From UHGV virus genome UHGV-0198106: a DNA stretch of 64,000 nt; one strand, given 5' to 3'. The DNA comes from a virus. Position numbers and translations under genes: made by a program. Shown one piece after another: positions 1-64,000 of this stretch (within the stretch, counting starts at the first letter, position 1; every line of letters begins with the position of its first letter). A model generated the notes under the pieces. That model ran no database searches and was not told the origin of the DNA. It saw only the letters and a program-made list of their open reading frames with translations.

Positions 1-534
1 ATGGCGATGCCAGATTTCAGAGGAGCTTTTACATACGATCCAAATACTGGGCACCTTTTCTGGTCAATGAGTAATATCTACAATAAACAGAAAGGACAAC
101 GTGCTGGGTGTGTTAATAGCAGGGGGTATCGTATACTGACCTTCAAGAAGAAATCATATCTAGAGCATAGAGTCATAGCTGAAATGTTTATACCTAGAAT
201 AGAAGGTAAAGATCAGATTAACCACAAGAATGGGGTTAAAGATGACAACAGACTTGAGAATCTTGAATGGTGCACAGGTAGTGAAAATTGCCAGCATTCT
301 GTAGATACAGGTCTTATGAAAGTTAAAAGTCTTGAAGAAAATCCAAATTCAAAACTTACTAAAGAGCAAGTCCTCTTCTGTATAGAGAACTATAAACCGA
401 GAGATAGTGAATTCGGCGCTAGAGCCTTATCTAGGAAATTTGGTGTTAACAAAAGCACAATATCTCTCATCATTAATGGTACAAACTGGAAAGGAGTTAA
501 ATATGAGCATGCCAGAAGTACAAAACCCGATTAA
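1..534 (+). CDS. HNH homing endonuclease (HNH_3-type)
   Basis: Track ORF; motif INHKNGVKDDNRLENLEW typical of phage HNH endonucleases; ATG sits at window position 1, so the true 5' end may lie upstream. Confidence 0.7.
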   Translation: MAMPDFRGAFTYDPNTGHLFWSMSNIYNKQKGQRAGCVNSRGYRILTFKKKSYLEHRVIAEMFIPRIEGKDQINHKNGVKDDNRLENLEWCTGSENCQHSVDTGLMKVKSLEENPNSKLTKEQVLFCIENYKPRDSEFGARALSRKFGVNKSTISLIINGTNWKGVKYEHARSTKPD

Positions 535-1255
535 CACGTATGGCTGGCTTAAGAAAGCTGTTGCCTTGTGGGCCGATCGAGATGATGACGAATTTGTTAA
601 TCAAATTCCAAACTTTATTAACTTTGCAGAGAAAGAGATTTATCGTAACTTACGTATTCCTCCTCTGGAAAAAGAAGTCTATTTAGATATCAAAGATGGA
701 GTGGCTTATATTCCTCCTGATTACTTAGAAGCTCAATGGATGATGAGAGCCAAAGATGGTACAATCTTCCAAGTAACATCTCCTGAGGAGATTAGCTATC
801 GTAGGCAGCATGGAACAATTAACCCATCTCACTGGAATAACCAACCTGTTAATTTTGCTCGTTTCGGGAGTCGTTTCATTTTCTACCCTAGCATTGAAGC
901 AGATACTCCATACTACCCTGATGATGGAAGCCCTTTGATTCCAGCAGAAAACTCAGTAATTCTTAGTTACTATGCAGACCCACCGGAATTCCATGAAGAC
1001 GCAGACACTAGTGCTATCCTTACTATCGCACCAGAACTTCTTCTGTACTTCACCCTACGTCATGCTTGTCTGTTTGTTCAAGATGATAACGGTGTTCAGA
1101 AATGGTCAGCATTAGGAAAAGCTATCCTTGATGAAATGGTAGAGCAGAATAAGAAACAGGAGTATTCAGGTTCACCTATCGCAATTCCGAACAACATGAC
1201 TCGACTTCAGAGCAGCCTGCCTGACATTTATGGCATTCGTACATCTCGTCCATAA
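503..1255 (+). CDS. hypothetical virion-module protein
   Basis: Track ORF 407..1255 trimmed to first in-frame ATG (503), preceded by AAGGAG at 491-496; overlaps 3' end of the HNH gene; no recognisable motif. Confidence 0.5.
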   Translation: MSMPEVQNPINTYGWLKKAVALWADRDDDEFVNQIPNFINFAEKEIYRNLRIPPLEKEVYLDIKDGVAYIPPDYLEAQWMMRAKDGTIFQVTSPEEISYRRQHGTINPSHWNNQPVNFARFGSRFIFYPSIEADTPYYPDDGSPLIPAENSVILSYYADPPEFHEDADTSAILTIAPELLLYFTLRHACLFVQDDNGVQKWSALGKAILDEMVEQNKKQEYSGSPIAIPNNMTRLQSSLPDIYGIRTSRP

Positions 1256-1264
1256 GGAGAAACC

Positions 1265-3808
1265 ATGATCAGTTATAATAATTCAGCACCCGATGCAATC
1301 AATAACGTAGGCCAATTTGGTGCTACTGAAGGTTCTATCGGAGCCTATAAACAAGCAGCAGAATATGCAGCTGATGCTAAATATTGGGCACTCTTGTCTC
1401 AAACTAAATACAACTCTGTGGAAGACATTCTCTCGGAAGTAGAGCGGCTCTATGCCCAAGGCCGTCTGCTTGAAGAAGATATTAAGCAACTTAAGGCAGA
1501 TTTTGAAGATCAGAATCAAGTCTTATTAGGACTTATTCAGTCTACAGGACAAGCTATTGACAACACAAATGCAGCTACAGAGCTTTCAAAAGAAGCAACA
1601 CAGAAAGTGCTGGATCAGCTTGATATCATATCTAACATGACTGTTCAGGTATCTCTGCTCCCTCCGGGCAGTTTAGCAACCGGTAGTTATGATAATGAGA
1701 CAGGTCAATTCTCTTTTGGTATTCCAGAAGGGACTCCCGGGCGAGACGGCACAGACGGAACTATTTCTGATATAGGATCTGTTGCTATAGGGGTTCCTGA
1801 TTCGGAAGATTATGGGTTCTATGTTGACTCAACAGATGGGGGTTTATACCGCACTTCAATGGATAACATTGCGAATCTTGTACCCTCTATTAGATCTGTT
1901 TCTATCAATGGAGGTCCAGAACAAACAGGAGATATTTCTTTTAATTCAGTATCCAGCTTCAAGAGCCGTACAGGTGATGTTATTCCACAAGCAGGTGATT
2001 ACTCTGTGGACCAGATTACCGGGGCAGCAAAAAGTGGAGCTAACTCTGATATTACCTCTTTGTCTGGGTTGACTTCTGCAATATTGGTTAGTCAGGGTGG
2101 TACGGGGGCAACTACTCCAGAATCGGCTCGTACTAATCTAGGATTAGGTTTAGTTGCTACTGAATCTATTGTACCTATCACGAAAGGTGGTACAGGAGCA
2201 AATACTGTCACGGAAGCAAGGTCTAATCTAGGATTAGGTTTAGTTGCTACTGAATCTATTGTACCTATCACGAAAGGTGGTACAGGTTCCACTAGTGCTG
2301 AGAATGCTCGATTAGCACTTGTAGCAGCAAAAAGTGGAGATAACTCTGATATTACCTCTTTTACTAACAAAGTGAGTTTTACACAACCAGTTAGCATCCC
2401 TGATGCGACAGTTAGTACAGAAGCTGCTTCCTATGGTCAAGTATTCCCAGCTCTAGAAATGTCAAGCAAGGTATCCTCTTACGATGGGTTTAATTCCATA
2501 GGCCGAGTCTTAAACCTCTCCGCACTTCAAACAGTAAACCCTCCTTCCGCTGGGATTACTATCAGAGTTGCATCTGCTTTTGCATCATCAGAAGCTCAGG
2601 CGATGCGAGGCGGTGGGTTGTTCCAAAGCATCCCTAGAGAGGGTCAGGTGAATGACTATGGTATAGTCGTTTTCCCTGTTGAAGAAGGTTTATATTGTTG
2701 GAAACGTTTGAACGTTACTACATATGAAGCAGAATTTTGGGGAGTTGTTCCTGACGGATCTACTGATAACGCTGTTGCTATCCAGAGAGCTATGGATTAT
2801 GCTAAACGAAATAAAGTGATTATTGATTTCCCAGCTGGGAACATCCACACTTCTGTAGCCGTTCCTATTTATGACAATTGTGGAATAAGGGGAAAAGGTA
2901 GGGCTGAGTCTACAGTGTTTTATAAAACATCAAACTCTTACACCCAAGTAGGTCCTAGTTATTCAGTGGATGCTCTCTGTGTGTTTATACCTTCTGTCTG
3001 GGATTTATCAGACCATGAGATGAAATCCTATTGTTCTCATGCCCATGTTAGTAAGTGTATGTTTAGACGTCTTGGCATGTCTGCATCAACAGCGGAGTCT
3101 ATTGCACCACAATATGGTCTCTTCTTAGGGAAGGCAGCTTCTCCTGTAGTAGAGGATTGTATCTTTGAAGGGGGTAAGACCGGGCTTAAGGCATATAATG
3201 CTTTTTCTGGAGGAATCATCCGAACCTCTTTTGTTCAGTTTAACAGGGTTGGTATTACGGGGTTTGACATTTCTTACTATAACTCTGAGACTGGAGTTTT
3301 ATATCAATCTGGCACCAGCATGGATATTAGAAACGTCGGAATCAGAGGGTACCAGACTGGTTTTTCTTTAGGTAGACTTCAGCATAGCACCATGACTGAT
3401 TGCTCTGTTGAAGAGGTATTTCCTCGACCTGAAGGTGGGGAGGCTTGGGCTTTCGAATTCATTGATCCTTATATGATTTCTATGAATGGGTGTGCTACTG
3501 AGTTCATATCAGGAGGTCAGATTAAGGTAAGAGGCTTTACTAATCCGAGCTTTAGTGCTGCCTTAAATGTCACTGGATATGTAGCAATAGACCAACAAAA
3601 CCCTTCTATAAGCACCCCATATTACAACATTGATGGTGGTGGTAATGTACTAAACGTAGTTTTCCAGTCGTGTGAACTAGGTAAGGCATCACTAGCTAAT
3701 CTAACAAACCCGGTAGTAGGTAGTGCAAACACTAAGGTCATCTATATAGGGACTACAGGTGTCGATCCAACCGTATCAGGTGGTGGGTCCTTTGTTAAGC
3801 TGGCATAA
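1265..3808 (+). CDS. tail fibre / tailspike protein
   Basis: 847 aa; ATG preceded by AAGGAGAAACC; two pairs of near-identical internal peptide repeats (NLGLGLVATESIVPITKGGTG x2, AAKSG-NSDITS x2); C-terminal half resembles beta-rich fibre/spike sequence. Confidence 0.6.
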   Translation: MISYNNSAPDAINNVGQFGATEGSIGAYKQAAEYAADAKYWALLSQTKYNSVEDILSEVERLYAQGRLLEEDIKQLKADFEDQNQVLLGLIQSTGQAIDNTNAATELSKEATQKVLDQLDIISNMTVQVSLLPPGSLATGSYDNETGQFSFGIPEGTPGRDGTDGTISDIGSVAIGVPDSEDYGFYVDSTDGGLYRTSMDNIANLVPSIRSVSINGGPEQTGDISFNSVSSFKSRTGDVIPQAGDYSVDQITGAAKSGANSDITSLSGLTSAILVSQGGTGATTPESARTNLGLGLVATESIVPITKGGTGANTVTEARSNLGLGLVATESIVPITKGGTGSTSAENARLALVAAKSGDNSDITSFTNKVSFTQPVSIPDATVSTEAASYGQVFPALEMSSKVSSYDGFNSIGRVLNLSALQTVNPPSAGITIRVASAFASSEAQAMRGGGLFQSIPREGQVNDYGIVVFPVEEGLYCWKRLNVTTYEAEFWGVVPDGSTDNAVAIQRAMDYAKRNKVIIDFPAGNIHTSVAVPIYDNCGIRGKGRAESTVFYKTSNSYTQVGPSYSVDALCVFIPSVWDLSDHEMKSYCSHAHVSKCMFRRLGMSASTAESIAPQYGLFLGKAASPVVEDCIFEGGKTGLKAYNAFSGGIIRTSFVQFNRVGITGFDISYYNSETGVLYQSGTSMDIRNVGIRGYQTGFSLGRLQHSTMTDCSVEEVFPRPEGGEAWAFEFIDPYMISMNGCATEFISGGQIKVRGFTNPSFSAALNVTGYVAIDQQNPSISTPYYNIDGGGNVLNVVFQSCELGKASLANLTNPVVGSANTKVIYIGTTGVDPTVSGGGSFVKLA
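2133..2286 (+). repeat. two identical 64-bp direct repeats (2133-2196 and 2223-2286) inside the tail fibre gene
   Basis: Read directly: ctaatctaggattaggtttagttgctactgaatctattgtacctatcacgaaaggtggtacagg occurs twice with a 90-bp period. Confidence 0.85.
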
Positions 3809-3816
3809 TCTATAGT

Positions 3817-3835
3817 CCCTCCCGTAATGGGAGGG
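3817..3835 (+). terminator. hairpin after tail fibre gene (weak terminator candidate)
   Basis: CCCTCCC-gtaat-GGGAGGG inverted repeat 9 nt after the stop codon; no clear U-tract. Confidence 0.3.
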
Positions 3836-3910
3836 GTTAGTAGCGAGTGTCAATAAGTGGTAATGAAATCATTATACTAATAAGAGGTTAATATATAGGA
3901 GACATTAAAA

Positions 3911-4129
3911 ATGAAAATGATGAAACAAGCTGTATACGGTTTAGTGTGTCTAAGTGCAGGTGTTGTGGTATCTACCGCAGTTCCTGTAGGCGCAGTTCAC
4001 CCATTAGTAACTGTCCCTGCTCAGGTAGAGAAGCTTAGTTCTCAGTGCAAGCAGAGGACAATTCAGAATAATTTAGTCGTTATTTGTCCTGATGCTGAAT
4101 CTAACGCTCTGAGAAAGATACTACCTTAA
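3911..4129 (+). CDS. small secreted/membrane protein (possible lysis accessory)
   Basis: 72 aa with hydrophobic N-terminus (VYGLVCLSAGVVVSTAV); immediately upstream of the lysozyme gene. Confidence 0.4.
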   Translation: MKMMKQAVYGLVCLSAGVVVSTAVPVGAVHPLVTVPAQVEKLSSQCKQRTIQNNLVVICPDAESNALRKILP

Positions 4130-4159
4130 TTTAAAGGGATTACAAAAAGGAGGTTAGAA

Positions 4160-4651
4160 ATGGACAACGCCGCATTGCCACCTGTACAGCTAAACTTAAG
4201 CCCAGCTGGAATGGAATTCATCATGAAGCATGAGGGTATGAGAACCAAAGCTTATAAAGATTCCGCAGGTATCTGGACGATATGTGTAGGGGCTACGCGC
4301 GACATGAATGGGTATCCGGTTAGACAAGGATTAACGTATTCTATAGAGGATTGTCTAGCTCTGCTAGATAGAGACACGCAAGACTCTGTTCGTGCTACTC
4401 AGAAGAACATAAAGGTTCCTTTGTTAGTTCATGAGTTTGATGCGCTCACTTCTTTCAACTTCAATGTTGGTAGTGGGGCTTTGAGCACATCTAAGCTAAG
4501 AAAGGTTATCAATGGAGAAGTGAAAGGTGATGTTTATTCCGAATTTCTTCGTTGGGATAAGATAACGGTCAAGGGAGAGAAGCAGAGAAGTCAGGGTCTT
4601 CATAACAGAAGGGTTGCAGAAGCTGATCTTTATACCGAAGGTAAATATTAA
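4160..4651 (+). CDS. lysozyme, glycoside hydrolase family 24 (phage lysozyme)
   Basis: AAAGGAGG then ATG; sequence FIMKHEGMRTKAYKDSAGIWTICVGATRDMNG... matches the lambda R / P22 gp19 lysozyme family pattern. Confidence 0.85.
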   Translation: MDNAALPPVQLNLSPAGMEFIMKHEGMRTKAYKDSAGIWTICVGATRDMNGYPVRQGLTYSIEDCLALLDRDTQDSVRATQKNIKVPLLVHEFDALTSFNFNVGSGALSTSKLRKVINGEVKGDVYSEFLRWDKITVKGEKQRSQGLHNRRVAEADLYTEGKY

Positions 4652-4663
4652 TGGAGGTGCCTC

Positions 4664-5467
4664 TTGGCTATTGAAACTAATGCGGTAGTAGTTACCGACT
4701 TAAACCCTCTCTATCCTCGTGATAGAGATTATATTTATGAAGGTGCAGCCCAGCTGCGCCTAGTTAAACAAGTATTACAGAACACATTCCCTAATTTAAC
4801 AGAACCTATGACTGTAGATTCTGATACACTAGCCGCTATCTCTGACAAAATTTCTTTTGCTGGGGATTATATGGATGTTGGCGGCCTGATGATTAAAAAT
4901 GGTACAGCAGGCACTGGTAATAATGATTTTACCACTAAAGCTCAAATGGAAGCTTTTATGCTTAACTGGATGCAAAACAAGATTTATAGGGTTGGGTCCT
5001 ACTACATCACTGAGGAGGATATCAATCCGGGGGATTCTACATCTTTAGGGTTTGGTATCTGGACAGCTGTTACTGGTGTTATTATGGGTGCCGGAGTTGT
5101 GAACCCTGACGGAACAGTCCCTAATGCTCAGCGTGTGGAGTTTACTGCTGGTGCTACTGGTGGTCGTGTTTACAACACGATTAAGACAGAGAATCTACCA
5201 TTAACCACAATCTCTGGTTCTAGTTTTTCTCTTTCTAACTATACACACACCCATACAACAACGTTTGGGCGAGGAGATGCTAGTGGTCATAACAGTTCAC
5301 CTAACTGGTACAACCCCGGTAGTGGATATTCTGCTGTAACAAGCTCTGATACCCACACCCACTCTATCACGGGTGATGCAACATTTGGCTATGATGACGT
5401 ATCTCGTCAACCTATAAATACGTTACCACCTTTCCGTGCAGCATATATCTGGAGACGTATTAGCTAA
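4664..5467 (+). CDS. tail fibre-like protein with HxH motifs
   Basis: TTG start 4 nt after GGAGGTG; C-terminal NYTHTHTTTF and SDTHTHSITG HxH motifs, as in phage fibre tip domains. Confidence 0.5.
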   Translation: MAIETNAVVVTDLNPLYPRDRDYIYEGAAQLRLVKQVLQNTFPNLTEPMTVDSDTLAAISDKISFAGDYMDVGGLMIKNGTAGTGNNDFTTKAQMEAFMLNWMQNKIYRVGSYYITEEDINPGDSTSLGFGIWTAVTGVIMGAGVVNPDGTVPNAQRVEFTAGATGGRVYNTIKTENLPLTTISGSSFSLSNYTHTHTTTFGRGDASGHNSSPNWYNPGSGYSAVTSSDTHTHSITGDATFGYDDVSRQPINTLPPFRAAYIWRRIS

Positions 5468-5476
5468 GGAGGAAGT

Positions 5477-8434
5477 ATGGCTCTCTACCCAATAAAATCT
5501 TTGGGTGCGGTTGGTGTTATTGCCGACCAATCTCCTACAGATCTGGCTCCTAATGCATTCACCAATGCAATCAATGCTCGGTTTGTAGAACAACGCGTCT
5601 TTAAAACGGGGGGCTCTGCCCCTCTTTCTTACGTCGAGAGTGATAAAGAAATAAAACCATTATCATTCACTTCAATGCCTTTTGACTACTTCAGTGCTAA
5701 CAAAAGTTTCTTACTAGTAGGTACAGATAAGAGTATTTTTAGGTTAAATAATGAATCTATGGTTGATGTTAGTCGAAGAGTGGCTACAGTTACCAAAAAA
5801 GCTGTGTCTTATATTAAAATCAATCCTGTATTAACAGAGATCATCCCTAAAGAAACATCTGTCATTATGAATTTTAATGAAAGCAAGATTCTCGAGGTAT
5901 CTCTTCTTCCAGAGGGTGTTACTTCTCCATCCCTCGTGTGGGAGGTTAGTAACCCTTCTTATGGCTCAATACTAGTTGACCCTGTCGATAGTAAGAAAGC
6001 TACATTAAGCGTCTTGTCTAATGAGGGAAGCTTCACTGTCACGATCTCTAATGAAGATGAATCTGTGACTACCAGCATTTCCGTAAGGGTTGTCGATTCG
6101 GATTCTGGTATTTTTCTTAACCGAGATTCTGTGCAACTACGAAAAGGTGGAACAACCACTCTTACAGCAACAACAAGTAAGACTCCACTAACATGGACTT
6201 CTTCTAACCCAGCCATTATCTCTGTAGCACCTAACGGTGACACTACTACAGCAGTGTTAACCGCTCAAGGGGTAGGTAATGCGCTGATAACTGTAAGCAA
6301 CGGGTCTAAGACCTCAGAATGCTCTGTTAGTGTTATTAATCAGATTGACAGTATATCTTTAAGTCAAACAGATTTACAGATTAACCGTGGGACGTCTTAT
6401 GTTCTGTATGCTAGCCTAATCCCATCAAATGCTGCAAATCAGAAAATAACTTGGACTTCCTCTAACCCAAACATTGCTACTGTTTCGGGAACAGGTCTTC
6501 AAGGCACTGTCTCTGGACTCACAGCTGGATTTACAGTTATAACAGCAACCACGGAAGAAGGGGGGAGAGCAGCCACTTGTAATGTTAGGGTTGAGTTATC
6601 AAGCAGAACTCTTTTTGCTGCTGCATCAGCTCCTTCTGAAGAATCCAGTTCTATGGATTCAGGTATCGACACCTCATCAATGTCAGAGGGAAACCCTTTT
6701 TATGATTACTCTATGGTTGATGGCGTTGAAGCTTATTCGATAAATGAAGCTATGTCTAGGTCAACTCAGCTTGAATCCTTAACTCTTGACATTGTGGATA
6801 CCGAAATTGATGTTGGGGATGAATTAGTAATAACTGCAACGGCATTCCCTGAAGGGGAGTATCTTTATAATTGGGTGGTAGACCAGCCGGGGTATCTATC
6901 CTCTACCTCCACTACCGACCCTTCTTTTACCTTAACTGCTATTAAGACTGGCAAAGTGAAGATAACCTGCACTGCTAGTCAAGTAGCTCGTAGAGATTAT
7001 GAAGCATTTGAGGAGTATCCCTGGTATAATACGATCATCTCTAACTGCGCAGTATTCACTACTCACTACGAAACCCCTCAAGTAAAAGAGTTTGCCTCTG
7101 AGTATTTCACAGATCTTCCGGGGTGGGGTGAGCAAACAATAGTTGATGCTAACGGAAATCCATCTGTTGTGAAATATAACTGGAAGTGCGAGAGGATTCG
7201 TGCATTTAATAATCGCCTATTTGCTCTTAATATGCGAGAGTCTAATGCATCAGGGGTTACTACTCATTACCCTCTTCGCCTTCGCTGGTCTAACTATGCT
7301 AATGAGAATAAGGCACCTACTCTATGGGATGATTTTGCTTATGATAGATATGTGACTTCAGACTTAGCAGCAAATGTTGTAGGACAGACTGAGGCTCTGG
7401 AAAATGGGTATGCCGGGTATATAGATCTAGCTGACTCAAATGGTAGTTTAGTTGAGATTCTTCCTCTTAAAGATTACCTGTTTATCTATACAGAGTTTGA
7501 GACTTACATTGGATCTCCAACTAACAACACATATCAGCCACTGATGTTCAAGAAACTATTCAATGATTCTGGAATCTTAGCACCTGAGTGTGTAGTTGAA
7601 GTTGAAAGTGGTCACTTTGTTGTTACTCAGAATGATGTTATTCTACACAATGGTGCAACCAAGAAGTCTATTGCATCCAACAGGGTCAAGAATATGCTTA
7701 TCAATGAGGTGTGTTTAGTAAACCCTTTAGCCACTAAGGTTCATCTGCATCAGGATAAGAAGGAAGTGTGGATCCTCTATGTTGGTCCCGGAGAACCTGC
7801 TGGGAGTTTTGCTTGTACAAAAGCTGCTGTATGGAATTATGAGTTTGATACATGGTCTTTTCGTACAATTCCATTCTCTCATTGTATTGGTTTAGTGGAT
7901 CCTCCGACTTTAGAGAAAGGTCCTACTTGGGTTGATTTCCAAGAGTATACTTGGGATGATCCATCAATTAGTGAGCTTGTGTGGAGAAAGGATTCTACTA
8001 ACTTCCGTCAGAGAGTAACTGTAGTAGGTTCTTGGATGAAAGGTTTTTACCAAGTAGACATAGGCCCTTATGACTATTCTTATGATAGGCTGAATGACAT
8101 TGTTGTCAAAAAGCCTTTAGAGATGAGACTGGAAAGAACTGGTATTGATTTTGACAATGTAACTAATGAATGGAATCAGAAGCACATAAATCGATTCCGT
8201 CCACAAGTAACAGGGTCGGGTACCTACATATTCCAAGCTGGCGGTAGTCAGTATTCGGACCAGGAGGATAGGCATATCCACAGTGAAAAGCCTTATATAA
8301 TTGGTGTGGACAGGCATGTAAGCGTCCGACTGAACCATCCGTATCTATTCTATAATGTTATAGATAATGATGTTAACAGTAATGCAGCTATCAATGGGTT
8401 AACTATTGAGTTTGCTGTTGGCGGGCGAAGATAA
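5477..8434 (+). CDS. large virion protein with Ig-like (Big_2-type) repeats
   Basis: 985 aa; AAGGAGG then ATG; repeated ~80-aa segments of the type VTAQGVGNALITVSNGSKTSECSVSV in residues ~200-380. Confidence 0.5.
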   Translation: MALYPIKSLGAVGVIADQSPTDLAPNAFTNAINARFVEQRVFKTGGSAPLSYVESDKEIKPLSFTSMPFDYFSANKSFLLVGTDKSIFRLNNESMVDVSRRVATVTKKAVSYIKINPVLTEIIPKETSVIMNFNESKILEVSLLPEGVTSPSLVWEVSNPSYGSILVDPVDSKKATLSVLSNEGSFTVTISNEDESVTTSISVRVVDSDSGIFLNRDSVQLRKGGTTTLTATTSKTPLTWTSSNPAIISVAPNGDTTTAVLTAQGVGNALITVSNGSKTSECSVSVINQIDSISLSQTDLQINRGTSYVLYASLIPSNAANQKITWTSSNPNIATVSGTGLQGTVSGLTAGFTVITATTEEGGRAATCNVRVELSSRTLFAAASAPSEESSSMDSGIDTSSMSEGNPFYDYSMVDGVEAYSINEAMSRSTQLESLTLDIVDTEIDVGDELVITATAFPEGEYLYNWVVDQPGYLSSTSTTDPSFTLTAIKTGKVKITCTASQVARRDYEAFEEYPWYNTIISNCAVFTTHYETPQVKEFASEYFTDLPGWGEQTIVDANGNPSVVKYNWKCERIRAFNNRLFALNMRESNASGVTTHYPLRLRWSNYANENKAPTLWDDFAYDRYVTSDLAANVVGQTEALENGYAGYIDLADSNGSLVEILPLKDYLFIYTEFETYIGSPTNNTYQPLMFKKLFNDSGILAPECVVEVESGHFVVTQNDVILHNGATKKSIASNRVKNMLINEVCLVNPLATKVHLHQDKKEVWILYVGPGEPAGSFACTKAAVWNYEFDTWSFRTIPFSHCIGLVDPPTLEKGPTWVDFQEYTWDDPSISELVWRKDSTNFRQRVTVVGSWMKGFYQVDIGPYDYSYDRLNDIVVKKPLEMRLERTGIDFDNVTNEWNQKHINRFRPQVTGSGTYIFQAGGSQYSDQEDRHIHSEKPYIIGVDRHVSVRLNHPYLFYNVIDNDVNSNAAINGLTIEFAVGGRR

Positions 8435-8438
8435 TAAC

Positions 8439-8470
8439 AAGGGAGCTTCGTGCTCCCTTTTCTTGTTTAT
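8439..8470 (+). terminator. rho-independent terminator
   Basis: AAGGGAGC-ttcgt-GCTCCCTT stem-loop followed by TTCTTGTTTATTG, directly after the 985-aa gene. Confidence 0.7.
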
Positions 8471-8484
8471 TGTAAGGAGGTTCT

Positions 8485-9453
8485 ATGGGTGCTGGTGGCT
8501 TTCGTAAGAATACCGGAAGAAACAACACAACACAACCTTATAGTGTGGGCTTTCTAAACACCTCTGAGAGTGTAGAAACTAATAACGTTGCAATATATGA
8601 TGAACTCCAGAATATTAGTACTGCAACTAATCAAATGTTCCAAGCTATAGATGAAATCCATGAGGAGATTGATGTTCGTATTAAAGCCCTTCATGCTATG
8701 AATTTGCAATTCGATGAACTAGAGAACCGTGTTACGACAGAGATTGAGACTGCCATTGCAGATATCATAACACAAATGGGTAATCTATCCACCGATGATA
8801 TTTGGGATAATTCGGTTAGCCCTCCTGTCAAATTGGATTCAACTATGTCTGGTATTAAGACTTCAATAGAAGGCAATACGGCATCTATTCAAACTGTTGA
8901 AGGTATCGTCAATGATCAAGGACAAGAGATTGCCCTTATTCAATCTGATTTAACGAATGGGACAGGTAGTGCTTCTCAGTATATGAAACTAACTGAGTAT
9001 GAAGCTACTTGGGGTGTTAATTCCACAGTAAATGGTAAGACAGCAGGGGTAAAGTTAACAAACAATGGATCTATAAGCCAATTCCAAGTAACAGCTGATA
9101 AGTTTGTGGTATCTGATGGCACATCAGGAAGTACACCATTCAAGGTTGAGAACGGTAGGGCTGTTATGGAGTTTGCTGACATTACTAACGTAGTTATCAC
9201 CTCTGCTCAAATTGCAACTGCGACTATTGAGTGGGGACAGATTACTAATGTATCAATAACCAACGCTCAGATCCAAAGTCTATCAGCGGATAAAATAACA
9301 GCCGGTACAATGTCAGGGACTAACTGGAGATTCACCGTTGGTGGTGATTTTGTTATGGGTGGTACAGGTGGGGCACAGTTGTGGATGAATGGAAACAGAA
9401 TAGACTTCTACGATGGAAGTGGTGCTCTGAGAATTAGAATAGGGAGTTGGTAA
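8485..9453 (+). CDS. virion structural protein (fibre-like)
   Basis: TAAGGAGG then ATG; internal short repeats (ITNVVITSAQI / ITNVSITNAQI); Gly-rich C-terminus. Confidence 0.45.
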   Translation: MGAGGFRKNTGRNNTTQPYSVGFLNTSESVETNNVAIYDELQNISTATNQMFQAIDEIHEEIDVRIKALHAMNLQFDELENRVTTEIETAIADIITQMGNLSTDDIWDNSVSPPVKLDSTMSGIKTSIEGNTASIQTVEGIVNDQGQEIALIQSDLTNGTGSASQYMKLTEYEATWGVNSTVNGKTAGVKLTNNGSISQFQVTADKFVVSDGTSGSTPFKVENGRAVMEFADITNVVITSAQIATATIEWGQITNVSITNAQIQSLSADKITAGTMSGTNWRFTVGGDFVMGGTGGAQLWMNGNRIDFYDGSGALRIRIGSW

Positions 9454-9454
9454 T

Positions 9455-10486
9455 ATGGCATATGGAATATGGGCACAACCAGTAGGGCCGGGGCCAGCAA
9501 CCCCTGCTCCCTTATTTATTGATAGCGGAAGTACTTTCCCTCAGTTCAAGAATAGTATAAGAGGGAGTTTTAACTTTAATGGAGCTGGGAGATCTTTCCC
9601 TATTAGTGGATGGGATGGTAGTGGTCAGATAATTATTGTCCCCACTGGTTCTCTGTGCTGGCAATGGGAAGTCCCTCCTAACTTAGTCCCTGATGTTTAT
9701 TGTGTAAATAACATCTATGTAGAAAATGCCTCATCTTTTAGGGTTACTCTGAACCAGAATCCTGGCAGTAACCCCCTGTTTGATTGTGGGTTCAACGTTT
9801 ATCAAATTTGGCCTAGAGCTGATAGGAATTACGGAATCACTTTCTCAAATACAGCAGACTATTTTTCCATATCAGATGCTGGAGTTGTTGGTCAATGTAT
9901 TTGGGCTTGGCAGGGGGTCATAAACAATGCCCTTCAGATACCAAATATCGGTGGGTTCAATATGGCAAACGCTGTTGTGTTCGCTAACTGGTCTGATGGA
10001 GGTCTTGGCCTGTCTTACACATCTGATGACAGAGTTATTCGTGTCTACCAGAACAGACCTTACGTAAACGGCAACACTAATGAGGGTGGTTCAGTGTTTG
10101 CTAGAGTTGCAGTATTCTGCAATGGGGCAGGGGTTCCGGAACATAATGGAGGTTTGAATATCTACTCTCCGGGTACCACACAATGTGTCTTCTCTACTAA
10201 CAGAACACCTTTCACTGTGGATACTTTTATAGGCTCAGGAGGTGGTAACACTGGAATGTCATACCCCATGATACCTCTTACCTCTGGAATAGGTGCAATA
10301 AAAGGCCAAGGCAGTGGATGGAGATATCAGCAAATGAGATCTCACACCATGAGTGGTTCTGCGATAGGAACTGGCTATGGAAGGTATCTGTTTCAGTGGG
10401 ATCAAAATTACGACCTAGGAGCTGACACTGTAGTTAATTTATCGGTTCCTGTAATAAATGCAGCTAAGGTTTTTGCTGGACTATAA
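9455..10486 (+). CDS. virion structural protein
   Basis: ATG 1 nt after the upstream stop (coupled); Gly/Asn/Ser-rich beta-type composition; position in virion module. Confidence 0.45.
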   Translation: MAYGIWAQPVGPGPATPAPLFIDSGSTFPQFKNSIRGSFNFNGAGRSFPISGWDGSGQIIIVPTGSLCWQWEVPPNLVPDVYCVNNIYVENASSFRVTLNQNPGSNPLFDCGFNVYQIWPRADRNYGITFSNTADYFSISDAGVVGQCIWAWQGVINNALQIPNIGGFNMANAVVFANWSDGGLGLSYTSDDRVIRVYQNRPYVNGNTNEGGSVFARVAVFCNGAGVPEHNGGLNIYSPGTTQCVFSTNRTPFTVDTFIGSGGGNTGMSYPMIPLTSGIGAIKGQGSGWRYQQMRSHTMSGSAIGTGYGRYLFQWDQNYDLGADTVVNLSVPVINAAKVFAGL

Positions 10487-10498
10487 CAAGGAGATATT

Positions 10499-11281
10499 AT
10501 GGCAATTAAGATGGGTATTGAAGAACTAGACCCAATGGTTCAACAGGCTTCAAAGAAGTATGGGATTCCTGCTGCTTTGATTCATGCTGTAATCCAAAGA
10601 GAGTCTAGTGGTCGTCCTACGGTGGCTTCTGGAACTGGTCCTGTAGGTTTAATGCAGATTAGTAAGGGGTTGGCTAAAGACTATGGATACAAACTGGAAG
10701 ATAGACTGGACCCAGCAAAGAATATTGACATGGGTGCTCGTTATATCAGAGATAACTTAAAAGCTTTTAATGGCGATGTTAAGAAAGCAATGGTTGGTTA
10801 CTCGGAAGGTATCGGTGGTGCTAAGCAAATGTTCGCTGGTAAAAGAGGGTTTACTCCACAAGCTCTTGACTCTATGAACAATAAACACTTTCTTCCTTTC
10901 TATGGTGATGCAGCTTCTCAGATTGCTAACCCTGTTGGAGCTTTGCAAGCTGTTCAACCAGTTAATCAGTTTAGTCCTGACTTGTTAGATAGAGAGAAGG
11001 CCGCACAAGCTCCGACTCAGGCAGAAATTGCTGCTTCTAAGACTGGTGTTTTAGGTGGCAATCCGGTAGAGTTTTACTCTGATGAAGTGCAAGATGGAGA
11101 AGATCAGAAGCCTCAACAGAACTTTGGTAATGCAGTATTAGGAGTAGCTGCTATGCTTGCAGGTAAACCTCCTACTTCTCAAACAGTTCAGAGGGCAAGT
11201 GCACCACATGCAGCAGGTTCTCAGTACAGTCCACAAACACAGGCAGTGCTCAGACGTTTGGCTAGCATTGGTGTAAAGTAA
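10499..11281 (+). CDS. lytic transglycosylase (SLT domain) virion protein
   Basis: SLT catalytic region ESSGRPTVASGTGPVGLMQISKGLAKDYGYK; AAGGAG upstream. Confidence 0.8.
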   Translation: MAIKMGIEELDPMVQQASKKYGIPAALIHAVIQRESSGRPTVASGTGPVGLMQISKGLAKDYGYKLEDRLDPAKNIDMGARYIRDNLKAFNGDVKKAMVGYSEGIGGAKQMFAGKRGFTPQALDSMNNKHFLPFYGDAASQIANPVGALQAVQPVNQFSPDLLDREKAAQAPTQAEIAASKTGVLGGNPVEFYSDEVQDGEDQKPQQNFGNAVLGVAAMLAGKPPTSQTVQRASAPHAAGSQYSPQTQAVLRRLASIGVK

Positions 11282-11300
11282 TAATCTTTAAGGAGGACTT

Positions 11301-12353
11301 ATGTCTTTATTTGGAAAATCAGCTTCTAGCAAAACCACAGTAGCCCCTTCCTCTCAGGTTGATGCCCTGCTGAAGCAGATTGTTGCTAATGCTCAGAATA
11401 TGCAGAACAACGATCCGGGATTCATCTCCCAACAGCTGGCTGGGTTTAATGGCAACCAACAGGGTGCTCTGAACAACTTAGCAGCTTCTACTACTCAGAA
11501 GCAATTGGCTGATATGTACACACCTCGTACACAGCAAGGGTTGGACCAATTAAACGCTCTTGCTCAACAGTATCAGAATATTGTTAATGGTGGTGGAGTA
11601 ACGGCTGAAGGGGTTAATAACTTTAGTAAAGGTTTGAATAATTCGGCTCTTGCACAAGCTACTAGCAAAGCAGCTTCTAATGTCTCTCTTGGCAATGGCT
11701 CTGACTCCGGCTCCCTCCGTAGGGCTGCGGCTCAAGGGGCTGCTTTGAATGGTGCTAACACTAACCTGTCTCGTACTATCAGTGGCAAGAACATGGGTGT
11801 AAGTGCTCTTCAACAAGATCAGAACTTCCAGAGAGGTTTGCTTGGTGCTCAGTCTGGTTTAGCTGGACAGAACCTCAATCTTGGTGCCCAAGGTGTTCAG
11901 GCAACTCAACAGGCTATTCAGAATCAACTCATGGCTGGTAATCTACAACAGCAACAAGCCCAAGCTCAAGCTGATATTAATTGGCAGAACGCTATTGGTT
12001 CTCAGCAGTATGGGTGGAATCAGCTTAACAACCAGCTTAATGTATTAAACAGTGTAAGCCCAATGGCTGGGTACACGATTAAGAATGCTGCTCCGGGGGT
12101 TAACACTGGACAACAGCTCCTAGGTGCTGGTATCACTGGATTAGGTATTGCAGGGCGTATGGGTGCTTTCTCTCCTAATCAACAGACTCAGAATGCTTGG
12201 AGTTCCTATAACAACTCAGGTGGGCAATCTGGAATGGCTGGTCCTATGATTGGAGGTTCTAATCTTTCTCAACAGAGAGGTCAGTCTAACTGGTTATCCA
12301 CAGCAGGTAGTAATATCTTAGGTGGTGTCTTAGGGGCATTCGGAGCAAACTAA
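11301..12353 (+). CDS. Q/N/G-rich virion protein (paralog A)
   Basis: AAGGAGG then ATG; low-complexity Gln/Asn-rich; N-terminus MSLFGKSASSKTT and Gly-rich hydrophobic C-terminus shared with the next gene. Confidence 0.5.
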   Translation: MSLFGKSASSKTTVAPSSQVDALLKQIVANAQNMQNNDPGFISQQLAGFNGNQQGALNNLAASTTQKQLADMYTPRTQQGLDQLNALAQQYQNIVNGGGVTAEGVNNFSKGLNNSALAQATSKAASNVSLGNGSDSGSLRRAAAQGAALNGANTNLSRTISGKNMGVSALQQDQNFQRGLLGAQSGLAGQNLNLGAQGVQATQQAIQNQLMAGNLQQQQAQAQADINWQNAIGSQQYGWNQLNNQLNVLNSVSPMAGYTIKNAAPGVNTGQQLLGAGITGLGIAGRMGAFSPNQQTQNAWSSYNNSGGQSGMAGPMIGGSNLSQQRGQSNWLSTAGSNILGGVLGAFGAN

Positions 12354-12365
12354 AGGAGATTTGAT

Positions 12366-13334
12366 ATGGGACTTTTCGGAGGCGGGGGTAGTAAAACTAC
12401 TTCCCAAATGATTCGCCCTGAATACATTCAACAGTATATTGACCAGCTTAACCAACAGATTGGTAATACTAGTTCAGGGGATTATGTTTATCGTGACAAT
12501 GTAGGGTTTAATAACAACCAGACAGAAGCTCTTAATAACTTGGCACAATCTGGCGCTCTAGGAACTCTCTCACAGCAATATATGGATGCAGCAGGTCAAG
12601 GGTTAGGATACCTAGATAATGCCTATAAAGGTTATCAGAGCCTCTCTGGACAAGGTGGGATTACTGGAGAACAGATTGGTGCTCTCGCTGGTCAACTGTA
12701 TGATGATGACGCTGTGCAAGCAGCCATTACAGCTAATAATGAACAGGTTCAACAGAATCTAGCACGTAATGCTCTTCCTCAGTTAGCTCAACAGTATGCT
12801 GGTCAGCAAGGCTCAGGTGCTCGTATGGCTAAATCTTTTGCCCAAGGTGATGCTCTGAATCAGATGCAAGGGCAAGCAACAGATATTACCAACAGTGCCT
12901 ATAACTCTGCTATCAATCAGGCTGAAAGTATCCTCTCTGGTAACAGACAGAATCAGGCAGCTGCTCTCTCAGGTCTTTCTACTATCGGTTCTAATCTTTC
13001 TAACTTAGGTCAGCAAGGTGCTAATTTGTCTCAACAGCAAATGATGAATCAATGGAATGCAGGGTTGCAGCAACAACAGCAACAACAGAATGAATATGAT
13101 AATGCCTACCAGAATGCTCAGAACGCAGCTAATTGGGGATGGCAAGATATCAACAACCAACTCGGTGCAGCAGGTGTACTTAACGGTGCTCTCGGACAAA
13201 CTACAACTACTAAAACATCTGGTGGCAAAGGTGGTTTCCTTGGTGGAGCTATGAGTGGTGCAGCAGCAGGTTCTTCCTTTGGACCTTGGGGTGCATTAGC
13301 TGGGGGCGTGATCGGTGGGTTGGCTAGTACTTAA
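12366..13334 (+). CDS. Q/N/G-rich virion protein (paralog B)
   Basis: AAAGGAG then ATG; N-terminus MGLFGGGGSKTTSQ and C-terminal GALAGGVIGGLAST parallel the upstream gene. Confidence 0.5.
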   Translation: MGLFGGGGSKTTSQMIRPEYIQQYIDQLNQQIGNTSSGDYVYRDNVGFNNNQTEALNNLAQSGALGTLSQQYMDAAGQGLGYLDNAYKGYQSLSGQGGITGEQIGALAGQLYDDDAVQAAITANNEQVQQNLARNALPQLAQQYAGQQGSGARMAKSFAQGDALNQMQGQATDITNSAYNSAINQAESILSGNRQNQAAALSGLSTIGSNLSNLGQQGANLSQQQMMNQWNAGLQQQQQQQNEYDNAYQNAQNAANWGWQDINNQLGAAGVLNGALGQTTTTKTSGGKGGFLGGAMSGAAAGSSFGPWGALAGGVIGGLAST

Positions 13335-13347
13335 TTAGGAGACAAAT

Positions 13348-14997
13348 ATGCAACAGACAACTTACGCTCAGGTCAGAAGTCGTGACCCGAGAAATACTTT
13401 CTATGGTGTTAATCCGGGAGCGGCTTCGGCCTCTCCTTATATGGCGAGACCTACTCAGACAGCAGATATTTCTATGTATCAACGACCTGCTATACCTGCT
13501 GGACTTTCTTCTCTTGTAGGTCAGACTTCAGTCGACTATCAGAATATGTTGAATCCTGTTCAGAGTAACGGGCTTCCTTCTGATATTCCGAATGATGTAC
13601 AACCTCAAGCACAACAGGCTGTAACTCTTCCTGAGTTTGAGAACCAAGAAACCATGCAAGCTGCTGGACTTTCTCCTTCTTCTATTCCTCAAGAATCAGA
13701 ACCTCTTCCGGTAACGCCTCCTACTAAACCGCTAGAAGCTGGTCCTATGGAGTTTACTCCTTCTCAGGTGGAACAGGCACAAGGTGTGATTAACACTCTT
13801 GCTCAAGGACAAGACACTGGTGATGGAATGGCTGCTGCTACTCGTGCTAAAGATCAAGAGCGTGTTAACAATGATATCTTGCAAGTTGCGAAAGCTAAAG
13901 ACCCTTCAGAAGCTTGGAACAAGCTACAGAAAGAGCCATTCTATCAGAACTCTAGTTTCTATACAGGTTTGATGGGTGTTGGTCTTTCAATCATGTCAGG
14001 TAAGTCTCCTATCGAAGCTTTCCAGATTGGTCAAGGTATGGCTAACCAAGACGAGACTAAGAAGCAACTGGAAGCTAACCGTGATGCTTTGATTGAACAA
14101 GGCTTCTCTCAAGACTCAATCGCAGCTGCTATTGCTAACGGAGACCCATCACTGCTGAAGATGAAAGCTGTAGACCCTGCTCAGAAAGAAGCATTGTATG
14201 CTGCTCGTGAAGAACGTCAGAATGCTGAATGGGATAGACGTCAACAGATTCAAGAGCAGACTATGCGTGAGCGTGCTGATGAGACTCGTCGTGCCGCTGA
14301 AGAAAGAGCTAACATGAACTTTGAACGTCAGAAAGAGTTGATTGGCTTCCGTGATAAGGTTAAGGCTGAACGTGCTGAACAAGCTGCTCAGAGTTTTAAC
14401 TTTAACCCGAAAGAAGTTCGTCTTGCTCAGAACACAGCTGAGGGTACAGTTGCTAAGCAGTGGGCAGAGAAAGGTGGTCTGTTTAACCAGTCCAACAAAG
14501 ACTTGGATTTGGCTGACAAGGCTGTTAAGGATAAAGACTATCAGACAGCTCGTTCTGCTTACATGCAGGCTATCATGAACTCCGCAAGGGCTGAAATTGG
14601 TGCTACTCGTTCTCTTACCGAAGAAGACTTGGGGCACTTTGCAGAAGACCCATCAATCTTCATTCGTGTTGGCAACAAGTTTGCACTGAAGTCTGGATGG
14701 CGTCCTACTGATGCTGCTCTTTCTTATGCTCGTAAGCAAGCTAACGTTGGTCACACCTCTGCAATGAAAGGTGTTGCTGATGCTAAGAAAGCGACAATTG
14801 AAGCTTACATCGGTTCTGGTATGGATAAGAAGAGAGCTACTGCATTGGTTAACCGTGCAATTCCTTCTGGTGGTTTCTATGACCCTCTAGGTGTTTTCTC
14901 TGAGCAAGCGGAAGAATCTGTTGGGGGTGCAGCAACCAACCCTAAGCTTAATGGTGCTTTATCAGCTGTCGAAGACACTAGCTGGTTCACGCAATAA
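13348..14997 (+). CDS. virion protein, function unknown
   Basis: 549 aa; TTAGGAG upstream; Pro/Gln-rich N-terminal part and charged helical C-terminal part. Confidence 0.5.
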   Translation: MQQTTYAQVRSRDPRNTFYGVNPGAASASPYMARPTQTADISMYQRPAIPAGLSSLVGQTSVDYQNMLNPVQSNGLPSDIPNDVQPQAQQAVTLPEFENQETMQAAGLSPSSIPQESEPLPVTPPTKPLEAGPMEFTPSQVEQAQGVINTLAQGQDTGDGMAAATRAKDQERVNNDILQVAKAKDPSEAWNKLQKEPFYQNSSFYTGLMGVGLSIMSGKSPIEAFQIGQGMANQDETKKQLEANRDALIEQGFSQDSIAAAIANGDPSLLKMKAVDPAQKEALYAAREERQNAEWDRRQQIQEQTMRERADETRRAAEERANMNFERQKELIGFRDKVKAERAEQAAQSFNFNPKEVRLAQNTAEGTVAKQWAEKGGLFNQSNKDLDLADKAVKDKDYQTARSAYMQAIMNSARAEIGATRSLTEEDLGHFAEDPSIFIRVGNKFALKSGWRPTDAALSYARKQANVGHTSAMKGVADAKKATIEAYIGSGMDKKRATALVNRAIPSGGFYDPLGVFSEQAEESVGGAATNPKLNGALSAVEDTSWFTQ

Positions 14998-15017
14998 GAC
15001 CTAAGTCCTGCCTTCTA

Positions 15018-15026
15018 TAATGTATA
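15018..15026 (+). promoter_or_regulatory. TAATGTATA motif upstream of the 1,435-aa gene (candidate phage-specific promoter element)
   Basis: Exact 9-mer ~40 nt upstream of the start codon; the same 9-mer recurs at 23543-23551 and as reverse complement at 23471-23479. Confidence 0.3.
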
Positions 15027-15064
15027 TAGGGGGTAGGACATTTTTATTTATAAAAGGAGACGTT

Positions 15065-18000
15065 ATGGCTAACATTAAACCGTGGGAAGAAGCTTCCAAA
15101 GCTCCTGCGTATCTGAATGCCTCTCCGGAGCGTCAAGCTCAAATGAGAGAACAATATAAGGCAGCAGGTGGCTCTATTCCTGAGGAACAACCAGTAGCAC
15201 AACCACAACAAGAAGAACGTGGTGCTATAGGTGAGTTTGCTCAAGGTGTGTCAAATGCTCTTCAATCTGGTGGTGCAAATATCTCTGCTAATCTTGCTAG
15301 AGGTATTGGAGGCTTAGTTGAGATTGGTGAAGATCTAACTGGAGCACAAACTGGTTACGGGAAGCGTATGCAAGAGAACGCTCAAAACCTCTTGAAAGAA
15401 CGTATGGATAAGATTGAGGATGGGATTGGTAAGTCTGCTGGTCAGTATGCTGGGGTGGTTGCCGACATTGGTCTGACAGTTGCTAACCCATTAGCTGCCG
15501 CTGCTATCATTGCAGGTCGTGAGACCGGTCGTGCATATGCAGACCAAACCCCTAAAGAGGGGGAAGATAAGTCTGTTCTAGATGCAGCCCTAGTTGGTGG
15601 TGCTAACTATGCAGCTCAAAGAATCCTTCCGGGTGCTGTTGGGACAGCTGAATCAGCTCTTGGTCGTATCGGTCAGAACGTTGCTAGTAACGCAGTGGCT
15701 GGTGCTAAAGGTGGTGCTCTTGTTGGTGCTGCTGAGGTTCAGAACAAATATGGTGATGACAATGATCTAGCTAAGACATTGGAAGGTGTTATAGAAGAAG
15801 GGGCTATGGGTGCTGCATTTGGTGGCGCAGTTGGTGGAGTTCATGGTTTGATTAGCCGTCCGGATTCTGCTGTCTTCAAGAACACTCCAGAGTATGCGAA
15901 GACTGATATTGCTGCTGATGACGAACTGATTCGTAGTGCTAAAAATATTGATGAATTGAAAGAAGCTTACTCTAAAGCTGAAACTGCTAACGCTGCTTCT
16001 GCTCTGAATCTTCTGGATGAGAATGGATTCCGTATTACAGATGCTGTTGCTGTAGATTCTCCTGCTGCTCAGCGTATTCTTAATACTGACCAAGCTCGTG
16101 CTGAGAAAGCTGCTTCTGTTCAGAAAGAACATTCCAATATTCCTGGCCTTAATCCTTTAGCTTCTCCTGCTAAGACTCGTGGTAAAGCTTTCGCTGATAA
16201 TGAGCACAACCAGAAACAGGCTGTTGCTATGAAGGATGCGATGGCTGACTACACCAAAGACAACACGAAAGCTCTTACAGATGTTCTAGATAACCTAGAC
16301 CGTGAATTAACTTCTCTCCGAGCTTCTGGTGATTTTACTGGTAGTCCGATTGATATTAAGAATCGTACACAAGCTGACCGTGATTTCATTGATGCTTACA
16401 AGACTTTCTACAATGAAGCAAATCGATTCAAAGCTCGTGAAGGTGAAGATTTTAATAACTTTGTAGAGAAAGCTACTGAACTACAGAAGATGGCTGATAA
16501 TGTTTCTCCAGAGATGAAGAAAGCTATCGGTGGGTTGAAGAAACTGAAAGGTATGCCTGAAGGTTTTAATCCTATCCAAGATGCTTACACTCTGAACAAT
16601 ACGGCTAAGTTCATGAGCAACCAAGATCGTGGCTGGACTTCCCTGACTGATGATGGCTTCCGTGAGGCTTCTTCTCCTAGTCTGGTAATGAATACTCTCG
16701 GTGCTGCTAAATATGCTCTGAATCGCTTCTCTTCTCAGCGTGCTCGCTCTCAACGTGTTAAGCAACAAGAATCTAACAGTGAAGCTATCCGCTCTTTAGC
16801 TCGTGGTGATTTGGAAGTTGCTCGTGCTAAATCTACTGCTGATGAAGCTCGGGCTAAGATGGAAGAAGAACCAGTTGTTGATGACATTAAATTTAAGACT
16901 CAAAATGATGTGGAAACCGAACCGGTTCGGGAGCCTTCTTCTAGTACTGTGACGGAAGAAAATCTTCCTTCCTCTGCTCCTCAAGAAACCCCTCTTACGG
17001 CTCGTGATTTAGTTGCTCAAAGACGCGCAGTTAAACAGGCAGAACAACGTCGTGCTCAAGAAGAGGCCGCACAGGCTCCAGAACCAACTGTAGAGGAACC
17101 AACAGTCAAAGCTGAGCCATTACCTGCCCGTGCTCCTAAAGCTCCTAAGGAAGCTGTACAGGACGTTAAACCGGCAAGTGGTGTAGAACGTTTAGCTGCT
17201 ATGTCTAGTGCTGCTCGTCAGGCTACTAAAGATCGTGCAGAACGTTTTGCTCGTTCTCTGTACTCTAAAGCTGCTAAGGCTAAAGCTACTGCTGAAAACT
17301 TCTTGGCTTATAAAGGTGACCCTAAGGAATTGATGCGTCGCATTCGTCAGGAAGATAATGCTATCAACACTGAACGTCATGAAGAAATGGCTCGTAACCA
17401 GCTAGCTTCTCAGCAAGGTATTGCTACTGCTAAGAACAACACTGTACGAACTAATTTTGCTGAATGGGTTAAGGAACGTGGTCTACCAGAAGACATTGCT
17501 ACTAAGGCATTACGTGCTGAGGAGAAAGGTTTAGGTGGGAACGTGACTAACTTGGATAGTCTGAAACGTCGTGCTGAAAGATTGTATCAGAAGCAGCGTG
17601 AGGATGAGTTTGATAGGTTGTATCAACAAGCTCTAGAAGAGAACAAAGCTTTTGATAGGAAAGATGCTCCTAAACTGGTTGACCAGAAGAAAGAGCTTCA
17701 GTCTGAGATTGATGCTTTGATTGATTCAGAACCTTTACGTCCTGCTCAGAAAGATGCTATGCGTAAGTTGATGAATGACTTTGTAGATGGGAAGTTTAAA
17801 TCTTCAGAGAAGGCTGGTAGGGAGGAGGCTTTGGAAGTTGGTCAGATGAAGGATATTTGGGATGGGTTTATTAACACCTATAACAGAGAAGTGAATGCCT
17901 TCAATAAAGCTAACAAAAACTCTCAGTACGAAGCTTTTGCTAAACACATACAAGCTCGTGAAGAACGTCTTGCTACTCTGAAAAACAAAGCTCAGGCTCG

Positions 18001-19372
18001 TTCAGATGCTAAGGCTGCTGTTGAGAATGAACGTAAAACTCTAGAGGCTATTGCAGCTCAGAAGAGTGAGATTGAGAAGATGATGGAAGGTTTACCTAAA
18101 CCTGTTCGTGAGGCTCAGGAATCTCGTACATTGAAACAGTTGGCTGCTCACCACGATAAGAACTCTCCAGTTCCTCCAGAGAAGTTCCGTAGTTACATTG
18201 AACGTATCCATAACGCCGAGTCAGATTACCTTGATCGTCAGCGTCGTTTAACTGATGCAGAGGAAGATGCTCGTCAGGCTAAGTGGAACAGGATGTATGA
18301 GCAAGCGGAAGAAATGAACCGTAAGTTTGATGTGGACAAGAGAGTTAAGCGCAGTGAAGAGCTTAAAGCGGCCCAAGAGCGTGAGAATGATCTTATGGCA
18401 GTACAACGTCAACGTGATGATATTCATCGCCGCCTGATGCGTACTATGGAAGATAAGGGCATATCTAGAGAGGATGCTGAAGCATTTGCTGGTTCCTATA
18501 TGGATAACCGTTATGCACTTCTTGAGAAGCCTATGACTCCGACTGAGCATCAGAATGCTCGTTCTCGTATCGAGGCTGATGTTGAGAAGTTTGCTAAGAA
18601 GTACGAATCAATGACTCCTATCGAGAAAGAGATTGTTAAGGTTACTGGAGATACTGAAGGTAAGCTTGATAACTTGGATGCGGATACTAGGAAGGCTGTT
18701 GAGGAGGCTCAGAAGGTTGACTCTGATATTAAGAAACTGCAAGAGGAAGAGTTGGAGATGGAGAAGGTTCGTTCTGCTCTGCCTGACGATGAAAGATCTC
18801 AAGCAAGTTCCGATATCTTGGAAAGTATCAAACAACAGGAAGAAGCCTTTGCTGATAAAGCAGAGAAAGCTTTCTTAAATGGGAAGAGCTTAGATGAGTT
18901 AGTCAGTGTGGCTGAAGTTTTAGACAGGGTTCATGGTGCTGACAAGGCTGGTAACAACCGTCGCTTTGTACGTGCATTGCAGACTGCTGCTGAAAACAAG
19001 AAGAAGTATGGTGATAATCCAGTAGCTTGGTTTAGTGCTGATGATTATTCTGCCATTGCTAAACTTGGTGCTTCTTCCGCAGGTGGTAACAAATCCAGAG
19101 CACTGGAGAAGATCTTTGGTTCTACAGCTGAACAGGCTAAGAGTAAGTTGCTTGGCAGGGATGATGTAGCGAAGATGAGACGCGTGATTGAAGAGAACCC
19201 TGATATTAAGATTCCTTCTTACAAGACAACGAATCGTACTGAGTACTTACAGTTCTTGGAGAAGTTTAATGACGAAGGGAAGCCGAAGATTAAACGTGGC
19301 TCATTGTCAGAGAAGCTTGAACGCAGTAAGCGTCAATCGAGACTCCGTGTAAGAGTTCGACCTAAGGAGTGA
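15065..19372 (+). CDS. large alpha-helical virion protein (internal/ejection-type candidate)
   Basis: Track ORF 15020..19372 trimmed to ATG 15065, which follows AAGGAG at 15054-15059; 1,435 aa, highly charged Ala/Glu/Lys/Arg-rich coiled-coil-type sequence. Confidence 0.55.
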   Translation: MANIKPWEEASKAPAYLNASPERQAQMREQYKAAGGSIPEEQPVAQPQQEERGAIGEFAQGVSNALQSGGANISANLARGIGGLVEIGEDLTGAQTGYGKRMQENAQNLLKERMDKIEDGIGKSAGQYAGVVADIGLTVANPLAAAAIIAGRETGRAYADQTPKEGEDKSVLDAALVGGANYAAQRILPGAVGTAESALGRIGQNVASNAVAGAKGGALVGAAEVQNKYGDDNDLAKTLEGVIEEGAMGAAFGGAVGGVHGLISRPDSAVFKNTPEYAKTDIAADDELIRSAKNIDELKEAYSKAETANAASALNLLDENGFRITDAVAVDSPAAQRILNTDQARAEKAASVQKEHSNIPGLNPLASPAKTRGKAFADNEHNQKQAVAMKDAMADYTKDNTKALTDVLDNLDRELTSLRASGDFTGSPIDIKNRTQADRDFIDAYKTFYNEANRFKAREGEDFNNFVEKATELQKMADNVSPEMKKAIGGLKKLKGMPEGFNPIQDAYTLNNTAKFMSNQDRGWTSLTDDGFREASSPSLVMNTLGAAKYALNRFSSQRARSQRVKQQESNSEAIRSLARGDLEVARAKSTADEARAKMEEEPVVDDIKFKTQNDVETEPVREPSSSTVTEENLPSSAPQETPLTARDLVAQRRAVKQAEQRRAQEEAAQAPEPTVEEPTVKAEPLPARAPKAPKEAVQDVKPASGVERLAAMSSAARQATKDRAERFARSLYSKAAKAKATAENFLAYKGDPKELMRRIRQEDNAINTERHEEMARNQLASQQGIATAKNNTVRTNFAEWVKERGLPEDIATKALRAEEKGLGGNVTNLDSLKRRAERLYQKQREDEFDRLYQQALEENKAFDRKDAPKLVDQKKELQSEIDALIDSEPLRPAQKDAMRKLMNDFVDGKFKSSEKAGREEALEVGQMKDIWDGFINTYNREVNAFNKANKNSQYEAFAKHIQAREERLATLKNKAQARSDAKAAVENERKTLEAIAAQKSEIEKMMEGLPKPVREAQESRTLKQLAAHHDKNSPVPPEKFRSYIERIHNAESDYLDRQRRLTDAEEDARQAKWNRMYEQAEEMNRKFDVDKRVKRSEELKAAQERENDLMAVQRQRDDIHRRLMRTMEDKGISREDAEAFAGSYMDNRYALLEKPMTPTEHQNARSRIEADVEKFAKKYESMTPIEKEIVKVTGDTEGKLDNLDADTRKAVEEAQKVDSDIKKLQEEELEMEKVRSALPDDERSQASSDILESIKQQEEAFADKAEKAFLNGKSLDELVSVAEVLDRVHGADKAGNNRRFVRALQTAAENKKKYGDNPVAWFSADDYSAIAKLGASSAGGNKSRALEKIFGSTAEQAKSKLLGRDDVAKMRRVIEENPDIKIPSYKTTNRTEYLQFLEKFNDEGKPKIKRGSLSEKLERSKRQSRLRVRVRPKE

Positions 19373-19380
19373 TAAAAGAA

Positions 19381-19420
19381 AAGCCCTCAAGGAGAAATCC
19401 AAGAGGGCTTTATTTGTTTC
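19381..19420 (+). terminator. rho-independent terminator at end of virion module
   Basis: AAGCCCTC...GAGGGCTT stem followed by TATTTGTTTC; lies between convergent plus and minus blocks. Confidence 0.65.
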
Positions 19421-19445
19421 TAAGTTTTAAAAACCGTCAAATTCA

Positions 19446-19571
19446 TCATACATCCCAATTTTCCTCGGATGCTAAGTAAGACTCTTCTCTGGCTTTTATT
19501 TCTTCAATAATCTCTGTAAGGCGATTTGTCATTTTAAGCAATTCATCCAGAATATCTTGACTATAGATCAT
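19446..19571 (-). CDS. small hypothetical protein (41 aa)
   Basis: Not in track; ATG preceded by AGGAGAAAAT; translates MIYSQDILDELLKMTNRLTEIIEEIKAREESYLASEENWDV. Confidence 0.35.
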   Translation of the reverse strand: MIYSQDILDELLKMTNRLTEIIEEIKAREESYLASEENWDV

Positions 19572-19579
19572 ATTTTCTC

Positions 19580-19804
19580 CTAGATCAAATCATAATATTG
19601 AATAATATCAGAGAGCTTGAACTCTCGAATCTCATCTTTCTCTATATCTATCGCTGTCATAATCCAACAAGGTTTGCCACCGTTATGAAAACGGGAGCTA
19701 GCAACGGAGGTTCGGAGTGGAATAACGGACCGGTCAGCAACCTCGCCTCTCCAGTTGCGATAGCGAAAGCGAAGCACTTGTTGCGTAGATTTTTTGATCA
19801 TCAC
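19580..19804 (-). CDS. hypothetical protein
   Basis: Track ORF, 74 aa; overlaps start/stop of neighbours, consistent with operon packing. Confidence 0.45.
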   Translation of the reverse strand: MMIKKSTQQVLRFRYRNWRGEVADRSVIPLRTSVASSRFHNGGKPCWIMTAIDIEKDEIREFKLSDIIQYYDLI

Positions 19805-20202
19805 TCGTTTCCTTTCTTGAATTGTTTTCTTGCATCGTTTTCCATCTTTGTTTTTAGTTTATGACAAGGGTCTTTACACAGAACCTGAAAACCTTCTTTC
19901 TCACACAGAGCACGAGAGATAATTTCATCCCAGCTAGCCTCATGGTCTAGAGGAACGATAGGATTTATATGATCTAAAGCCATATCCTTTACAGGGTGGT
20001 CAGAACCACACATGGCACACTTAAAGTGCATTGCCAGTCTACCTGTCTTCGGGTTAATCTTCTGCTCTGTCTTGGCGTCTGCTAGTGCATCGAACATGGG
20101 CTTCCACTTTCTAGTCAGAGAACGAATCCCTGACTTGATGAAAGAGTTGTAACGAGCTTCAGTCCACGTTCCGCTACAGCGTGTCTTCTCAGACTTCGCC
20201 AT
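19801..20202 (-). CDS. HNH endonuclease
   Basis: Cys/His HNH core HFKCAMCGSDHPVKDMALDHINPIVP ... CEKEGFQVLCKDPCHKLK. Confidence 0.6.
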   Translation of the reverse strand: MAKSEKTRCSGTWTEARYNSFIKSGIRSLTRKWKPMFDALADAKTEQKINPKTGRLAMHFKCAMCGSDHPVKDMALDHINPIVPLDHEASWDEIISRALCEKEGFQVLCKDPCHKLKTKMENDARKQFKKGNE

Positions 20203-20378
20203 AATCAGCTTCTTCCCAAACTCGTTTGTTTACACGATGACTTACTTTGCCTTCACGAGGAATACGTCCAGTCCGCTGATCAAACAGTTGATGCTTAATC
20301 TTTTGGTCTTTACGAGATTCACGATTGGAGGAGTTTTCATCATATGAACGATAATCAAATTTACCCATTATAACATCC

Positions 20379-21200
20379 TTATTCCCAAGATTTGTTTAAC
20401 CATGACCAATCAAATAGGTCTTCTGGAGTCTGACCAACAAAGAGAAGCCGAGCATTCTCAAGCATTTTCTCTTCATCTTCAGTATCGAACTTCTTATAAT
20501 ATTCCATTCGCACTATATGATACATGGTCCATTTGTCTGTAACACCAGCTAGTAATTTAGCTGCTGCCTTCTTCCCTATTCCTTGACGTCGAAGCTGAAG
20601 CTTACCACCCCACATAACTTCTTTGCGTTCCCCACATCCGGGGATATTATCCGTACCATCTCCAATCAACATTTGATAGAAGAAGTTTTGCCATGAAACT
20701 AAATCGGATACGTAGTGAGGGGGAACCTCTTTCTGCCTTTCTCCACAAGCCCAGCGATAATGCCATCCGGGGGTTATTAATAAATCTTTGTCTCTAGTAC
20801 AGATGATAGTGTTCTTGTCTCTACGCTGCCTTTCAGCTAAAGCGTCATCTGCTTCTCTACCAAAGACGTCAATATACTCATAGTGCTCTTTGATATAATC
20901 TCCGACCGCTTTCCAGTGGAAGGGTTTCTCAGATATTGCTCGATTACCTTTATAATCCTGTTGCTTAGCGATATCGAAACGGAAGTTACCACCTTCGCTG
21001 AAGTAGAATACAACCTTACTACAACCCGAGCGAGCTATAATTGTATCAATCTTGTACTGAAGTCGTTCAATCATGAAATTGTAATCGACTGGAACACGTC
21101 CTGTGTCAAGGAATGGATGCTCCTGAGTAAGGGCACCCACCTCATATCGAAGAACATCCGCGTCCACAATTGCTACTTCAGGGAGCTTAACTTCTTCCAT
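20379..21200 (-). CDS. 5'-3' exonuclease / flap endonuclease
   Basis: Acidic N-terminal segment IVDADVLRYEVG, CTRDKDLL and H3TH-like GDGTDNIPGCG as in FEN-family phage exonucleases. Confidence 0.8.
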   Translation of the reverse strand: MEEVKLPEVAIVDADVLRYEVGALTQEHPFLDTGRVPVDYNFMIERLQYKIDTIIARSGCSKVVFYFSEGGNFRFDIAKQQDYKGNRAISEKPFHWKAVGDYIKEHYEYIDVFGREADDALAERQRRDKNTIICTRDKDLLITPGWHYRWACGERQKEVPPHYVSDLVSWQNFFYQMLIGDGTDNIPGCGERKEVMWGGKLQLRRQGIGKKAAAKLLAGVTDKWTMYHIVRMEYYKKFDTEDEEKMLENARLLFVGQTPEDLFDWSWLNKSWE

Positions 21201-21201
21201 G

Positions 21202-22372
<1,171 letters not shown>

Positions 22373-22615
22373 AATGCATCTCTTTATAAACAGTTTCCGT
22401 GTTCTTCTTCCAGTCGGATAAACCAGTAAGAACCCTCTGAGCAACTTCATCAGCTGCCTTACTTCTTTCAATCTCTAACTCTTGTTGATGCTTCTCTTTA
22501 TCAAGATTGTTACTGTCTGTTCGGTATTCATTGAACTTCATACCTCCAAAGAACACGAGAGCAGAGAAGATGATAAAACCTACATTATCACTTAATGTAC
22601 TTTTCATATTGTCTC

Positions 22616-22643
22616 CAACGAAAAAAGCCACCCGAAGGTGGCT
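22616..22643 (-). terminator. rho-independent terminator
   Basis: On minus strand AGCCACC-uucg-GGUGGCU then UUUUUCG; directly downstream of the SSB-like gene. Confidence 0.8.
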
Positions 22644-22664
22644 AAGCTATAACAAGGAGAGTTA

Positions 22665-23411
22665 TCAGAAAGGCGAATCGTTATCATCTTCATAAGTAGA
22701 AGCAGGCTCTTTATCAATCGTAGGGATTGAAGGAGTAGCTTCTTTCTGTTCTGTTTCAGAAGCACGAGTAATTTCACGACCAGCCAGAGGCATGTTCTTA
22801 GCGTCATTAGCTTGAGTAAGCAGGTTGCGCTGGAACGGGAACATCAGTTGATAGGATGCTACGTTCTCATCGGTTTCAGCATATGGTTCGAAGAATACCA
22901 GAGGACTACGAGCTTCACCAACTGCTGCACGGTATTTGGTTGGGATTGGAGAAATGGTCTTGATGGAGTTTTTAACTTCACCAGCTTTATTAGTGTAAGA
23001 GTTAACCAGAATGTTAACAGGCTGACCTAACAGAACATCCTTGAACCAAGATAGATCACCTTTCAGTGCTTGAATGCTTGGGTCAATCATCTTGCAAAGA
23101 TCAAGAATACCAGAGTTCTTAGCTCGTGGGTTTACATCATAGCTCTTGAACTGGCAAGCCGGACGTGGTTCTAATGCCTTACCATCGGAATCTTTACCAG
23201 TAGCATCAACGCCAATCAGCTCGAAAGCTAAATCCATACGGAATGCTGGATTCTTAGGAGTTACTGCTTTGGTCTTCGGGTCAATCCAAGGGTCACGATT
23301 GTGAACACCCAAACCTACTACACGAACAATACGTGCTTCGTATTCACCATCAGGGATTACATCGTAGTTGGATTTACGGGAAGAAGTTGCGATAGTTGGA
23401 ATCATGCTCAT
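22665..23411 (-). CDS. single-stranded DNA-binding protein (T7 gp2.5-type candidate)
   Basis: 248 aa with acidic C-terminal tail ending DDNDSPF, as in SSB proteins; located in replication block. Confidence 0.55.
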   Translation of the reverse strand: MSMIPTIATSSRKSNYDVIPDGEYEARIVRVVGLGVHNRDPWIDPKTKAVTPKNPAFRMDLAFELIGVDATGKDSDGKALEPRPACQFKSYDVNPRAKNSGILDLCKMIDPSIQALKGDLSWFKDVLLGQPVNILVNSYTNKAGEVKNSIKTISPIPTKYRAAVGEARSPLVFFEPYAETDENVASYQLMFPFQRNLLTQANDAKNMPLAGREITRASETEQKEATPSIPTIDKEPASTYEDDNDSPF

Positions 23412-23839
23412 TATTAAATTTCCTTATTTAGTTTGAAAGATTGTTGCTCTCTTTGAGCGGTTATGTATAGTATACATTACGCTTATACCGATAAGAGTAC
23501 TATATAGTATAAGTATCTTTGGTAGTAGATATAACATACCAGTAATGTATATATTGTATAGCTGATAAAGTTATTGCACGGGACTGACGACGATAAGGCG
23601 CAGACGACAATCTCTCATAAGTTTGTAAGAAATTGAGAGACTACCGGAAGGGCAGGAGCCACCTGCGTGATAAAAATAGAGAATTAAGGAATCCTTGATT
23701 TAGGTTGTAGGGACTCCTAGGGACTTTGATTCTCTATTTAAAAGAATAGATAATTATTACATCTAACACTAAACAAATTGATACAAAAACAAGAAACTTC
23801 TCATAAACACCCATTACTTATTACCTATTATAAAGAAAG

Positions 23840-24028
23840 TTAAATCAAGCATCCATCACAAACATAATCTCCACTAAGAGACTCTTGTAACAAACGATTT
23901 TGTTCCTCTGAATATAAAGAATCTACTAACTCTTTTAACTCTGAAAGAGTAATGAAATCAATAGTATTTCCATTATCTAAAATAGAAGAGTTAAGTAAAT
24001 ATTCATTATCTTTAATTTTATTAATCAT
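23840..24028 (-). CDS. hypothetical protein
   Basis: Track ORF, 62 aa; start overlaps stop of upstream small ORF (ATGA). Confidence 0.4.
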   Translation of the reverse strand: MINKIKDNEYLLNSSILDNGNTIDFITLSELKELVDSLYSEEQNRLLQESLSGDYVCDGCLI

Positions 24029-24165
24029 TCTTCATTTCCTTTTACTTCAGCGTATACTTTAACTTCTCCTTTAAGAACTTCTTTGGAAGCATTAGCACTT
24101 TCTTCAGAGTGATGCACAACGGTGATCTCTTTCTTTCCAATCTTATAGGTGTGAATCCAAATCAT
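24025..24165 (-). CDS. small hypothetical protein (46 aa)
   Basis: Not in track; AAGGAA then ATG; MIWIHTYKIGKKEITVVHHSEESANASKEVLKGEVKVYAEVKGNEE; stop overlaps next start. Confidence 0.4.
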   Translation of the reverse strand: MIWIHTYKIGKKEITVVHHSEESANASKEVLKGEVKVYAEVKGNEE

Positions 24166-24177
24166 TTAATTTCCTTA

Positions 24178-24576
24178 TTAACGTATAACCAGAGGCTCTT
24201 CAGAGTACACAGGAGCGGCTATTTCTACAGGAGGTGCTGCCCTAAGGTCATTAAGTCTTACGCCCTTCAGCATACCGTCTAGGTGGTCCTTTTTGGGGAT
24301 TCCAACAGGGAAGTCGTCAATCCAGATATCTACAAAGAAACCTAACTGTCGACATACCTCATCCTTCTGCACACCATTACAAAAGATGACAGGGATTTGC
24401 AGGGTCTCTGCATCGTACAGGATATCCACGTTATCATAACCATTAGGCTCTGAGAAACGGAAAGTCACGAATCTTACATCATGTCCATACTCTTTCATCA
24501 AGCCTATTACATCTCTCCACAGACGTCTATCTGCTGTGTAAGTGTCGTCATAATCTAAACCAATATTCATATCCAA
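24178..24576 (-). CDS. HAD-superfamily phosphatase-like protein
   Basis: N-terminal DxDxT-type motif (GLDYDDTYT) and later acidic DD motif (VDIWIDDFP). Confidence 0.4.
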   Translation of the reverse strand: MDMNIGLDYDDTYTADRRLWRDVIGLMKEYGHDVRFVTFRFSEPNGYDNVDILYDAETLQIPVIFCNGVQKDEVCRQLGFFVDIWIDDFPVGIPKKDHLDGMLKGVRLNDLRAAPPVEIAAPVYSEEPLVIR

Positions 24577-24591
24577 ATCCTTTAGACAAGA

Positions 24592-24612
24592 AAAGCCGCC
24601 CTAAGGCAGCTT
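24592..24612 (-). terminator. terminator hairpin (possibly bidirectional)
   Basis: AGCCGCC-cuaa-GGCAGCU stem (G-U wobble on minus strand) flanked by T-runs on both sides. Confidence 0.5.
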
Positions 24613-24617
24613 TTTAT

Positions 24618-24794
24618 TTAACTGTTCACTTTAGCTTCAAGTGTTTCATTTTCAATGCTCAAATCAATCACTACACCAGTAAGCTCAACAACTGCTTGGC
24701 GAAGGGCATCTTTACCCATGGAGTGTACTTGAGATAAGAAGAAAGCTTTACCTTCTTCAGTGGATAGGGTTTCTTTCAGTTCAGTTGCAGTCAT
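24618..24794 (-). CDS. small hypothetical protein (58 aa)
   Basis: Not in track; GAGGAAAAGA then ATG; translates MTATELKETLSTEEGKAFFLSQVHSMGKDALRQAVVELTGVVIDLSIENETLEAKVNS. Confidence 0.4.
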   Translation of the reverse strand: MTATELKETLSTEEGKAFFLSQVHSMGKDALRQAVVELTGVVIDLSIENETLEAKVNS

Positions 24795-24986
24795 TCTTTT
24801 CCTCTCTCTCTTTCCATAATTCAGCTAATTCCAAATAGTATTGCGCTTCATCAGCACGTCCTTGTTCATTACAGATGGTGCTTTGACGATAGCACCAATC
24901 CGATGGCATCTCTTCCACTTCAATCTCCTTGTTATGAACCAATCAATAAGACTAGTTCATTAGTGTTCCAGTTTTTCAGTTCTGAA

Positions 24987-26831
24987 TCAATGGGTGTGCA
25001 TCCAATTTAATCCAATCTGACAATCAGATGCTAATTCACAGTGCATGTTTAGATATTCTCCTGCTTTTTTAACACAAGTCTCAGCTATCTCTTTCATTTT
25101 ATCAATGTCGTTACGGTTGACAGACCACTGTGCTTCATCATGATAGTCAATCACCTTATTTCCTCTAATACCCTGCTGCTCTACCCATTTATTTGTGAAC
25201 AAAATGGAGTATTTCATGACAATGGCACCTGCACTCTGGAGTAGGGTATTCAGGGCTTTATGCACCATAACCTTACCAGTAGCATCCCGTCTCATGGTCA
25301 ACTTACGACCATCCACACCTTCAAGAGTACCTGTTTCTGCACGAGCTTGTACTCTCTCCAAGACAATTGGGATACAAGGGCATTCTGCTAAGAAACGTTC
25401 TCTGAGAATTTCACCCTCTTGAGCACCTCCTCCAACAATCTCTCCAATCTTAGCTGCGCCTGCCCCATATAGAAATCCATAGATAAAAGTTTTTGCATTA
25501 TCTCTAGTTGGTAGGCCAGCTAGTTTCTGATTGTGGGAATGGATATCACCTGAGAGAAGAACCTCTCGATAAGTATAAGCAGCCTCTAAGCCTTTCTCAG
25601 CCCTAAGATACTTAATTTTATCGTTCTCTGCTTTGGCTTCTTCCATCATGTCAAGGCACTCTTTCACAAGATAGTGCACTAACATACGCAACTCTAACCC
25701 AGAACCATCATACCCTAAGAATACTTCTTTACCAGCGGGTATGTAATATTTGTAAGCACCTACAGGTTTGTCTTTCTTCCCCGGCTTACCTTTCTCGTAA
25801 ATTACGTTAGTACCTTTTCGTATATAACAACCATCAGGAACAACGTTAGTAATAACGAAAGGACGAGAGTGATCACTGTCTGAGTTATAGTCAGACTCAA
25901 ACAAACTGCGACACTCGTGACCAAACAGACCACGGGAGGGAATATTAACCACGATACGATGTTTGAATCGAAAAGTCGGCGTAGCGCAGCTGTTAGCTTC
26001 TGCTGAAAGTTTACCATCTTCGCGTTCCTTTGCTATAAGTCCACTGATAAGACCTAGCCTGTGAGCCGCTACAACGCGTCTCTTAAGCAAACTCCCAACA
26101 CTCCCTAGCTCACCCCCTAGCCCTTCTTCAAGAGTCTCCTCGAGGTTTGTAGGAGCTGTAGGCCACTTGTTTGATGTGGCTAGTGCTTTCTTAATCTCAT
26201 CAAACGTTACAGGATTACGGCGATTCGGGTTTAATCCCAAACCAAATACGTAAGCCTTCATGTAATTCTTAGTCTTAAATCTAAAATGCTTTTCTAAGAA
26301 TTTCTTTATATCAGCGTCAACCATCTCGGCTGTCTGCTTTTGCTTAGCATTGCCTCGCATCCAAGCAGTATACCATGCTTGGTATGTTCCATACTTTCTC
26401 ATATCTTTCTTAATTTCGAAAGTATTCCAAGGCTTTTTAGATACGTTAAACTCTGGAGGAAGAAAGCCCTCATCCATAAGAGCTTCTTTAACTCGTGCAT
26501 CCTTCGATGGGTCAAAGTCTACGTATTCGACACAGGTGAAAGCTCCACCAATGTCCTCCCTCTTCAGCCCAACCCTATCACAATAGGCTTGAGGCCACTT
26601 CTGCAAAGCTCCAGACTTCTTAAACGGCTTCATATAAGTAGAGCCGTCTAATCTCATCTTAGGTAAGAGAGGAATTAGTTCTTTATCAATATTAACAATA
26701 ATCTCTTTAAGGAGGTGAACATACCACCGAGCATTTCTTCGGTTGAAACTCACTCCGTGCTTTGCTTGCTTAGAGATTATATCAGCGACAGTCATCTCTG
26801 TCAAAAATGGAAGAGCGTCCGGGTTGCTCAC
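24987..26831 (-). CDS. DNA polymerase, family A, polymerase domain
   Basis: Motif A DGSGLELR, motif B RDNAKTFIYGFLYG, motif C VIDYHDEAQW; GTG start; no exonuclease motifs in this ORF. Confidence 0.9.
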   Translation of the reverse strand: MSNPDALPFLTEMTVADIISKQAKHGVSFNRRNARWYVHLLKEIIVNIDKELIPLLPKMRLDGSTYMKPFKKSGALQKWPQAYCDRVGLKREDIGGAFTCVEYVDFDPSKDARVKEALMDEGFLPPEFNVSKKPWNTFEIKKDMRKYGTYQAWYTAWMRGNAKQKQTAEMVDADIKKFLEKHFRFKTKNYMKAYVFGLGLNPNRRNPVTFDEIKKALATSNKWPTAPTNLEETLEEGLGGELGSVGSLLKRRVVAAHRLGLISGLIAKEREDGKLSAEANSCATPTFRFKHRIVVNIPSRGLFGHECRSLFESDYNSDSDHSRPFVITNVVPDGCYIRKGTNVIYEKGKPGKKDKPVGAYKYYIPAGKEVFLGYDGSGLELRMLVHYLVKECLDMMEEAKAENDKIKYLRAEKGLEAAYTYREVLLSGDIHSHNQKLAGLPTRDNAKTFIYGFLYGAGAAKIGEIVGGGAQEGEILRERFLAECPCIPIVLERVQARAETGTLEGVDGRKLTMRRDATGKVMVHKALNTLLQSAGAIVMKYSILFTNKWVEQQGIRGNKVIDYHDEAQWSVNRNDIDKMKEIAETCVKKAGEYLNMHCELASDCQIGLNWMHTH

Positions 26832-26847
26832 TTTATACTCCTTTAAA

Positions 26848-27252
26848 TTATTGGTAAAGTAAATCTGTAAATGCTTGATTGTCAGCTATTGCATCTAGGT
26901 CATTAGGGGATACTCGGATAATGTTACCTTCAACTCTCCACGGAGATGACGTAGGTGAAGACCTAACTTCAAGAGGCTGCTCTCTGACTAGATGGGCCAT
27001 GACCCTCTGATTAGCAACTTCTTCTCTTTCTCGAATAGCTCTTTGGATGTAAGCCAGCTTCATACCCCAAGCTTCTTCAAACTCTTGAGGGTGCTTATCA
27101 CTGATAACTACATACTGACGTTCAGGTATACCAGAGCGAATCTCTGATAATAATTCATGAAACAAATCTAGTTCATGTTCAGTGAGATTCATTTCGATAT
27201 CATCCCACTTGAGGACTAAGAATCTGTTTTGATGTCTAGTTGGTAATGACAT
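26848..27252 (-). CDS. hypothetical protein
   Basis: Track ORF, 134 aa. Confidence 0.45.
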   Translation of the reverse strand: MSLPTRHQNRFLVLKWDDIEMNLTEHELDLFHELLSEIRSGIPERQYVVISDKHPQEFEEAWGMKLAYIQRAIREREEVANQRVMAHLVREQPLEVRSSPTSSPWRVEGNIIRVSPNDLDAIADNQAFTDLLYQ

Positions 27253-27255
27253 AAC

Positions 27256-27504
27256 TCAACCTTTTGGGAATGGGATCAGGTTTTCTACTGCAACGCGAAT
27301 TCCTTTGTTTACTTTTTTATTCTTATAAGAGATAAACTTCCCGTCAGCTCCACGAAGGATTACATTAGTACGAGCTGTAGAAGGGACCTGCTTGATAGCT
27401 GATACACATTGCTGGGAAGTCAATTTGGTTGCAGCGTAAAAGGTAGTTGTAATGGAGCCAAATTTAGTGTTATCAGTAATGGTTACAGTTTTTACAATAG
27501 ACAT
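27256..27504 (-). CDS. hypothetical protein
   Basis: Track ORF, 82 aa. Confidence 0.45.
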   Translation of the reverse strand: MSIVKTVTITDNTKFGSITTTFYAATKLTSQQCVSAIKQVPSTARTNVILRGADGKFISYKNKKVNKGIRVAVENLIPFPKG

Positions 27505-27541
27505 ATTTTATTTACCTAATAAGATTAATTTTAGTTTATAT

Positions 27542-27570
27542 AAAAGAAAAGGCCACCCGATTGGGTAGCC
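27542..27570 (-). terminator. rho-independent terminator
   Basis: On minus strand GGCUACCC-aauc-GGGUGGCC followed by UUUUCUUUU; just downstream of gene ending at 27576. Confidence 0.75.
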
Positions 27571-27575
27571 TCATA

Positions 27576-27893
27576 TTATGATGAGCTTAAAGCTCCTTTG
27601 CGAGATCCAGCTGCTTTTCCAGCTCGATCACCACTTTTGCCGCCGTTTGAACGGTTTGAGCTGACTGATTCAACACGTAAGTTGCTTGACGCATTAGAGC
27701 CTCCAGACTTGACAGCTCGTTTGTGTCCAACGTCTTTACCTCTGACAGCAGCTTTTCCATCGCGCTTTTCAACGATGCGACGTGCACGGTGGCGCTGAGC
27801 ATCTCCGCTCTTGCTCCCAACGCCTGTTTCACCACGGGCAATTGCGGTACGTCTTTCTTGTGCATAATCTCTCTTTCCTACATGGTCTGCCAT
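27576..27893 (-). CDS. basic Gly/Lys/Arg-rich small protein
   Basis: AAGGAG then ATG; an alternative fully overlapping frame (27587..27865) also has a plausible RBS. Confidence 0.45.
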   Translation of the reverse strand: MADHVGKRDYAQERRTAIARGETGVGSKSGDAQRHRARRIVEKRDGKAAVRGKDVGHKRAVKSGGSNASSNLRVESVSSNRSNGGKSGDRAGKAAGSRKGALSSS

Positions 27894-27949
27894 TTAGAAC
27901 TCCTTAATATATCAGTGTACACTAAGGAGTATACATTATAAGTTACTAT

Positions 27950-28687
27950 TTAAGCTTTCTTTTCCATTGCTTTAACAATCGCCTTACAGAAACCAGAACG
28001 AACAATGTCATCCGATTCACCATCTACAATCTCAGCATACTCATACAGATCGTGTTCATCAATAAAATTAGTAGCCCAAGTTAGGCCACTCTCACGACCA
28101 CGCATATCATGCTGGTTTGTATCACCCATGCAGAACAGTTGAGAGGTTTCTCCCAATCGAGTCATGATGGAGAAGGCTTCATCCTTAGTTGTGTTCTGGA
28201 ACTCGTCTACGATAACAATAGCATCATTGAAAGAACGACCACGGAGATATTCCAGAGGTACAAATTCAATGTTACCATTTCCGATTTGGCATTCATAGAA
28301 TCCCTTACCATATCGCTGAGTAATAACATCAATAATAGGCATCAGGTACGGTTCAAACTTCTCACGCATCCCTCCAGGAAGTAACCCAAGAGAGTTACCC
28401 ATGCCAACTGAAGGTCGACTTAGGATGATCTTCTGAATCTTACCACTCTTCAGTGCATCAATAACCGTGGAAGTGATTACAAAGGTCTTACCACAGCCCG
28501 CAGGAGCGTCTGTGAACACAACTTGTTTAGTCTTAATAGCATTGAGTAGCTCAGACTGAAACTGGTTCTGAGGGACTACAGGCTTTGCTAAAACCACCTC
28601 TTCATACTCTCGCTTACCCTTACGAGTAACAAGTGCTTCCCGACGAAGATCTTTCCGTGATTCTTTCCGTGATTGACGACGACTCAT
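27950..28687 (-). CDS. phoH: PhoH-like P-loop ATPase
   Basis: Walker A APAGCGKT and overall PhoH-family layout. Confidence 0.85.
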   Translation of the reverse strand: MSRRQSRKESRKDLRREALVTRKGKREYEEVVLAKPVVPQNQFQSELLNAIKTKQVVFTDAPAGCGKTFVITSTVIDALKSGKIQKIILSRPSVGMGNSLGLLPGGMREKFEPYLMPIIDVITQRYGKGFYECQIGNGNIEFVPLEYLRGRSFNDAIVIVDEFQNTTKDEAFSIMTRLGETSQLFCMGDTNQHDMRGRESGLTWATNFIDEHDLYEYAEIVDGESDDIVRSGFCKAIVKAMEKKA

Positions 28688-28869
28688 TTACGCTCTCCAA
28701 TTTCTTCGTAATGACACTCAGTGGTTAAACAGTCTTTACAGATTGCTGTATAAACCCTGACGTTAGTAAATCGTTTGTTCTTCCCTTTGGTTGGAGAGCC
28801 TTTGGCAAGCTCTCTGATAACCTTGTTACTTAAATGAAGGTTTGTTCCTTCGCATTTAGAGCACTTCAT
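28684..28869 (-). CDS. small zinc-ribbon protein
   Basis: 61 aa with paired CxxC motifs (CSKCEG ... CKDCLTTEC). Confidence 0.45.
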   Translation of the reverse strand: MKCSKCEGTNLHLSNKVIRELAKGSPTKGKNKRFTNVRVYTAICKDCLTTECHYEEIGERK

Positions 28870-29185
28870 GGTTCATATCTTTATGAATCCTGTAAACAGC
28901 TGTAGCCATACAAGCAACAGCCTCATTATGTGGGAGGTGCATCCCTGTAGAACCATCCCAATCCCTGAACTCATTGTCAAAGACTCCGGTAGGATCTGGA
29001 TACAAAGCTTGCAACTCAACCAAATCATTAGCAACTTGTTGCCATTTATCATCAGACCAGATAGGGTCATCCAACCAGTAATACAAATAGGAATGGATGA
29101 TCAATTGCCTTCTGTGCCGATTGATTACTTCAGCGGGACTTATCTCACTTCCATTTGAAGTCTTAAATGTATTACTGTCAATCAT
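28856..29185 (-). CDS. standalone NAD-dependent DNA ligase domain-Ia-like protein
   Basis: RRQLIIHSYLYYWLDDPIWSDDKWQQVANDLVELQALYPD resembles the LigA N-terminal Ia segment; only 109 aa, no ligase catalytic domain. Confidence 0.4.
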   Translation of the reverse strand: MIDSNTFKTSNGSEISPAEVINRHRRQLIIHSYLYYWLDDPIWSDDKWQQVANDLVELQALYPDPTGVFDNEFRDWDGSTGMHLPHNEAVACMATAVYRIHKDMNHEVL

Positions 29186-29388
29186 TATGAAAATTTCCGT
29201 TCTGTTAAAAAGTACTGAACTTCATTATCCGGAGACCAAACCTTTTCTCCATTTACTAATTTCTTAGCATCTTTGTATGAAACACAATCCAAAGCAGGAG
29301 TATCAGGTGTTGGTTTCCCTAGGAAATATTTCCAAGTCCAACGTTCTCCATCATCATCTTGGCAGTCAAAAGTCCACAATGTTTTCAT
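29185..29388 (-). CDS. hypothetical protein
   Basis: Track ORF, 67 aa. Confidence 0.4.
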   Translation of the reverse strand: MKTLWTFDCQDDDGERWTWKYFLGKPTPDTPALDCVSYKDAKKLVNGEKVWSPDNEVQYFLTERKFS

Positions 29389-29403
29389 TTCACAACCTTA
29401 AAT

Positions 29404-29646
29404 TTAAATGTTGTTGGGTGAGAATAATTCCACACTGTCAAGCATGTAGTAGGAGTAACCAAAGGGTTTGGCTGTTAAGTTGGAAACCCTTTTATCAAAA
29501 AGAGATTGAGAAACATCCTCTTCTACTCCAACATCCTCAAGCTGCTGCTTTGTAGGATAGTCAGTGAAAGAGCAAAGAATTTCTGTATCCTCTCCTCTGT
29601 CTGTATCCTCAACACGACTCAGAATCCAAATATTCTTCCTAACCAT
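29404..29646 (-). CDS. hypothetical protein
   Basis: Track ORF, 80 aa. Confidence 0.4.
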   Translation of the reverse strand: MVRKNIWILSRVEDTDRGEDTEILCSFTDYPTKQQLEDVGVEEDVSQSLFDKRVSNLTAKPFGYSYYMLDSVELFSPNNI

Positions 29647-29647
29647 T

Positions 29648-30304
29648 TTAATTCTCCAAAGTTTTCTTCAAAGCTGCCCATGAGACTGGGTAGAGCTTAG
29701 CCATTTCTTCATCTAGAGATTGGGCAAACACTCGAACTTCATACTGAGCATGAGAGGAGAGTCGCTGACGACACAACTCAAACCAGCCATATAAAGAACC
29801 AGTCCACACCCACTCAGTGATCATCCCCTGAGGAAGAACAAATCGGGCTTGCTCTGGTGCAACGAATTCAATCAACTTGTCATATGCTGCTAGAGAAGCT
29901 TCATATGCATCGTTAATCAGCATTAATGCTTCAGCTCGTTCTCCGTTGAGGAGTTGAATCCCTGAACCTGCATGGAGGTCCGAAGGTCTCGCAAAAATCT
30001 CTTTAGGGATGAAGACTTCAACTGCTCCATCTTTATACCGCCGGGACATTTCGTTCCACGAGAATCCAACCTGATGCTTGCCCAACTGTCTCGCAATTGC
30101 GATAGGTGCTTTGCATCGGAAACTGACTTGCGGGTGTCGGAATGGAGTACAGTGTTTTTCCCGTGCAAGGAAGTTGATAAGTTTTGTGTCTCTCTCATTT
30201 AAGTCACCTTCTCGAACAACACCGAAAGATACTCTAGCTGCATTGACTACAGATTTGTCACTTCCCATTGCTTCAATCAGTGTTGCTTGTAGTTGTTCGT
30301 TCAA
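29648..30304 (-). CDS. ThyX-like (flavin-dependent thymidylate synthase family) candidate
   Basis: Weak match to ThyX signature region (FRH...S...SRRY); sits among nucleotide-metabolism genes. Confidence 0.4.
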   Translation of the reverse strand: MNEQLQATLIEAMGSDKSVVNAARVSFGVVREGDLNERDTKLINFLAREKHCTPFRHPQVSFRCKAPIAIARQLGKHQVGFSWNEMSRRYKDGAVEVFIPKEIFARPSDLHAGSGIQLLNGERAEALMLINDAYEASLAAYDKLIEFVAPEQARFVLPQGMITEWVWTGSLYGWFELCRQRLSSHAQYEVRVFAQSLDEEMAKLYPVSWAALKKTLEN

Positions 30305-30743
30305 TTAAAAGTTCCTTTTTTCGATTCATGTAAACTTGATGAGCTTCTTCGGCAGTTCCATACATACCTAGATGTATATCTACTTTATCAATACAAATAA
30401 CAGCCCTATATCTGATAGTGCCTGATCTGTATTTGACAACCTTAACACCTTGAAGCCCTGTTTCCTTGTTTGATACTCTAGCCCCGAACTGGTTGTGGCA
30501 GTTTGTCGAGGTGTCCACCAACCTCAAGTTCTGTATTGAGTTGTTCTTCTTATTTCTATCGATATGGTCTATCTGAGAAGAAGGCCATTCTCCATAGTAA
30601 AAGAACCATGCCACTTTATGAGCTTTGTGTACTTTCCCTTTAAACCGCAGGGTTATGTACTTACTTCGAGTTCCTCCTAATTTCTTACCTTTTCGAAAGA
30701 ACTCTCCAGTTTCAGGGATATACTCTAAATCATCGATTACCAT
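30273..30743 (-). CDS. HNH homing endonuclease (HNH_3 + AP2-like)
   Basis: IDHIDRNKKNNSIQNLRLV HNH motif; overlaps both neighbours, typical of free-standing homing endonuclease insertions. Confidence 0.7.
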   Translation of the reverse strand: MVIDDLEYIPETGEFFRKGKKLGGTRSKYITLRFKGKVHKAHKVAWFFYYGEWPSSQIDHIDRNKKNNSIQNLRLVDTSTNCHNQFGARVSNKETGLQGVKVVKYRSGTIRYRAVICIDKVDIHLGMYGTAEEAHQVYMNRKKELLIERTTTSNTD

Positions 30744-31008
30744 TCAGAGCTGTATCCAAAAATGCTTTCAGGTTTGCTTCAGTCTGCATACCAGAGAGGC
30801 TGTAGTGTGCACCACTGTTACGGTCAGGCACAACGAAAGCAGGGATACTTCGTACACCATACTTAACAGCTTGTTCACGACCATCACCTTCAAGGATGTT
30901 AATCTCTTCCACTTCTACATCAAACTCCTTAACAACCTTCTCAAAGGTAGGAGCCATTGCTTTACATGGAGCACACTGATCACTATAAAACTTAATTACT
31001 TTAGACAT
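30730..31008 (-). CDS. thioredoxin-like protein
   Basis: CxxC redox motif QCAPCK in a 92-aa thioredoxin-fold-sized ORF. Confidence 0.7.
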   Translation of the reverse strand: MSKVIKFYSDQCAPCKAMAPTFEKVVKEFDVEVEEINILEGDGREQAVKYGVRSIPAFVVPDRNSGAHYSLSGMQTEANLKAFLDTALNGNR

Positions 31009-31016
31009 GTAAATCC

Positions 31017-31196
31017 TTATGCAGTCAGGAGGTGAAGCAGGAACGGGATAACAACAGCTACGATAACCATGATGGTTGATGCTGTTTGAATCTCACCTTT
31101 CTTATCAGGAGTTTCTTCAATAAGCTTACCAGAAGCCCAATAAATACCACCACCGATAAAGATAGCCCAAATACCCCATACGATTGCTGATAACAT
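31017..31196 (-). CDS. small two-TM membrane protein (59 aa)
   Basis: Not in track; AAGGATAT upstream of ATG; MLSAIVWGIWAIFIGGGIYWASGKLIEETPDKKGEIQTASTIMVIVAVVIPFLLHLLTA. Confidence 0.4.
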   Translation of the reverse strand: MLSAIVWGIWAIFIGGGIYWASGKLIEETPDKKGEIQTASTIMVIVAVVIPFLLHLLTA

Positions 31197-31256
31197 ATAT
31201 CTATATCCTTATAAATAAGTTCGCCCCACCTCGGGTTAGGAGGCAGGGCTTGAGTT

Positions 31257-31820
31257 TTAGTAAGACACATCACCACTGGAATGGGACATGTTACTCTTGA
31301 CGAAGTAACAATACTTGCCAAGACCTTCATTAATTTCTTGAAGCATACTCTGGTCGACAGGATAGGAGGCTAAATCGCCATCAAACTCATCCATCTTCTC
31401 GATAATACACATCAAGGTCATGCACATATCAGAGAGCATACCGTCCATATCTAGGTCAGCATTACCCTCTGAGAACCAAGCGTGAGAAAGATAATTAGCT
31501 GCTGTAGCATCCACCTTAACACAGTGGTATCGCATACGTTCAGCAATACGATCTCCTACTTGTCGTGCGTAATCTTCCAGCTCATCAAACATACCATGAA
31601 CACCCTGAAATCCTGCACCAGAGACGTTCCAGTGGTAGTTTTTAGCTTTGATATGCAAGAGTTCCATGTTAGCTTGTAAGCAGCTCAGGATGTGTTCTAG
31701 GCTGTTTCCACTAATCATACCCTGCATTGTTTCAAGGCGAGAGATTGAAAGCTCAGACCGGTCTAACACACTATAGCTGTCACGACCAATCTCAGGTAAA
31801 TCAAAGACATTCTTATGCAT
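31257..31820 (-). CDS. Dps-like ferritin-fold protein
   Basis: Dps signature NYHWNVSGAGFQGVHGMFDELED; start placed at ATG 31820 after GGAGAAAA (track ORF begins at 31868). Confidence 0.65.
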   Translation of the reverse strand: MHKNVFDLPEIGRDSYSVLDRSELSISRLETMQGMISGNSLEHILSCLQANMELLHIKAKNYHWNVSGAGFQGVHGMFDELEDYARQVGDRIAERMRYHCVKVDATAANYLSHAWFSEGNADLDMDGMLSDMCMTLMCIIEKMDEFDGDLASYPVDQSMLQEINEGLGKYCYFVKSNMSHSSGDVSY

Positions 31821-32142
31821 TTGGGTTTTCTCCATCAAGTTCAACTGAGTTAGCAACGTTACGTGCAATATTATCCATTACCTGCTGGGTAATTACGATG
31901 CAGTTCTGTGGGTCTACTGACTTAGAACGCCCCATTTCAGGGTCATACACCTTAACTCGCTTAGCAGTTGAACCTGTAACCTGAAGAACCTTCAACAGAT
32001 ATCCCTGATTACCGATAGACCAAGCAACAACATCACGATTCTTGATAAAGCGACCAAGCATATCACGATGATAAAACTGTTGCATCACCTTGGATTTTGT
32101 AATCTCTTCAGTGGGCGGGGCCACTTTACTCAAATCTAACAT
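31813..32142 (-). CDS. hypothetical protein
   Basis: Track ORF, 109 aa; 8-nt overlap with the Dps-like start. Confidence 0.45.
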   Translation of the reverse strand: MLDLSKVAPPTEEITKSKVMQQFYHRDMLGRFIKNRDVVAWSIGNQGYLLKVLQVTGSTAKRVKVYDPEMGRSKSVDPQNCIVITQQVMDNIARNVANSVELDGENPNA

Positions 32143-32214
32143 AACTCTCTCCTGTAAAATACAAATTCTTATTGTACTCTATATACATTTGAGAGTTATC
32201 ATATCTACTACCAA

Positions 32215-32409
32215 TTAGTAGTGCACTTTTCCACTGATATAAACACGACCAGAGGAGTACTCCTTGGCCTTATGAATACTAACGCTCTTAGTTAAGTCCC
32301 CATGGAACATAGACTTTTTAAAATCTCGAGCCTGTTGACGAGTAGGTAATGCGGTCATAGTCATACTTCCTGATGCCCACTTAATCTTTGCTAACCAGAA
32401 TTTTTTCAT
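32215..32409 (-). CDS. hypothetical protein
   Basis: Track ORF, 64 aa. Confidence 0.4.
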   Translation of the reverse strand: MKKFWLAKIKWASGSMTMTALPTRQQARDFKKSMFHGDLTKSVSIHKAKEYSSGRVYISGKVHY

Positions 32410-32451
32410 TTATCTTTCATCCACATTAAAAGAGAGATGAAGTAGACTTCA

Positions 32452-33006
32452 TCATACCATATCAGCATGATTTGTTCCACCAAAAGCTTTTGTTGGCCCT
32501 TGTTGATTATTATAGGAACCTTTCGTTGCGTAGCTATCCTCTTCCGAGGAGGAATGTTTAAAGAACTCCATTTGACCTATACGCATCCCCGGTTTAATTA
32601 GCAAAGAGTGGTGCTGTAGGACATTCTTGAATTCCATAGTTAACTGACTGCCATGCCAACCGCCATCAGCATGACCAGCGTGCATGTGCTCTAAGAAGCA
32701 ACGACCGACAGTAGACCGTAGCATGAAGTCACAGCTAATGTTGTCTGGAAGGTTGAATGTCTCCACTGTATGAGCTAAGAAACACTCACCCGGTTTGATC
32801 ACCAACCCCTCCTCTGGAATCATAACCTCATTGAAGTTAGGGGACTCTTTAGCAGAGATATCAACAACCCCATTAGCTGCACCTTCCATCAGAACGCGAT
32901 CTCCAATACGAACATCAATGCTGGAGGAATTAACAGCTGAGTGTGGTGCATCAATAACACCATCGTCAATTAATTTATGTAACTCTGGGCTTCCTAGTAA
33001 ACTCAT
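32452..33006 (-). CDS. dcd: dCTP deaminase family protein
   Basis: Collinear with the Dcd/dUTPase fold: IDVRIGD, IKPGECFLAHTVETFNLPDN, GWHGSQLTMEFKN, IKPGMRIGQMEF. Confidence 0.85.
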   Translation of the reverse strand: MSLLGSPELHKLIDDGVIDAPHSAVNSSSIDVRIGDRVLMEGAANGVVDISAKESPNFNEVMIPEEGLVIKPGECFLAHTVETFNLPDNISCDFMLRSTVGRCFLEHMHAGHADGGWHGSQLTMEFKNVLQHHSLLIKPGMRIGQMEFFKHSSSEEDSYATKGSYNNQQGPTKAFGGTNHADMV

Positions 33007-33027
33007 TCTTATTCCTTAGTTATTTGT

Positions 33028-34314
33028 TCACATTTCAAAAGAGAAACCGCGACCCGATTCATCGGCAAACCGAACTGTACGGGTTTGAGGTTCTAATACT
33101 TCAGGATTATTTGAAACAAATTGATCAGCGCGACTCTCTACCATATCTTCATCAGTCCACACAGCCCTAACAGGTGCGTTGATATCACCAACAGCAAAAC
33201 CCTGACCAGAGAACTGACGTGCGCCGACAGTAAAGCCATTTGATCGACCACGAGAAGGTCTAGCCATCCATTGCTCCATAGAATCGCTTGTAATACCAAG
33301 ATCTTCAAAAGATATTCTACGAGTAGGGCTTACTCTTCGTGACTCTTGTGCTCGACGCATTGTAGGGGATACAAAAACCCCTTCAATTGCATTGTGTCGG
33401 TTAGAGTCTTCTTCTCGACCAAGCAGATCACCACCCGTGTTAGTTGTTAAATTTGTCAACCCTTCAGACCAATACGCATGAATCTGGCTAGAGCTATGAA
33501 TGCTTGACATTAACTGAATCTCTTCATAAGGGATCCCAAAGAATCGACTCATGTCACGATTAACACAATAATGAGCACTTGTTGTATCCTCAATAAGAGC
33601 AACCTGACCTCGTTCGTTGACCAGATGACTAACTGGTTGAGGTGTAGGAAGGTATCGAGTTTGTGCCATATATTGATATGCAACAGATGGATCGGAGAAT
33701 CTTAATACCTGTGAATTAGGCCACTTCTTGTGAACATACTTGATTTCACGACTAGAGACAACCACTGGACAAGGAGAGGTCATAGCCAAATATCCCTGGG
33801 GGGTCATGAACAGCTTGTCAAGAGTCATCGCACCACGGCACATCATAGGAAAATTATCCAATACCTCTTCAATAGAAGTAGGATAATTAAACATGAATTG
33901 GATACGAACCCCATTCCACTGAAACTCAATAATATCAGTGAATGTTAGTTGAGAAGTCCCAGTATACGGCTCATCTGTAGATTCAGCAAGAAGGGATGCA
34001 TATTCAATATCTTGTGATTCTAGCCATTCCTTCACATTACTTTCAACCTCTCGTCCGAGATCTTGCCACTGGTCATGGTGGATAAAGGTATTTCGAGTTC
34101 TTGGGGCCTGTCCTCTGACAATAAAGATATCAATGTCATGAGGTGCTCTGTTATTAAGAACAGCATCACGAACAGCCCCACCAGTGATGATGGGACAAAT
34201 ACAGTCTGGAATCAAGTTGTTGTTAATCAACTGTTCAATGAAGTGACGACCAACAGTGATATCAGGTTGTTGAGCAACCTTATCTGCAATTCGGTTAATC
34301 GGGATAACAATCAT
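33028..34314 (-). CDS. class-II (CCA-type) nucleotidyltransferase with Arg/Ser/Gly-rich tail
   Basis: Head-domain motif IITGGAVRDAVLNNRAPHDIDIF; C-terminal ~150 aa low-complexity RS/RG-rich; start trimmed to ATG 34314. Confidence 0.55.
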   Translation of the reverse strand: MIVIPINRIADKVAQQPDITVGRHFIEQLINNNLIPDCICPIITGGAVRDAVLNNRAPHDIDIFIVRGQAPRTRNTFIHHDQWQDLGREVESNVKEWLESQDIEYASLLAESTDEPYTGTSQLTFTDIIEFQWNGVRIQFMFNYPTSIEEVLDNFPMMCRGAMTLDKLFMTPQGYLAMTSPCPVVVSSREIKYVHKKWPNSQVLRFSDPSVAYQYMAQTRYLPTPQPVSHLVNERGQVALIEDTTSAHYCVNRDMSRFFGIPYEEIQLMSSIHSSSQIHAYWSEGLTNLTTNTGGDLLGREEDSNRHNAIEGVFVSPTMRRAQESRRVSPTRRISFEDLGITSDSMEQWMARPSRGRSNGFTVGARQFSGQGFAVGDINAPVRAVWTDEDMVESRADQFVSNNPEVLEPQTRTVRFADESGRGFSFEM

Positions 34315-34315
34315 T

Positions 34316-34873
34316 TTACATTTTCCAATATAATGAAGGTGGGTCGTAAGGGTCAAATCCTGTGAGTTCACACAAGTATTTATAAACCTTAACAGTTAAG
34401 TTAACGTCCTGTTCACAATAAGTAAACATATCCTCAGTGAAAGCATCCCATGCTTCCTCTTGCTCACCGTAATCACCTTTAAGTTCCCCTAAGAACTCAC
34501 CCCATTGCTTCAAGCCATGACCTCTTGGGCCATGTCTAGGGTCGCCTTTCGGATACTCAGGACTGTCACCAATACGGTCAGGTTTAAGATATCGACTAAG
34601 ACATAAAGTGTCGAAGACGTTAAAACGATAGTCGATCAGATTGGGATACATTTTCTTCAGAGCACAAAGGTCGAAGTCAATAATGTTATGACCTAAGATC
34701 ACATCAGCTTCTGTAAGCTTACGAATCCCATCTTCAATTTGGTGAGGCCGATAGCCCCACCTTTCATCAGTTTCAACATCGAAAATATAAATACACCACA
34801 CTTTGGTTATATCATCGTATAGTGCATTACTCTCGATATCGAATGCAAACACTTTCTTCTTTTTCTTTACCAC
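34316..34873 (-). CDS. 3'-5' proofreading exonuclease (DEDDy), separate gene
   Basis: Exo I FAFDIES, Exo [11 protein letters not shown], Exo III YCEQD; GTG start. Confidence 0.8.
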
Positions 34874-35121
34874 GGTGAAGCTCCATCTGCTTGACTGACG
34901 AGAGAAGCTGCATCCTCTCCGTTAGTTAAAACGAATGGATTATCTTCGTCAACTTCAAAGTCTTCCCTTTCTACAAGTCTGCCGGTCTCACTGATATACT
35001 TAGTATAACAGACACCTGTCTGACCGTAGTTACGTTCTTTCAGTAATCGAATGACTGAGAGGTTCTTAGCTAAGCCATCAGCTTGCTTGTCACGCTCAAA
35101 GCCAATGATACACTGACACCA
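34867..35121 (-). CDS. primase-helicase, 3' exon (C-terminal segment)
   Basis: Encodes [36 protein letters not shown]..., collinear with the C-terminus of T7 gp4-type helicases; no own canonical start; exact splice junction uncertain by ~20 nt. Confidence 0.55.
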
Positions 35122-35747
35122 CAAAAGTTCAGATATGATCGCTACTCATACCCCGCACCACTACATGCTGCTTACAGTTTCCTGCAAGATCGGACTATCT
35201 CACCACACAAAAGTGTGCCTACTGCTTCCATTTAAGTCAATGTTAATGACACCACTTGGCTGTACTTCGGTCTTATGACCACCCTAGTCTCTGCACTTTC
35301 TAAACAGTCTTCCGTTTATAATTAAAGAAATTGTAACCTCTCTGAACATTCTCAGCGTTGGTTACCCACTCCAAATTAGTTGCCACGTTATTATCTCTTG
35401 TATGGTCCAAGTGATCAATAAATGGATAATTGTGAGGGTTAGGAACAAAGGCAATAGCTACTAGTCGGTGCATGTAGAATTTCTTTCTTTGTCCCGTATC
35501 CATTCTTAAGTAAACAGTTAAATATCCGTTGCCATGTCTGGCCCCTAAGATAACATTGCCTGTTTTACTATTATAAATCGTACCATCAGGCCGCACCCAA
35601 TAATTAGATGCACCTTCTATTTGTTTCTCTTCCATAAAGCCTCCTTGCTCTTGGAAGACTGTCTAGCTTAGCTCAGGATTGGCATATCTTTCGACTTAGC
35701 TTTCCCTGAGTTCAATAGGTTTTACATGCGCAGGTTTGTTTACGCAT
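35122..35747 (-). mobile_element. group I intron candidate carrying an HNH homing endonuclease ORF
   Basis: About 620 nt insertion between helicase motif H3/H4 region and the C-terminal exon; contains a complete HNH ORF; boundaries approximate. Confidence 0.5.
35300..35635 (-). CDS. intron-encoded HNH homing endonuclease
   Basis: HNH_3 motif IDHLDHTRDNNVATNLEWVTNAEN with N-terminal YWVRPDGTIYN module. Confidence 0.7.
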   Translation of the reverse strand: MEEKQIEGASNYWVRPDGTIYNSKTGNVILGARHGNGYLTVYLRMDTGQRKKFYMHRLVAIAFVPNPHNYPFIDHLDHTRDNNVATNLEWVTNAENVQRGYNFFNYKRKTV

Positions 35748-37277
35748 AAGGGAACGAGAACCAGTGAACTGCACTTCACGTACCTGTCCACCTTCTTCGT
35801 GAGGAGCACCACCTGCCGGAGCATTGAGGTGAGATAGAACGAAAGCGGTAAAGTCTAATTCTTTACACATACCAGCAAGCTCGGAAGCAATCTTACTGAT
35901 TTCAGTGTTAATCTCTGAAGGTGTTAAATGAGATACCAGAGCGGTAATGTTATCAAGGATGATAAACTTACACTGGTTTTCAACTACCCAGAAACGGATA
36001 CACTGTTTAATGTCTTCCCATTCGTTCTGTCCGAAGTTGTCATACAAGAAGAATTTGTCTGCATAACGAAGTGCTTCATTACGCAAATCCTCCTCATCAT
36101 ATTCAACATCTGGTCGGTGGAAAGGAATAGATGCTGACTTACCAGCAATGTTCTTAACAGACATGCCTACCTTCTCTTCCAAGAAGAAGCCACCTCCATT
36201 AAAACCATGCTCTAAGCACAGATGAGCAACCAGCTCGTGAGCAATGAGTGTTTTACCACTCCCTACTCCACCACCAATTGCTACCACCTCTCCCCATCGA
36301 ATACCGAAGGTCATTTCATTCAGAGTCTTCCACGGATAGGGGATACCCCATTCTGCTTTCTTCAGAGCATCATCAAGACAATCAAAGATTGTTACAGCAC
36401 CAGCAGGAGATTCCCGCTTTGCTGAATACTTGAGAATGTTGAATAACTCTTGACCACGACCAGACAGAAGCATGTCATTCGCATCCTTAATCTCTTTCTC
36501 CACACCGTTGTATGGGAAAGTTCCTTTAGGAATACGAGCAAACTTGACATGAGGGAATAAAGAACGACCTTTTGTTAAAGCTATCTCACCTGCATCATCG
36601 TTGTCCATGCAGAGCACAACCTCCTCAAAACCATTTACGAAGTCTCGATTACGAGACAACACAGAAGAGATTGAACCTGCACCGAACGGTAAAGAAACAC
36701 ATGCTGGCTTAATGTTTGTTGCATTTGTAAAAGCTGTAAGGACATGGAAACCAGACATACAAGATAGCGGGTCTTCAAAAATGAATAGCTTCTTGTTGTA
36801 CACATCACCACGCTGAGCCTGTGCCATACCAAATAAATCTGCTTCTTTCACACTGCCAACGTAATAAAACTTCTTACTATCTAGCAGTTTAACCTCGTAA
36901 CCAACGATGTTTCCATCACGTTCACGAGGAAAGAAGTAACTGTCTGGTGTCTGACCATCAGTTTGGCTGAGGCCAATGCGACACTCAAAACGCTCTGATA
37001 CGGCTTTAGGGATTAAACGTCGAGTAAGTTCACCCTGAGGAAGCTCTAAGCAATCATCTAAGACTTCTCTCAACTCTTCAGGGGATAACTCTTTCTTCTC
37101 GTTTGGAGTAGGTGTAGTGCCCTTTTCGAACACTTCGTAATTCCCACAACGGTTACAACTTCCCCACTCCTCACCGGTCTCTTCGTTACGGAAGAGAATC
37201 ATGTGGTTGTGGGTTTTATCACGACCATGAGAGATACATTCCTTACAGCCTGTGTCTCCCAAAATGATCTTTGACAT
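35742..37277 (-). CDS. primase-helicase (T7 gp4-like), 5' exon
   Basis: Zn-ribbon (CKEC...CNRCG), TOPRIM CMDNDDAG, helicase Walker A GGGVGSGKT and Walker B FIILDN; collinear with T7 gp4 through QFTGSRSL; track ORF runs on into the intron to a stop at 35712. Confidence 0.8.
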
Positions 37278-37303
37278 GCTCTTCCTCCTTGGAATCCTTG
37301 AGC

Positions 37304-37516
37304 TTAGTAGAACGAACGGATTTCATCCCACACTTGTTCCTGTTCTTTCCTATAAAAAGAAAGTTGGGTCTTGAACATCTCCACTGATGATTCAAAGTTT
37401 TTGGTTTGTGCAGCTTCAACGAAACGCTCGTGTCGGTTGATTTTGCACCGTAACATTAAATACTTGGCTTCAAGCCTCCGAAGAGCCTGCCTTTTCTCAA
37501 AATTCATTTTAGTCAT
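37304..37516 (-). CDS. hypothetical protein
   Basis: Track ORF, 70 aa. Confidence 0.4.
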   Translation of the reverse strand: MTKMNFEKRQALRRLEAKYLMLRCKINRHERFVEAAQTKNFESSVEMFKTQLSFYRKEQEQVWDEIRSFY

Positions 37517-37742
37517 ACTCTACTTCTATATCATAGTCAATATAGGGTAGAAGCTCTAGGAGCTCAGGCGGGAAATCATCTTGAGTGATACGGTCAGTTC
37601 TTGTATTATAGGCTACATCACCTCCCTCAGAGATGGCCCAATCTCCATTCTCTATCTGGGGGATTGTGGAGAAGTTATAAAAAACAATATCAGTATCCTC
37701 ATCATAGAATGCGGATACACATTTTATCTTTTCGAACTCCAT
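37509..37742 (-). CDS. hypothetical protein
   Basis: Track ORF, 77 aa, acidic. Confidence 0.4.
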   Translation of the reverse strand: MEFEKIKCVSAFYDEDTDIVFYNFSTIPQIENGDWAISEGGDVAYNTRTDRITQDDFPPELLELLPYIDYDIEVEYD

Positions 37743-37743
37743 A

Positions 37744-38163
37744 TTAACCCTCGTTTTTTAGATACTCTGACCAGTCTCCTGACTCAACCAGAACATCTTG
37801 TTCTTCGTCGATATGATAAATCCAAGCGATAACAGTTTCACCTGAGTCCATCTTAACAGCAATCTGGGTACGCTGATAGAAGCTATCTTCAGGGCTATGT
37901 TTGTTGTAGCCTTCCAGACGGTCATATGGACCTTCCAGACCTGCTTTGTCAGTAGCAAACACTTCTACACGAACAGGCTTATTGTTATTGCTGTGTGCGA
38001 GAGAGATGCTCGGGAAGTAGGAACCACCGTAACGGAACAGATCGAAGTTATCTTCAGTCCAACCTTCACCAATAGATTTAGCACCAGCTCGGTCATTAAT
38101 TAAATAGTTAGCTTGACCGCTTCTCAAACTTCCATAAGTTGCTACGTAAATTACTTCTGACAT
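37744..38163 (-). CDS. gamma-glutamyl cyclotransferase-like (AIG2/GGCT fold) protein
   Basis: N-terminal YVATYGSLRSG (YGxL) typical of AIG2/GGCT-like proteins; 139 aa. Confidence 0.5.
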   Translation of the reverse strand: MSEVIYVATYGSLRSGQANYLINDRAGAKSIGEGWTEDNFDLFRYGGSYFPSISLAHSNNNKPVRVEVFATDKAGLEGPYDRLEGYNKHSPEDSFYQRTQIAVKMDSGETVIAWIYHIDEEQDVLVESGDWSEYLKNEG

Positions 38164-38232
38164 TATCTATACCTTTGTTGGTTTGTTTAGTTTATCCGAA
38201 CTAGCCCCCTCTTTCGAAGAGGCTAAAGCAGA

Positions 38233-38418
38233 TTACTCTGTAATAAAGATTTTGATTACACCACAGATTGCTGCACTCTCAAACATTGCAACAGCTTCAC
38301 TTCCCTGAAAGAAGGTCACTTTGCCATCAGAGAAGTTAAACATATCAGCATCTAGGTCCATAGCTCGCATTTCACCAGCGGCATTGGTATCTTTAAACAG
38401 AACTTTATACTTATTCAC
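38233..38418 (-). CDS. hypothetical protein
   Basis: Track ORF, 61 aa; 4-nt overlap with upstream gene. Confidence 0.35.
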   Translation of the reverse strand: MNKYKVLFKDTNAAGEMRAMDLDADMFNFSDGKVTFFQGSEAVAMFESAAICGVIKIFITE

Positions 38419-38663
38419 AGATAGGTCACTCCTTTGTCTTGTTGTGCTTCAGCGATGATACGTTCTACACATTCCATAGAATACTTATCACCACGTTTCA
38501 GGAAAGTTACAATTGCAGAGAATTGATTACCAATCATTCGCTGATTAGTAATACCCCATTCCTCACACAACTTACGCAACTCTTTACGAGAGCCTACAAT
38601 CAGAGGCTCTTTTTGTTCCATCATTCCATTTTGTACTAGATCTTCCAATGAAAACATATCCAT
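38415..38663 (-). CDS. hypothetical protein
   Basis: Track ORF, 82 aa. Confidence 0.4.
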   Translation of the reverse strand: MDMFSLEDLVQNGMMEQKEPLIVGSRKELRKLCEEWGITNQRMIGNQFSAIVTFLKRGDKYSMECVERIIAEAQQDKGVTYL

Positions 38664-38669
38664 ATATCC

Positions 38670-39866
38670 TTAGTAGTTTACAACAGTGCCATCATTCAGG
38701 GTAAGGCTATTAATCTGCAACACACGACCAAGCTGACGATCACTAATTGGTGCGTTCCAACCAGAGCGGTAGAAGTTACGACCGCAGAAGAAAACAATTA
38801 CATTACTTGCTACAGTTGAGCCGTTTTCAGGATGCTTGATGTTCGCGATATAATAACCACGACGCAGGGTACGACGGGTGATTGGGTTGATCTCTAACCC
38901 TTGTTCTTCCACTTGCATTGTTTCAGGAACAGGTTCAGATGACTCTTCAGCAACTGGCTCAGCTGTCAATGCAAAGTTCTCATCATCCGCTGAGTCAGCA
39001 AACTCAACTTCCGACTCTTCAACAGGCAGTTCGTAAGCAACGCGGTAGTCAGGCTCAACACCAGAGAAGCTCTTAACAAACTCAACAATGTTGTGAGTGT
39101 AAGTTTCCAGAGTTGTACCAGTCAGACCCGGAGCAGTGTTTACTTCCAGAACCCAAGCGTTAGAGCCTTTACTAATCAGGTCAACAGCGCCGAAGTTTAA
39201 ACCCAGAGCAGACACAGCTTTGTGGGCTTGAATCAGAACTTGATCAGGAGGAGCTTCAGTGAAAGAGTTAGAGTAAACCCAGCCAGTGTGATGGTTGCGA
39301 ATATTTTCACGATAGCTTTCCAGTTCACGATATCCATTACGACGAATCTTCTTCTGAACGTAAGTGATAACACCTTCGAACACATGAACACGCCATTCAC
39401 GACGCGGACCTTGAATACCTTTCGTATACAGAGGAGCACTTGCAGTACCTTCTCCCGGAAGACGTACGGTGATGCCTTCACCAGAATGTCCAGTTAAGGT
39501 TGCACGCTCATAAACGATTTCGTTTTGGTTCCAGCTCTGAGCTACTTCACGATCAACGGTATATTCAACAGTCTTAACTCCAGCCAACCGTAATGCGTTA
39601 AATGCTGCAACTTTATTAGCTGCTCGGTTCAGGGCTTCAACAGGGTTCAGTACGGTTGCACCACCAAAGAAAGAAGCATCATAACGACGGTTGCCATAGT
39701 TTACAACAATATCACCGGCTCGAGAACGATAACGAGAGTTTTCTGATACCAGAGACATTACGTTAGCATTCAGTCGAAGTTCCTGAATCTTAGCATTAAT
39801 AGCAGAAGTAAGTTCACGAACTGAATCAGAAGGGCCATAAGGGAGAACACGGATACGAGTAGTCAT
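38670..39866 (-). CDS. ATP-grasp family ligase
   Basis: ATP-grasp C-terminal motif GAVDLISKGSNAWVLEVNTAPGL; acidic linker plus extra C-terminal domain. Confidence 0.75.
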   Translation of the reverse strand: MTTRIRVLPYGPSDSVRELTSAINAKIQELRLNANVMSLVSENSRYRSRAGDIVVNYGNRRYDASFFGGATVLNPVEALNRAANKVAAFNALRLAGVKTVEYTVDREVAQSWNQNEIVYERATLTGHSGEGITVRLPGEGTASAPLYTKGIQGPRREWRVHVFEGVITYVQKKIRRNGYRELESYRENIRNHHTGWVYSNSFTEAPPDQVLIQAHKAVSALGLNFGAVDLISKGSNAWVLEVNTAPGLTGTTLETYTHNIVEFVKSFSGVEPDYRVAYELPVEESEVEFADSADDENFALTAEPVAEESSEPVPETMQVEEQGLEINPITRRTLRRGYYIANIKHPENGSTVASNVIVFFCGRNFYRSGWNAPISDRQLGRVLQINSLTLNDGTVVNY

Positions 39867-39868
39867 TG

Positions 39869-40093
39869 TTAGATACCTTTAAGTTTAAGAATTTCGTTAC
39901 GAGTTTTTTGAATCTGAGCTTCAATTTCGAAGTAGTCATTGAACGCATCGTTCTCTACTTCATCGGATGGTGCATCAATCAGACCGAAAGCGAACGGATA
40001 CAGCTTTCGCTGCTCCGTTACTAATTCGATATGAACTCCTATGTAATACTGTAGGAGAGTAATCTTCGGTTTCTTAGGAACCAGATTTGACAT
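39869..40093 (-). CDS. hypothetical protein
   Basis: Track ORF, 74 aa. Confidence 0.35.
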   Translation of the reverse strand: MSNLVPKKPKITLLQYYIGVHIELVTEQRKLYPFAFGLIDAPSDEVENDAFNDYFEIEAQIQKTRNEILKLKGI

Positions 40094-40307
40094 GAGGTTC
40101 TACCTTAATGCCTTTGATTTTTACATAATCAGCAAGTACGTTATTGATCACCGTTGGGAACGGAACCTCAACCTGTGTCTCAAGTACTTGACCAATACCA
40201 GCTTGCATCCACTTCTGGATTGCACGAAGGTTGTCACATCCTGTGCTCGTCATCGGGATACGTCGAGTAGTTACAACATTATCCAACATCATCTTACGAA
40301 TTTCCAT
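40074..40307 (-). CDS. hypothetical protein
   Basis: Track ORF, 77 aa; overlaps neighbour. Confidence 0.35.
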   Translation of the reverse strand: MEIRKMMLDNVVTTRRIPMTSTGCDNLRAIQKWMQAGIGQVLETQVEVPFPTVINNVLADYVKIKGIKVEPHVKSGS

Positions 40308-40312
40308 CTGAT

Positions 40313-42343
40313 TTAACCTCTATTCAATGAACATTTAGGAGAATTACAATAAACTTGATTCATAGAACCAAGCGTACAACTTTCAGCATCGCGCCACGGA
40401 ATCTGCTTAAAACACTCTGAGCAGTATCCGAGGGTTGACCACATGGCTTTGGTGAAGTCAGTGCTTCGATTTCCGTCGAAGCTGACAACAGTTTTGCGGA
40501 GAGCTGTTCGTGATTCAGGAAACACACCTGCTTTCTCAGCAGGTTCCTCCTTTTTTGGCTTAGTCGAGATTGCAAAAATACTGTTGCCACGTTTCTCAAC
40601 ATAAGCATCAACAACATCTTCCAGAGTGATACCTGTTTGTTTCGCTGAGGAGGGTAATACGGTCATACGACCAATCATTTCCTCAGTTACACGTACAGCA
40701 ATTTCAGGACGACGGGTGTTTGTTGTATCTGTTGCTTTAATCCAGACATAACCATCTTTGATCGTAGCATTAGACACTTTCTTCTTTACTTCTACAGCAC
40801 AGTCTTTACAGATATCTTCACCACGGAGGCGGCTAAGTTCTTCATCGAACTCATTCTCTGTTTTAACCTCACCACAGATTTCACAAACACCGATAGGAGT
40901 CTCCTCCTCTTCTTCCTCTTTAGGTTTAGTCAACCTTTCCAGACACTCGGGATGCCAGTAGCACTGATATGCGAAGACTGCTTTAGGTGCATCCTTCCAA
41001 TCAATGTGCTTGTCACAACCACCACAATCACCATGAGAGTGTGCTTCCCAGAATTTACGAGTGATAGTAACGCCATTCTTGTTGACGAAACTATCATTCA
41101 TGTCAAAAGGGATATCATCATCGAAGTCAGCAGTAGTTGACTCAGGCTCCTTTTTCTCCAGAGATGGGTCAACAAAACGACCTGCTGTGATTACTAAACG
41201 AACCATAGCATCGACTTCGGAGATGCAGGATACTGTCCCACGGTAAACAATTTTAGGGTCTTTCAGGGCATCCTGATAAGCCTTAATGTCTACGTTATGA
41301 ACATCACCTTCAATGTACTCTTGAGATTTCTCATCGTAGATATAACCAATCATCTTACCACGAGAAGGAACAGCACCAGCAGTTGCATAGGGAACAAATT
41401 CATGTGGTGTGATTTCCACAGTCATGTCGCGGCGAATATCAATGTTTCGATCGCTTGCGATTTTGTTTTGACTTACCACTGCGTTTCTTCGACGAACGTC
41501 TGCCGCTGTCACTCCCGGCTTCGTGTCGTAAGGATTGCTTGTACTGCTTTTTGAGGAGCTTTGATAATTGCTTTGGCTGTAGTTGTTCGAGTAGTAACTG
41601 GCCCAACGATTGACTACCGTAAAAACCGGAAGCTCATGGGCGACCTCTTCAACCAGAGTCATGCTGTTGTTTGACATATCAAAGATATATTCTGTACCAA
41701 CTTTACATTCAAAGTGCTCATCAATTCGGTTTTTGTGAGACTTAGAACGCTTCAGAATCCACATCAGCATATCTTCTTCAGAAGCACCAAACCAATCTCT
41801 ATTACAACGTGCGAGATGGAAAGGACGCTCTTCGTTACGAATAATATGAAGACGGTTATCAGAAGCATCATGCCAGATTAAGGTGAAAGCACCATCCAGC
41901 TTTTGAATAGTCTCTGCTGCACCAATAGTGTTAATAGAGTAGCAGATGTTCTCACTGTCTACCTCGAAGTTTTTACTGTCAGGTAACAGATCTTGGTCCA
42001 TCAAGGTTCCGTTATGAACCAGAGTGATGTTACCGTGTTGGAAAGGATGGGCGTTCTTGGCGTTAACTGCACCTTTCGTTGCATGACGACTGTGACCAAC
42101 AATCCATGAAGGTGCTACAGTATAAGATGTTTCACCAGTGGTGTGCTTCTTATACTCATCTTGTAGGATGAATGCGAAAGAGGGAAGAGCTTCCTTATAA
42201 GTGAAGACTTCCTTAGTACTTTTACGCTGACCAAAGATACCAGAGGAATGTTGTCCTCGGAATACCCCAGCATAAAAGAGTTGGTTGAATACGTCTAAAT
42301 CGGTGCTTGACAGATTACCGCCAGCTAATACGATGCCGCAAAT
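40313..42343 (-). CDS. class-II (Ntn) glutamine amidotransferase domain protein with Cys-rich C-terminal region
   Basis: GATase motifs CGIVLAGG, GHSRHATKG, NAHPF, HNGTL are encoded upstream of the first ATG/TTG (track start 42004); frame is open to a TAG at 42347-42349; only start placing Cys at position 2 is ATT 42341-42343, 8 nt after AGGTGGA. Confidence 0.6.
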   Translation of the reverse strand: MCGIVLAGGNLSSTDLDVFNQLFYAGVFRGQHSSGIFGQRKSTKEVFTYKEALPSFAFILQDEYKKHTTGETSYTVAPSWIVGHSRHATKGAVNAKNAHPFQHGNITLVHNGTLMDQDLLPDSKNFEVDSENICYSINTIGAAETIQKLDGAFTLIWHDASDNRLHIIRNEERPFHLARCNRDWFGASEEDMLMWILKRSKSHKNRIDEHFECKVGTEYIFDMSNNSMTLVEEVAHELPVFTVVNRWASYYSNNYSQSNYQSSSKSSTSNPYDTKPGVTAADVRRRNAVVSQNKIASDRNIDIRRDMTVEITPHEFVPYATAGAVPSRGKMIGYIYDEKSQEYIEGDVHNVDIKAYQDALKDPKIVYRGTVSCISEVDAMVRLVITAGRFVDPSLEKKEPESTTADFDDDIPFDMNDSFVNKNGVTITRKFWEAHSHGDCGGCDKHIDWKDAPKAVFAYQCYWHPECLERLTKPKEEEEEETPIGVCEICGEVKTENEFDEELSRLRGEDICKDCAVEVKKKVSNATIKDGYVWIKATDTTNTRRPEIAVRVTEEMIGRMTVLPSSAKQTGITLEDVVDAYVEKRGNSIFAISTKPKKEEPAEKAGVFPESRTALRKTVVSFDGNRSTDFTKAMWSTLGYCSECFKQIPWRDAESCTLGSMNQVYCNSPKCSLNRG

Positions 42344-42422
42344 TTTCTAATCCACCTGAAGGGTAAACCCTTTCATCTAATTAACCTTTAAATTGTGCCC
42401 CTTTATCAGAGGCACCCATTGA

Positions 42423-43526
42423 TTACAGCGCTTGCTCTAACTGATACTCCAGATGATCTGGAATGTACCCTGTGATATTATTATCAATATGGCCTGACTC
42501 ACGAAGTAAGTCAAAGATCTCACGGATACATTGCTCTGGTGCAGATCGTACAGTAGATAGATCTGTTGTATTAAGCATGACCAAAATCTCTTGGTACAAG
42601 TTGTTAGCATTCCCTCGGACATATCCAAGGTATCCATAGAAGTCTGAGATAAGACGTAAGTCAACAAGAACTTCTCCACTTGGGTTGGTTCGACGTAAAC
42701 GAATACGACCAGACTGCTCTACTTCATGAGAACGGCAGTACAAAACATCACGGGCCATACAATACCCTGAATGCAAATCCAATTCATCCAGACTGTAATC
42801 TAGTGGAAGATAAGGAAGCATTGGGGCAAATCGTACAGTATTTAAATGCTCGATAAACTGATCATTGCTCATCTCTGCGTTATCTAAAGCCAGCTTCTTC
42901 AACATTAAGAAGCGGTTAACCAGATTGAGAAGTTGACCACGTTTCCACTTAGGCTCACTGATACGGAACTCGATCGAACCATATTGGGCAAGTGGCAGAA
43001 GGTTCAGAGATGTATATTTATCCCATGAACGAACCAGACGGTTGAAGAACTCTTCATCGTCGTAGTTAAATGCGTCAGAGGCATTCATTACCTGTGCTTG
43101 TACCACTGCGAAAGCAGGGCAGAAGTTGCTACGGTAACGATGGTAGCCTGAACACTTGAACAACATCTTTTCATAGAAGGTCCAAGCTAGAATGGTCTTC
43201 TTGAGGATATTACTATCAGCATCCCTCATATCCATATGAACGTGAGTAGAGCAACGCCAAGTCCCCTCGGCGTGCGATTCAGCTACTGCTTCACTCAGGT
43301 TGTTGATAGCGTCTAACAACTCCTGTCCGTTGTAAGGTCGTGAACATACCATTTCACAACCGTTACGCAGGGAACCATCCTCTGTGCAATCCCACATATC
43401 TGCTTCGATATGTTCAGAACCTTCGAGTTCAAGTTCAATACCGACACCGCACTGAAGTGCAATTGAACTATGCGCCTCAGTTAAACGACCTTCTCGATAT
43501 CCAAAAGTTTGCGCTACAGTTGTCAT
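42423..43526 (-). CDS. glutamine-synthetase-fold carboxylate-amine ligase-like protein (amidoligase candidate)
   Basis: N-terminal GVGIELELEG resembling the G-I-E-x-E motif of GCS2/YbdK-type ligases. Confidence 0.45.
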   Translation of the reverse strand: MTTVAQTFGYREGRLTEAHSSIALQCGVGIELELEGSEHIEADMWDCTEDGSLRNGCEMVCSRPYNGQELLDAINNLSEAVAESHAEGTWRCSTHVHMDMRDADSNILKKTILAWTFYEKMLFKCSGYHRYRSNFCPAFAVVQAQVMNASDAFNYDDEEFFNRLVRSWDKYTSLNLLPLAQYGSIEFRISEPKWKRGQLLNLVNRFLMLKKLALDNAEMSNDQFIEHLNTVRFAPMLPYLPLDYSLDELDLHSGYCMARDVLYCRSHEVEQSGRIRLRRTNPSGEVLVDLRLISDFYGYLGYVRGNANNLYQEILVMLNTTDLSTVRSAPEQCIREIFDLLRESGHIDNNITGYIPDHLEYQLEQAL

Positions 43527-44140
43527 AACGAATCCACCAACGTAATATTATAATTGCTAAGGTTTTCAGAGATGTGATGAAAATGTTCCAGAAGTCGCAT
43601 CGGTTGCTGACCGTAAGAGTCACGAGGTGCTTCCAGATCTACCTGACCTACCCGTGCACCTTTATAATGCACTTTACCATCTGTAGGGTTGATGTAAATG
43701 TAACGAGTAACCAATCCATCAAATTCAGGATTGAATAGACTGTAAACCATTTCCCCAGAGATAGAACGACCAACCCCCGGAGCATTTCGAATCTTGTTAC
43801 CCACCAAACCCTTCGCTCTCTGACGAACAGGGTTGATATGAGTCCAGCTTACAGTGTTACCATTATGGAACAGATAGCCAACATCAGGTGATTCAAGAAT
43901 CAAGGTTGGGTCAAACACTGGAATATTCATCGTAGTGTTTCGGAGAATCCCGTTCTCATTCTTGTACCATTGCTCTACAACAAAGTACAGAGCTTGTTCT
44001 GCTTCATGTGAGAAGTCGTCGCTGCGGAAGTTACCTCTCTGCTCAACACCAATCACAAAACAGGGAAGGTTGATGTTGCCTGCTCGTTTAGCAATCCATG
44101 TGCCACTATAGTAATGAGAAAAATCAGCTACTAAGCTCAC
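43523..44140 (-). CDS. hypothetical protein (amidoligase-operon member)
   Basis: Track ORF, 205 aa; 4-nt overlap with upstream gene. Confidence 0.45.
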   Translation of the reverse strand: MSLVADFSHYYSGTWIAKRAGNINLPCFVIGVEQRGNFRSDDFSHEAEQALYFVVEQWYKNENGILRNTTMNIPVFDPTLILESPDVGYLFHNGNTVSWTHINPVRQRAKGLVGNKIRNAPGVGRSISGEMVYSLFNPEFDGLVTRYIYINPTDGKVHYKGARVGQVDLEAPRDSYGQQPMRLLEHFHHISENLSNYNITLVDSL

Positions 44141-44149
44141 GATAACCTC

Positions 44150-44956
44150 TTATGCTACCTGAAGGAGTTTGATCTGCTGGTCCGCTTCTTTAACGTTATT
44201 ACCGTTAATAATTTCGTGAAGCTTCTCAATCGGAAGACGAGAGTGCAATGCCATCAGAGTGGACATATCACACTGCTGAACAACCTTGTCAACCTGATCG
44301 TAAACAAACTTACGATTTTCACGATCGTTAATCCAGAAGTTGGACAGTGAACGGTATTCAATACCGTAGTCCTTATAACGGATTGCAGATGCTTTGCCAT
44401 AAAGTTCTTTACGGCGAGTATCTTTATCCATGATAACTGCTGGGAGTGATAGGAAGTAGTCACACAGCACACCCAGCATCATCTGAGTTTGCAGAGTGAT
44501 ATCCAAAGAACCAACTACGCCAAGATGTACGTGACCACCGGCAGTACGAAGCCCCTTGTTCTGAGAAGTCGGGGATGGATTCTTCTGACCAGTGAAAGCG
44601 TTGAAATCAGGAGTACATCCGAAGATGAACGCTGATTCATTGAAAGTCTTCATCTCCTCTTCAGTGAAGATGTGAGAGCTAACACCCGGAGCTGTTTCCA
44701 TGTCCAGTTTGTTCAGGACTCTATTGGTGAGATCAATACCACGTTGCATGTTATCATTAAACGCTTCAAAACCGCTCTGTGGGTCAATATCAAACTCAGC
44801 CAATACGTTGTCCTCTTGAAGACGAACATCCTTAGCCAGAGCGATCTTATCGTCCTTAGAGCAGCCTAGAAGACCGGCTACAGAGGTGATGATTCCGTTG
44901 CTAGTACGAACGAAGAGCTCAGGGTCGCTGCCTATTAAGAATTTGCGCTTAGTCAT
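44150..44956 (-). CDS. second GS-fold amidoligase-like candidate
   Basis: N-terminal FLIGSDPELFV resembling the G-x-[DE]-x-E-[LF]-F motif of GS-fold ligases; weak. Confidence 0.35.
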   Translation of the reverse strand: MTKRKFLIGSDPELFVRTSNGIITSVAGLLGCSKDDKIALAKDVRLQEDNVLAEFDIDPQSGFEAFNDNMQRGIDLTNRVLNKLDMETAPGVSSHIFTEEEMKTFNESAFIFGCTPDFNAFTGQKNPSPTSQNKGLRTAGGHVHLGVVGSLDITLQTQMMLGVLCDYFLSLPAVIMDKDTRRKELYGKASAIRYKDYGIEYRSLSNFWINDRENRKFVYDQVDKVVQQCDMSTLMALHSRLPIEKLHEIINGNNVKEADQQIKLLQVA

Positions 44957-45920
44957 TGTAATACTCCACTAGTTCAGAAAAGAGAGATGAGATTGTGTTA
45001 CCAACTTCTTCAGTCGTAAGGCCAGAAGTTGGACCAGTACGCTGAATCAATCGGGCTGTAAAGTTTTGTACTGTAATGTTTTCCAACTTATTGTCTATTG
45101 TTTCACGTTTGTGACCATGACAGCTGGACCAGAGTCTTAACCACTCTGACATTGTTTCATACTCGTCCGGGTCTTGATCTTTAGCACGAGCAAATCTTCG
45201 TAAGGCATCTTGGTTATGGTTGCGAACATAACCGTCCTTGTTGTCACCAACACCGAAGGGGTTTTGAACCCACACTTGTTTCGTGTATTCATCAGAGTCT
45301 ACAACCAAAGGAAGGAATGCTGCTGCTGACATATTGTTGTTAATAACAATGGATGTGTTCTCTCCACTCCCATTGGAGGTTCCTCGTTGAGACCATCCAC
45401 CGAAGAAGTCTCGACCTAACCCAGCTAACACTAGAGCAATTCCGATGCGTTTACGCTTCAGCCACTCTTCCCTGTCTTCAATTCCTTCTGATAGGAAATC
45501 CATTCCACGATACTGCCCTTCCAGAATACTACGGAAGAGCATAAGTCCTGTGAAGATTTGATCTGCTGGATGCTCACGGAGGTTGACAGCAACACTATTC
45601 GCTGAAGTGATCGTAAATACATCACGATAGCAAGACATAGAGTTCATAATGTCTGCTGTTTCAACCAAGTTCTTTTCAATGTCAGATGCAGCGAGACCAT
45701 GAAAAGAGTGAGTCCAGTAATTCAACATCTCCAATTGCAAGTTGATATCACGGTTGAAGCGTTTATGAATCCCTTCTTCCATTACAGAGTCGCCATTAAT
45801 GTCATTTATGACTTGGCCTTGCATGTAGTTGTGAATACCGAAGCACCCACGACCTAAGAACTTCTGTTCCCCTAAATCTTGTTGAAGATTCAGAGGTACG
45901 ATCGTTGTGGAGATTGACAT
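44949..45920 (-). CDS. hypothetical protein (amidoligase-operon member)
   Basis: Track ORF, 323 aa; overlaps downstream gene by 8 nt. Confidence 0.45.
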   Translation of the reverse strand: MSISTTIVPLNLQQDLGEQKFLGRGCFGIHNYMQGQVINDINGDSVMEEGIHKRFNRDINLQLEMLNYWTHSFHGLAASDIEKNLVETADIMNSMSCYRDVFTITSANSVAVNLREHPADQIFTGLMLFRSILEGQYRGMDFLSEGIEDREEWLKRKRIGIALVLAGLGRDFFGGWSQRGTSNGSGENTSIVINNNMSAAAFLPLVVDSDEYTKQVWVQNPFGVGDNKDGYVRNHNQDALRRFARAKDQDPDEYETMSEWLRLWSSCHGHKRETIDNKLENITVQNFTARLIQRTGPTSGLTTEEVGNTISSLFSELVEYYND

Positions 45921-45930
45921 AACTAACCTT

Positions 45931-47130
45931 TTATTTTCCTAAAAATAATCCGCTCATAATACCATCCCATTCAGAGGATGGAACCACTGAATACTCCGAA
46001 CTTTGGTCCAGAGTTCCACTACTAAATCGCTGAATAATGTTATAGATGTTGAACATATCCTTAGTCTCGATACGATTACCGTAGAGTAATTTGTCAGCTG
46101 TTCTTTCACCTTTAGATACCCGACGAACAAAGTTAACCAGAAGGTTGTCACATTCAAGTGTTTCTGATCCACTCTTTACTAAATCGGGGTGCATCACCGG
46201 CAAGAACATTGAGTTATTAACTCGTAAATCTGATGTTTCGTTATTTTCATAACTAATCCATTTAAAATCTTCATCACGGAAGTGACCACAACCATGATTG
46301 TACGACTGCTGACGCCAAGGCACTTTAAATGCTTCAGTATACTTATCAGCCATACCAACTGTAAACAGTGATGCTGGGAAGATACAAGCATCCCAATCAT
46401 TACCAACCAGAGTTGTTTTTGTTTCTCCTAAGAGGTTAGTGTAAGTGCTAACCATTCGTGAGTAAACATAGGCCTGAAGGATTGTCCAGCCTTCAACCAA
46501 CCATTTATGAAGGAAGGTTTCAACCTGACTCTCTTCATCTTCACAATAGAAGGTTCGGTCTAACATCAAATAGAACAGACAACGGTCAGCATGGACATTC
46601 TCAGTTGCTACACCCATAAAACCTTTTTCGTGCCAGCGTAAACAGGAGGGACGGTCTTTGTCCACAAATGCTTCCATAGCTTCCAGTACAGCACGAGGTG
46701 TGGTTTGATACTCAGGGTTTTTGTCATTCCAACGTTCAATGTTATTTTTAAGCTCACCTTCCTGATCAATATTACCCCAACCCAACCCTTTGGTTACAGG
46801 CTTTTTGTCACGATAACTCAGAAAACCTAACATATCTAAGTGGGTTCCAGAGTTCCAGATATGTTTAATATCGCACATATCCATCTCGTCACTTAACAGG
46901 CAGTCTTGCCCATCTGCACTACGAATATTAGATGCTTCGCTCCAAACCTTAACGTGCATATTCCACCCACGAGTTGCCTCATAGGTGTTAGGTTCAAAAT
47001 ATTCATCGTATTTGCCATCATCACCTTCATCAGCACCACCGTTATAGTTGCGGAGCTGAAGGAATCCATAGCAAGGAGGATAAACCGTTAAAACATTACC
47101 TTCAGTATCTTCTAATGTTACTGGAAACAT
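45931..47130 (-). CDS. hypothetical protein (amidoligase-operon member)
   Basis: Track ORF, 399 aa; Cys/His/Trp-rich. Confidence 0.45.
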   Translation of the reverse strand: MFPVTLEDTEGNVLTVYPPCYGFLQLRNYNGGADEGDDGKYDEYFEPNTYEATRGWNMHVKVWSEASNIRSADGQDCLLSDEMDMCDIKHIWNSGTHLDMLGFLSYRDKKPVTKGLGWGNIDQEGELKNNIERWNDKNPEYQTTPRAVLEAMEAFVDKDRPSCLRWHEKGFMGVATENVHADRCLFYLMLDRTFYCEDEESQVETFLHKWLVEGWTILQAYVYSRMVSTYTNLLGETKTTLVGNDWDACIFPASLFTVGMADKYTEAFKVPWRQQSYNHGCGHFRDEDFKWISYENNETSDLRVNNSMFLPVMHPDLVKSGSETLECDNLLVNFVRRVSKGERTADKLLYGNRIETKDMFNIYNIIQRFSSGTLDQSSEYSVVPSSEWDGIMSGLFLGK

Positions 47131-47141
47131 TGTACCAACCT

Positions 47142-47504
47142 CTATTGGTTTTTAATCAACTCAATTGACTTACGGATATAAAGAATATCTCGGAAGTTTC
47201 TGTAGTTGTTCATAAATTGGTGCTTCTGAAACTCAGCTTCAAGCAGAGCTTCTTTAGCACTTTCGTAGTTCTGGCGGGCAAGATGTACAACCCGCTCTGG
47301 TAACGTGTTTGCGCGACGTATAACATACTTGTGAGCTTTCATATTACTTTGCTCACGAGCAATCTTACTTTTCGCTACCGTAATACCATTTGCAATCCAA
47401 GCAAGCTCTTGCTCAAGTTCTTCGTTGGACATACCACCGAGGTTTGATGCAACCTTGTTCAGAGTTTCAATATTAACGTTGCCCTTAATGGGACGTGTAT
47501 TCAT
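47142..47504 (-). CDS. hypothetical protein
   Basis: Track ORF, 120 aa, helical. Confidence 0.45.
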   Translation of the reverse strand: MNTRPIKGNVNIETLNKVASNLGGMSNEELEQELAWIANGITVAKSKIAREQSNMKAHKYVIRRANTLPERVVHLARQNYESAKEALLEAEFQKHQFMNNYRNFRDILYIRKSIELIKNQ

Positions 47505-47506
47505 GC

Positions 47507-47659
47507 TTACTCCTGTTGTTTACACTCGTCAATAATCCACTGATAAGTGGATTGCCCAGAAAAGAAACACTGAATAAATCCAGATGTTCTCTGCGTTACC
47601 AGTGCTAGTGCACAAATCACTACCGCTGCTGCTAGCAGTTTTAAATCTAATTTAGACAT
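47507..47659 (-). CDS. small membrane protein (50 aa)
   Basis: Not in track; AGAGAGGAAAT then ATG; MSKLDLKLLAAAVVICALALV... hydrophobic helix. Confidence 0.35.
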   Translation of the reverse strand: MSKLDLKLLAAAVVICALALVTQRTSGFIQCFFSGQSTYQWIIDECKQQE

Positions 47660-47678
47660 ATTTCCTCTCTTTGAATTT

Positions 47679-47703
47679 AAAAAAGGACTCTCCGAAAAGA
47701 GTC
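47679..47703 (-). terminator. rho-independent terminator
   Basis: On minus strand GACUCU-uuucgg-AGAGUC followed by UUUUUU. Confidence 0.7.
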
Positions 47704-47885
47704 AAGCTTTAAACACAAAAAGATATTACCCAATATCTGTGGATAACCTGCTCTTAAAATATCTATCCGACGGATGTTTGAGGAATACTCCTCGCCCTAG
47801 CATCGGCCCCATACGGGAAATATATTAAGATTAGGTTAGTTGAGTCAGAATAACTCACATAGCCCTCCGAAGAAGGCTATAGGTG

Positions 47886-48119
47886 TTACTCACCTTTCTT
47901 GGTACGGTCTTTGGCAGTTTTGCCAGTGCGGATGCGATGAGAAACGTTAACCAGAGTGCCACCATCAACTACGGTAACGCTCTTGTTTTTAGCCAGATCG
48001 AACACAGTTTTCTCTGTGCCACCCAAGCGAATTTGCTTAGATTCGCTGAAGGTTTGGGTTGATTTGGATTGGAACTGGAACGGTTGACGGATTGCATCAA
48101 TTGCACTTACTTTAGACAT
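47886..48119 (-). CDS. hypothetical protein
   Basis: Track ORF, 77 aa; AAGGAA upstream of ATG. Confidence 0.4.
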   Translation of the reverse strand: MSKVSAIDAIRQPFQFQSKSTQTFSESKQIRLGGTEKTVFDLAKNKSVTVVDGGTLVNVSHRIRTGKTAKDRTKKGE

Positions 48120-48270
48120 AGGGGAAATTCCTTAAAAATTATGGCTGCGTAGAGGGAATTCCCTACGCAAATTGGGCCGCCTAAAAAGAGGCGTCATAGT
48201 ACTAAAAGGAGGAGAGAAGAGGGCTTATTTAGCTACCTTTTTCTGTCCGTTTACGAACCGAATAATTACG

Positions 48271-48516
48271 CTACTCCTGAACCACTGACATGCGAATCAT
48301 TTCCACCTGAGTATCAGCACCTTTAGCACATAAGACCCCTGTGAGAAGATTTACCACAGTAATCCAACCGTTAACTACACTAATATTGCTAGAAGTGTTT
48401 TCAACTCTCATGTAATATTGAGGAGATGCTGAGCCACGTTGAATTACGAATGGGTTTCCGGGAATGATAGTAGACAAGGAAACAGTATTATCTTTAATCT
48501 TGGGAATGATCTTCAC
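48271..48516 (-). CDS. hypothetical protein
   Basis: Track ORF, 81 aa. Confidence 0.4.
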   Translation of the reverse strand: MKIIPKIKDNTVSLSTIIPGNPFVIQRGSASPQYYMRVENTSSNISVVNGWITVVNLLTGVLCAKGADTQVEMIRMSVVQE

Positions 48517-48524
48517 ATTGATTC

Positions 48525-48836
48525 CTATTTAAGTTTGAGGCTAATATTAAGGTGCATACATGCCCTGTTCTGTACAGCAGCATAACTTCTACCGAGCATG
48601 TCAGCCATTCTCTGAATAGACATGAACCCGGCATTACGGATAACAAACTGATCTTCTTCTTCAGACCACTTCAATCGAGCTTTAGCACGAGAGATTTTAA
48701 AACGAGAACACGCAGCATTAATAATCTGTGCTGTTGTTCCCATCATGACAGCCGTTTCTTCAACAGAATGTTCACTGATAAGCTTCTTCAGCAAATCAAT
48801 CTGCCAAGGAGTCCATTGGATTTGTGCGGGTTTCAT
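48525..48836 (-). CDS. Myb/SANT-like two-repeat DNA-binding protein candidate
   Basis: Trimmed to ATG 48836 after TAGGAGG; two W-x-x-[EQ]-x-D-x-L...G-x-[ST]...A...R repeats (WTPWQIDLL..., WSEEEDQFV...GRSYAAVQNR). Confidence 0.45.
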   Translation of the reverse strand: MKPAQIQWTPWQIDLLKKLISEHSVEETAVMMGTTAQIINAACSRFKISRAKARLKWSEEEDQFVIRNAGFMSIQRMADMLGRSYAAVQNRACMHLNISLKLK

Positions 48837-48857
48837 ATAACCTCCTATTAAACATTT

Positions 48858-48886
48858 ATATAAGACTTGCTTAGATAAAGATTCAA
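48858..48886 (-). promoter_or_regulatory. sigma70-like promoter for the Myb-like gene
   Basis: On minus strand TTGAAT-17 nt-TTATAT about 20 nt upstream of the RBS. Confidence 0.4.
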
Positions 48887-49153
48887 TAAAATAGGGGGAG
48901 GGGACGAATCCTCCCATATCCTATTAATTAAGTTTGCATGTAAGATCTAACAATCGGTTGCCTTTGTAGGAATAAGCGTTATGCTAATCCAGCACTAAAC
49001 TCCCGCCCCCCTTAGTGGGCTGGGTTATTAAAGGGTAACGCCCCTTATGGGCTAGTTACGTGAATGTTAGTTTGATAGGAGATCTGAAGTCCTATCTCAA
49101 AGGACTCTCGTAAGAATCCTTCACGATAGTCACGATTTGATCATGGTAACTCT

Positions 49154-49375
49154 CTAATAAACTAAACCTACAACCTTTGCATCAGCTTGAGGAGTGACTT
49201 CAGCGGCTGGACGAAAACCATCAACAACACCGTTGCCAATGTTGATGCAGGTGATATACCCTCCAACCACTTGATTACCCTTAATCCAAAAAACCTCCCC
49301 ATGTCTAAAAGCACTTCCGATAGGAAGTGAGGACAGAGGGACTACTGGCAATGATTGCTCAGCTTCTAACAACAT
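49154..49375 (-). CDS. hypothetical protein
   Basis: Track ORF, 73 aa; AAGGAG then ATG. Confidence 0.45.
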   Translation of the reverse strand: MLLEAEQSLPVVPLSSLPIGSAFRHGEVFWIKGNQVVGGYITCINIGNGVVDGFRPAAEVTPQADAKVVGLVY

Positions 49376-49384
49376 AATAACTCC

Positions 49385-49627
49385 TTAATCGTAGTCAGTA
49401 TTCCAAAAGTCATAAGTAAAATCGCCCTTAGGGCAACCATATATAATGAAGTATGTCTTCTTAATCCTTTCCTTCAATGTGTAATAAAGACCATCACTGA
49501 AGTTACCAATCTTTACTTGGAAGCGTAAAGAGCGAGCATCCCTTCGAAGCATAGATATTAGCTGTACTCTGCTACTTCCAGCCATCTCTTCAAGAAGCTT
49601 CTTTGTGTTCCAATAATGAGCTGTCAT
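49385..49627 (-). CDS. hypothetical protein
   Basis: Track ORF, 80 aa; AAGGAG then ATG. Confidence 0.45.
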   Translation of the reverse strand: MTAHYWNTKKLLEEMAGSSRVQLISMLRRDARSLRFQVKIGNFSDGLYYTLKERIKKTYFIIYGCPKGDFTYDFWNTDYD

Positions 49628-49631
49628 ATTA

Positions 49632-49928
49632 TCACTCCTTACCGGTTGTTTTTACTGAGCCACCACACCACAACGCTGTGTCAATCACAACATTGTCTGG
49701 CGTAGATTTCTCTTCGTTGATAGACGGGTTAGCATTAGAGCAGGTTGCTCCGTTCCAGCGCATATCAATTTCACCAGAAGGAACCTTCTCACCCTTATGC
49801 CAGCGAGAAACACAAACACCTTCCACTGCTACTGCACACCATCCATCAGGACGGCTCTGTACGCAGCCTGTAAGGACCACACAGACAAGGAAGATACAGA
49901 TTAAGGATATTACACCACCCCAACTCAT
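49632..49928 (-). CDS. Cys-rich lipoprotein (paralog 1)
   Basis: Signal peptide with lipobox LTGC; RPDGWCAVAVEGVCVSRWHKGEKVPSGEIDM... paralogous to the 57573..57902 product. Confidence 0.55.
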   Translation of the reverse strand: MSWGGVISLICIFLVCVVLTGCVQSRPDGWCAVAVEGVCVSRWHKGEKVPSGEIDMRWNGATCSNANPSINEEKSTPDNVVIDTALWCGGSVKTTGKE

Positions 49929-49940
49929 AACTACCTCATT

Positions 49941-50456
49941 CTATTTAGTTAACCAAAAACCTTTCGGCTTTTTAACAACACCAAGAATCCTACATCTCTT
50001 ATGGACAGCCGAATCACTAACACTCAGTAACCTCCCTACTACATACACGGGGTAAATGTCTATTAAAGACTGAAGAGATTCTTTTGTTATTTCAAACCGT
50101 CTGCTATCTAATTTGGCACAAAGCTGTGAGCAAAACCTTTGGTTGCTATTCTCTGAAACAAGGTAAATCTCTCCACAAAAAGAACATAACCTTTCTTCCA
50201 TGACAGCCCCATGATGGTGCCTGCTATGCTCCTCATAAGTCATGATTTCTAAATTAGATGGTTCGTTGTTTAACTTATTCTCATCCTTGTGATGAACCAC
50301 TAGGTCAGAGTTCAGTTCGACACCGTAGAAATTTTGAGCAACATATCTATGAACATACACCTTTCCAGCTTTATTGGCCATAGGGTGTGTTGGTTGGTAC
50401 ACATACAAATAACCAACACCTTTATCAACAACTGCTTTACTTAGATCTAGCTTCAT
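49941..50456 (-). CDS. HNH homing endonuclease
   Basis: HNH_3 motif VHHKDENKLNNEPSNLEIMTYEEH plus C-terminal Cys cluster. Confidence 0.7.
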   Translation of the reverse strand: MKLDLSKAVVDKGVGYLYVYQPTHPMANKAGKVYVHRYVAQNFYGVELNSDLVVHHKDENKLNNEPSNLEIMTYEEHSRHHHGAVMEERLCSFCGEIYLVSENSNQRFCSQLCAKLDSRRFEITKESLQSLIDIYPVYVVGRLLSVSDSAVHKRCRILGVVKKPKGFWLTK

Positions 50457-50464
50457 AATACCTC

Positions 50465-50568
50465 AAGAGCTCTTAGCGAGGGTGACAGGACTCGAACCTG
50501 CATACTCCATTTACTTCTTTAACGACCGCTTAGAAGGCGGGGAAGATACACCCTCACTAAGAGCTCTC
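50465..50568 (-). other. structured element: 20-bp inverted repeat enclosing tRNA-like T-arm and anticodon-like hairpin
   Basis: Arms aagagctcttagcgagggtg / caccctcactaagagctctc; on the minus strand GCAGGTTCGAGTCCTGT (T-arm-like) and CCGC-CTTCTAA-GCGG (UCU anticodon-like loop); no canonical D-arm, so not called as tRNA. Confidence 0.3.
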
Positions 50569-50576
50569 GTTAATCC

Positions 50577-50828
50577 TCAAGCACAAGCAGGGAGAGTGAT
50601 GATTTTATACTGACCTTCAAACTCTCCAAACAAACCCAAGAACGTAGGGCTATATGTGCCAGTACAAACAAACTCATCAAAGAGTTCATTGTACGAGGGC
50701 TTAATCTTCCAAGCCCACACATAGCCCATCTTATCAATCGCAATGTGACGAGTGTTCAGAGGAACAGTCATCATCACATCATTAACTGCGATCACTTTAG
50801 TTATTGGTGCAGCTTGGAAGTTTTTCAT
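50577..50828 (-). CDS. hypothetical protein
   Basis: Track ORF 50577..50861 trimmed to ATG 50828 (MKNFQ...) with GGAAAA upstream. Confidence 0.4.
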   Translation of the reverse strand: MKNFQAAPITKVIAVNDVMMTVPLNTRHIAIDKMGYVWAWKIKPSYNELFDEFVCTGTYSPTFLGLFGEFEGQYKIITLPACA

Positions 50829-50830
50829 GA

Positions 50831-51103
50831 TTAGTTTTCCCATTTTCCTAGATATAGACAATATATTCTACCACCGTCCGGATATGTTTTGGTATGAGCT
50901 TCAGCTAAAGAGGCACATGCATAGTAAGAAAGTTCTTGTGAGCTTCTTTTTACGGAGAATAGCATATTATCTGCTGTATGTGGCTCTGACCTGAAACCTC
51001 CGTACCAAAACCCAGAACTTTCATAGTCACTTTTGTAGATACTCTCCCTTTCCTTACAGCCAAATGCAGAGATAAGACACACTAGGATTATAAGCTTTTT
51101 CAT
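50831..51103 (-). CDS. secreted protein / lipoprotein candidate
   Basis: N-terminal MKKLIILVCLISAFGC signal; start overlaps the stop of the upstream small ORF (ATGA). Confidence 0.45.
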   Translation of the reverse strand: MKKLIILVCLISAFGCKERESIYKSDYESSGFWYGGFRSEPHTADNMLFSVKRSSQELSYYACASLAEAHTKTYPDGGRIYCLYLGKWEN

Positions 51104-51276
51104 ACTTTACCTTTGATAAAAATGTCATTACCACAGACACAGCATGAACGAACAACAGTAGCGCCACGCTGAATGATATGAACCTCTTCCTTAACCAGAT
51201 TAACACGAGCACCACAGCAAGGAGAGTTAACATAAGAGTAACCAGCTTGCGTATTCTTGATTGTTTGCTTAGACAT
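51100..51276 (-). CDS. small Cys-rich zinc-ribbon-like protein (58 aa)
   Basis: Not in track; GAGGAAG then ATG; MSKQTIKNTQAGYSYVNSPCCGARVNLVKEEVHIIQRGATVVRSCCVCGNDIFIKGKV. Confidence 0.4.
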   Translation of the reverse strand: MSKQTIKNTQAGYSYVNSPCCGARVNLVKEEVHIIQRGATVVRSCCVCGNDIFIKGKV

Positions 51277-51320
51277 TTTAGCTTCCTCTTGTTAGTTTAA
51301 GTAAGAGCTGTCCCTTAATT

Positions 51321-51349
51321 AAAACAACAAAGGCCACCCGAAGGCAGCC
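51321..51349 (-). terminator. rho-independent terminator
   Basis: On minus strand GGCUGCC-uucg-GGUGGCC (two G-U pairs) followed by UUUGUUGUUUU. Confidence 0.65.
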
Positions 51350-51810
51350 TTTTATTTATTAACTGTTATAGGTCCAATTGCCTTGCTTGTTACGGATGGC
51401 TGACATTGCATGAAGCCAGAAGCCTTCCAGTTTCAGAGCACCATTAGCTACTGCATCCATACGTTCAGGGCGGTTCATACGTTTGGTTGATACTTTCATA
51501 CCTATCTCTCTCTATTAGTGGAGGCATTATTGCCAGTTGATATAGCGGATGACTCTCACTATAGAGCCAATTACTCTACAAACTAGTGAAGACTCCCTAC
51601 CCCTAGAGAGTCTCCTAAATCCCAAACCAATATGTACCCCTACATATCAGAAAGTATATCGAAAATTAACAGGTTTTAGTCTAGCACCGGATGTTTGAGC
51701 AAGCTCTCCCTAGCGGTGTGGCATATGCCTGAATTAATAAGTTAATGAGGAACACCCTCACATAGCCCTCTGATAAACACAAGGGCTATAGGTTGATGTT
51801 ACTTAGTTTT

Positions 51811-52113
51811 TTATACTTTAAGCTCGTCAGAGAGCTCCTGCTGCTTAGCAATAGCTACTCGCAAGTCTTCATTAGCACGAGCAAGGCGTAATACTTCATG
51901 GTTAAGATTCTGAAGACGCTTGTTTCTGTCCTCTACTTGCATAATAAGATCGTTGAGTGTTACTTTAACTTTCTCATTATACATCTCATCTACTTGAATC
52001 AAAGATTTATACTTTCTCTCCCAGCTTGCTGCTTTGTTTCTTAGAACAATAAATCCTATAACGCTGATAGTTAAACAGCTTACAAAAAGGAATTTATATA
52101 TCTCTAAAGTCAT
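51811..52113 (-). CDS. membrane protein with coiled coil
   Basis: N-terminal TM FLFVSCLTISVIGFIVL followed by charged helical region (100 aa). Confidence 0.4.
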   Translation of the reverse strand: MTLEIYKFLFVSCLTISVIGFIVLRNKAASWERKYKSLIQVDEMYNEKVKVTLNDLIMQVEDRNKRLQNLNHEVLRLARANEDLRVAIAKQQELSDELKV

Positions 52114-52311
52114 ATTATTTACCCTTTATCAGAGATTAAAAGTAATATTATTTAAGTAAGTTATATTTAGTAAACTTATTTTCTAAGAAATTTTCAAAGG
52201 GTCTATATACAGAGCATTACCATAGTCCCAGAATACTACCATCTTTTTCAATAAATTTACTAAGTGGTTGGTTTATAAAGGAATTTAGTTTGTCAAATCT
52301 GGCACCAGTGA

Positions 52312-52701
52312 TTATTCCCTAGAGCTGTTATCGAACACTAAATCACCACAATACATAGGATTGGCATACCATTTTGGCACCCCTTCGCTCTTACTCTGAA
52401 AGTAAGTCCCACTGTACAGCGGAACATAATTCTTCTTAAGGGCACGTTTAGCTAGCCGCTCGCTTTCTCCAATGGCTTGCTTAGTCATCGGATTTTTATC
52501 ACGAATCAGCTTTACATAACGTTTATAAGGTTTCTCCTGTTTTAATAGTACCGGAATCCACTCAAACTGGTTCTTTTGTCTTATCACCTGTTCAGCGGTC
52601 AGTTTTCGTTGGGCCATTCTATTTATCACGGTATCCGCAACCATAGCTTTACATGCGGTTGGCTGATTCCCTGCCTCATAATAAATAGTCAATGTCAACA
52701 T
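52312..52701 (-). CDS. SleB-type cell wall hydrolase (Hydrolase_2 family)
   Basis: TIYYEAGNQPTACKAMVADTVINRMAQ ... QFEWIP matches the SleB-family conserved core. Confidence 0.6.
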   Translation of the reverse strand: MLTLTIYYEAGNQPTACKAMVADTVINRMAQRKLTAEQVIRQKNQFEWIPVLLKQEKPYKRYVKLIRDKNPMTKQAIGESERLAKRALKKNYVPLYSGTYFQSKSEGVPKWYANPMYCGDLVFDNSSRE

Positions 52702-52941
52702 TAGCTGGGCCGTTGTTATCAGAACTTGCTACCTCCTATTCTACGGGTACAAAAAAGCCCCAGCCGTAGCCGGGGCAAACCTGAAAGCAACACATGACCG
52801 TTGCTATAAATACACTCGCAAATGCACTTACAGCAACGCAAAAAGCCGCTCAAAGGCGGCTATGCGGAAGCTTCAAATGGGGAGAGGGCACTACGCGACA
52901 GAGAGAGCGTCATAGTACTAAAAGAGGGGGCTATAGTCCTA

Positions 52942-53385
52942 CTATTTAACCCTTGCCTCTTTGATGGGGTCAATGTATTTTTCAACTCCCCACTTGTGTT
53001 TACTATCTGCGTAGAAAACATCAGGTGCGCACTGGCTTGTCTTAGGGAATGCTTGAGGGTCTTTCGTGCTACCCTTAAACTTCTGCTTACCACGGGTGCG
53101 ACCATTACAGAAGATTTCTAACTTCTTCTCCTCTTCTGTTTTAGCTCCCCCGCTCTGTAATAAAGAACGTTTATGATCGGCTAACAATAACGCATCAGCA
53201 CGATGAACACGATGGCCTACACGTTTTGCCACACTGGAAGGAGTATGGGATTCAGCCTCAGCCTTTGCAGCACGACGTTTTAAACTACGCTTACTGACGT
53301 GATTGGTTGCCTTTGGTTTCTCTTTCTCTAATTCAGAGATAGCAAAACAACGACCGCCCTTCATGCTGATTTTTGATTTAGCCAC
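52942..53385 (-). CDS. basic protein, possible nucleic-acid binding
   Basis: GTG start after AAGGAA; 147 aa, Lys/Arg-rich. Confidence 0.4.
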   Translation of the reverse strand: MAKSKISMKGGRCFAISELEKEKPKATNHVSKRSLKRRAAKAEAESHTPSSVAKRVGHRVHRADALLLADHKRSLLQSGGAKTEEEKKLEIFCNGRTRGKQKFKGSTKDPQAFPKTSQCAPDVFYADSKHKWGVEKYIDPIKEARVK

Positions 53386-53454
53386 AATCTTATTCCTTTC
53401 AGTGATAAGTTATATCGGGCAAGCCCATCAAGGCGATAGGCTTGAACAAACAAC

Positions 53455-53661
53455 TTAATTGAGTAAACCGAACGACTTCCAACTACGTGTTAAAACTGTA
53501 CCATCATCCATCTTAACGGACATGTTGAGAAATTTCTTTCCTTGTGTACTAATCGTTGCAACTACTCCTGTCATTGCCTTACCTTTATTTAAGTATCGGT
53601 ATGAAACACGACGGCCAAGAAGGGCGATAGGGGTCTTGCTAAGAGGTTTAATGTTAATCAT
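53455..53661 (-). CDS. hypothetical protein
   Basis: Track ORF, 68 aa. Confidence 0.4.
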   Translation of the reverse strand: MINIKPLSKTPIALLGRRVSYRYLNKGKAMTGVVATISTQGKKFLNMSVKMDDGTVLTRSWKSFGLLN

Positions 53662-53882
53662 GATGCTTGATACCTTTTCATATATTCAATGCGGTGGGAG
53701 TGTTTGTATGATGCTTTAATTGCCATTGCTCTAACCTCTTCTAAGCGTTGGTTTTCGTAAACCTTCTTTGCTTCTTCATGGTTATGGCGTTTCTGGAGAA
53801 TCCTACTACATTTGCGATGGTTTCCGGTGCTGCGATGTTTCTTACAAATAGGACATTTACCAAAGCCTTCACTAATGATCAT
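53658..53882 (-). CDS. small Cys/His-containing protein
   Basis: Track ORF, 74 aa, GKCPICKKH motif. Confidence 0.4.
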   Translation of the reverse strand: MIISEGFGKCPICKKHRSTGNHRKCSRILQKRHNHEEAKKVYENQRLEEVRAMAIKASYKHSHRIEYMKRYQAS

Positions 53883-54106
53883 TTTCTCAATCCTAACTTA
53901 CGTAGCACACGGCCTAACGTTGTTTCTTGCGTGATGGTATAACTAATCGCTTCATGTTCTAACGTCTCAATCTTCATTGGAGACGGATACCATTCACCAG
54001 TAAGTATACATTTACATTCAACGCCATACTTTTTAGATAGGCGGTAATGCTGACCGTTGCGAAGGTTTCTGTAGATCGTGGTATGCGTAGTTAACATAAT
54101 CGTCAC
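53879..54106 (-). CDS. hypothetical protein
   Basis: Track ORF, 75 aa. Confidence 0.4.
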   Translation of the reverse strand: MTIMLTTHTTIYRNLRNGQHYRLSKKYGVECKCILTGEWYPSPMKIETLEHEAISYTITQETTLGRVLRKLGLRK

Positions 54107-54208
54107 CTTTGATTAGATTCTTTTATTAGCACACTGAATCAATGCACTGATAAAAGAAAAGGCGCTACCCGTTAAGATAGCGCCTCATGTTTATTCAAAT
54201 TGTCTTAC

Positions 54209-55108
54209 TTATGCTGCCTGACGTGCTGCCATAATTTCAGCCGCTTTACGCAATACTTCTTCCTCTTCTTCTTTCGCAGCTTGTTCGGTACGGGTAGCAA
54301 CCGTTGAAGAGATACGACCGCGCAGACTTTCTAACTTCTCCTGCATAGCTGCAACAGCCTTTTCCATTTCATCAGCATATGAATCAAGTGATTCCAGTTC
54401 CTTGCTTGATGCGTTCATCAGATAGTCATCAGAGATCGCTACAGTTGAGGCCGTTACTTTCTTGATGAGTGAGTCGAAAGACTTCTTAACCTTCCCAACT
54501 TCTTCACTTAAGGCAATAGTGTTATCACTAGTTGCGCCGTTGCGTTCATCAGCCAGCAACTTGGCTTCAATGCGGATTGCGTTCAAGCGTTCAACCAAAG
54601 CGTAAATATCTTGGTTAAAATCTTCCTTGTTTTTCGCCGGGATTTGCAGGTGTGCCGCCACGTTGTCGTTACAGCCTTTGTAGAAGTTAGGATTATCAAC
54701 TTCAATTGCACGACCTAAAGCAAAGTTTTCGAAAGCGTTTGACCAGCGAGCGCGGTTTTGCTCCATTTTGGTTTTAATCTGCGCTTCTTTCGCATCTTCT
54801 TTAGCTTTCGCTTCACCTTCCAGATTAATCCACTTTTTACGACCATTTGCCGCATCGGTGTTAAACTTGATAGGGGTTAAGAAAGTGATTGCGGTAGCAA
54901 TAACATCCATATCGCGGAAGCGTTCAGTTAACAGGAAATCAACCGCCGCTTGTAATACGTCCAGTTTCTTACCGTTGCTGCGGAAGTGCTGTAAGTGCCC
55001 TAACAGGAAGTTAGATACGTCTTGCTTAATCGCTGCGTTGTTGCTGCGGATGTTGTTAGCCAGAGCGTTAAAACCAGATTCGTTAACCAGAGTAAAGATT
55101 TTAGCCAT
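54209..55108 (-). CDS. first early gene product, function unknown
   Basis: Trimmed to ATG 55108 after AAAGGTGA; first ORF downstream of the three tandem early promoters; helical, Ala/Glu/Lys-rich C-terminus. Confidence 0.5.
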   Translation of the reverse strand: MAKIFTLVNESGFNALANNIRSNNAAIKQDVSNFLLGHLQHFRSNGKKLDVLQAAVDFLLTERFRDMDVIATAITFLTPIKFNTDAANGRKKWINLEGEAKAKEDAKEAQIKTKMEQNRARWSNAFENFALGRAIEVDNPNFYKGCNDNVAAHLQIPAKNKEDFNQDIYALVERLNAIRIEAKLLADERNGATSDNTIALSEEVGKVKKSFDSLIKKVTASTVAISDDYLMNASSKELESLDSYADEMEKAVAAMQEKLESLRGRISSTVATRTEQAAKEEEEEVLRKAAEIMAARQAA

Positions 55109-56031
55109 GATATTCACCTTTCAATTGTAAGGGCACTATGCCCCGCTCTCTATGAGCTTGCTTAAGTCACTATTAACTTAACTCTAACCACTCACTTTTT
55201 AAGTAGTTACAGGTAAGTGAGGCGGTCTTATCAGGAGTTAACCTTTCCGCCTCCTTATCCGTGATGTTTCATCTGGTATCTTTAATTAGTCGCTATAAAC
55301 TAAGCCGACCTGATAGCGATGATCAATCATCACAATAAGGCAGTGCGTCCGACTCTAATTAGTTACATTTATTGTAACCGTCGGCAATATCGTCTACTTT
55401 GTTTTCGCTCTCGCCTATCCTTTTGTATCAACTCTCAATCGCTAGTCATCGCCCACTACGGGATACTATTGCGAAAGAGTCATTGACCGTCTAATGTTCC
55501 GACGTTTTATATCTTTCGGCAAGTTTACTACATAAACCGACTATGTACTTTCATCATAAGATGAATCTCAAGCCGTTCACATCGTAAACGTTCACACTAA
55601 GCCTTATTGTTAAATAGCAATTTGCCACTTTTTAACCGCTCCCCGCCGCTCGCAATTGAGCTTGTATTCGTCGGACTTGTCTACCCTGATTAACTTCTTT
55701 CACTGTAGCGCCTTGTTAGCGATGACCGCCGCTACCCTTAACCGTGGGCGATTAGCTTAAGTCTCTGCGTGCACTCAGTGAATCCGTTTGTCAGTGGTGA
55801 CGTTTCCAGTAAGGGATTGCAAGATTGTTTCCTCTGATAGTTTAGAGAATCTTACACCGTTTTATCTGGCATACTTTCCGATGGTTATTATCTTCAAGCA
55901 TGTTCAACCGATATAGAAGAACGTTTAAATTGTTAAAGAGCGGTAAATCTATCAGCATGTTTACTCACGCTATGCAACTGTTAGCCGTTGTCTCGCTTCG
56001 CTTCGGAATGTTTCCCTTAGCTAATGTGCTC

Positions 56032-56060
56032 ATTATGACCTATCTCTCAGCGCCTGTCAA
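56032..56060 (-). promoter_or_regulatory. early promoter P1 (sigma70-type)
   Basis: On minus strand TTGACA (56055-56060), 17 nt, CATAAT (56032-56037); A-rich tract upstream of -35. Confidence 0.55.
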
Positions 56061-56208
56061 CCATCTTTTTAATCTTTTTCGTCGTTCCCTTTATTGGGAG
56101 GATATATCAATCAGCTATATTTGATTGAGGATTACTAAGCGGCTCGGCTAGTGAATCAGGTCATATTGTTAAAGAACTTGTTAGCGGTGTATCTGCTAAC
56201 TGGTAATC

Positions 56209-56236
56209 ATTATAACTTATTAGATTACCTTGTCAA
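56209..56236 (-). promoter_or_regulatory. early promoter P2 (sigma70-type, consensus hexamers)
   Basis: On minus strand TTGACA (56231-56236), 16 nt, TATAAT (56209-56214); A-tracts upstream of -35. Confidence 0.6.
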
Positions 56237-56355
56237 CTCTTTTTATCGTCCTCTTTTTATTCTTTTCCCTTATCTCGCGCGAATCTTTGCGAAAGGGCAG
56301 GACGATAAGTTTTTAAAGAGCATTTGCAAGTTTCCTTGCTTTGTTTCTGATACCC

Positions 56356-56383
56356 ATCTTACTACGTTTGAGCATCTTGTCAA
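56356..56383 (-). promoter_or_regulatory. early promoter P3 (sigma70-type)
   Basis: On minus strand TTGACA (56378-56383), 16 nt, TAAGAT; A-tract upstream. Confidence 0.45.
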
Positions 56384-56640
56384 TCTTTTTTATTTCTTAT
56401 CGATTACCTGTTTTTCGTACGACTTATCAGGTTGTCTACTTGGTACTGCTTAACCGATGAATAGATAATAGAGGAAGTGAGGAAGGAAAGCAACCTTTAT
56501 TTTGATTATTTTCAGGGAGGAGAGATATAAAGGAACGCGCACGCGAATAACACACTAGAACAGGCTTGTAAAGCAATATTTGACGCTCTCAGACGCATCA
56601 CAACGAGCTAAAAGAGGGTAAGGCATACAATCGCCTTAGA

Positions 56641-56666
56641 AATGAGAAAAGCCTCACTAGGAGGCT
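56641..56666 (-). terminator. rho-independent terminator upstream of the early promoters
   Basis: On minus strand AGCCUC-cuagu-GAGGCU followed by UUUCUCAUUUCU; downstream of gene ending 56743. Confidence 0.65.
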
Positions 56667-56742
56667 CACAGGAAGGATTAGAGAATCAGATAAATTATGA
56701 CCATAGGCATGACCACGGCACAATACAGCAGAAAGATTAAGC

Positions 56743-57120
56743 CTATGGATTTACACACTGACCATTACCGGATTTTATTTCGTTCATAGATTCATCAAAG
56801 AGCGTCAACGACGAGCGCAGCAAGTGATCGACCGTAATTTGCTTACCAGTGGTTTCGTTAGTCATGTGGATAGACTTGTCGTAGGTTATGACACTCTCAA
56901 AATCTTCTACATGTAAAATAATAACCTTAGGTGACTTTTTACCAGTTTCATAATCTTCTATAAGATAGGTGCATTGCAAGCCTTCGATAGTATCAGGCGT
57001 GAACGTTGCAGCCTTTACACTACCAATAGACGACAGCAGGACACCTAACAGAAGAACAACCAGAAAGAAGCCTACAATCACTTTCACTACAAACTTGATA
57101 ACACCCATGATAATAGTCAC
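56743..57120 (-). CDS. membrane-anchored/secreted protein
   Basis: N-terminal hydrophobic segment VIVGFFLVVLLLGVLLSSIGSVKA; 125 aa. Confidence 0.45.
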   Translation of the reverse strand: MTIIMGVIKFVVKVIVGFFLVVLLLGVLLSSIGSVKAATFTPDTIEGLQCTYLIEDYETGKKSPKVIILHVEDFESVITYDKSIHMTNETTGKQITVDHLLRSSLTLFDESMNEIKSGNGQCVNP

Positions 57121-57202
57121 CTATAGTTATAAAACGTAAGAATAAAGCATATCAGAGACAAATAACGCCACTGTAACAACGAATAAGCACCGCCAAAAAT
57201 AA

Positions 57203-57475
57203 TCACTCTTCTTCATTACTACCCTCGACAAAAAATGCTATACTGATCTGTTCCACTTCTTCCAGCGATAGAAGAATCCCACGTTGAGCTAAATACTTCC
57301 CAATAGTGAGATAATCTTGCACTAAATAGACCGCAGGAAAGCTAATGGTTTTTATCTCACCTTTCGTAAGAAAAGACAAATAAGCATAGTCGATTGACTC
57401 ATCAAAGGAGAGCGTAACGCCACCGTAATTATGCGTATCAATCAGCGCAATAGTTTCATTACCCATTGGTATCAC
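57203..57475 (-). CDS. hypothetical protein
   Basis: Track ORF, 90 aa. Confidence 0.4.
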   Translation of the reverse strand: MIPMGNETIALIDTHNYGGVTLSFDESIDYAYLSFLTKGEIKTISFPAVYLVQDYLTIGKYLAQRGILLSLEEVEQISIAFFVEGSNEEE

Positions 57476-57572
57476 ACTCCCAAAACAATTAAGAAATAGT
57501 AAGCAATTGCAGTAGCAATCACCGTGAAAATCAAAGATAACAAAGTAGAACTGGTATTACAAACCCTTCTTT

Positions 57573-57902
57573 TTAAATGTCCCATTCTTTACCCTTAGTG
57601 GAAGTGTTGCCACCGCAATGAGTTGCTCGGGAAATAAAGTCTGACTTCTTCCAATCAGCTTGTGTTTTCATATCACGCTCACGATAGGCCTTCTCATCAA
57701 CAGATCCACCATTAGAGCAACTAGCACCTTCGTACTTCATATCAATCTCACCAGCAGGAACCTTAACACCATCTTTCCAACGCATCACACAAGTGCCCTC
57801 AACTTCCAGAGCACACCAACCATTGGGACGCGGAGAAGAAGAGCATCCTACAGTTGAGAGAACAGCTACAGATAAAAGAGCAGATGCAATCAGAGTTTTC
57901 AT
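57573..57902 (-). CDS. Cys-rich lipoprotein (paralog 2)
   Basis: Signal with lipobox-like TVGC; RPNGWCALEVEGTCVMRWKDGVKVPAGEIDM... parallels the 49632..49928 product. Confidence 0.55.
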   Translation of the reverse strand: MKTLIASALLSVAVLSTVGCSSSPRPNGWCALEVEGTCVMRWKDGVKVPAGEIDMKYEGASCSNGGSVDEKAYRERDMKTQADWKKSDFISRATHCGGNTSTKGKEWDI

Positions 57903-57969
57903 TGTCTTGATTCCTTTAGTGTTGTCTTAATGAGGTAACAATACTGCCAATCTATAACCGTGTCAACTA

Positions 57970-58449
57970 TTATTTTGCTTTAACACAATCACCCATCTGA
58001 AAGCGGAAAGTCCAAATACTGTTATCTTCCCCACTGTAGACAGAGGTGGCTAACATGGTTTCTTGCATTGTGCCATATGTTACCAGATTAGTCACAACTT
58101 TAGAACCTTTAATAGTCTGCACATCGCCAAAAGTAATCAACTCTGGGTCATTGTCTTTACGGGAAAGCAGAATATCCTCATTATTCTGGTTGTCAAGTGT
58201 ACGAGTAGACAATACCATGCCACGATTGGTTACGTTAGATAATTTAACTTTCATCAACGTAGTGACATTATCTGAATCCAATCCTTTACAAACCAGCCAA
58301 CCTTTAGGGGCGTTGCTAACGAAGGTGTCAGCAGCATCACTCATGACTACAGCAGCTTGAGCAACTGGAGCACTAGCAATCTTGTCAGCGATAGCCATGC
58401 TACCGAAGGTTAATACCAGAGCACCGATTACAAAGTTTGCCTTATTCAT
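57970..58449 (-). CDS. secreted (periplasmic) protein
   Basis: N-terminal signal peptide MNKANFVIGALVLTFGSMAIA; 159 aa. Confidence 0.5.
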   Translation of the reverse strand: MNKANFVIGALVLTFGSMAIADKIASAPVAQAAVVMSDAADTFVSNAPKGWLVCKGLDSDNVTTLMKVKLSNVTNRGMVLSTRTLDNQNNEDILLSRKDNDPELITFGDVQTIKGSKVVTNLVTYGTMQETMLATSVYSGEDNSIWTFRFQMGDCVKAK

Positions 58450-58515
58450 GATTGATTCCTTTAGTTGGTATGCTTCGTTTCAATGAGATAAATATATTTC
58501 TTACTACCTAACATG

Positions 58516-58701
58516 TCAACAATTAATTTCAACTTTCTTACTACTAAACTGAGCACCATCAAACTTGCTTGGTTTATCAACTACTTCTAATCTTTTGTCA
58601 GTGAACAACTCAACCACTTCACTAACAATCAGAGCAAGTAAAGGAAGCACTACAGCTATTACCATCATTACTAAGATTATCATCTCTACTACTCCAACCA
58701 C
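58516..58701 (-). CDS. small single-TM protein
   Basis: 61 aa; hydrophobic stretch MIILVMMVIAVVLPLLALIV. Confidence 0.4.
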   Translation of the reverse strand: MVGVVEMIILVMMVIAVVLPLLALIVSEVVELFTDKRLEVVDKPSKFDGAQFSSKKVEINC

Positions 58702-59356
58702 TCAATCGATAGATTCAATTTACCACTACCTGATAAGGAAAGCAAGCCCACGGGTAAACTATTTCTACTATCTATATAGGACGGGGACATACAACCGCAG
58801 GACAGACCACGGGGAAAGGTAGCTAGATAGTGCGGTAGTAATATACCACTTAAATAATCATCAACTCATAAAAGAAAAAGACCAACAGAACGCTGAAAAA
58901 AGAAAGGAATAAAAGAAATTATTAAAAGAAATACAATCATCCACTTAATTAATACATACATCATTATTGCACTCATAATCATTACATTTAGAATCATTTA
59001 CATTCAAACTATGGGGGCTTGTGACTATTACTCATGGGCATTATATCGCCTCAATCTATTGGTACAGTGGAAGACTAGCCTCTCATCCACTCTTTAAAGG
59101 GGAACTAAATAAACGGGTAGGTAATGTATTGGGTAGTATACACGGGGAAAGAATAACGGGGAGTAGGCACGGGGAAAGGTTGGAACGTGGAAGGAGGTGT
59201 AAAGGCATTGCCAATAACCCTTTTTTAAATGAGGACTCCCCCTTTTTAGGAAACGCGCGGGAAGCGGCTAGCCCCACTCGGTCAAATCAGGATTTTAAAC
59301 TCTTATATATAACTATGGAGGGTTTAATTACGGGATTGGATACTGCACATGAAGTA

Positions 59357-59402
59357 GCCTTAACGTGACATGGCCTTAATGTGATAGTGCCTTAACATGA
59401 CG
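59357..59402. repeat. three tandem 14-bp iterons GCCTTAAYRTGAYR (16-bp period)
   Basis: gccttaacgtgaca (59357-59370), gccttaatgtgata (59373-59386), gccttaacatgacg (59389-59402); ~50 nt upstream of the first packaging-block ORFs. Confidence 0.6.
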
Positions 59403-59582
59403 TCCCCTTTATGTTTTAACTTTTATCAGAGGGATGTATGACTGAAGATGAATATGGTAGCTTCTCTGAAGAAGACTACGAAAAGGAATACAGGTATACT
59501 CACGGGTGTTAATGTGAGGTGGCCTTTACGGGTAGGTCTTATGATGTGCCCTTTATATTTTTTTTACTCAGAGGACAAAAGT

Positions 59583-59693
59583 ATGGGATGGTTACTGTTG
59601 GGTTTAATTCTTTTTGTCACTGTTCCTATTGTTGTTGTGTTTGGTTACATAGCCGCTGACTTATTAGGAATAAAGAAGGGAGATGAATTATGA
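59583..59693 (+). CDS. small TM protein (36 aa)
   Basis: Track ORF 59448..59693 trimmed to ATG 59583 after GAGGA; MGWLLLGLILFVTVPIVVVFGYIAADLLGIKKGDEL; stop overlaps next start. Confidence 0.35.
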   Translation: MGWLLLGLILFVTVPIVVVFGYIAADLLGIKKGDEL

Positions 59694-60046
59694 GATTGGA
59701 TTTAAGAGGTTGTACTAGGTCAGTTATATTGTTCAGAGGTTATGCTATCAAGATTCCTACTTTTAAATCTTGGAAGCTTTTCTTAAAAGGGATTCTTGCT
59801 AACCTACAAGAGAGACATTTCTCTGAGATGAAAGACCCCAACCTTTGTCCTGTAGTCTTCTCTGATAAGTTTGGTTTCTTAGTAATAATGAAGAGGTGTA
59901 AGGTGGTTAAGCACAGAGGATTGTGGATGGCAGAGCTTCACACCTTGAAAGGCTCCCTTCCTAAAGAATTTTACCTGTCAGACCTTAAGCCAGAAAATTA
60001 TGGATACCTAGGCGGACGGTTGGTTAAATTAGATTATGGAGATTGA
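59690..60046 (+). CDS. hypothetical protein
   Basis: Track ORF, 118 aa. Confidence 0.45.
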   Translation: MRLDLRGCTRSVILFRGYAIKIPTFKSWKLFLKGILANLQERHFSEMKDPNLCPVVFSDKFGFLVIMKRCKVVKHRGLWMAELHTLKGSLPKEFYLSDLKPENYGYLGGRLVKLDYGD

Positions 60047-60270
60047 TCATGAATTTAATATTAGACTTTTTATCAGAGGTGATTCCACGGTTCAGAACAG
60101 AGACTTGTGCCTTTGTTAAGATATCCCCTGAAGAATTAGAATGCATTGGTCGTCTGGTTGACTTAGATGACGATGAAGAATTTGATGCAACGATGGAAGT
60201 TAGTAGCCTAGGATGGTTATTTTTCCGAGCGTTCACCACTATCAAACCACACACTTATAAGGAATATTAA
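60043..60270 (+). CDS. hypothetical protein
   Basis: Track ORF, 75 aa, acidic. Confidence 0.4.
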   Translation: MIMNLILDFLSEVIPRFRTETCAFVKISPEELECIGRLVDLDDDEEFDATMEVSSLGWLFFRAFTTIKPHTYKEY

Positions 60271-60273
60271 TTT

Positions 60274-60675
60274 ATGTTAGATTTAATCCACACTACTCGC
60301 CCTGATTCTAAAACTAAAACACAACCATCTACTCTGGAAGTAGTTGAATACGAATCTACTAAATATGATCACCTCCCTGACTATGCTCGTGCAATGATTG
60401 AGATGATTGAAGAAGCTGAATATGAAATGCTCCATGATTACATTACCTCCAAAGATGAATGGCATCGTGATGTTCGCATCGAAGAAGATGGTACAGAAAC
60501 AATTACGTGGATTCACAAGAGTGAATTAGTAGACGACGCACTGCGAGACTACGAAAAATTTTTGGTCGACGGCTCTATTCTTTTAGAGGAAGGAAAGGGT
60601 GCAGAACTTCCGTGGGAAGGTGAGACGATTGCTCTAGGTAAGATGTTTAATCTGTCCGTTGGTGATTGTAAGTAA
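60274..60675 (+). CDS. hypothetical protein
   Basis: Track ORF, 133 aa, acidic. Confidence 0.45.
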   Translation: MLDLIHTTRPDSKTKTQPSTLEVVEYESTKYDHLPDYARAMIEMIEEAEYEMLHDYITSKDEWHRDVRIEEDGTETITWIHKSELVDDALRDYEKFLVDGSILLEEGKGAELPWEGETIALGKMFNLSVGDCK

Positions 60676-60680
60676 TGTTT

Positions 60681-60705
60681 GCCTCCGTTGGGAGGCTTTT
60701 TGTGT
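60681..60705 (+). terminator. rho-independent terminator
   Basis: GCCTCC-gttg-GGAGGC followed by TTTTTGTGTTG. Confidence 0.8.
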
Positions 60706-60731
60706 TGTTGATAATGTAGAAGGAGTATAAA

Positions 60732-61205
60732 ATGTTTGGAGAAAACGGAGAACTCACGCCTGCACAGGTAGCTGAGATTACAGGAAGATTACCCGGAGTA
60801 ACGGAAGAACTTGAAGGCCGTGGTATGAACCCAAGCAATGGGAAGTTTCAAAAGGGAAATAAATTCGGACGACCCAAAGGTAGTAGAGGTAAGCTGACAC
60901 AATTAATGTTGGACCGTGTTGCTGCAAGTCATTTGTCTCCTGATGAAGTGTTAATTCAAATTTACGAAGATCCCAATATTCCACCTGATCTTAGATTCAA
61001 GGCTGCATCAAAAGTTGCAGATCTGGTATATCCTAAGGCGGCCTCTGTTGAAGTTAAGATTGAGGAAGAGAATGTAATCAACGAAGATTCACTGAATGCA
61101 CAAATCAAGGACTTCTTGACTGGAGCACTTGGTATCGACGTTATGCCTCCAGAAGAAGACAACTCTGAGGACGCTGAAAAGGGGGAGGAAGCGGACGAGA
61201 GTTAA
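60732..61205 (+). CDS. possible terminase small subunit / DNA-binding protein
   Basis: 157 aa immediately upstream of terminase large subunit; basic segment GNKFGRPKGSRGK and acidic C-terminus; assignment by position only. Confidence 0.35.
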   Translation: MFGENGELTPAQVAEITGRLPGVTEELEGRGMNPSNGKFQKGNKFGRPKGSRGKLTQLMLDRVAASHLSPDEVLIQIYEDPNIPPDLRFKAASKVADLVYPKAASVEVKIEEENVINEDSLNAQIKDFLTGALGIDVMPPEEDNSEDAEKGEEADES

Positions 61206-61235
61206 GTAAAGGAAAGAAGGGGAGGTTCTTTGACG

Positions 61236-61260
61236 AAGGGACTTTCCCTTTTCTATTTTT
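61236..61260 (+). terminator. rho-independent terminator
   Basis: AAGGGA-ctt-TCCCTT followed by TTCTATTTTT. Confidence 0.75.
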
Positions 61261-61274
61261 AAACTGGAGGAAGT

Positions 61275-62816
61275 ATGTCATTAGATAAACAAATTTATGA
61301 AGCTCTAACTGGTAACAACCTTAGTGTAGATGAAAAGAAAGCACTATTGAATATGTTGAAAGAGCGTGACCAATGGAGGAAGTATAATAGGATTTTGTCT
61401 TTCAAGGCGTATGACTTCCAAAAGAAATTTTATGCAGCAGGATTGAAGCATCGCTTTAGATTCTTGTGTGCAGCGAACCGTGTTGGTAAATCTTATAGCG
61501 AGGCATACGAGTTTGCTTGTCATGTCACAGGTCGCTACCCAACTTGGTGGACAGGATATAAATTTAAAAGACCTATCTTAGCATGGGCAGTTGGTATTAC
61601 AGGGGATTCCACAAGGAAAGTATTGCAAAAGGAATTGTTTGGTACACCTATCGGAAAGGATACAAATTTATTAGGGACAGGTGTCATTCCTCGTGATGCT
61701 ATCGTCATTGATACGATAGAACGAGATGGTAACAAACTTCAAATCGTACAAATCAAACATCAAAATGAGAGAGGAGAGTTTGACGGTTTAAGTACATTAG
61801 AATTCCGTTCAACCCAACAGGGTGAACACACATTGATGGGTGCAACAGTTGATTACATTTGGTTAGACGAAGAAGATCCATACGAGTCTATGGCTATATT
61901 CGCACAGTGCGTCACACGTACACTCACAACTAAAGGTCTAGTTACAATTACAGCTACACCAGAGAACGGTTTAACTGAACTGGTAGATAAATTTATGAAA
62001 GGTGAAGGAGATGAGAACACAGGTTCTCTATATTTCCAGAATGCTTCTTGGTGGGATGCTCATGCAGACCTAGGTGGACATATCACTGACCAAGATATAA
62101 AAGATATGACTGAAGGTATTCCAGCGTGGCAATTAGAGATGCGTTCAAAAGGTATGCCATTGTTAGGAAGTGGTTTGATTTACGATGTATCGGATGACAC
62201 AATTAAATGTGAACCATTCGAAATTCCTGATACGTGGAAACGTGTCTGTGCAATTGATATTGGTATTGATCACCCAACTGCTGCTGTTTGGACAGCTTAC
62301 GACGCAAACACGGATACTATCTATGTTTACGACTCATATAAAGAAGGTGGCTTTACTCCAGTGTATCATGCTCCAGCTATTAATGGTCGTGGTCAGTGGA
62401 TTCCTGTCATCCTACCGCATGATGCGGACAATATTGAGAAAGGTAGTGGTTCATCTGTTGCTCAATTCTATAAGAATGCAGGAGTTAACGTACAGAGTGA
62501 TACCTTCTACAACAAAATTGGAATGGATGGTAAAAAGAACTTCTTTGTAGAACCGGGAATCACAGATATCCGTGAAAGAATGATGAGTGGACGCTTTAAA
62601 ATCTTTAACACAGCCGCTAACGCTAAGCTATTCGAAGAGAAAGCTAGATATCACCGTAAGGTTGGTAAGATTATTAAAGAACATGATGACTTAATGGATG
62701 CAATGCGCTATTCAGCGTGCTCTGTTACACATCGTGGTCGCTCTAAGCATGATGTTAGCTACGGAAGCGCTTCTTTGTATGAGGCAAACGTAAGCAGATG
62801 GAATCAGAGCTACTAA
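61275..62816 (+). CDS. terL: terminase large subunit
   Basis: 513 aa; N-terminal ATPase region (AANRVGKSYSEAYEF), C-terminal nuclease-type region (VCAIDIGIDHPTAAVWTAYD); followed by portal gene. Confidence 0.8.
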   Translation: MSLDKQIYEALTGNNLSVDEKKALLNMLKERDQWRKYNRILSFKAYDFQKKFYAAGLKHRFRFLCAANRVGKSYSEAYEFACHVTGRYPTWWTGYKFKRPILAWAVGITGDSTRKVLQKELFGTPIGKDTNLLGTGVIPRDAIVIDTIERDGNKLQIVQIKHQNERGEFDGLSTLEFRSTQQGEHTLMGATVDYIWLDEEDPYESMAIFAQCVTRTLTTKGLVTITATPENGLTELVDKFMKGEGDENTGSLYFQNASWWDAHADLGGHITDQDIKDMTEGIPAWQLEMRSKGMPLLGSGLIYDVSDDTIKCEPFEIPDTWKRVCAIDIGIDHPTAAVWTAYDANTDTIYVYDSYKEGGFTPVYHAPAINGRGQWIPVILPHDADNIEKGSGSSVAQFYKNAGVNVQSDTFYNKIGMDGKKNFFVEPGITDIRERMMSGRFKIFNTAANAKLFEEKARYHRKVGKIIKEHDDLMDAMRYSACSVTHRGRSKHDVSYGSASLYEANVSRWNQSY

Positions 62817-62820
62817 AGTA

Positions 62821-62850
62821 AGGGGAGGTTTGTCCTCCCTTCTTTTATTT
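62821..62850 (+). terminator. rho-independent terminator / attenuator
   Basis: AGGGGAGG-tttgt-CCTCCCT followed by TCTTTTATTT. Confidence 0.75.
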
Positions 62851-62876
62851 AAGCTATCAACCGAGGGAGAGAATAG

Positions 62877-64000
62877 ATGGCTAAGCAAAAATATAGTGAA
62901 GAGGTGTTGGACGAGTTACGTGTTGACCTTCAACGTCGTTTTAATTACGCTCAAGGTTACGTTGACACGGCTGTTAAGGGCTATGCTCGTGAAGCTTGGG
63001 AATATTTCTATGGTAACTTACCTGCACCAGTAACTGCTGGCAGCTCTAGTTGGGTAGATCGTACTGTTTGGGAATCTGTTAACGGTACACTGCAAGATAT
63101 TATTAACGTATTCTGTTCTGGTGATGAAGCGGTTACTTTCGTAGCTGACAACCAACAGGATTCTGATGCTGCTGATGTAGCAACTAAATTAGTTAACCAA
63201 ATTCTTCTGCGTGACAATCCGGGATACAATATTATCTCTTCTGCTGCACAAGAATGCCTGGTTACTCGTAACTCTTTTATCAAATACTATTGGGATGAGC
63301 ACACTTCTACTCAAACTGAAGAAGCTGAAGGTGTACCACCGGAAGCATTGGCTGCATATGTTCAGGGACTAGAAGCTGGTGGACTTAAGAATCTGGAAAT
63401 CTTCACTGAAGAGAATGAAGATGGTACAGTAGATGTTAAAGTTACTTATGAACAAACTGTTAAACGTGTGAAAGTTGAATATGTTCCTTCAGAGCAAATC
63501 TTTGTTGATGAACATGCTACCTCTTTTGCAGATGCACAATACTTCTGTCATCGTGTACGTCGTTCTAAAGAAGATCTGGTTGCTATGGGCTTCCCTAAAG
63601 ATGAGATTGAAGCATTCAACGACTGGACAGACACGATGGATACCACTCAATCTACAGTTGCTTGGTCTCGTACTGACTGGCGTCAGGATATTGATGCTGA
63701 TATTGGCACAGATACCGAAGATATTGCTTCTATGGTTTGGGTTTATGAGCACTACATTCGTACAGGTGTTCTAGATAAGAATAAAGAGTCTAAACTCTAT
63801 CAGGTTATTCAAGCTGGTGAGCATATCCTTCACACTGAAGAAGTAACTCACATTCCGTTTGTAACCTTCTGCCCGTATCCGATTCCGGGTTCCTTCTATG
63901 GTCAATCAGTCTATGACATTACGAAAGATATTCAGGATTTACGTACCGCGTTAGTTCGTGGTTATATTGATAACGTCAACAATGCTAACTATGGTCGATA
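62877..64000 (+). CDS. portal protein (3' end beyond window)
   Basis: ATG 62877 after GAGGGAGAG; open frame to window end (not in track for lack of a stop); MAKQKYSEEVLDELRVDLQRRFNYAQGYVDTAVKGYAREAWEYFYGN...; position after terminase. Confidence 0.65.
   Translation, partial: MAKQKYSEEVLDELRVDLQRRFNYAQGYVDTAVKGYAREAWEYFYGNLPAPVTAGSSSWVDRTVWESVNGTLQDIINVFCSGDEAVTFVADNQQDSDAADVATKLVNQILLRDNPGYNIISSAAQECLVTRNSFIKYYWDEHTSTQTEEAEGVPPEALAAYVQGLEAGGLKNLEIFTEENEDGTVDVKVTYEQTVKRVKVEYVPSEQIFVDEHATSFADAQYFCHRVRRSKEDLVAMGFPKDEIEAFNDWTDTMDTTQSTVAWSRTDWRQDIDADIGTDTEDIASMVWVYEHYIRTGVLDKNKESKLYQVIQAGEHILHTEEVTHIPFVTFCPYPIPGSFYGQSVYDITKDIQDLRTALVRGYIDNVNNANYGR

Follow-up and report, generated by a model that had tools for sequence, protein, structure and literature searches.

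Genomic context of two repeated hairpins

The window, a 64,000-nt stretch of viral DNA (UHGV-0198106) analyzed at its full length, belongs to a phiEco32-like podophage (Kuravirus, Gordonclarkvirinae) and shares 91–94% identity across 6 kb with many coliphages. Rightward structural genes reach ~19.4 kb, and dozens of leftward, mainly small genes span ~58.7 to 19.5 kb. The phiEco32-like phages (Kuravirus, Suseptimavirus) are frequent therapeutic coliphage candidates, and their transcription program, including the phage sigma factor gp36 and the inhibitor gp79, has been studied closely. Their early/middle region is read first by the host sigma-70 RNA polymerase (PMC4281155; PMC8948821), and in Salmonella phage 7-11 two early sigma-70 promoters have been validated, both at the far right end (PMC8948821).

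Two unusually long spacers of the leftward early/middle region each hold a hairpin with the same stem and flanks, which the first-pass annotation had placed just past the stop codons of two minus-strand genes. Both hairpins and their positions were confirmed: CTCAC-ATAGCC-CTCCGAAGAA-GGCTAT-AGGT lies at 47854–47884, one base beyond the end coordinate given earlier, and CTCAC-ATAGCCC-TCTGATAAACACAA-GGGCTAT-AGGT at 51757–51793. The pattern ATAGCC-N(4–20)-GGCTAT matches twice in 64 kb against 0.04 matches expected, with two matches in none of 100 shuffles, and the 11-mer CTCACATAGCC occurs exactly twice in the window. The upstream minus-strand genes are ORFs at 47886–48119 (site 1) and 51811–52113 (site 2). 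At site 1, the TAA stop codon (47886–47888) is 4 nt ahead of the hairpin on the minus strand. At site 2, the ORF ends with TAA at 51811–51813, and a second in-frame TAA at 51799–51801 is the conserved stop. Measured from the conserved stop codon, the hairpin starts 4–8 nt downstream.

Folded on the minus strand, site 1 forms a 10-bp stem, UAUAGCCUUC-UUCG-GAGGGCUAUG (-17.1 kcal/mol, z = -3.6), and the stem at site 2, of 10–12 bp, has a larger loop (-20.2 kcal/mol, z = -3.9). The observation that the stem base and flanks are kept while the loop is free, originally made on these two sites, extends across ~100 phages. As had also been seen, no U-tract directly adjoins the 3′ side of either hairpin, and GUGAG comes next in both. 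A G+C-rich hairpin with an immediate U-tract was therefore found at neither site, which places both hairpins outside the definition of an intrinsic terminator.

Alignment of the two spacers demonstrated that the similarity between the sites runs ~200 nt further downstream on the minus strand, and both spacers contain a second exactly repeated element, the 12-mer CTCAAACATCCG. Each of the two hairpins is the first helix, P1, of a noncoding structured RNA module of ~211–215 nt on the sense strand of the early operon. A search for additional copies, suggested in the first-pass annotation, returned only two copies per genome, with orthologues in every related phage examined.

Architecture of the two modules

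The two modules in each genome are paralogous, and each opens at the stop codon of whichever ORF is upstream. In both, the elements are arranged in one order: the 5′ edge, (R)GU(R)AC, which includes the upstream stop; P1; GUGAG; P2; an AU-rich strand; P3; P4; the loop strand CUAGGG(A/C); P5; the loop strand (A/G)AACAUC; a return strand; P6; and a terminal hairpin. Edge variants GUAAC and GUGAC both retain the stop codon. Long-range pairing closes a domain that holds P3 and an arm in which a near-invariant 7 × 7 internal loop (CUAGGGM / RAACAUC) is set between P4 and P5.

Module A lies between gp91-like and gp90-like ORFs at 47679–47889 on the minus strand, extending for 211 nt from GUAAC to the end of a terminator U-tract, and matches the covariance models at 150.8–185.3 bits. 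The stop codon of the upstream ORF (47886–47888, minus strand) falls within its conserved 5′ edge, (R)GU(A/G)AC; the equivalent in module B is the TAA at 51799–51801. In P1 (47858–47881), the distal pairs covary as UA/AU and as UG/CG/UA. The conserved GUGAG (47854–47858) leads into P2 (GAGU-UAUUCUG-ACUC, 47842–47856), which covaries as GAGU/ACUC, GAGC/GCUC and GAGG/CCUC; in the model-fitted alignment, P2 pair 48/61 is GC in 14 sequences, UA in 13 and CG in four. The 5′ strands of the long-range helices follow at 47825–47838 (LR1, UAACCU, 47838–47833; LR2, CUUAA, 47829–47825), as predicted by RNAalifold on the MAFFT alignment and by single-sequence minimum free energy folding, and their 3′ partners are at 47744–47757 (UUAAG, 47757–47753; AGGUUA, 47749–47744). 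LR2 is compensated in the 7-11 lineage at pairs 76/157 and 79/154, and LR1 is invariant. A perfect DnaA-box sequence, TTATCCACA, at 47746–47738 overlaps the 3′ strands.

Enclosed by these helices are P3 (CCC-GUAU-GGG, 47808–47817), found in three complementary versions, and the core arm (47767–47806), which consists of P4 (CCGAUG/CGUCGG), the internal loop (CUAGGGC, 47800–47794; AAACAUC, 47779–47773) and P5 (GAGGA-GUAU-UCCUC). P6 (AGAUAUU-GGGU-AAUAUCU, 47721–47738) is missing from the 7-11 lineage. The terminal hairpin (47679–47703), identified by a terminator scan, is an intrinsic terminator of the form GACUCU(U)-UUCG-(G)AGAGUC followed by C and U6 (~-9 kcal/mol). Its closing pair covaries as UG/CG/GC, and the SU7 and 7-11 records carry a “terminator” annotation at this position. 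The first-pass statement that the hairpin is not an intrinsic terminator is thus correct for P1. It does not extend to the element as a whole, as a genuine terminator (47703–47686 plus U6) closes copy A 150 nt downstream, and termination belongs to the element after all.

Module B follows a gp116-like ORF and occupies 51588–51802 on the minus strand (215 nt), with a 3′ end that lacks a U-tract. It is recognized by a covariance model built from A sequences only (E = 8e-8) and scores 118 bits under the joint model. Its P1 (51761–51790), the second of the reported hairpins, is again followed by the conserved GUGAG (51757–51761) and by P2 (GAGG-GUGUU-CCUC, 51747–51759). The P2 loop can alternatively pair with the stop-containing AACAUC, forming a helix P0 with one covarying pair; in the B-type alignment, pair 7/48 is CG in nine sequences, UG in three and UA in two. 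P3 (GGC-AUAU-GCC, 51720–51729) precedes the core arm (51685–51718), composed of P4 (CACCG/CGGUG), the loop CUAGGGA / AAACAUC and P5 (GAG-CUUG-CUC). P6 (51627–51650) presents a GGGG loop in the context UAGGGGUA. The 12-bp terminal hairpin (51588–51615; -18 kcal/mol, z = -3.3) carries the second UAGGGGUA loop and is followed by CACUAGUUUGU in place of a U-tract; four of its pairs show compensatory changes. Both occurrences of UAGGGGUA in the window are these loops of copy B. A conserved terminator-like cUUCGg hairpin is present ~240 nt downstream of copy B.

Evidence for a folded, noncoding RNA

We collected 35 distinct sequences, which split into the paralogous types A and B. Sources were phiEco32, NJ01, KBNP1711, ECBP2, SU7, Salmonella phage 7-11, 17 metagenomic stretches and two stretches from genome collections; the metagenomic and genome-collection stretches were retrieved with a 21-base core pattern, and all are true members. 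RNAalifold applied to a plain MAFFT alignment of 18 A-type sequences predicted 47 pairs, 10 of them compensated, and the B-type alignment gave 58 pairs with seven compensated. With the A-only covariance model (R1), all B copies are recovered (E = 1e-7 to 1e-10), as is, over its full length, a divergent copy from the environment (E = 2e-8).

A model-fitted alignment comprising 32 distinct sequences has 96.8% of its cells paired, a share that falls to 81.7% on shuffling. Double changes affect 27 of the 38 pairs, and none of 500 shuffles attained the observed values. When partners were slid by 1–3 columns, pairing fell to 33–47%. Because this alignment is fitted to the model, P3, P4 and P5 were also parsed from sequence anchors, independently of the model, and every version of each helix proved fully complementary. 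P4 occurs as four lineage-level sequences, or five versions when an outer-pair variant in B is included: CCGAUG/CGUCGG, (U)UCGGUG/CGCCGA(A), (G/U)CACCG/CGGUG(U/A) and AAUAGCG/CGCUAUU. P3 occurs in three versions (CCC/GGG, GCC/GGC, GGC/GCC) and P5 in five (GAGGA/UCCUC, GAGGG/UCCUC, GAGC/GCUC, GAGAC/GUCUC, GAG/CUC), with freely varying loops. The variation in P4 and P5 surrounds the invariant bases of the internal loop. The number of independent compensatory events is modest, as most of the changes trace back to a small number of deep splits (between A, B, the 7-11 lineage and the environmental copy).

Conserved G-U pairs, including a U-G pair in P4 of all A copies and others in P1, would be A-C mismatches on the opposite strand, indicating that the fold belongs to the gene-sense strand. 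A protein-coding explanation is ruled out by stops and by indels of 1, 2, 4 and 6 nt between orthologues, which leave no conserved ORF. Folded as a single sequence, copy A recovers almost every consensus helix, at -68.7 kcal/mol (z = -4.3). The single-sequence fold of copy B is no better than shuffles (z = -1.6), and its centroid still shows P1–P6. The long-range helices, well supported in A, are aligned inconsistently by the model in B. An additional helix closing the 5′ and 3′ ends (AACAC/GUGUU), present in the single-sequence fold of copy A, is not kept in orthologues and was discarded. Overall, the structure and conservation of the module are well supported, and we hold them with high confidence.

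Distribution, conservation and recombination

Both copies occur in ~100 Kuravirus and Suseptimavirus genomes. By BLAST, 103 phage records contain A and 99 contain B, with identities mostly of 94–99%, compared with 91–94% for the surrounding 6 kb. Searches with the joint model (R2) returned exactly two copies from the window, also with filters off. phiEco32 and SU7 likewise have two apiece and the complete 7-11 genome has one, and the model has no match in ~70 unrelated viral loci that share a 14-mer by chance. Between the window and SU7, module A is the best-conserved block longer than 200 nt (86%, against 66–83% for other alignments of at least 150 nt). Between the window and 7-11 (Grimontviridae), only 11 DNA stretches align. 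Ten of these belong to enzyme genes; the remaining one, module A (70%), is the sole noncoding stretch that can be aligned with 7-11.

The environmental copy (L114) is on a 48-kb phage-like contig binned with a Flavobacterium metagenome-assembled genome (MAG). It keeps P3, P4, P5 and the invariant loop, and its P1 and P2 sequences differ. Small ORFs surround it and a gene for a Srd-like sigma decoy is nearby, which places this copy, too, in a phage early region. A BLAST search with the environmental copy against phages returned no match. Three IMG/VR matches to a relaxed core pattern (L116–L118) are not recognized by the covariance model and were set aside as chance matches. Three other stretches (L092 and L093/L094) contain two half-core strings only (8–13 bits) and were excluded from membership; in L093/L094, the half-core strings apparently lie within an ORF.

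The genes upstream of the module vary between phages and the 5′ edge, (R)GU(R)AC, remains constant. In the window, B directly follows the gp116-like gene, so that phiEco32 genes 113–115 are absent. One metagenomic A copy (L098) is a chimera of two lineages, and in SU7-type phages copy A bears a B-type P1 loop, indicating gene conversion. Taken together, the variable upstream genes, fixed 5′ edge, chimeric copy and loop swap indicate that the module behaves as an autonomous recombining block.

Database, literature and promoter searches

Neither module has a match in Rfam 15 at gathering thresholds, and at E values up to 10 only chance-level hits to mir-1284, GlsR10, PreQ1 (18.7 bits against a threshold of 39) and mir-296 were returned. 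A tRNA/tmRNA scan with ARAGORN found nothing. In the literature, the primary phiEco32 studies aside, we found no description of the module, and a catalogue of ~10,000 candidate viral structured RNAs (PMC10690425) may include it. A promoter scan of the modules detected no conserved sigma-70 site and no gp36-type TAATGTATA. The one promoter-like site is a weak 9/12 match in copy A (47848–47819) that is not conserved in 7-11. Neither a promoter nor a defined 5′ processing site was found for the module.

Proposed function of the module

The reading that we favor, tentatively and at a little short of an even chance, is that the module is a stable, self-contained noncoding RNA that is released from the early transcript and binds a protein. 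It is preferred as it fits all copies: A, B, 7-11 and environmental. The module would be an RNA “gene” that lacks its own promoter and is produced within the early transcript. Termination would set the 3′ end of copy A, whereas in B and the environmental copy exonucleases would halt at the terminal hairpin and so define the end; P1 would protect the 5′ side of the released RNA. The resulting ~210-nt stable RNA may act as a decoy or scaffold platform for a host or phage protein early in infection, with the conserved internal loop and the G-rich hairpin loops as putative protein-binding surfaces. A leaky A terminator would, in addition, partition the early operon: genes ahead of it would be strongly expressed, and those beyond it reached by read-through.

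Virulent phages are known to make small stable RNAs of unknown function, such as the T4 species 1 and 2 RNAs. These, and the protein sponges CsrB and RsmZ, resemble the module in general terms as ORF-less, co-transcribed structured RNAs. The module also displays repeated G-rich hairpin loops, the UAGGGGUA pair of copy B, and contains no GGA motifs.

The best-surviving alternative, which we nevertheless consider rather unlikely, is control of termination in cis, as performed by nut and put sites. The nascent RNA, alone or with an immediate-early phage protein, would modify the host RNA polymerase so that it passes the A terminator and later terminators, timing the delayed-early genes. A canonical intrinsic terminator does lie 60–70 nt past the core of copy A and is conserved in three genera, and the terminator-like cUUCGg hairpin beyond copy B is conserved as well. 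Since the validated early promoters of 7-11 are only at the far right, its early transcription must cross the A terminator to reach gene 111 and beyond and the later replication genes (PMC8948821); a terminator in this position requires either leakiness or antitermination. A conserved terminator in an operon with far-upstream promoters suits cis-acting termination control at least as naturally as it suits a released RNA.

Comparison with known antitermination sites yields both likenesses and differences. Lambda nutR lies between cro and tR1. Like lambda nut, the module is an RNA element in two copies per genome, positioned immediately past an early gene's stop codon and ahead of a terminator; it differs in being far larger and in lacking a short hairpin of the boxB type, with its GNRA-like pentaloop. 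No match to the boxA consensus YGCUCUUUA, allowing up to one mismatch, was found on the sense strand of either module, and no N-like protein was identified. The putL and putR sites of HK022 are closer, being two related structured RNAs per genome, in host-polymerase early operons and upstream of terminators, with covarying stems and conserved unpaired bases (PMC9378689). The put RNAs suppress termination without accessory factors, through the zinc-binding domain of the RNA polymerase beta′ subunit. The module parallels them in its two related copies, carried in early units just past a stop codon, with a terminator closing A and a terminator-like hairpin beyond B. The put sites, however, are promoter-proximal and measure ~70 nt with two stem-loops (PMC9378689), a third of the module's size, whereas the module spans 150–215 nt with about seven helices and lies 0.3–18 kb from known or predicted promoters, the largest distance, ~18 kb, being that of the 7-11 element from the early promoters. 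One module copy carries its own terminator, unlike put, and no similarity of sequence or fold to put was established. Copy B and the environmental copy also lack an adjacent U-tract terminator, which argues against termination control. The annotated Q-like protein of 7-11 has no relative beside copy B: a link between this “Q-like antiterminator” and the gene upstream of B was considered and rejected, as there is no similarity beyond a weak zinc-finger match.

The first-pass annotation proposed an RNA processing or stability element. Its placement of the element in RNA, on the sense strand of the early operon, stands. As a stand-alone unit, either an RNase III-type site comparable to those in the early region of T7 or a hairpin that protects mRNA 3′ ends, P1 is an improbable candidate, being the first of about seven covarying helices, and the idea survives only as an equally improbable role of P1 inside the module. 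Each RNase III site of the T7 early transcript is one irregular hairpin with roughly two turns of helix. Such sites resemble the module as repeated, related hairpins between genes of a polycistronic mRNA made by the host polymerase, where a hairpin remains beside the 3′ end of the upstream cistron. In the module, P1 is one helix among seven, and its stem of 10 bp in A and 10–12 bp in B is shorter than the ~20 bp, possibly interrupted, of double-stranded RNA that RNase III substrates present. The position of P1, 4–8 nt past the conserved stop, its high stability and the cUUCGg tetraloop of copy A would suit such a signal, as would the invariant sequence of the stem base and flanks, which is as expected for a protein-recognized site. 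For the related phage 7-11, a signaling role in RNA processing or stability has also been proposed for CUUCGG-type hairpins (PMC8948821). The UUCG loop of window copy A is nevertheless not kept in orthologues, which carry CUCC, UUCU, CCCG or loops of 7–10 nt. P1 never occurs alone, the other ~190 nt being always present, equally conserved and covarying, and the environmental copy alters the sequence of P1 yet retains the P3–P5 core.

A ligand-sensing riboswitch or self-cleaving ribozyme built on the invariant P4/P5 internal loop would have the architecture observed here, with covarying helices around near-invariant unpaired bases, and the terminator of copy A could serve as an expression platform; we regard this as very unlikely. 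The module precedes unrelated genes (for a 50-aa membrane protein and, in 7-11, for an endolysin, in addition to small ORFs), neither copy B nor the environmental copy has a terminator or an RBS-sequestering platform, and no riboswitch or ribozyme family of Rfam 15 matches even at E = 10. A possible antiterminator pairing of the LR2 strand AAGAG with CUCUU in the 5′ arm of the terminator was seen by eye; this alternative is lost in 7-11 and was rejected.

A role at the DNA level, either as homology linkers for cassette swapping or as a replication or DnaA-binding site, is the most improbable of the explanations considered: the single sharp 5′ edge abutted by differing genes, the absence of genes 113–115 before B, the chimeric copy, the SU7 loop swap and a perfect DnaA box conserved in every A copy, 7-11 included, are outweighed by compensatory changes and one-strand G-U pairs that indicate selection on an RNA fold and not on DNA identity alone. 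The DnaA box is a lone one in A (none is present in B) rather than part of a cluster, helix LR1 explains half of it, and GC skew has no inflection at either site, shifting only with gene orientation. As for linkers, the PeSLs of T4-type phages are likewise conserved intergenic stem-loop blocks that flank variable early genes at mosaic junctions, and they consist of short promoter and terminator motifs in many copies (PMC2839356, PMC4122927). The module, in contrast, is four times longer, shows RNA-type covariation and is limited to two copies per genome, and a stem-loop coupled to a conserved sigma-70 early promoter was not found in it.

The mechanism itself may be new. It is possible, if on balance unlikely, that the module represents a new class of phage noncoding RNA with its own biochemical activity, in which the CUAGGGM / RAACAUC loop would form the core responsible for activity or binding. 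Conservation of this core extends from enterobacterial podophages to the environmental phage associated with the Flavobacterium MAG. Such an activity could be protein-free reprogramming of RNA polymerase, as a large analogue of put; it could be that of a decoy neutralizing a host RNA-binding or defense protein in early infection; or it could be that of a self-cleaving ribozyme, which could cut the early polycistronic transcript.

Significance for phiEco32-like phages

The most conserved noncoding sequence in the early region of phiEco32-like phages has been annotated in GenBank as, at most, a “terminator.” It encodes a complex covarying RNA fold that is common to phiEco32-like phages, 7-11 (Grimontviridae) and an environmental phage, and it constitutes what is apparently an RNA family of phiEco32-like and 7-11-like phages that has no earlier description. 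If the module controls read-through in the early operon, it would represent a new antitermination system, protein-dependent or protein-free, in virulent phages. If it instead acts in trans, it would be among the very few structured noncoding RNAs known in lytic coliphages.

Relatives and edges of the modules

Modules A and B, the two paralogous structured RNA units, have a divergent relative of the same RNA family at positions 3020-3250 of a Flavobacterium sp. MAG contig (L114; JBOFGJ010000684.1). It shares the P3-P4-P5 core with the modules and differs in P1 and P2; its 3' half is type B-like, both in AUAUGUAGG and in the AGGGGU loop of the last hairpin. This member lies within a phage-like run of small ORFs, approximately 2.5 kb upstream of a Srd-like "decoy of host sigma70" gene. 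Both half-sequences of the near-invariant core loop, UGCUAGGGGGAG and CUCAAACAUCCG, are also present, even with the CCGAUG flank, in three unrelated viral contigs: the IMG/VR contigs L093 (2101-2139) and L094 (4664-4702), and L092 (5109-5145). In L093 and L094 these halves apparently fall within an ORF and the remaining module helices are absent. The matches in the three contigs could be due to chance or could represent a remnant.

The edges of the modules are sites of mosaic junctions, as observed at 51799-51813 of the window and at 360-577 of the metagenomic contig L098. At the module B junction the window lacks phiEco32 genes 113-115; the gp116-like ORF has a TAA stop of its own, and the conserved TAA of module B lies in frame four codons further on. 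The type A module of L098 has a 5' half resembling that of KBNP1711 and a 3' half resembling that of SU7.

Genomic surroundings

Module B may lie only ~0.3-0.5 kb from a candidate promoter, because the 200-nt AT-rich spacer upstream of the gp116-like gene (52114-52311) contains sigma-70-like hexamers. Two strong, tandem intrinsic-terminator-like hairpins with U-tracts (52757-52776 and 52844-52861, minus strand) separate the gp120-like from the gp117-like gene. Approximately 240 nt downstream of module B, behind a 46-aa ORF, is a minus-strand hairpin with a cUUCGg tetraloop, AAAGGCUGCC-UUCG-GGUGGCCUUU, followed by GUUGUUUUAA (51329-51352). The 71-nt stretch 51286-51356 shares 94.5% identity with SU7, compared with ~80% for the adjoining DNA. 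The hairpin may serve to terminate transcription or to stabilise the RNA.

Where phiEco32 and SU7 encode a normal tRNA-Arg, the window carries an aberrant tRNA-Arg(UCU)-like element (50466-50567, minus strand). The T arm is canonical and the anticodon loop reads CUUCUAA; the element is without a D arm, has an insert of ~25 nt 5' of the T arm, and its acceptor stem is lengthened to ~21 bp (-50 kcal/mol, z = -6.9). Rfam assigns it to tRNA barely over the threshold (30.2 bits vs 29), and ARAGORN did not accept it as a tRNA. An HNH-endonuclease-like ORF (49941-50456) follows immediately downstream.

The phiEco32 sigma factor gp36 has a single-element promoter motif, TAATGTATA, which the window contains without mismatch at 15018, 23471 (minus), 23543 and 27930 (minus). 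None of these copies is close to module A or B, and their placement agrees with the published layout of middle and late promoters. On the minus strand, which is the early region's sense strand, the boxA-like nonamer YGCTCTTTA is matched perfectly at 49526-49534, 55934-55942 and 56314-56322. With up to one mismatch allowed, both strands of the whole window contain 48 matches, against a shuffle mean of 34 and above the count in 100 of 100 shuffles.

A DnaA box in module A and a possible helix P0 in type B

Module A contains a perfect DnaA-box consensus, TTATCCACA, on the minus strand at 47738-47746. It is unchanged in all 18 A-type sequences, including that of Salmonella phage 7-11, and the 64-kb window holds just one further perfect box, at 12294. 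The first half of the module A box doubles as the 3' strand of the long-range helix LR1, which does not account for the UCCACAG part.

In type B, AACAUC at the stop codon (51797-51802) is able to pair with the P2 loop GGUGUU (51751-51756). The resulting pseudoknot-like helix, P0, includes one covarying pair (C-G, U-G, U-A); the type A counterpart is weaker and is disrupted in SU7. Helix P0 would be melted by a ribosome terminating at the stop codon.

Follow-up and report, generated by a model that had tools for sequence, protein, structure and literature searches.

A repeated intergenic element of a phiEco32-like phage is a probable strand-specific nick site of the phage tf type

Packaged phage DNA can carry site-specific nicks, a phenomenon known for about 50 years from T5, the phiKMV-like phages and the tf-like phages. 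In the Pseudomonas putida phage tf, all 14 nicks were located by run-off sequencing of native DNA and two were confirmed by primer extension, with the consensus 5'-TACT/RTGMC-3' (Glukhov et al. 2012, PMC3517423). More than 90% of the tf virion DNA molecules are nicked, the nicks have 3'-OH and 5'-phosphate ends, and the fragments seen on denaturation vanish upon ligase treatment (PMC3517423). The same study gives TACTATGAC as the main predicted site in the phages LUZ24, PaP3 and MR299-2 (PMC3517423). According to the accessible text of a 2025 study, the Pseudomonas phage Rembedalsseter has 13 nicks detected by nanopore sequencing at WACTRTGAC, coverage of one strand drops to zero at the motifs, and the motif is enriched in 60 related Pseudomonas phages; that text assigns the motif neither a function nor a nickase (PMC11780129). 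We noticed that the tf nicks at 2102/2103, 5267/5268 and 20794/20795 lie directly before the annotated starts of tf_04, tf_15 and tf_41, so that at these sites the RTG of the motif is an ATG or GTG start codon.

We analyzed a stretch of 64,000 nucleotides from the virus genome UHGV-0198106 (hereafter the window). The 18-mer GCGTCATAGTACTAAAAG is found in the whole 64-kb window exactly at 48191-48208 and 52907-52924 on the plus strand, as the first-pass annotation had recorded, and dinucleotide shuffles gave on average only 0.02 matches to it with up to three mismatches. Both copies indeed lie in gaps between minus-strand genes, between ORFs 48271-48516 and 47886-48119 (site 1) and between ORFs 52942-53385 and 52312-52701 (site 2). 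We also recovered the two flanking features described earlier: on the plus strand, a small GC hairpin precedes each exact copy, overlapping the GCG end of the motif, and a purine run follows it. Read on the minus strand, which is the gene strand, the 18-mer is CTTTTAG-TACTATGAC-GC, and the purine run is a pyrimidine tract upstream of it. The 18-mer had been described as present twice, which is correct for exact copies but overlooked a third, diverged one: allowing up to three mismatches we found one extra copy, CTTCTAGTACTGTGACGG, at 16938-16955, in the opposite orientation (15 of 18 bases, plus strand). This copy is located within ORF 15020-19372, a large late gene that encodes a 1450-aa homolog of phiEco32 gp26. 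Each of the three copies reads in the sense direction of local transcription, the two exact ones on the minus strand and the third on the plus strand. The sites and their predicted nicks are as follows.

48191-48213, minus strand: site 1, extended element CCTCCTTTTAG-TACTATGAC-GC
48201 down to 48193, minus strand: site 1 core TACTATGAC, followed by G at 48192
between 48198 and 48197, minus strand: predicted nick at site 1, by analogy with tf TACT/RTGMC
52907-52929, minus strand: site 2, extended element CCCCTCTTTTAG-TACTATGAC-GC
52917 down to 52909, minus strand: site 2 core TACTATGAC
between 52914 and 52913, minus strand: predicted nick at site 2, by the same analogy
16933-16955, plus strand: site 3, GCCTTCTTCTAG-TACTGTGAC-GG, within the late ORF 15020-19372
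16945-16954, plus strand: site 3 core with the following G, TACTGTGACG; positions 16945-16953 are TACTGTGAC
between 16948 and 16949, plus strand: predicted nick at site 3, by the same analogy

The core of every copy fits the tf consensus 5'-TACTRTGMC-3', as TACTATGAC at 48193-48201 (-) and 52909-52917 (-) and as TACTGTGAC at 16945-16953 (+). Because the 18-mer carries TACTRTGAC, which is nicked in related Pseudomonas phages, it is most likely the target of a nicking enzyme. By this analogy, we give a probability of roughly 60% to the reading that the 18-mer is a tf-type strand-specific nick site, acting on the minus strand at both intergenic copies and on the plus strand at the third; Kuravirus DNA would then be nicked at these sites. 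The first-pass annotation had proposed a regulatory protein-binding site or a promoter element and had left the strand of action unknown. That the 18-mer is a protein recognition site is very likely, and the strand can now be assigned: at either site it is the minus strand that gives the asymmetric core.

In the window TACTRTGMC is not over-represented, with three copies versus about two expected in 64 kb (p = 0.31), nor do all sites lie on one strand as they do in tf (minus for two, plus for the third). With three copies at chance level, the case for nick sites is based on conservation and not on enrichment. A search of the accessible literature found no report of nicks in Kuravirus or phiEco32. 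The chance-level count of the 9-mer consensus in this genome is consistent with a repeat that has no function of its own, being left over from a duplication or gene conversion and matching the nick consensus by coincidence. We find this very improbable in view of the conservation of the core described below: it forms an island of identity in diverged intergenic DNA in three genera and is repeated in a coding region, its variation is limited to the R position, and in relatives the motif shows both enrichment and strand bias.

By sequence, the window can be assigned to a phiEco32-like Kuravirus. The motif region has ~90% identity to the genomes of phiEco32 and about 100 further Kuraviruses; a scan of IMG/VR with one 16-mer as an exact pattern returned mostly chance matches in unrelated contigs and found only three Kuravirus contigs. 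In phiEco32 the motif copies occupy the homologous gaps gp93/gp94 and gp119/gp120. Site 2 of phiEco32 is TAGTACTGTGAC, with one substitution (the R of the core is G instead of A), and the whole phiEco32 genome has exactly three core copies, at the same three sites. The first-pass annotation had suggested a motif search in relatives as a check, and such a search found the core at homologous sites in three genera. We compared the sites of phiEco32, Paul, NJ01, an IMG/VR Kuravirus, KBNP1711 (Nieuwekanaalvirus) and SU7 (Suseptimavirus), and TACTRTGACG was present at both intergenic sites in all of these genomes, which cover three genera of the Gordonclarkvirinae. All three sites are at homologous positions in the three genera and differ only at R.

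In a common register, the 19 sites that we aligned from Kuravirus, Nieuwekanaalvirus and Suseptimavirus all have TACT-R-TGACG; R is the sole variable core position and corresponds to the degenerate position of the published nick consensus. Position -2 is A in 18 of the 19 aligned sites, and positions -12 to -3 are nearly all pyrimidines, the coding site included. The alignment therefore points to an asymmetric element of ~22 nt, present three times per genome and composed of a pyrimidine tract, TAG and TACTRTGACG on the gene strand. The outer flanks of the intergenic sites have diverged or have been replaced outright between genera. At site 3, phiEco32, SU7, ECBP2 and KBNP1711 all retain TACTGTGACGG, even at four synonymous positions, although the DNA around it is only ~72% identical in the other genera.

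The 18-mer does contain the palindrome pointed out earlier, TAGTACTA, which is found at both intergenic sites in Kuravirus genomes and was first taken as the possible binding site of a regulator, that is, an operator for a dimeric phage or host protein. This palindrome is not conserved beyond the genus. Nieuwekanaalvirus and Suseptimavirus have AACTACTRTGACG at both sites, where TAG has changed to AAC upstream of the core, destroying TAGTACTA and retaining the asymmetric core. Because the palindrome is broken in these sister genera while the core is kept, TAGTACTA does not appear to be the functional unit. In addition, the R beside the palindrome has changed from A to G at site 2 of phiEco32 with the opposite flank unchanged, which gives no indication that symmetry is under constraint outside the 8-mer, and the copies in tf and in Salmonella phage 7-11 lack the palindrome. 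A palindromic operator is thus highly implausible, and that TACTRTGACG rather than the palindrome is the functional unit is in our view more certain than the nick itself.

The location of all three copies on the sense strand of local transcription would also suit a signal in transcription or RNA, such as a weak promoter for the host or phage sigma factor with TACTRT as a -10-like hexamer, an RNA processing site, or a termination or antitermination element working with the downstream hairpins. Both TACTAT and TACTGT retain A2 and T6 of the -10 hexamer. A sigma-70 promoter was rejected, as the scan was negative at both sites and TACTAT has, by eye, neither a TG extension nor a -35 element spaced 16-18 nt from it; the promoter part of the earlier interpretation was thereby lost. 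We also rejected a promoter for gp36. The accessible literature on phiEco32 places the gp36 consensus tAATGTAtA 6-8 nt ahead of the transcription start and locates these promoters upstream of genes 6, 13, 26, 40, 58 and 68. The phage sigma consensus is unmatched at our sites (4 of 9 positions in the best register, by eye), and its six promoters are elsewhere. Both motif gaps are absent from the published promoter lists of phiEco32 and SU10 in their accessible form, and the same literature describes leftward transcription of the early region, with the known early sigma-70 promoters close to the right end of the genome.

Both intergenic sites are followed by structured RNA, with fold z-scores of -2.27 at site 1 and -3.73 for 52800-52945 at site 2, and by terminator-like hairpins, which fit an RNA-level signal. 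We identified the following structures, all on the minus strand.

48178-48193, minus strand: small hairpin starting from the last base of the site 1 core, stem CGCCT/AGGCG with a 6-nt loop
48145-48170, minus strand: larger hairpin GCGTAGGGAATTCCCTCTACGC between site 1 and the next gene, terminator-like with a displaced T run
52757-52910, minus strand: structured region downstream of site 2, local context
52910-52893, minus strand: small hairpin of site 2
52861-52844, minus strand: intrinsic terminator of site 2, conserved in all three genera
about 52837-52800, minus strand: 17-bp hairpin of site 2
52776-52757, minus strand: second intrinsic terminator of site 2

The core's GAC(G)C end is the 5' arm of a hairpin of 4-6 bp with a pyrimidine loop at both intergenic sites. 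This hairpin is present in all three genera with differing partner sequences, and its stem uses GACGC at site 2 and in the other genera. A T run follows the small hairpin at site 1 of KBNP1711 and at site 2 of SU7, and the SU7 record has an annotated terminator that spans the site 2 motif. In the window the small hairpins that contain the motif lack a T run when tested as intrinsic terminators. Outside this subfamily the small hairpin is unlinked to the motif, and a role for it in the nick signal was rejected: stems that begin with GAC are no commoner at the sites of tf, 7-11 and LUZ24-like phages than at control TGAC sequences. The sites of tf and 7-11 likewise have no equivalent of the pyrimidine tract and downstream terminators seen at the two intergenic sites. 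Rfam contained no relevant match, and a known RNA family was dismissed. The third copy and most copies of 7-11 and tf are inside coding sequences, and the identical sequence in tf is a physical nick in DNA (PMC3517423). We regard a transcription or RNA signal as an unlikely explanation of the motif.

Two short ORFs begin at the ATG of the motif (21 aa, 48132-48197 (-), and 17 aa at site 2). We did not consider them genes because they lack a Shine-Dalgarno sequence and show no sequence conservation from one site to the other.

The surroundings of the sites have further features. The 240-nt gap after site 2 (52745-52945, minus strand) would give a densely structured transcript, which could be a small RNA or a regulated attenuator. 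Between 47500 and 54500 we counted 17 terminator-like hairpins, 13 on the minus strand, where shuffles gave 4.8; sigma-70-like sites were under-represented (7 versus 16.2 in shuffles). A tRNA gene is located between sites 1 and 2 (50477-50555, minus strand; Rfam tRNA, 30.2 bits) and corresponds to the tRNA-Arg annotated in phiEco32 and its relatives. The gene for the terminase large subunit (61275-62816) and the start of the portal gene follow the early region on the plus strand (61275-64000); the window therefore crosses the junction of the right and left genome ends, and its record is permuted relative to phiEco32.

Breakpoints of homology adjoin the sites in Paul, SU7 and the window. Together with the small number of sites, just three per genome, they are compatible with a nuclease target that is cut only transiently, initiating replication or recombination or producing mosaic junctions, the nick not persisting in packaged DNA; such a target would share its motif and its candidate enzyme with a persistent nick site. 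Mosaic junctions in intergenic DNA are, however, expected anyway, and persistence is the rule where it has been tested, as shown by the >90% nicked molecules of tf (PMC3517423) and, in the accessible text on Rembedalsseter, by the complete loss of coverage on one strand (PMC11780129). A cut that is transient is in our view quite improbable.

The junctions themselves differ between genomes. Site 1 of the window has a different upstream gene (48271-48516) and a remnant of ~45 nt of the 3' end of phiEco32 gp94 (48226-48273), Paul has an extra gene of 174 nt (8748-8921) directly 5' of site 2, and SU7 loses homology right after site 1 (~780-870). The hairpins and junctions at the sites could reflect a second role at the RNA level, recombination stimulated by nicks, or the ordinary behavior of intergenic DNA. 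Several Kuravirus GenBank records start within ~600 bp of site 2 (PE006 at ~113 bp, NJ01 at ~314 bp and MN03 at ~520 bp, as well as PGN6866), and we estimate that chance would place fewer than one so near. Assembly or coverage effects near a nick, or re-orientation of records to a common reference, could account for these starts.

Two other links were tried and rejected. The termini of phiEco32 and the borders of its terminal repeat are unlike the motif. A T7-type primase site (GTC on the complementary strand) would start primers 3 nt away from the nick, and the variant with M = C has no GTC.

Returning to the proposed nick sites, we compared the genes of the window with those of the phages that carry the motif. 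BLASTP of the ORFs against tf showed identities of ~38% for the DNA polymerase and ~46% for the primase/helicase. The window and tf also share 3'-5' and 5'-3' exonucleases, a set of ATP-grasp, glutamine amidotransferase, amidoligase and COOH-NH2 ligase proteins, and the terminase, portal and several virion proteins. In a tblastn ranking with the polymerase, LUZ24-like phages are the nearest after the 7-11-like phages. By these comparisons (BLASTP against the ORFs of tf and 7-11, and polymerase tblastn) the window has a replication module of the tf type.

Phage 7-11 has 13 copies of the motif, 12 on the minus strand, corresponding to leftward transcription, and one on the plus strand, and ~5.6 copies would be expected for the looser pattern starting with W. 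The lone plus-strand copy is in the rightward late region, as in the window. C precedes all 13 copies and G follows 12 of them, and most copies in 7-11 and tf are intragenic, within coding sequence.

To cover more lineages we surveyed 52 viral contigs anchored on the primase/helicase. The tf/LUZ24-like groups are strongly enriched for the motif near the gene, in a strand-specific manner, and LUZ24-like loci have 4-10 copies per 21 kb versus ~0.3 expected; loci with primase identities of 78-79% and 56% have 1-2 copies each, and those below ~36% are at background. The 20 loci that encode a protein of the phiEco32 gp58 type together have 63 copies, every one of them on the gene strand. The remaining 32 loci, without such a protein, have 9 copies on that strand and 3 on the opposite one, which is background. 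Proteus phage Privateer has two TACTRTGMC copies in its first 46 kb, both on the minus strand and with no clear extended consensus, and carries a homolog of the gp58-type protein with 52% identity. We also observed uncultivated IMG/VR phages (contigs of 82-90 kb) with primases 78-79% identical to that of the window, the gene for this HNH-like protein and 1-2 copies of ACTACTRTGAC near the primase; these phages appear to stand between the Gordonclarkvirinae and the 7-11-like phages. Conservation, shared machinery and the motif statistics in intermediate lineages argue that the resemblance to the tf nick consensus is meaningful.

The gp58-type protein of the window is our candidate for the nicking enzyme.

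27576-27893, minus strand: candidate nickase, HNH-like protein of 105 aa, proposed from conservation and co-occurrence with the motif

Its homologs are phiEco32 gp58, 7-11 gp068 and the protein of tf ORF 16129-16416 (+), and it is the best conserved of the proteins common to the window, tf and 7-11 (62% identity to tf, 59% to gp068). The tf ORF is in a different frame from the annotated tf_29 (16115-16429, with one transmembrane region); as the conserved HNH-like ORF is off the tf_29 frame, the annotation of tf at this locus is probably in the wrong frame. An alignment of the family shows an invariant N-terminal RGETGxGSKSGDAxRHxARR and the pattern DH...GG.N...NL...N; His57 is invariant. The length of ~100 aa and the DH...GG.N...NL...N signature are like those of small stand-alone HNH nucleases, such as the Gme HNH nicking endonuclease and McrA-type HNH domains. 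The invariant N-terminal RGETGVGSKSGDAQRHRARR segment has no known counterpart, and the gp58-type protein has no zinc-binding cysteines.

Database comparisons pointed in the same direction with weak scores. The window's own protein has no Pfam match above threshold, and its PHROG has no assigned function. Across the family, 25 of 32 members weakly match Pfam HNH (PF01844) at E <= 1 (best 0.0015), 13 of 32 match HNH_3 (best 7.5e-5), and some sources label members as HNH endonuclease or McrA. The AlphaFold model of the window's protein is of low confidence (pLDDT 64.8); a Foldseek search with it listed 27 structures, all at E > 1 and mostly HNH nucleases, among them the Gme HNH nicking endonuclease 4h9d. 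A profile search of the family against PDB sequences gave no match.

Of the 52 primase loci, exactly 20 matched the family profile at E <= 1e-41, and in this survey the gp58-type protein occurs only in lineages with motif enrichment. The distribution of the family, which 247 INPHARED genomes encode, corresponds to one phage supergroup, and its co-occurrence with the motif is therefore inseparable from shared ancestry. HNH nucleases leave 3'-OH and 5'-phosphate ends, and this end chemistry fits the ligatable nicks of tf. We tentatively propose on these grounds that the 27576-27893 protein could be the enzyme that makes the nicks, with the odds somewhat against it. The fuller proposal, in which the gp58-type mini-HNH protein is the TACT/RTGMC nickase and the phiEco32-like coliphages have a minimal version with three nicks, is speculative and we consider it doubtful.

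If the sites are nicked as in tf, the phiEco32-like phages would have inherited the nick system along with the replication module that is common to the tf/LUZ24-like phages. A phage enzyme, for which the small HNH-like protein 27576-27893 would be the best candidate, would break a single strand of the core, between T4 and R5, and leave 3'-OH and 5'-phosphate ends. Of the three cuts, those at 48198/48197 and 52914/52913 would be in the early region on the bottom strand, and that at 16948/16949 would be in a late gene on the top strand. We infer that such nicks have a biological purpose.

This explanation, if true, moves the nick question into a well-studied E. coli phage with three sites, an established transcription programme and established host genetics. 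The comparison of tf, 7-11 and Kuravirus narrows the search for the nickase to one small HNH-like protein. If this mini-HNH protein is the nickase, the enzyme and single sites could be removed one by one to learn the purpose of the nicks, two of the three being within the early gene region. Unrecognized nicks can also distort nanopore coverage, assembly break points and the calling of termini in these phages, which are candidates for therapy.

Among known systems, the nicks of T5/BF23 and of the phiKMV-like phages are, in the accessible descriptions, also strand-specific, sequence-associated interruptions in packaged DNA. Their consensuses, CGACxxxxxCCTA/CTCCGG in the phiKMV-like phages, are unrelated to the core described here, and both lineages are unrelated to the present one. 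The gp36 promoters are likewise short, conserved and of low copy number and occur in the same genomes, but they differ from the motif in sequence and position. The Rembedalsseter motif shares the core and, in the accessible text, is mostly on the coding strand; the survey in that text finds enrichment only within the Pseudomonas cluster and does not mention Kuravirus (PMC11780129), which, unlike this cluster, would not stand out by motif count. The 14 sites of the tf system are spread over 46 kb, mostly intragenic and confined to a single physical strand, whereas the predicted Kuravirus system has three sites in ~77 kb, on both physical strands and always in the sense orientation, two of the three being intergenic with an added pyrimidine tract and small hairpin. 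Both have the identical core in its two R variants, TACTATGAC and TACTGTGAC, both have G after the core (11 of the 14 tf sites and all sites of the window), and their replication, amidoligase and packaging genes are homologous.

What the first reader, a model, noticed from the sequence alone, without database searches (positions are those of the whole stretch)
49632..49928. Two paralogous Cys-rich lipoproteins (49632..49928 and 57573..57902)
Seen in sequence: both proteins have lipoprotein-type signals (LTGC / TVGC) and share the core RP[DN]GWCA[VL][AE]VEG[VT]CV.RW..G.KVP.GEIDM...A.CSN...CGG...T.GKE with conserved cysteines. They lie ~8 kb apart in the early region. Established knowledge: phage lipoproteins made early often mask receptors or block superinfection. 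Inference: a duplicated superinfection-exclusion or host-envelope-modifying function.
Basis: partly seen in the sequence, partly recalled or inferred. Interest (0 to 1): 0.55.

Follow-up and report, generated by a model that had tools for sequence, protein, structure and literature searches.

The report
Two receptor-blocking phage lipoproteins
This phiEco32-like coliphage carries two diverged early genes for small outer-membrane lipoproteins of the Rtp45 family, whose solved member plugs the LptDE lipopolysaccharide exporter from the periplasm so that phages cannot dock; together with a matching receptor-binding gene, this suggests these podoviruses use LptD as their final receptor.

Summary
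Both ORFs are real (minus strand, 98 and 109 aa) and have lipoprotein signals. They are 40% identical (E 8e-24) and share four conserved mature-region cysteines.

Both belong to Pfam PF24052. Both match Rtp45 (PDB 9RPS chain D), the superinfection-exclusion lipoprotein solved bound to the periplasmic face of LptDE (E 5e-14 and 5e-21). An AlphaFold model of copy 2 finds Rtp45 as its only real structural match.

Copy 1 is the standard Kuravirus gene (orthologue of phi32_106). Copy 2 is not a local duplicate. Its core belongs to another clade, synonymous sites between the copies are saturated, and it sits in a 1.3-kb variable slot with its own conserved sigma-70-type promoter. It is under purifying selection (dN/dS 0.13). 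None of 97 sequenced relatives has two copies; two metagenomic lineages do.

Following the lead outward, the late gene after the tail needle (9455..10486, usually annotated "membrane protein") falls in the same family (DUF6453, phrog_1265) as the LptD-binding receptor protein of phage Oekolampad. This predicts LptD as the terminal receptor of Gordonclarkvirinae. I found no paper saying so. Against it, SU10 proteomics did not detect this protein.

The parts
49632..49928 (-). Copy 1: Rtp45-family (PF24052) lipoprotein, 98 aa. It occupies the canonical Kuravirus locus and is the orthologue of phiEco32 phi32_106. Lipobox LTGC; mature cysteines C31, C39, C63 and C88.
   Evidence: ORF. Pfam 1.2e-34. 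PDB 9rps_D E 4.8e-14. 94-96% identical to the single copy of MN05, NJ01 and ev_rybdy3, and 75.5% to phiEco32. dN/dS 0.12 against L006.
57573..57902 (-). Copy 2: a second, divergent Rtp45-family lipoprotein, 109 aa. Lipobox TVGC; C30 and C38 have the same numbering as the Rtp45 disulfide. C62 and C96 flank a loop of about 33 aa.
   Evidence: ORF. Pfam 7.6e-31. PDB 9rps_D E 5.2e-21. AF2 model pLDDT 84; Foldseek top hit 9rps_D, prob 1.00, TM 0.78 normalised to the target. dN/dS 0.126 against L006. The core clusters away from canonical Kuravirus alleles.
57938..57966 (-). Sigma-70-type promoter-like site (TTGACA-17-TATTGT). Its -10 element ends 36 nt upstream of the copy 2 start codon.
   Evidence: Conserved as TTGACA-17-TATTAT in the diverged lineage L006.
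57907..57920 (-). Leader and Shine-Dalgarno element ACTAAAGGAATCAA in front of copy 2. An identical copy lies in front of the 159-aa ORF at 58452..58465.
   Evidence: 2 matches in the window, 0.08 expected by chance.
57502..57523 (-). Terminator-like hairpin about 50 nt after the copy 2 stop codon (weak consensus).
57970..58449 (-). Neighbour in the same variable slot: a 159-aa signal-anchored periplasmic protein. It is 47% identical to the C-terminal half of phi32_128 (290 aa). It has its own promoter-like site at 58491..58519 (TTGACA-17-TATATT, 11 of 12).
57467..58780 (.). Variable slot at the promoter-proximal end of the early operon. It has no DNA-level match to phiEco32 or Bas91, which carry phi32_127 and phi32_128 here. 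It holds copy 2 and the 159-aa ORF.
9455..10486 (+). Late gene for a 343-aa protein (orthologue of SU10 gp19 and Bas91_0015, usually annotated 'membrane protein'). It is in the same family as the LptD-binding RBP of Oekolampad and is the candidate cognate receptor-binding protein.
   Evidence: Pfam DUF6453 5.3e-23, 82 bits against cutoff 25, near full length. phrog_1265 1.5e-106, the same PHROG as RBP_Oeko and the TheodorHerzl RBP. The only PDB hit is 9rpt_C, E 8e-9. BLASTP 5e-13.
8485..9453 (+). Tail needle (SU10 gp18 orthologue). Its C-terminal half carries the lambda-J-type Phage_Tail_Tip domain that also ends the siphovirus J proteins upstream of the LptD RBP genes.
   Evidence: 7z4b_EA E 1e-171. 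PF09327 3e-21, aa 160-304. The same domain is in the Oekolampad and TheodorHerzl J proteins, 8e-39 and 2e-39. Direct BLASTP is not significant.

Best explanation
Both genes encode small lipoproteins that are exported, lipidated and sorted to the inner leaflet of the outer membrane. There they bind the LptDE lipopolysaccharide translocon from the periplasmic side, as Rtp45 does. A disulfide-stabilised N-terminal core docks at the base of the LptD barrel. A long beta-hairpin reaches up the barrel lumen and displaces extracellular loops, so that LptD-directed phage receptor-binding proteins can no longer insert. Made from host-RNAP promoters early in infection, the proteins would protect the infected cell, and later its debris, from further adsorption. 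This is superinfection exclusion by receptor blocking.

Copy 1 is the standard Kuravirus allele. Copy 2 is an additional, horizontally acquired allele. It has a different core and a longer tip loop, and it is expressed from its own promoter at the head of the early operon. It would add an earlier, stronger or broader block.

Shown here: family membership, homology to Rtp45, a predicted fold match for copy 2, purifying selection on both copies, promoter conservation, and a cognate-type RBP gene in the same genome.

Inferred: LptDE binding by these two proteins, the exclusion phenotype, and what the second copy adds.
For: Pfam PF24052 at 118 and 106 bits against cutoff 27. phmmer against PDB hits 9rps_D (Rtp45) at 4.8e-14 and 5.2e-21, aligned from the signal peptide through the hairpin. 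The C-x7-C pair coincides with the Rtp45 Cys30-Cys38 disulfide. The AF2 model of copy 2 (pLDDT 84) has 9rps_D as its only meaningful PDB match: prob 1.00, TM 0.78 normalised to the target, all 53 modelled residues aligned with a gap of about 32 residues where the extra loop sits. The Rtp45 mechanism is taken from PMC12685063. In Dhillonviruses the homologue lies next to an LptD-type RBP. The same genome encodes a DUF6453/phrog_1265 protein after a needle with a J-type tip domain. 97 Gordonclarkvirinae records carry the lipoprotein gene and 99 carry the gp19 gene, one copy of each per record. The early class is taken from the phiEco32 literature. Copy 2 has its own conserved sigma-70-like promoter. 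dN/dS is 0.12-0.13 for both copies. The two-copy layout recurs in independent metagenome contigs and in a lineage diverged to 89%. The +2 residues are not Asp. The lipoprotein was not found among SU10 virion proteins.
Against: No binding or exclusion data exist for any Kuravirus member. Identity to Rtp45 in the core is only 54-62%, and the strand that pairs with LptD (Rtp45 residues 30-35) differs in sequence. Kuravirus proteins carry an extra disulfide-bounded loop absent from Rtp45, whose effect on binding is unknown. In Kuraviruses the gene is not adjacent to the RBP gene, unlike in Dhillonviruses. The literature assigns Kuraviruses O-antigen plus possibly LPS core as receptors, not LptD. 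The Rtp45 paper reports that AF3 failed to predict Rtp45 alone and its LptDE complexes, so structure predictions in this family need caution. Copy 1's signal peptide lacks a basic n-region.
Confidence: 0.7

Rival explanations
1. Heterotypic exclusion only. The proteins bind LptDE, but Kuraviruses themselves do not use LptD. The lipoproteins would then protect the infected cell from competing LptD-dependent siphophages (Dhillonvirus, Rtp-like, Webervirus-like) rather than from the phage's own kind.
For: BASEL II infers O-antigen plus LPS core, via the short fibres, as Kuravirus receptors. gp19 was the only product of the gp16-24 tail and ejection cluster not detected in SU10 Orbitrap proteomics, and it is not discussed in the SU10 structure paper. 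Lipoprotein loop type and gp19 allele class reassort freely.
Against: Every Gordonclarkvirinae genome keeps a full-length DUF6453/phrog_1265 gene directly after a needle with a J-type tip domain, mirroring the siphovirus J-RBP pair. A low-copy tip protein can escape detection. Free reassortment is expected anyway if the lipoprotein acts on the receptor rather than on the RBP.
Confidence: 0.2
2. Host takeover by inhibiting LptDE. Occupying the LptD lumen would stop LPS and O-antigen export, remodelling or weakening the outer membrane. Exclusion would be a by-product.
For: The Rtp45 hairpin lies in the LptD lumen. The genes are expressed early. The window's early region also encodes other envelope-directed proteins: an early SleB-type hydrolase, a periplasmic 159-aa protein and an orphan lipoprotein.
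Against: Rtp45 was co-produced in excess over overexpressed LptDE by leaky T7 expression, and the cells could still be grown for purification, so it is not overtly toxic. In siphoviruses the family is genetically tied to RBP loci, which points to receptor masking.
Confidence: 0.06
3. Lysis function: the lipoproteins are o-spanins (Rz1-like).
For: They are small outer-membrane lipoproteins with cysteines. There is a weak PHROG hit to an Rz-like spanin that covers the signal peptide only (E 0.42).
Against: The window has its own overlapped spanin pair: the i-spanin at 22257..22631 and an o-spanin ORF within 22112..22471 carrying the lipobox TSAC. It also has a late holin and endolysin at 3911..4648. 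Neither lipoprotein gene is next to an i-spanin gene. The predicted fold is beta-rich and Rtp45-like.
Confidence: 0.02
4. Copy 2 is a redundant passenger or a decaying duplicate with no function of its own.
For: None of the 97 sequenced relatives needs a second copy.
Against: dN/dS is 0.126 at dS 0.51 between two lineages. All four cysteines and the lipobox are intact. Its own promoter is conserved.
Confidence: 0.02

Closest known systems
Rtp45 of coliphage Rtp (PDB 9RPS chain D; Pfam PF24052), and SE_Oeko (bas18_0026) of Oekolampad
   Same: Same Pfam and PHROG family. Same lipoprotein signal. Same C-x7-C disulfide position. The hairpin motif CV.(K/R)W..G..VP.GE(I/V)D.(R/K)Y.G and the C-terminal G(K/R)EW strand are conserved. 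The predicted fold of copy 2 matches the solved chain. Expected target: LptDE from the periplasmic side.
   Different: Kuravirus proteins are longer (mature about 77-90 aa against about 60). They carry a second invariant cysteine pair closing a hypervariable loop of 18-34 aa inserted between the two long strands. They are encoded in the early region of a podovirus, about 40 kb from the candidate RBP gene, instead of next to it. Here they are present twice. No experiment exists for them.
T5 Llp (FhuA-blocking early lipoprotein)
   Same: A functional analogue: a small early lipoprotein that binds the periplasmic face of the phage's outer-membrane receptor and abolishes RBP binding.
   Different: No sequence relationship was detected: PF24052 was the only Pfam family at E<1, and Rtp45 was the only significant PDB sequence match. 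The target differs (FhuA, a TonB-dependent transporter), and so does the mechanism (long-range allostery rather than physical loop displacement).
Cor-type exclusion lipoproteins of T1, phi80 and N15 (from my own knowledge; not tested here)
   Same: Small outer-membrane lipoproteins encoded by phages that block their own receptor.
   Different: Their target is FhuA. No similarity appeared in any search run here.
o-spanins (lambda Rz1 type)
   Same: Small phage-encoded outer-membrane lipoproteins with cysteines.
   Different: Spanin genes lie with or inside an i-spanin gene and act at lysis. This phage has a separate spanin pair elsewhere.

Membership tests
Rtp45-type superinfection-exclusion lipoproteins (Pfam PF24052 / phrog_4281) | Sequence membership above the curated threshold | tested here: met
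   118.5 and 106.4 bits against gathering score 27. phrog_4281 at 8.6e-34 and 6e-29.
Rtp45-type superinfection-exclusion lipoproteins (Pfam PF24052 / phrog_4281) | Significant similarity to the experimentally solved member (9RPS chain D) | tested here: met
   E 4.8e-14 (copy 1) and 5.2e-21 (copy 2), aligned over residues 2-70.
Rtp45-type superinfection-exclusion lipoproteins (Pfam PF24052 / phrog_4281) | SPase II signal with a lipobox and outer-membrane sorting (no Asp at +2) | tested here: met
   LTGC|V and TVGC|S. Judged by pattern only. Copy 1's n-region lacks a basic residue.
Rtp45-type superinfection-exclusion lipoproteins (Pfam PF24052 / phrog_4281) | Conserved cysteine pair corresponding to the Rtp45 Cys30-Cys38 disulfide | tested here: met
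   C31/C39 in copy 1 and C30/C38 in copy 2. Invariant in all 40 aligned family members.
Rtp45-type superinfection-exclusion lipoproteins (Pfam PF24052 / phrog_4281) | Rtp45-like fold with a long beta-hairpin | tested here: met
   Copy 2 AF2 model, pLDDT 84. Foldseek against PDB: 9rps_D prob 1.00, TM 0.78 normalised to the target; all other hits E>5. Copy 1 was not modelled.
Rtp45-type superinfection-exclusion lipoproteins (Pfam PF24052 / phrog_4281) | Gene adjacent to the cognate RBP gene downstream of gpJ (siphovirus arrangement) | tested here: not met
   The genes lie in the early region, about 40 kb from the DUF6453 gene at 9455..10486. The arrangement is also unlinked in Klebsiella Weberviruses, so adjacency is typical of the family rather than defining.
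Rtp45-type superinfection-exclusion lipoproteins (Pfam PF24052 / phrog_4281) | Physical binding to LptDE and exclusion of LptD-dependent phages | not testable with these tools
   Requires co-purification or cryo-EM, and plating or adsorption assays.
LptD-binding RBPs of small siphophages (Pfam DUF6453 / phrog_1265), for the linked gene 9455..10486 | Family membership over the full length | tested here: met
   PF20051 at 82 bits against cutoff 25, profile positions 15-289 of 291. phrog_1265 at 1.5e-106, positions 1-332 of 332, the same PHROG as RBP_Oeko. 9rpt_C is the only PDB hit, E 8e-9.
LptD-binding RBPs of small siphophages (Pfam DUF6453 / phrog_1265), for the linked gene 9455..10486 | At least 30% identity to RBPs of known LptD specificity (the threshold used in the 2026 receptor-screen preprint) | tested here: not met
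   23-29% identity to siphovirus members. Specificity could therefore differ.
LptD-binding RBPs of small siphophages (Pfam DUF6453 / phrog_1265), for the linked gene 9455..10486 | Presence in the virion at the tail tip | tested here: inconclusive
   Not among the 34 proteins in SU10 proteomics, although gp16-18 and gp20-24 were detected. Absent from the SU10 structure paper. Gene order and the J-type tip domain on the needle argue for it.
o-spanins | Encoded with or within an i-spanin gene and needed as the phage's outer-membrane lysis component | tested here: not met
   A separate overlapped i-/o-spanin pair lies at 22112..22631.
T5 Llp family | Sequence or profile similarity to Llp | tested here: not met
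   No such Pfam or PDB hit at E<1.

The most novel reading that the evidence does not exclude
The whole subfamily Gordonclarkvirinae (phiEco32- and SU10-like podoviruses) uses the essential LptDE translocon as its terminal receptor or entry gate. The overlooked gp19 protein (DUF6453/phrog_1265) would ride on the J-like C-terminal domain of the tail needle and insert into LptD. The Kuravirus-specific, disulfide-stapled hypervariable loop at the tip of the exclusion lipoprotein's hairpin would be the part that meets the incoming RBP inside the LptD lumen. Carrying two lipoproteins with different cores and tip loops would then widen or tighten exclusion against rival LptD-dependent phages.
Probability: 0.4. 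Interest if true: 0.7.

Novelty: new variant of a known kind. Interest (0 to 1): 0.55.

Why it matters
The proteins belong to a family whose mechanism was solved only in 2025, and only for siphoviruses. Finding the family conserved in a large, therapeutically used group of E. coli podoviruses has two consequences. It gives a concrete function to a gene labelled 'putative lipoprotein' since 2008. With the matching DUF6453 gene, it also turns the open question of the Kuravirus terminal receptor into a simple test: plating on known lptD loop mutants and on cells expressing these lipoproteins. LptD is essential and hard to lose, so LptD-dependent podoviruses with broad host range would matter for phage-therapy design and cocktail compatibility, because cross-exclusion with LptD-dependent siphophages would be expected. 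The naturally doubled exclusion gene offers a pair of alleles for asking what the variable loop does.

Tried and rejected
1. Allele coupling. I suspected that the lipoprotein loop type is matched to the gp19 allele class, and that the window phage gained copy 2 to repair a mismatch. Cross-tabulating searches shows each loop type with several gp19 classes. For example, the copy-1 type occurs with the 97%, 70%, 60% and 45% classes. The idea is rejected.

2. Spanin role. Rejected because a separate overlapped spanin pair and a late holin and endolysin are present.

3. Recent in-genome duplication. Rejected because dS between the copies is saturated (1.67) and copy 2's core clusters with a different clade.

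4. 'Copy 2 sits in the native slot used by distant SU10-like phages.' Only loosely true. In L010-L012 the gene follows the phi32_124 homologue, not the phi32_128 homologue.

5. Single-sequence AlphaFold of gp19 gave pLDDT 30 and is unusable. No deeper alignment could be submitted, so no fold search was run on it.

6. Direct BLASTP of the needle C-domain against the Oekolampad J C-terminus is not significant (E 0.1-0.2). That link rests on Pfam PF09327 profile hits only.

7. Copy 1's hits to designed armadillo-repeat proteins and the 966-aa repeat protein P0025 are summed weak repeat matches and are spurious.

8. The word-indexed homologue search returned few proteins. The exhaustive search showed the family really is small, with 16 clusters at 50% identity.

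Full report
OBSERVATION. The window is a phiEco32-like podovirus (genus Kuravirus, subfamily Gordonclarkvirinae). The region 49000-58500 matches phiEco32, SU10, Bas91 and about 100 relatives at roughly 88-91% identity over the 71-76% of it that aligns. Each has a lipoprotein-type signal with a lipobox (LTGC and TVGC) and a non-Asp +2 residue, which implies outer-membrane sorting. Each has four further cysteines.

WHAT THE PROTEINS ARE. Both score well above the curated threshold for Pfam PF24052, 'Phage lipoprotein family' (118 and 106 bits against 27), and for phrog_4281. Against all PDB sequences the only significant hit of either protein is 9rps_D, at E 4.8e-14 for copy 1 and 5.2e-21 for copy 2. 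The alignment runs from the signal peptide to about residue 66-70.

That chain is Rtp45, the superinfection-exclusion lipoprotein of siphophage Rtp, solved in complex with LptDE. It sits at the periplasmic side of LptD near strands 5-8, sandwiched between LptE and LptM. It has a Cys30-Cys38 disulfide and sends a long beta-hairpin up the LptD lumen. That displaces extracellular loop 4 by up to 20 Å, so the phage RBP cannot bind (PMC12685063). Our C-x7-C pair (C31/C39 in copy 1, C30/C38 in copy 2) coincides with that disulfide. The segment CV.(R/K)W..G..VP.GE(I/V)D.(R/K)(Y/W).G is the best-conserved part of the family.

An AlphaFold2 model of copy 2, built from a 25-sequence alignment, is confident (mean pLDDT 84) and beta-rich. 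Foldseek against the PDB returns 9rps_D as the only meaningful match: probability 1.00, TM 0.78 normalised to the target, all 53 modelled residues aligned. Every other hit has E>5.

The family is small. An exhaustive profile search of 1.84 billion representative proteins found 16 clusters, one of them a spurious repeat protein.

KURAVIRUS-SPECIFIC FEATURES. Compared with Rtp45-like proteins of siphoviruses (two mature cysteines, 73-83 aa precursors), the Kuravirus-type proteins have a second invariant cysteine pair: C63/C88 in copy 1 and C62/C96 in copy 2. The pair encloses a loop that varies strongly in length and sequence: about 18 aa in the phiEco32 type, 24 aa in copy 1, and 33-34 aa in copy 2 and the SU7 type. 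A conserved C(G/S)G...G(K/R)EW strand follows.

In the model the two cysteines lie on the paired long strands 51-65 and 93-106, and the loop forms the tip. The Foldseek alignment has a gap of about 32 columns there. If this hairpin is the one that enters the LptD lumen in Rtp45, the variable loop is the part nearest the extracellular loops and the incoming RBP. That is my inference from the paper's description, not something shown here.

THE TWO COPIES ARE NOT A SIMPLE DUPLICATION. Copy 1 occupies the canonical locus and is the orthologue of phi32_106. It is 94-96% identical to the single copy of MN05, NJ01, ev_rybdy3, YF01 and others, and 75.5% identical to phiEco32. Among 97 Gordonclarkvirinae records every genome has exactly one copy. 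Across all 378-386 phage records with the family, only one Klebsiella phage record shows two places, one of them at the very start of the record.

Copy 2 lies in a 1.3-kb slot (57467-58780) with no DNA match to phiEco32 or Bas91, where those phages carry phi32_127 and phi32_128. Its best match in sequenced phages is only about 70%, to the long-loop SU7/ECBP2-type alleles, and only over residues 25-107.

Over the Rtp45-aligned core, all canonical Kuravirus alleles are at least 95% identical to each other. Copy 2 is 64-67% identical to them and 62% to Rtp45. It clusters with a separate four-cysteine clade (P0016-P0020) carried by more distant SU10-like phages. Synonymous divergence between copy 1 and copy 2 is saturated (dS 1.67). 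Copy 2 is therefore a horizontally acquired, mosaic allele.

Copy 2 is functional by the usual criteria. The identical protein occurs on four metagenome contigs of the same phage. An 89% variant occurs, with the same two-copy layout, in a diverged lineage (L006). dN/dS between the lineages is 0.126 at dS 0.51, against 0.121 for copy 1.

EXPRESSION. The right-hand, leftward-transcribed cluster of phiEco32 is the experimentally defined early class, transcribed by host sigma-70 RNA polymerase (PMC8948821). Copy 1 has no promoter-like site within 1.5 kb and is presumably read through from upstream.

Copy 2 has TTGACA-17-TATTGT, with the -10 element ending 36 nt before its ATG. The 159-aa ORF upstream has TTGACA-17-TATATT. 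The two sites belong to a repeated promoter-leader cassette (TTGACA-N17-TATNNT...CTCATT...ACTAAAGGAATCAA...ATG) that occurs exactly twice in the window, against 0.15 and 0.08 expected by chance. The copy 2 cassette is conserved in L006, with an even better -10 element, TATTAT. A weak hairpin follows the stop codon. Copy 2 thus looks like an autonomous immediate-early unit at the head of the early operon. These are consensus matches, not transcript data.

FOLLOWING THE LEAD: A COGNATE RBP-TYPE GENE. In Dhillonviruses the homologous lipoprotein gene sits directly beside the RBP gene, between the J-like tail tip gene and the lateral fibre gene (TheodorHerzl and Oekolampad). The TheodorHerzl RBP is of the LptD-binding type (E 3.3e-41 to RBP_Oeko, 9rpt_C). 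I therefore searched the window with RBP_Oeko and found a significant match at 9797-10390 (E 4.4e-9).

The match lies inside the 343-aa ORF 9455..10486. That ORF is the orthologue of Bas91_0015, which is annotated 'membrane protein', and by gene order it is SU10 gp19. It meets Pfam DUF6453 at 82 bits (cutoff 25) over nearly the whole profile. RBP_Oeko and the TheodorHerzl RBP are in the same Pfam family. All three fall full-length in phrog_1265, at 1.5e-106, 2e-122 and 7e-99. Its only PDB sequence hit is 9rpt_C (8e-9). Pairwise identity is low at 23%.

The gene immediately upstream (8485..9453) is the SU10 tail needle gp18 (7z4b_EA, 1e-171). Its C-terminal half carries the Phage_Tail_Tip domain PF09327. 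The same domain ends the siphovirus J proteins, to which these RBPs are thought to attach. The window phage therefore has all three parts of the siphovirus LptD module: a J-type tip domain, a DUF6453 RBP and a PF24052 lipoprotein. The lipoprotein has moved to the early region. Klebsiella Weberviruses also keep the lipoprotein gene about 10 kb from the DUF6453 gene.

Ninety-nine Gordonclarkvirinae records carry gp19 as a single copy, in allele classes of about 97%, 88%, 70%, 60% and 45% identity to the window's protein.

WHAT THE LITERATURE SAYS. BASEL II describes Gordonclarkvirinae as strictly O-antigen dependent. By analogy with T-even phages, it proposes that the short fibres bind the LPS core. 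LptD is mentioned there only for Dhillonviruses. Searches for LptD with Kuravirus, and a 2026 preprint reporting 1,050 receptor screens, gave no link between these podoviruses and LptD.

The SU10 structure paper never mentions gp19 in its text or its held supplements. It does propose that the needle contacts the outer membrane and triggers nozzle formation.

There is counter-evidence. SU10 Orbitrap proteomics detected every product from gp11 to gp24 except the holin, the endolysin and gp19. gp19 is therefore not an abundant, stably bound virion protein in that preparation. The lipoprotein was not detected in virions either, which fits a non-structural role.

MECHANISM AND RIVALS. The best-supported reading (confidence about 0.7) is that both proteins are periplasm-facing outer-membrane lipoproteins that bind LptDE as Rtp45 does and block LptD-dependent phage binding.

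Whether the excluded phages include the Kuravirus itself depends on whether LptD is its receptor. I put homotypic exclusion somewhat ahead of purely heterotypic exclusion (0.2). My reasons are the universally conserved gp18-gp19 pair, weighed against the proteomics result.

An LptDE-inhibition or host-takeover role (0.06) is less likely. Rtp45 was produced in excess alongside overexpressed LptDE, and the cells could still be grown for purification. The spanin idea is refuted by the separate spanin pair at 22112..22631. The idea that copy 2 is decaying is refuted by the selection data and promoter conservation.

What the second copy adds is not resolved. It could be earlier and higher expression, or a broader exclusion spectrum through a different core and tip loop. 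My hypothesis that loop type is matched to gp19 allele class was tested and rejected, because the types reassort freely. Free reassortment is what one expects if the lipoprotein acts on the receptor.

NOVELTY AND VERDICT. The family and its mechanism are known, and copy 1 has been annotated 'putative phage lipoprotein' since the phiEco32 record. Three things are new here. First, the named target, obtained by homology. Second, the four-cysteine, loop-bearing podovirus variant encoded apart from the RBP gene. Third, the naturally doubled state, with a horizontally acquired, independently promoted second allele: none of 97 sequenced relatives has it, and two metagenomic lineages do. I rate this a new variant of a known kind.

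The lipoprotein together with gp19 predicts LptD as the terminal receptor of Gordonclarkvirinae. That prediction is directly testable and was not found in the literature searched. I score overall interest at 0.55.

Noticed in passing
window 9455..10486 (+): The 343-aa late gene after the tail needle is annotated 'membrane protein / moron' in many Kuravirus records. It is a full-length member of DUF6453/phrog_1265, the family of the LptD-binding RBP of Oekolampad. The PHROG label 'membrane protein' is probably a propagated mis-annotation.
   Followed up: yes
window 50831..51103 (-): A third early ORF (90 aa, MKKLIILVCLISAFGC...) has a lipoprotein-type signal and two further cysteines. It has no Pfam or PHROG hit, no tblastn match in 50,697 phage records and no PDB match, so it is an orphan candidate envelope protein.
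   Followed up: partly
window 52312..52701 (-): A SleB-type cell-wall hydrolase (PF07486, 129 aa) is encoded in the early region. It is separate from the late endolysin at 4160..4648 and is conserved in relatives (99% identical in L006).
   Followed up: no
window 57970..58449 (-): The 159-aa protein consists of a signal anchor plus a periplasmic domain, 47% identical to the C-terminal half of phi32_128 (290 aa). The N-terminal cytoplasmic half present in phiEco32 and Bas91 is missing here. It has its own strong sigma-70-like promoter and shares the variable slot with copy 2.
   Followed up: partly
window 57900..57966 and 58447..58519 (-): A promoter-leader cassette (TTGACA-N17-TATNNT..CTCATT..ACTAAAGGAATCAA..ATG) is repeated exactly twice, once in front of each gene of the variable slot. 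This suggests the slot is built from modular, self-promoted early gene units.
   Followed up: partly
window 49941..50456 (-), and the whole window for tRNAs: An HNH homing endonuclease gene lies immediately upstream of copy 1. The tRNA-Arg that precedes the lipoprotein gene in phiEco32 and Bas91 is absent: ARAGORN finds no tRNA anywhere in the window.
   Followed up: partly
window 22112..22631 (-): The spanin pair is overlapped. The o-spanin ORF, as annotated in Bas91 (57 aa, starting MPLPTNL...), lacks its signal peptide. The window ORF shows an upstream in-frame start, [20 protein letters not shown], with a proper lipobox, so the Bas91 start is probably mis-called.
   Followed up: partly
L010-L012 (metagenome contigs, 49-100 kb), gene at 10001..10264: A more distant group of SU10-like phages (SU10-type portal) carries an 87-aa four-cysteine PF24052 lipoprotein directly after the phi32_124 homologue. 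The exclusion gene therefore occupies at least three different slots of the early operon across SU10-like phages.
   Followed up: partly
window 49632..49736 (copy 1, C-terminal 35 aa): The C-terminal segment of copy 1 gives summed weak hits to designed armadillo-repeat proteins in the PDB (whole-sequence E down to 7e-9, each stretch insignificant). This is a repeat-summing artefact, not homology.
   Followed up: yes
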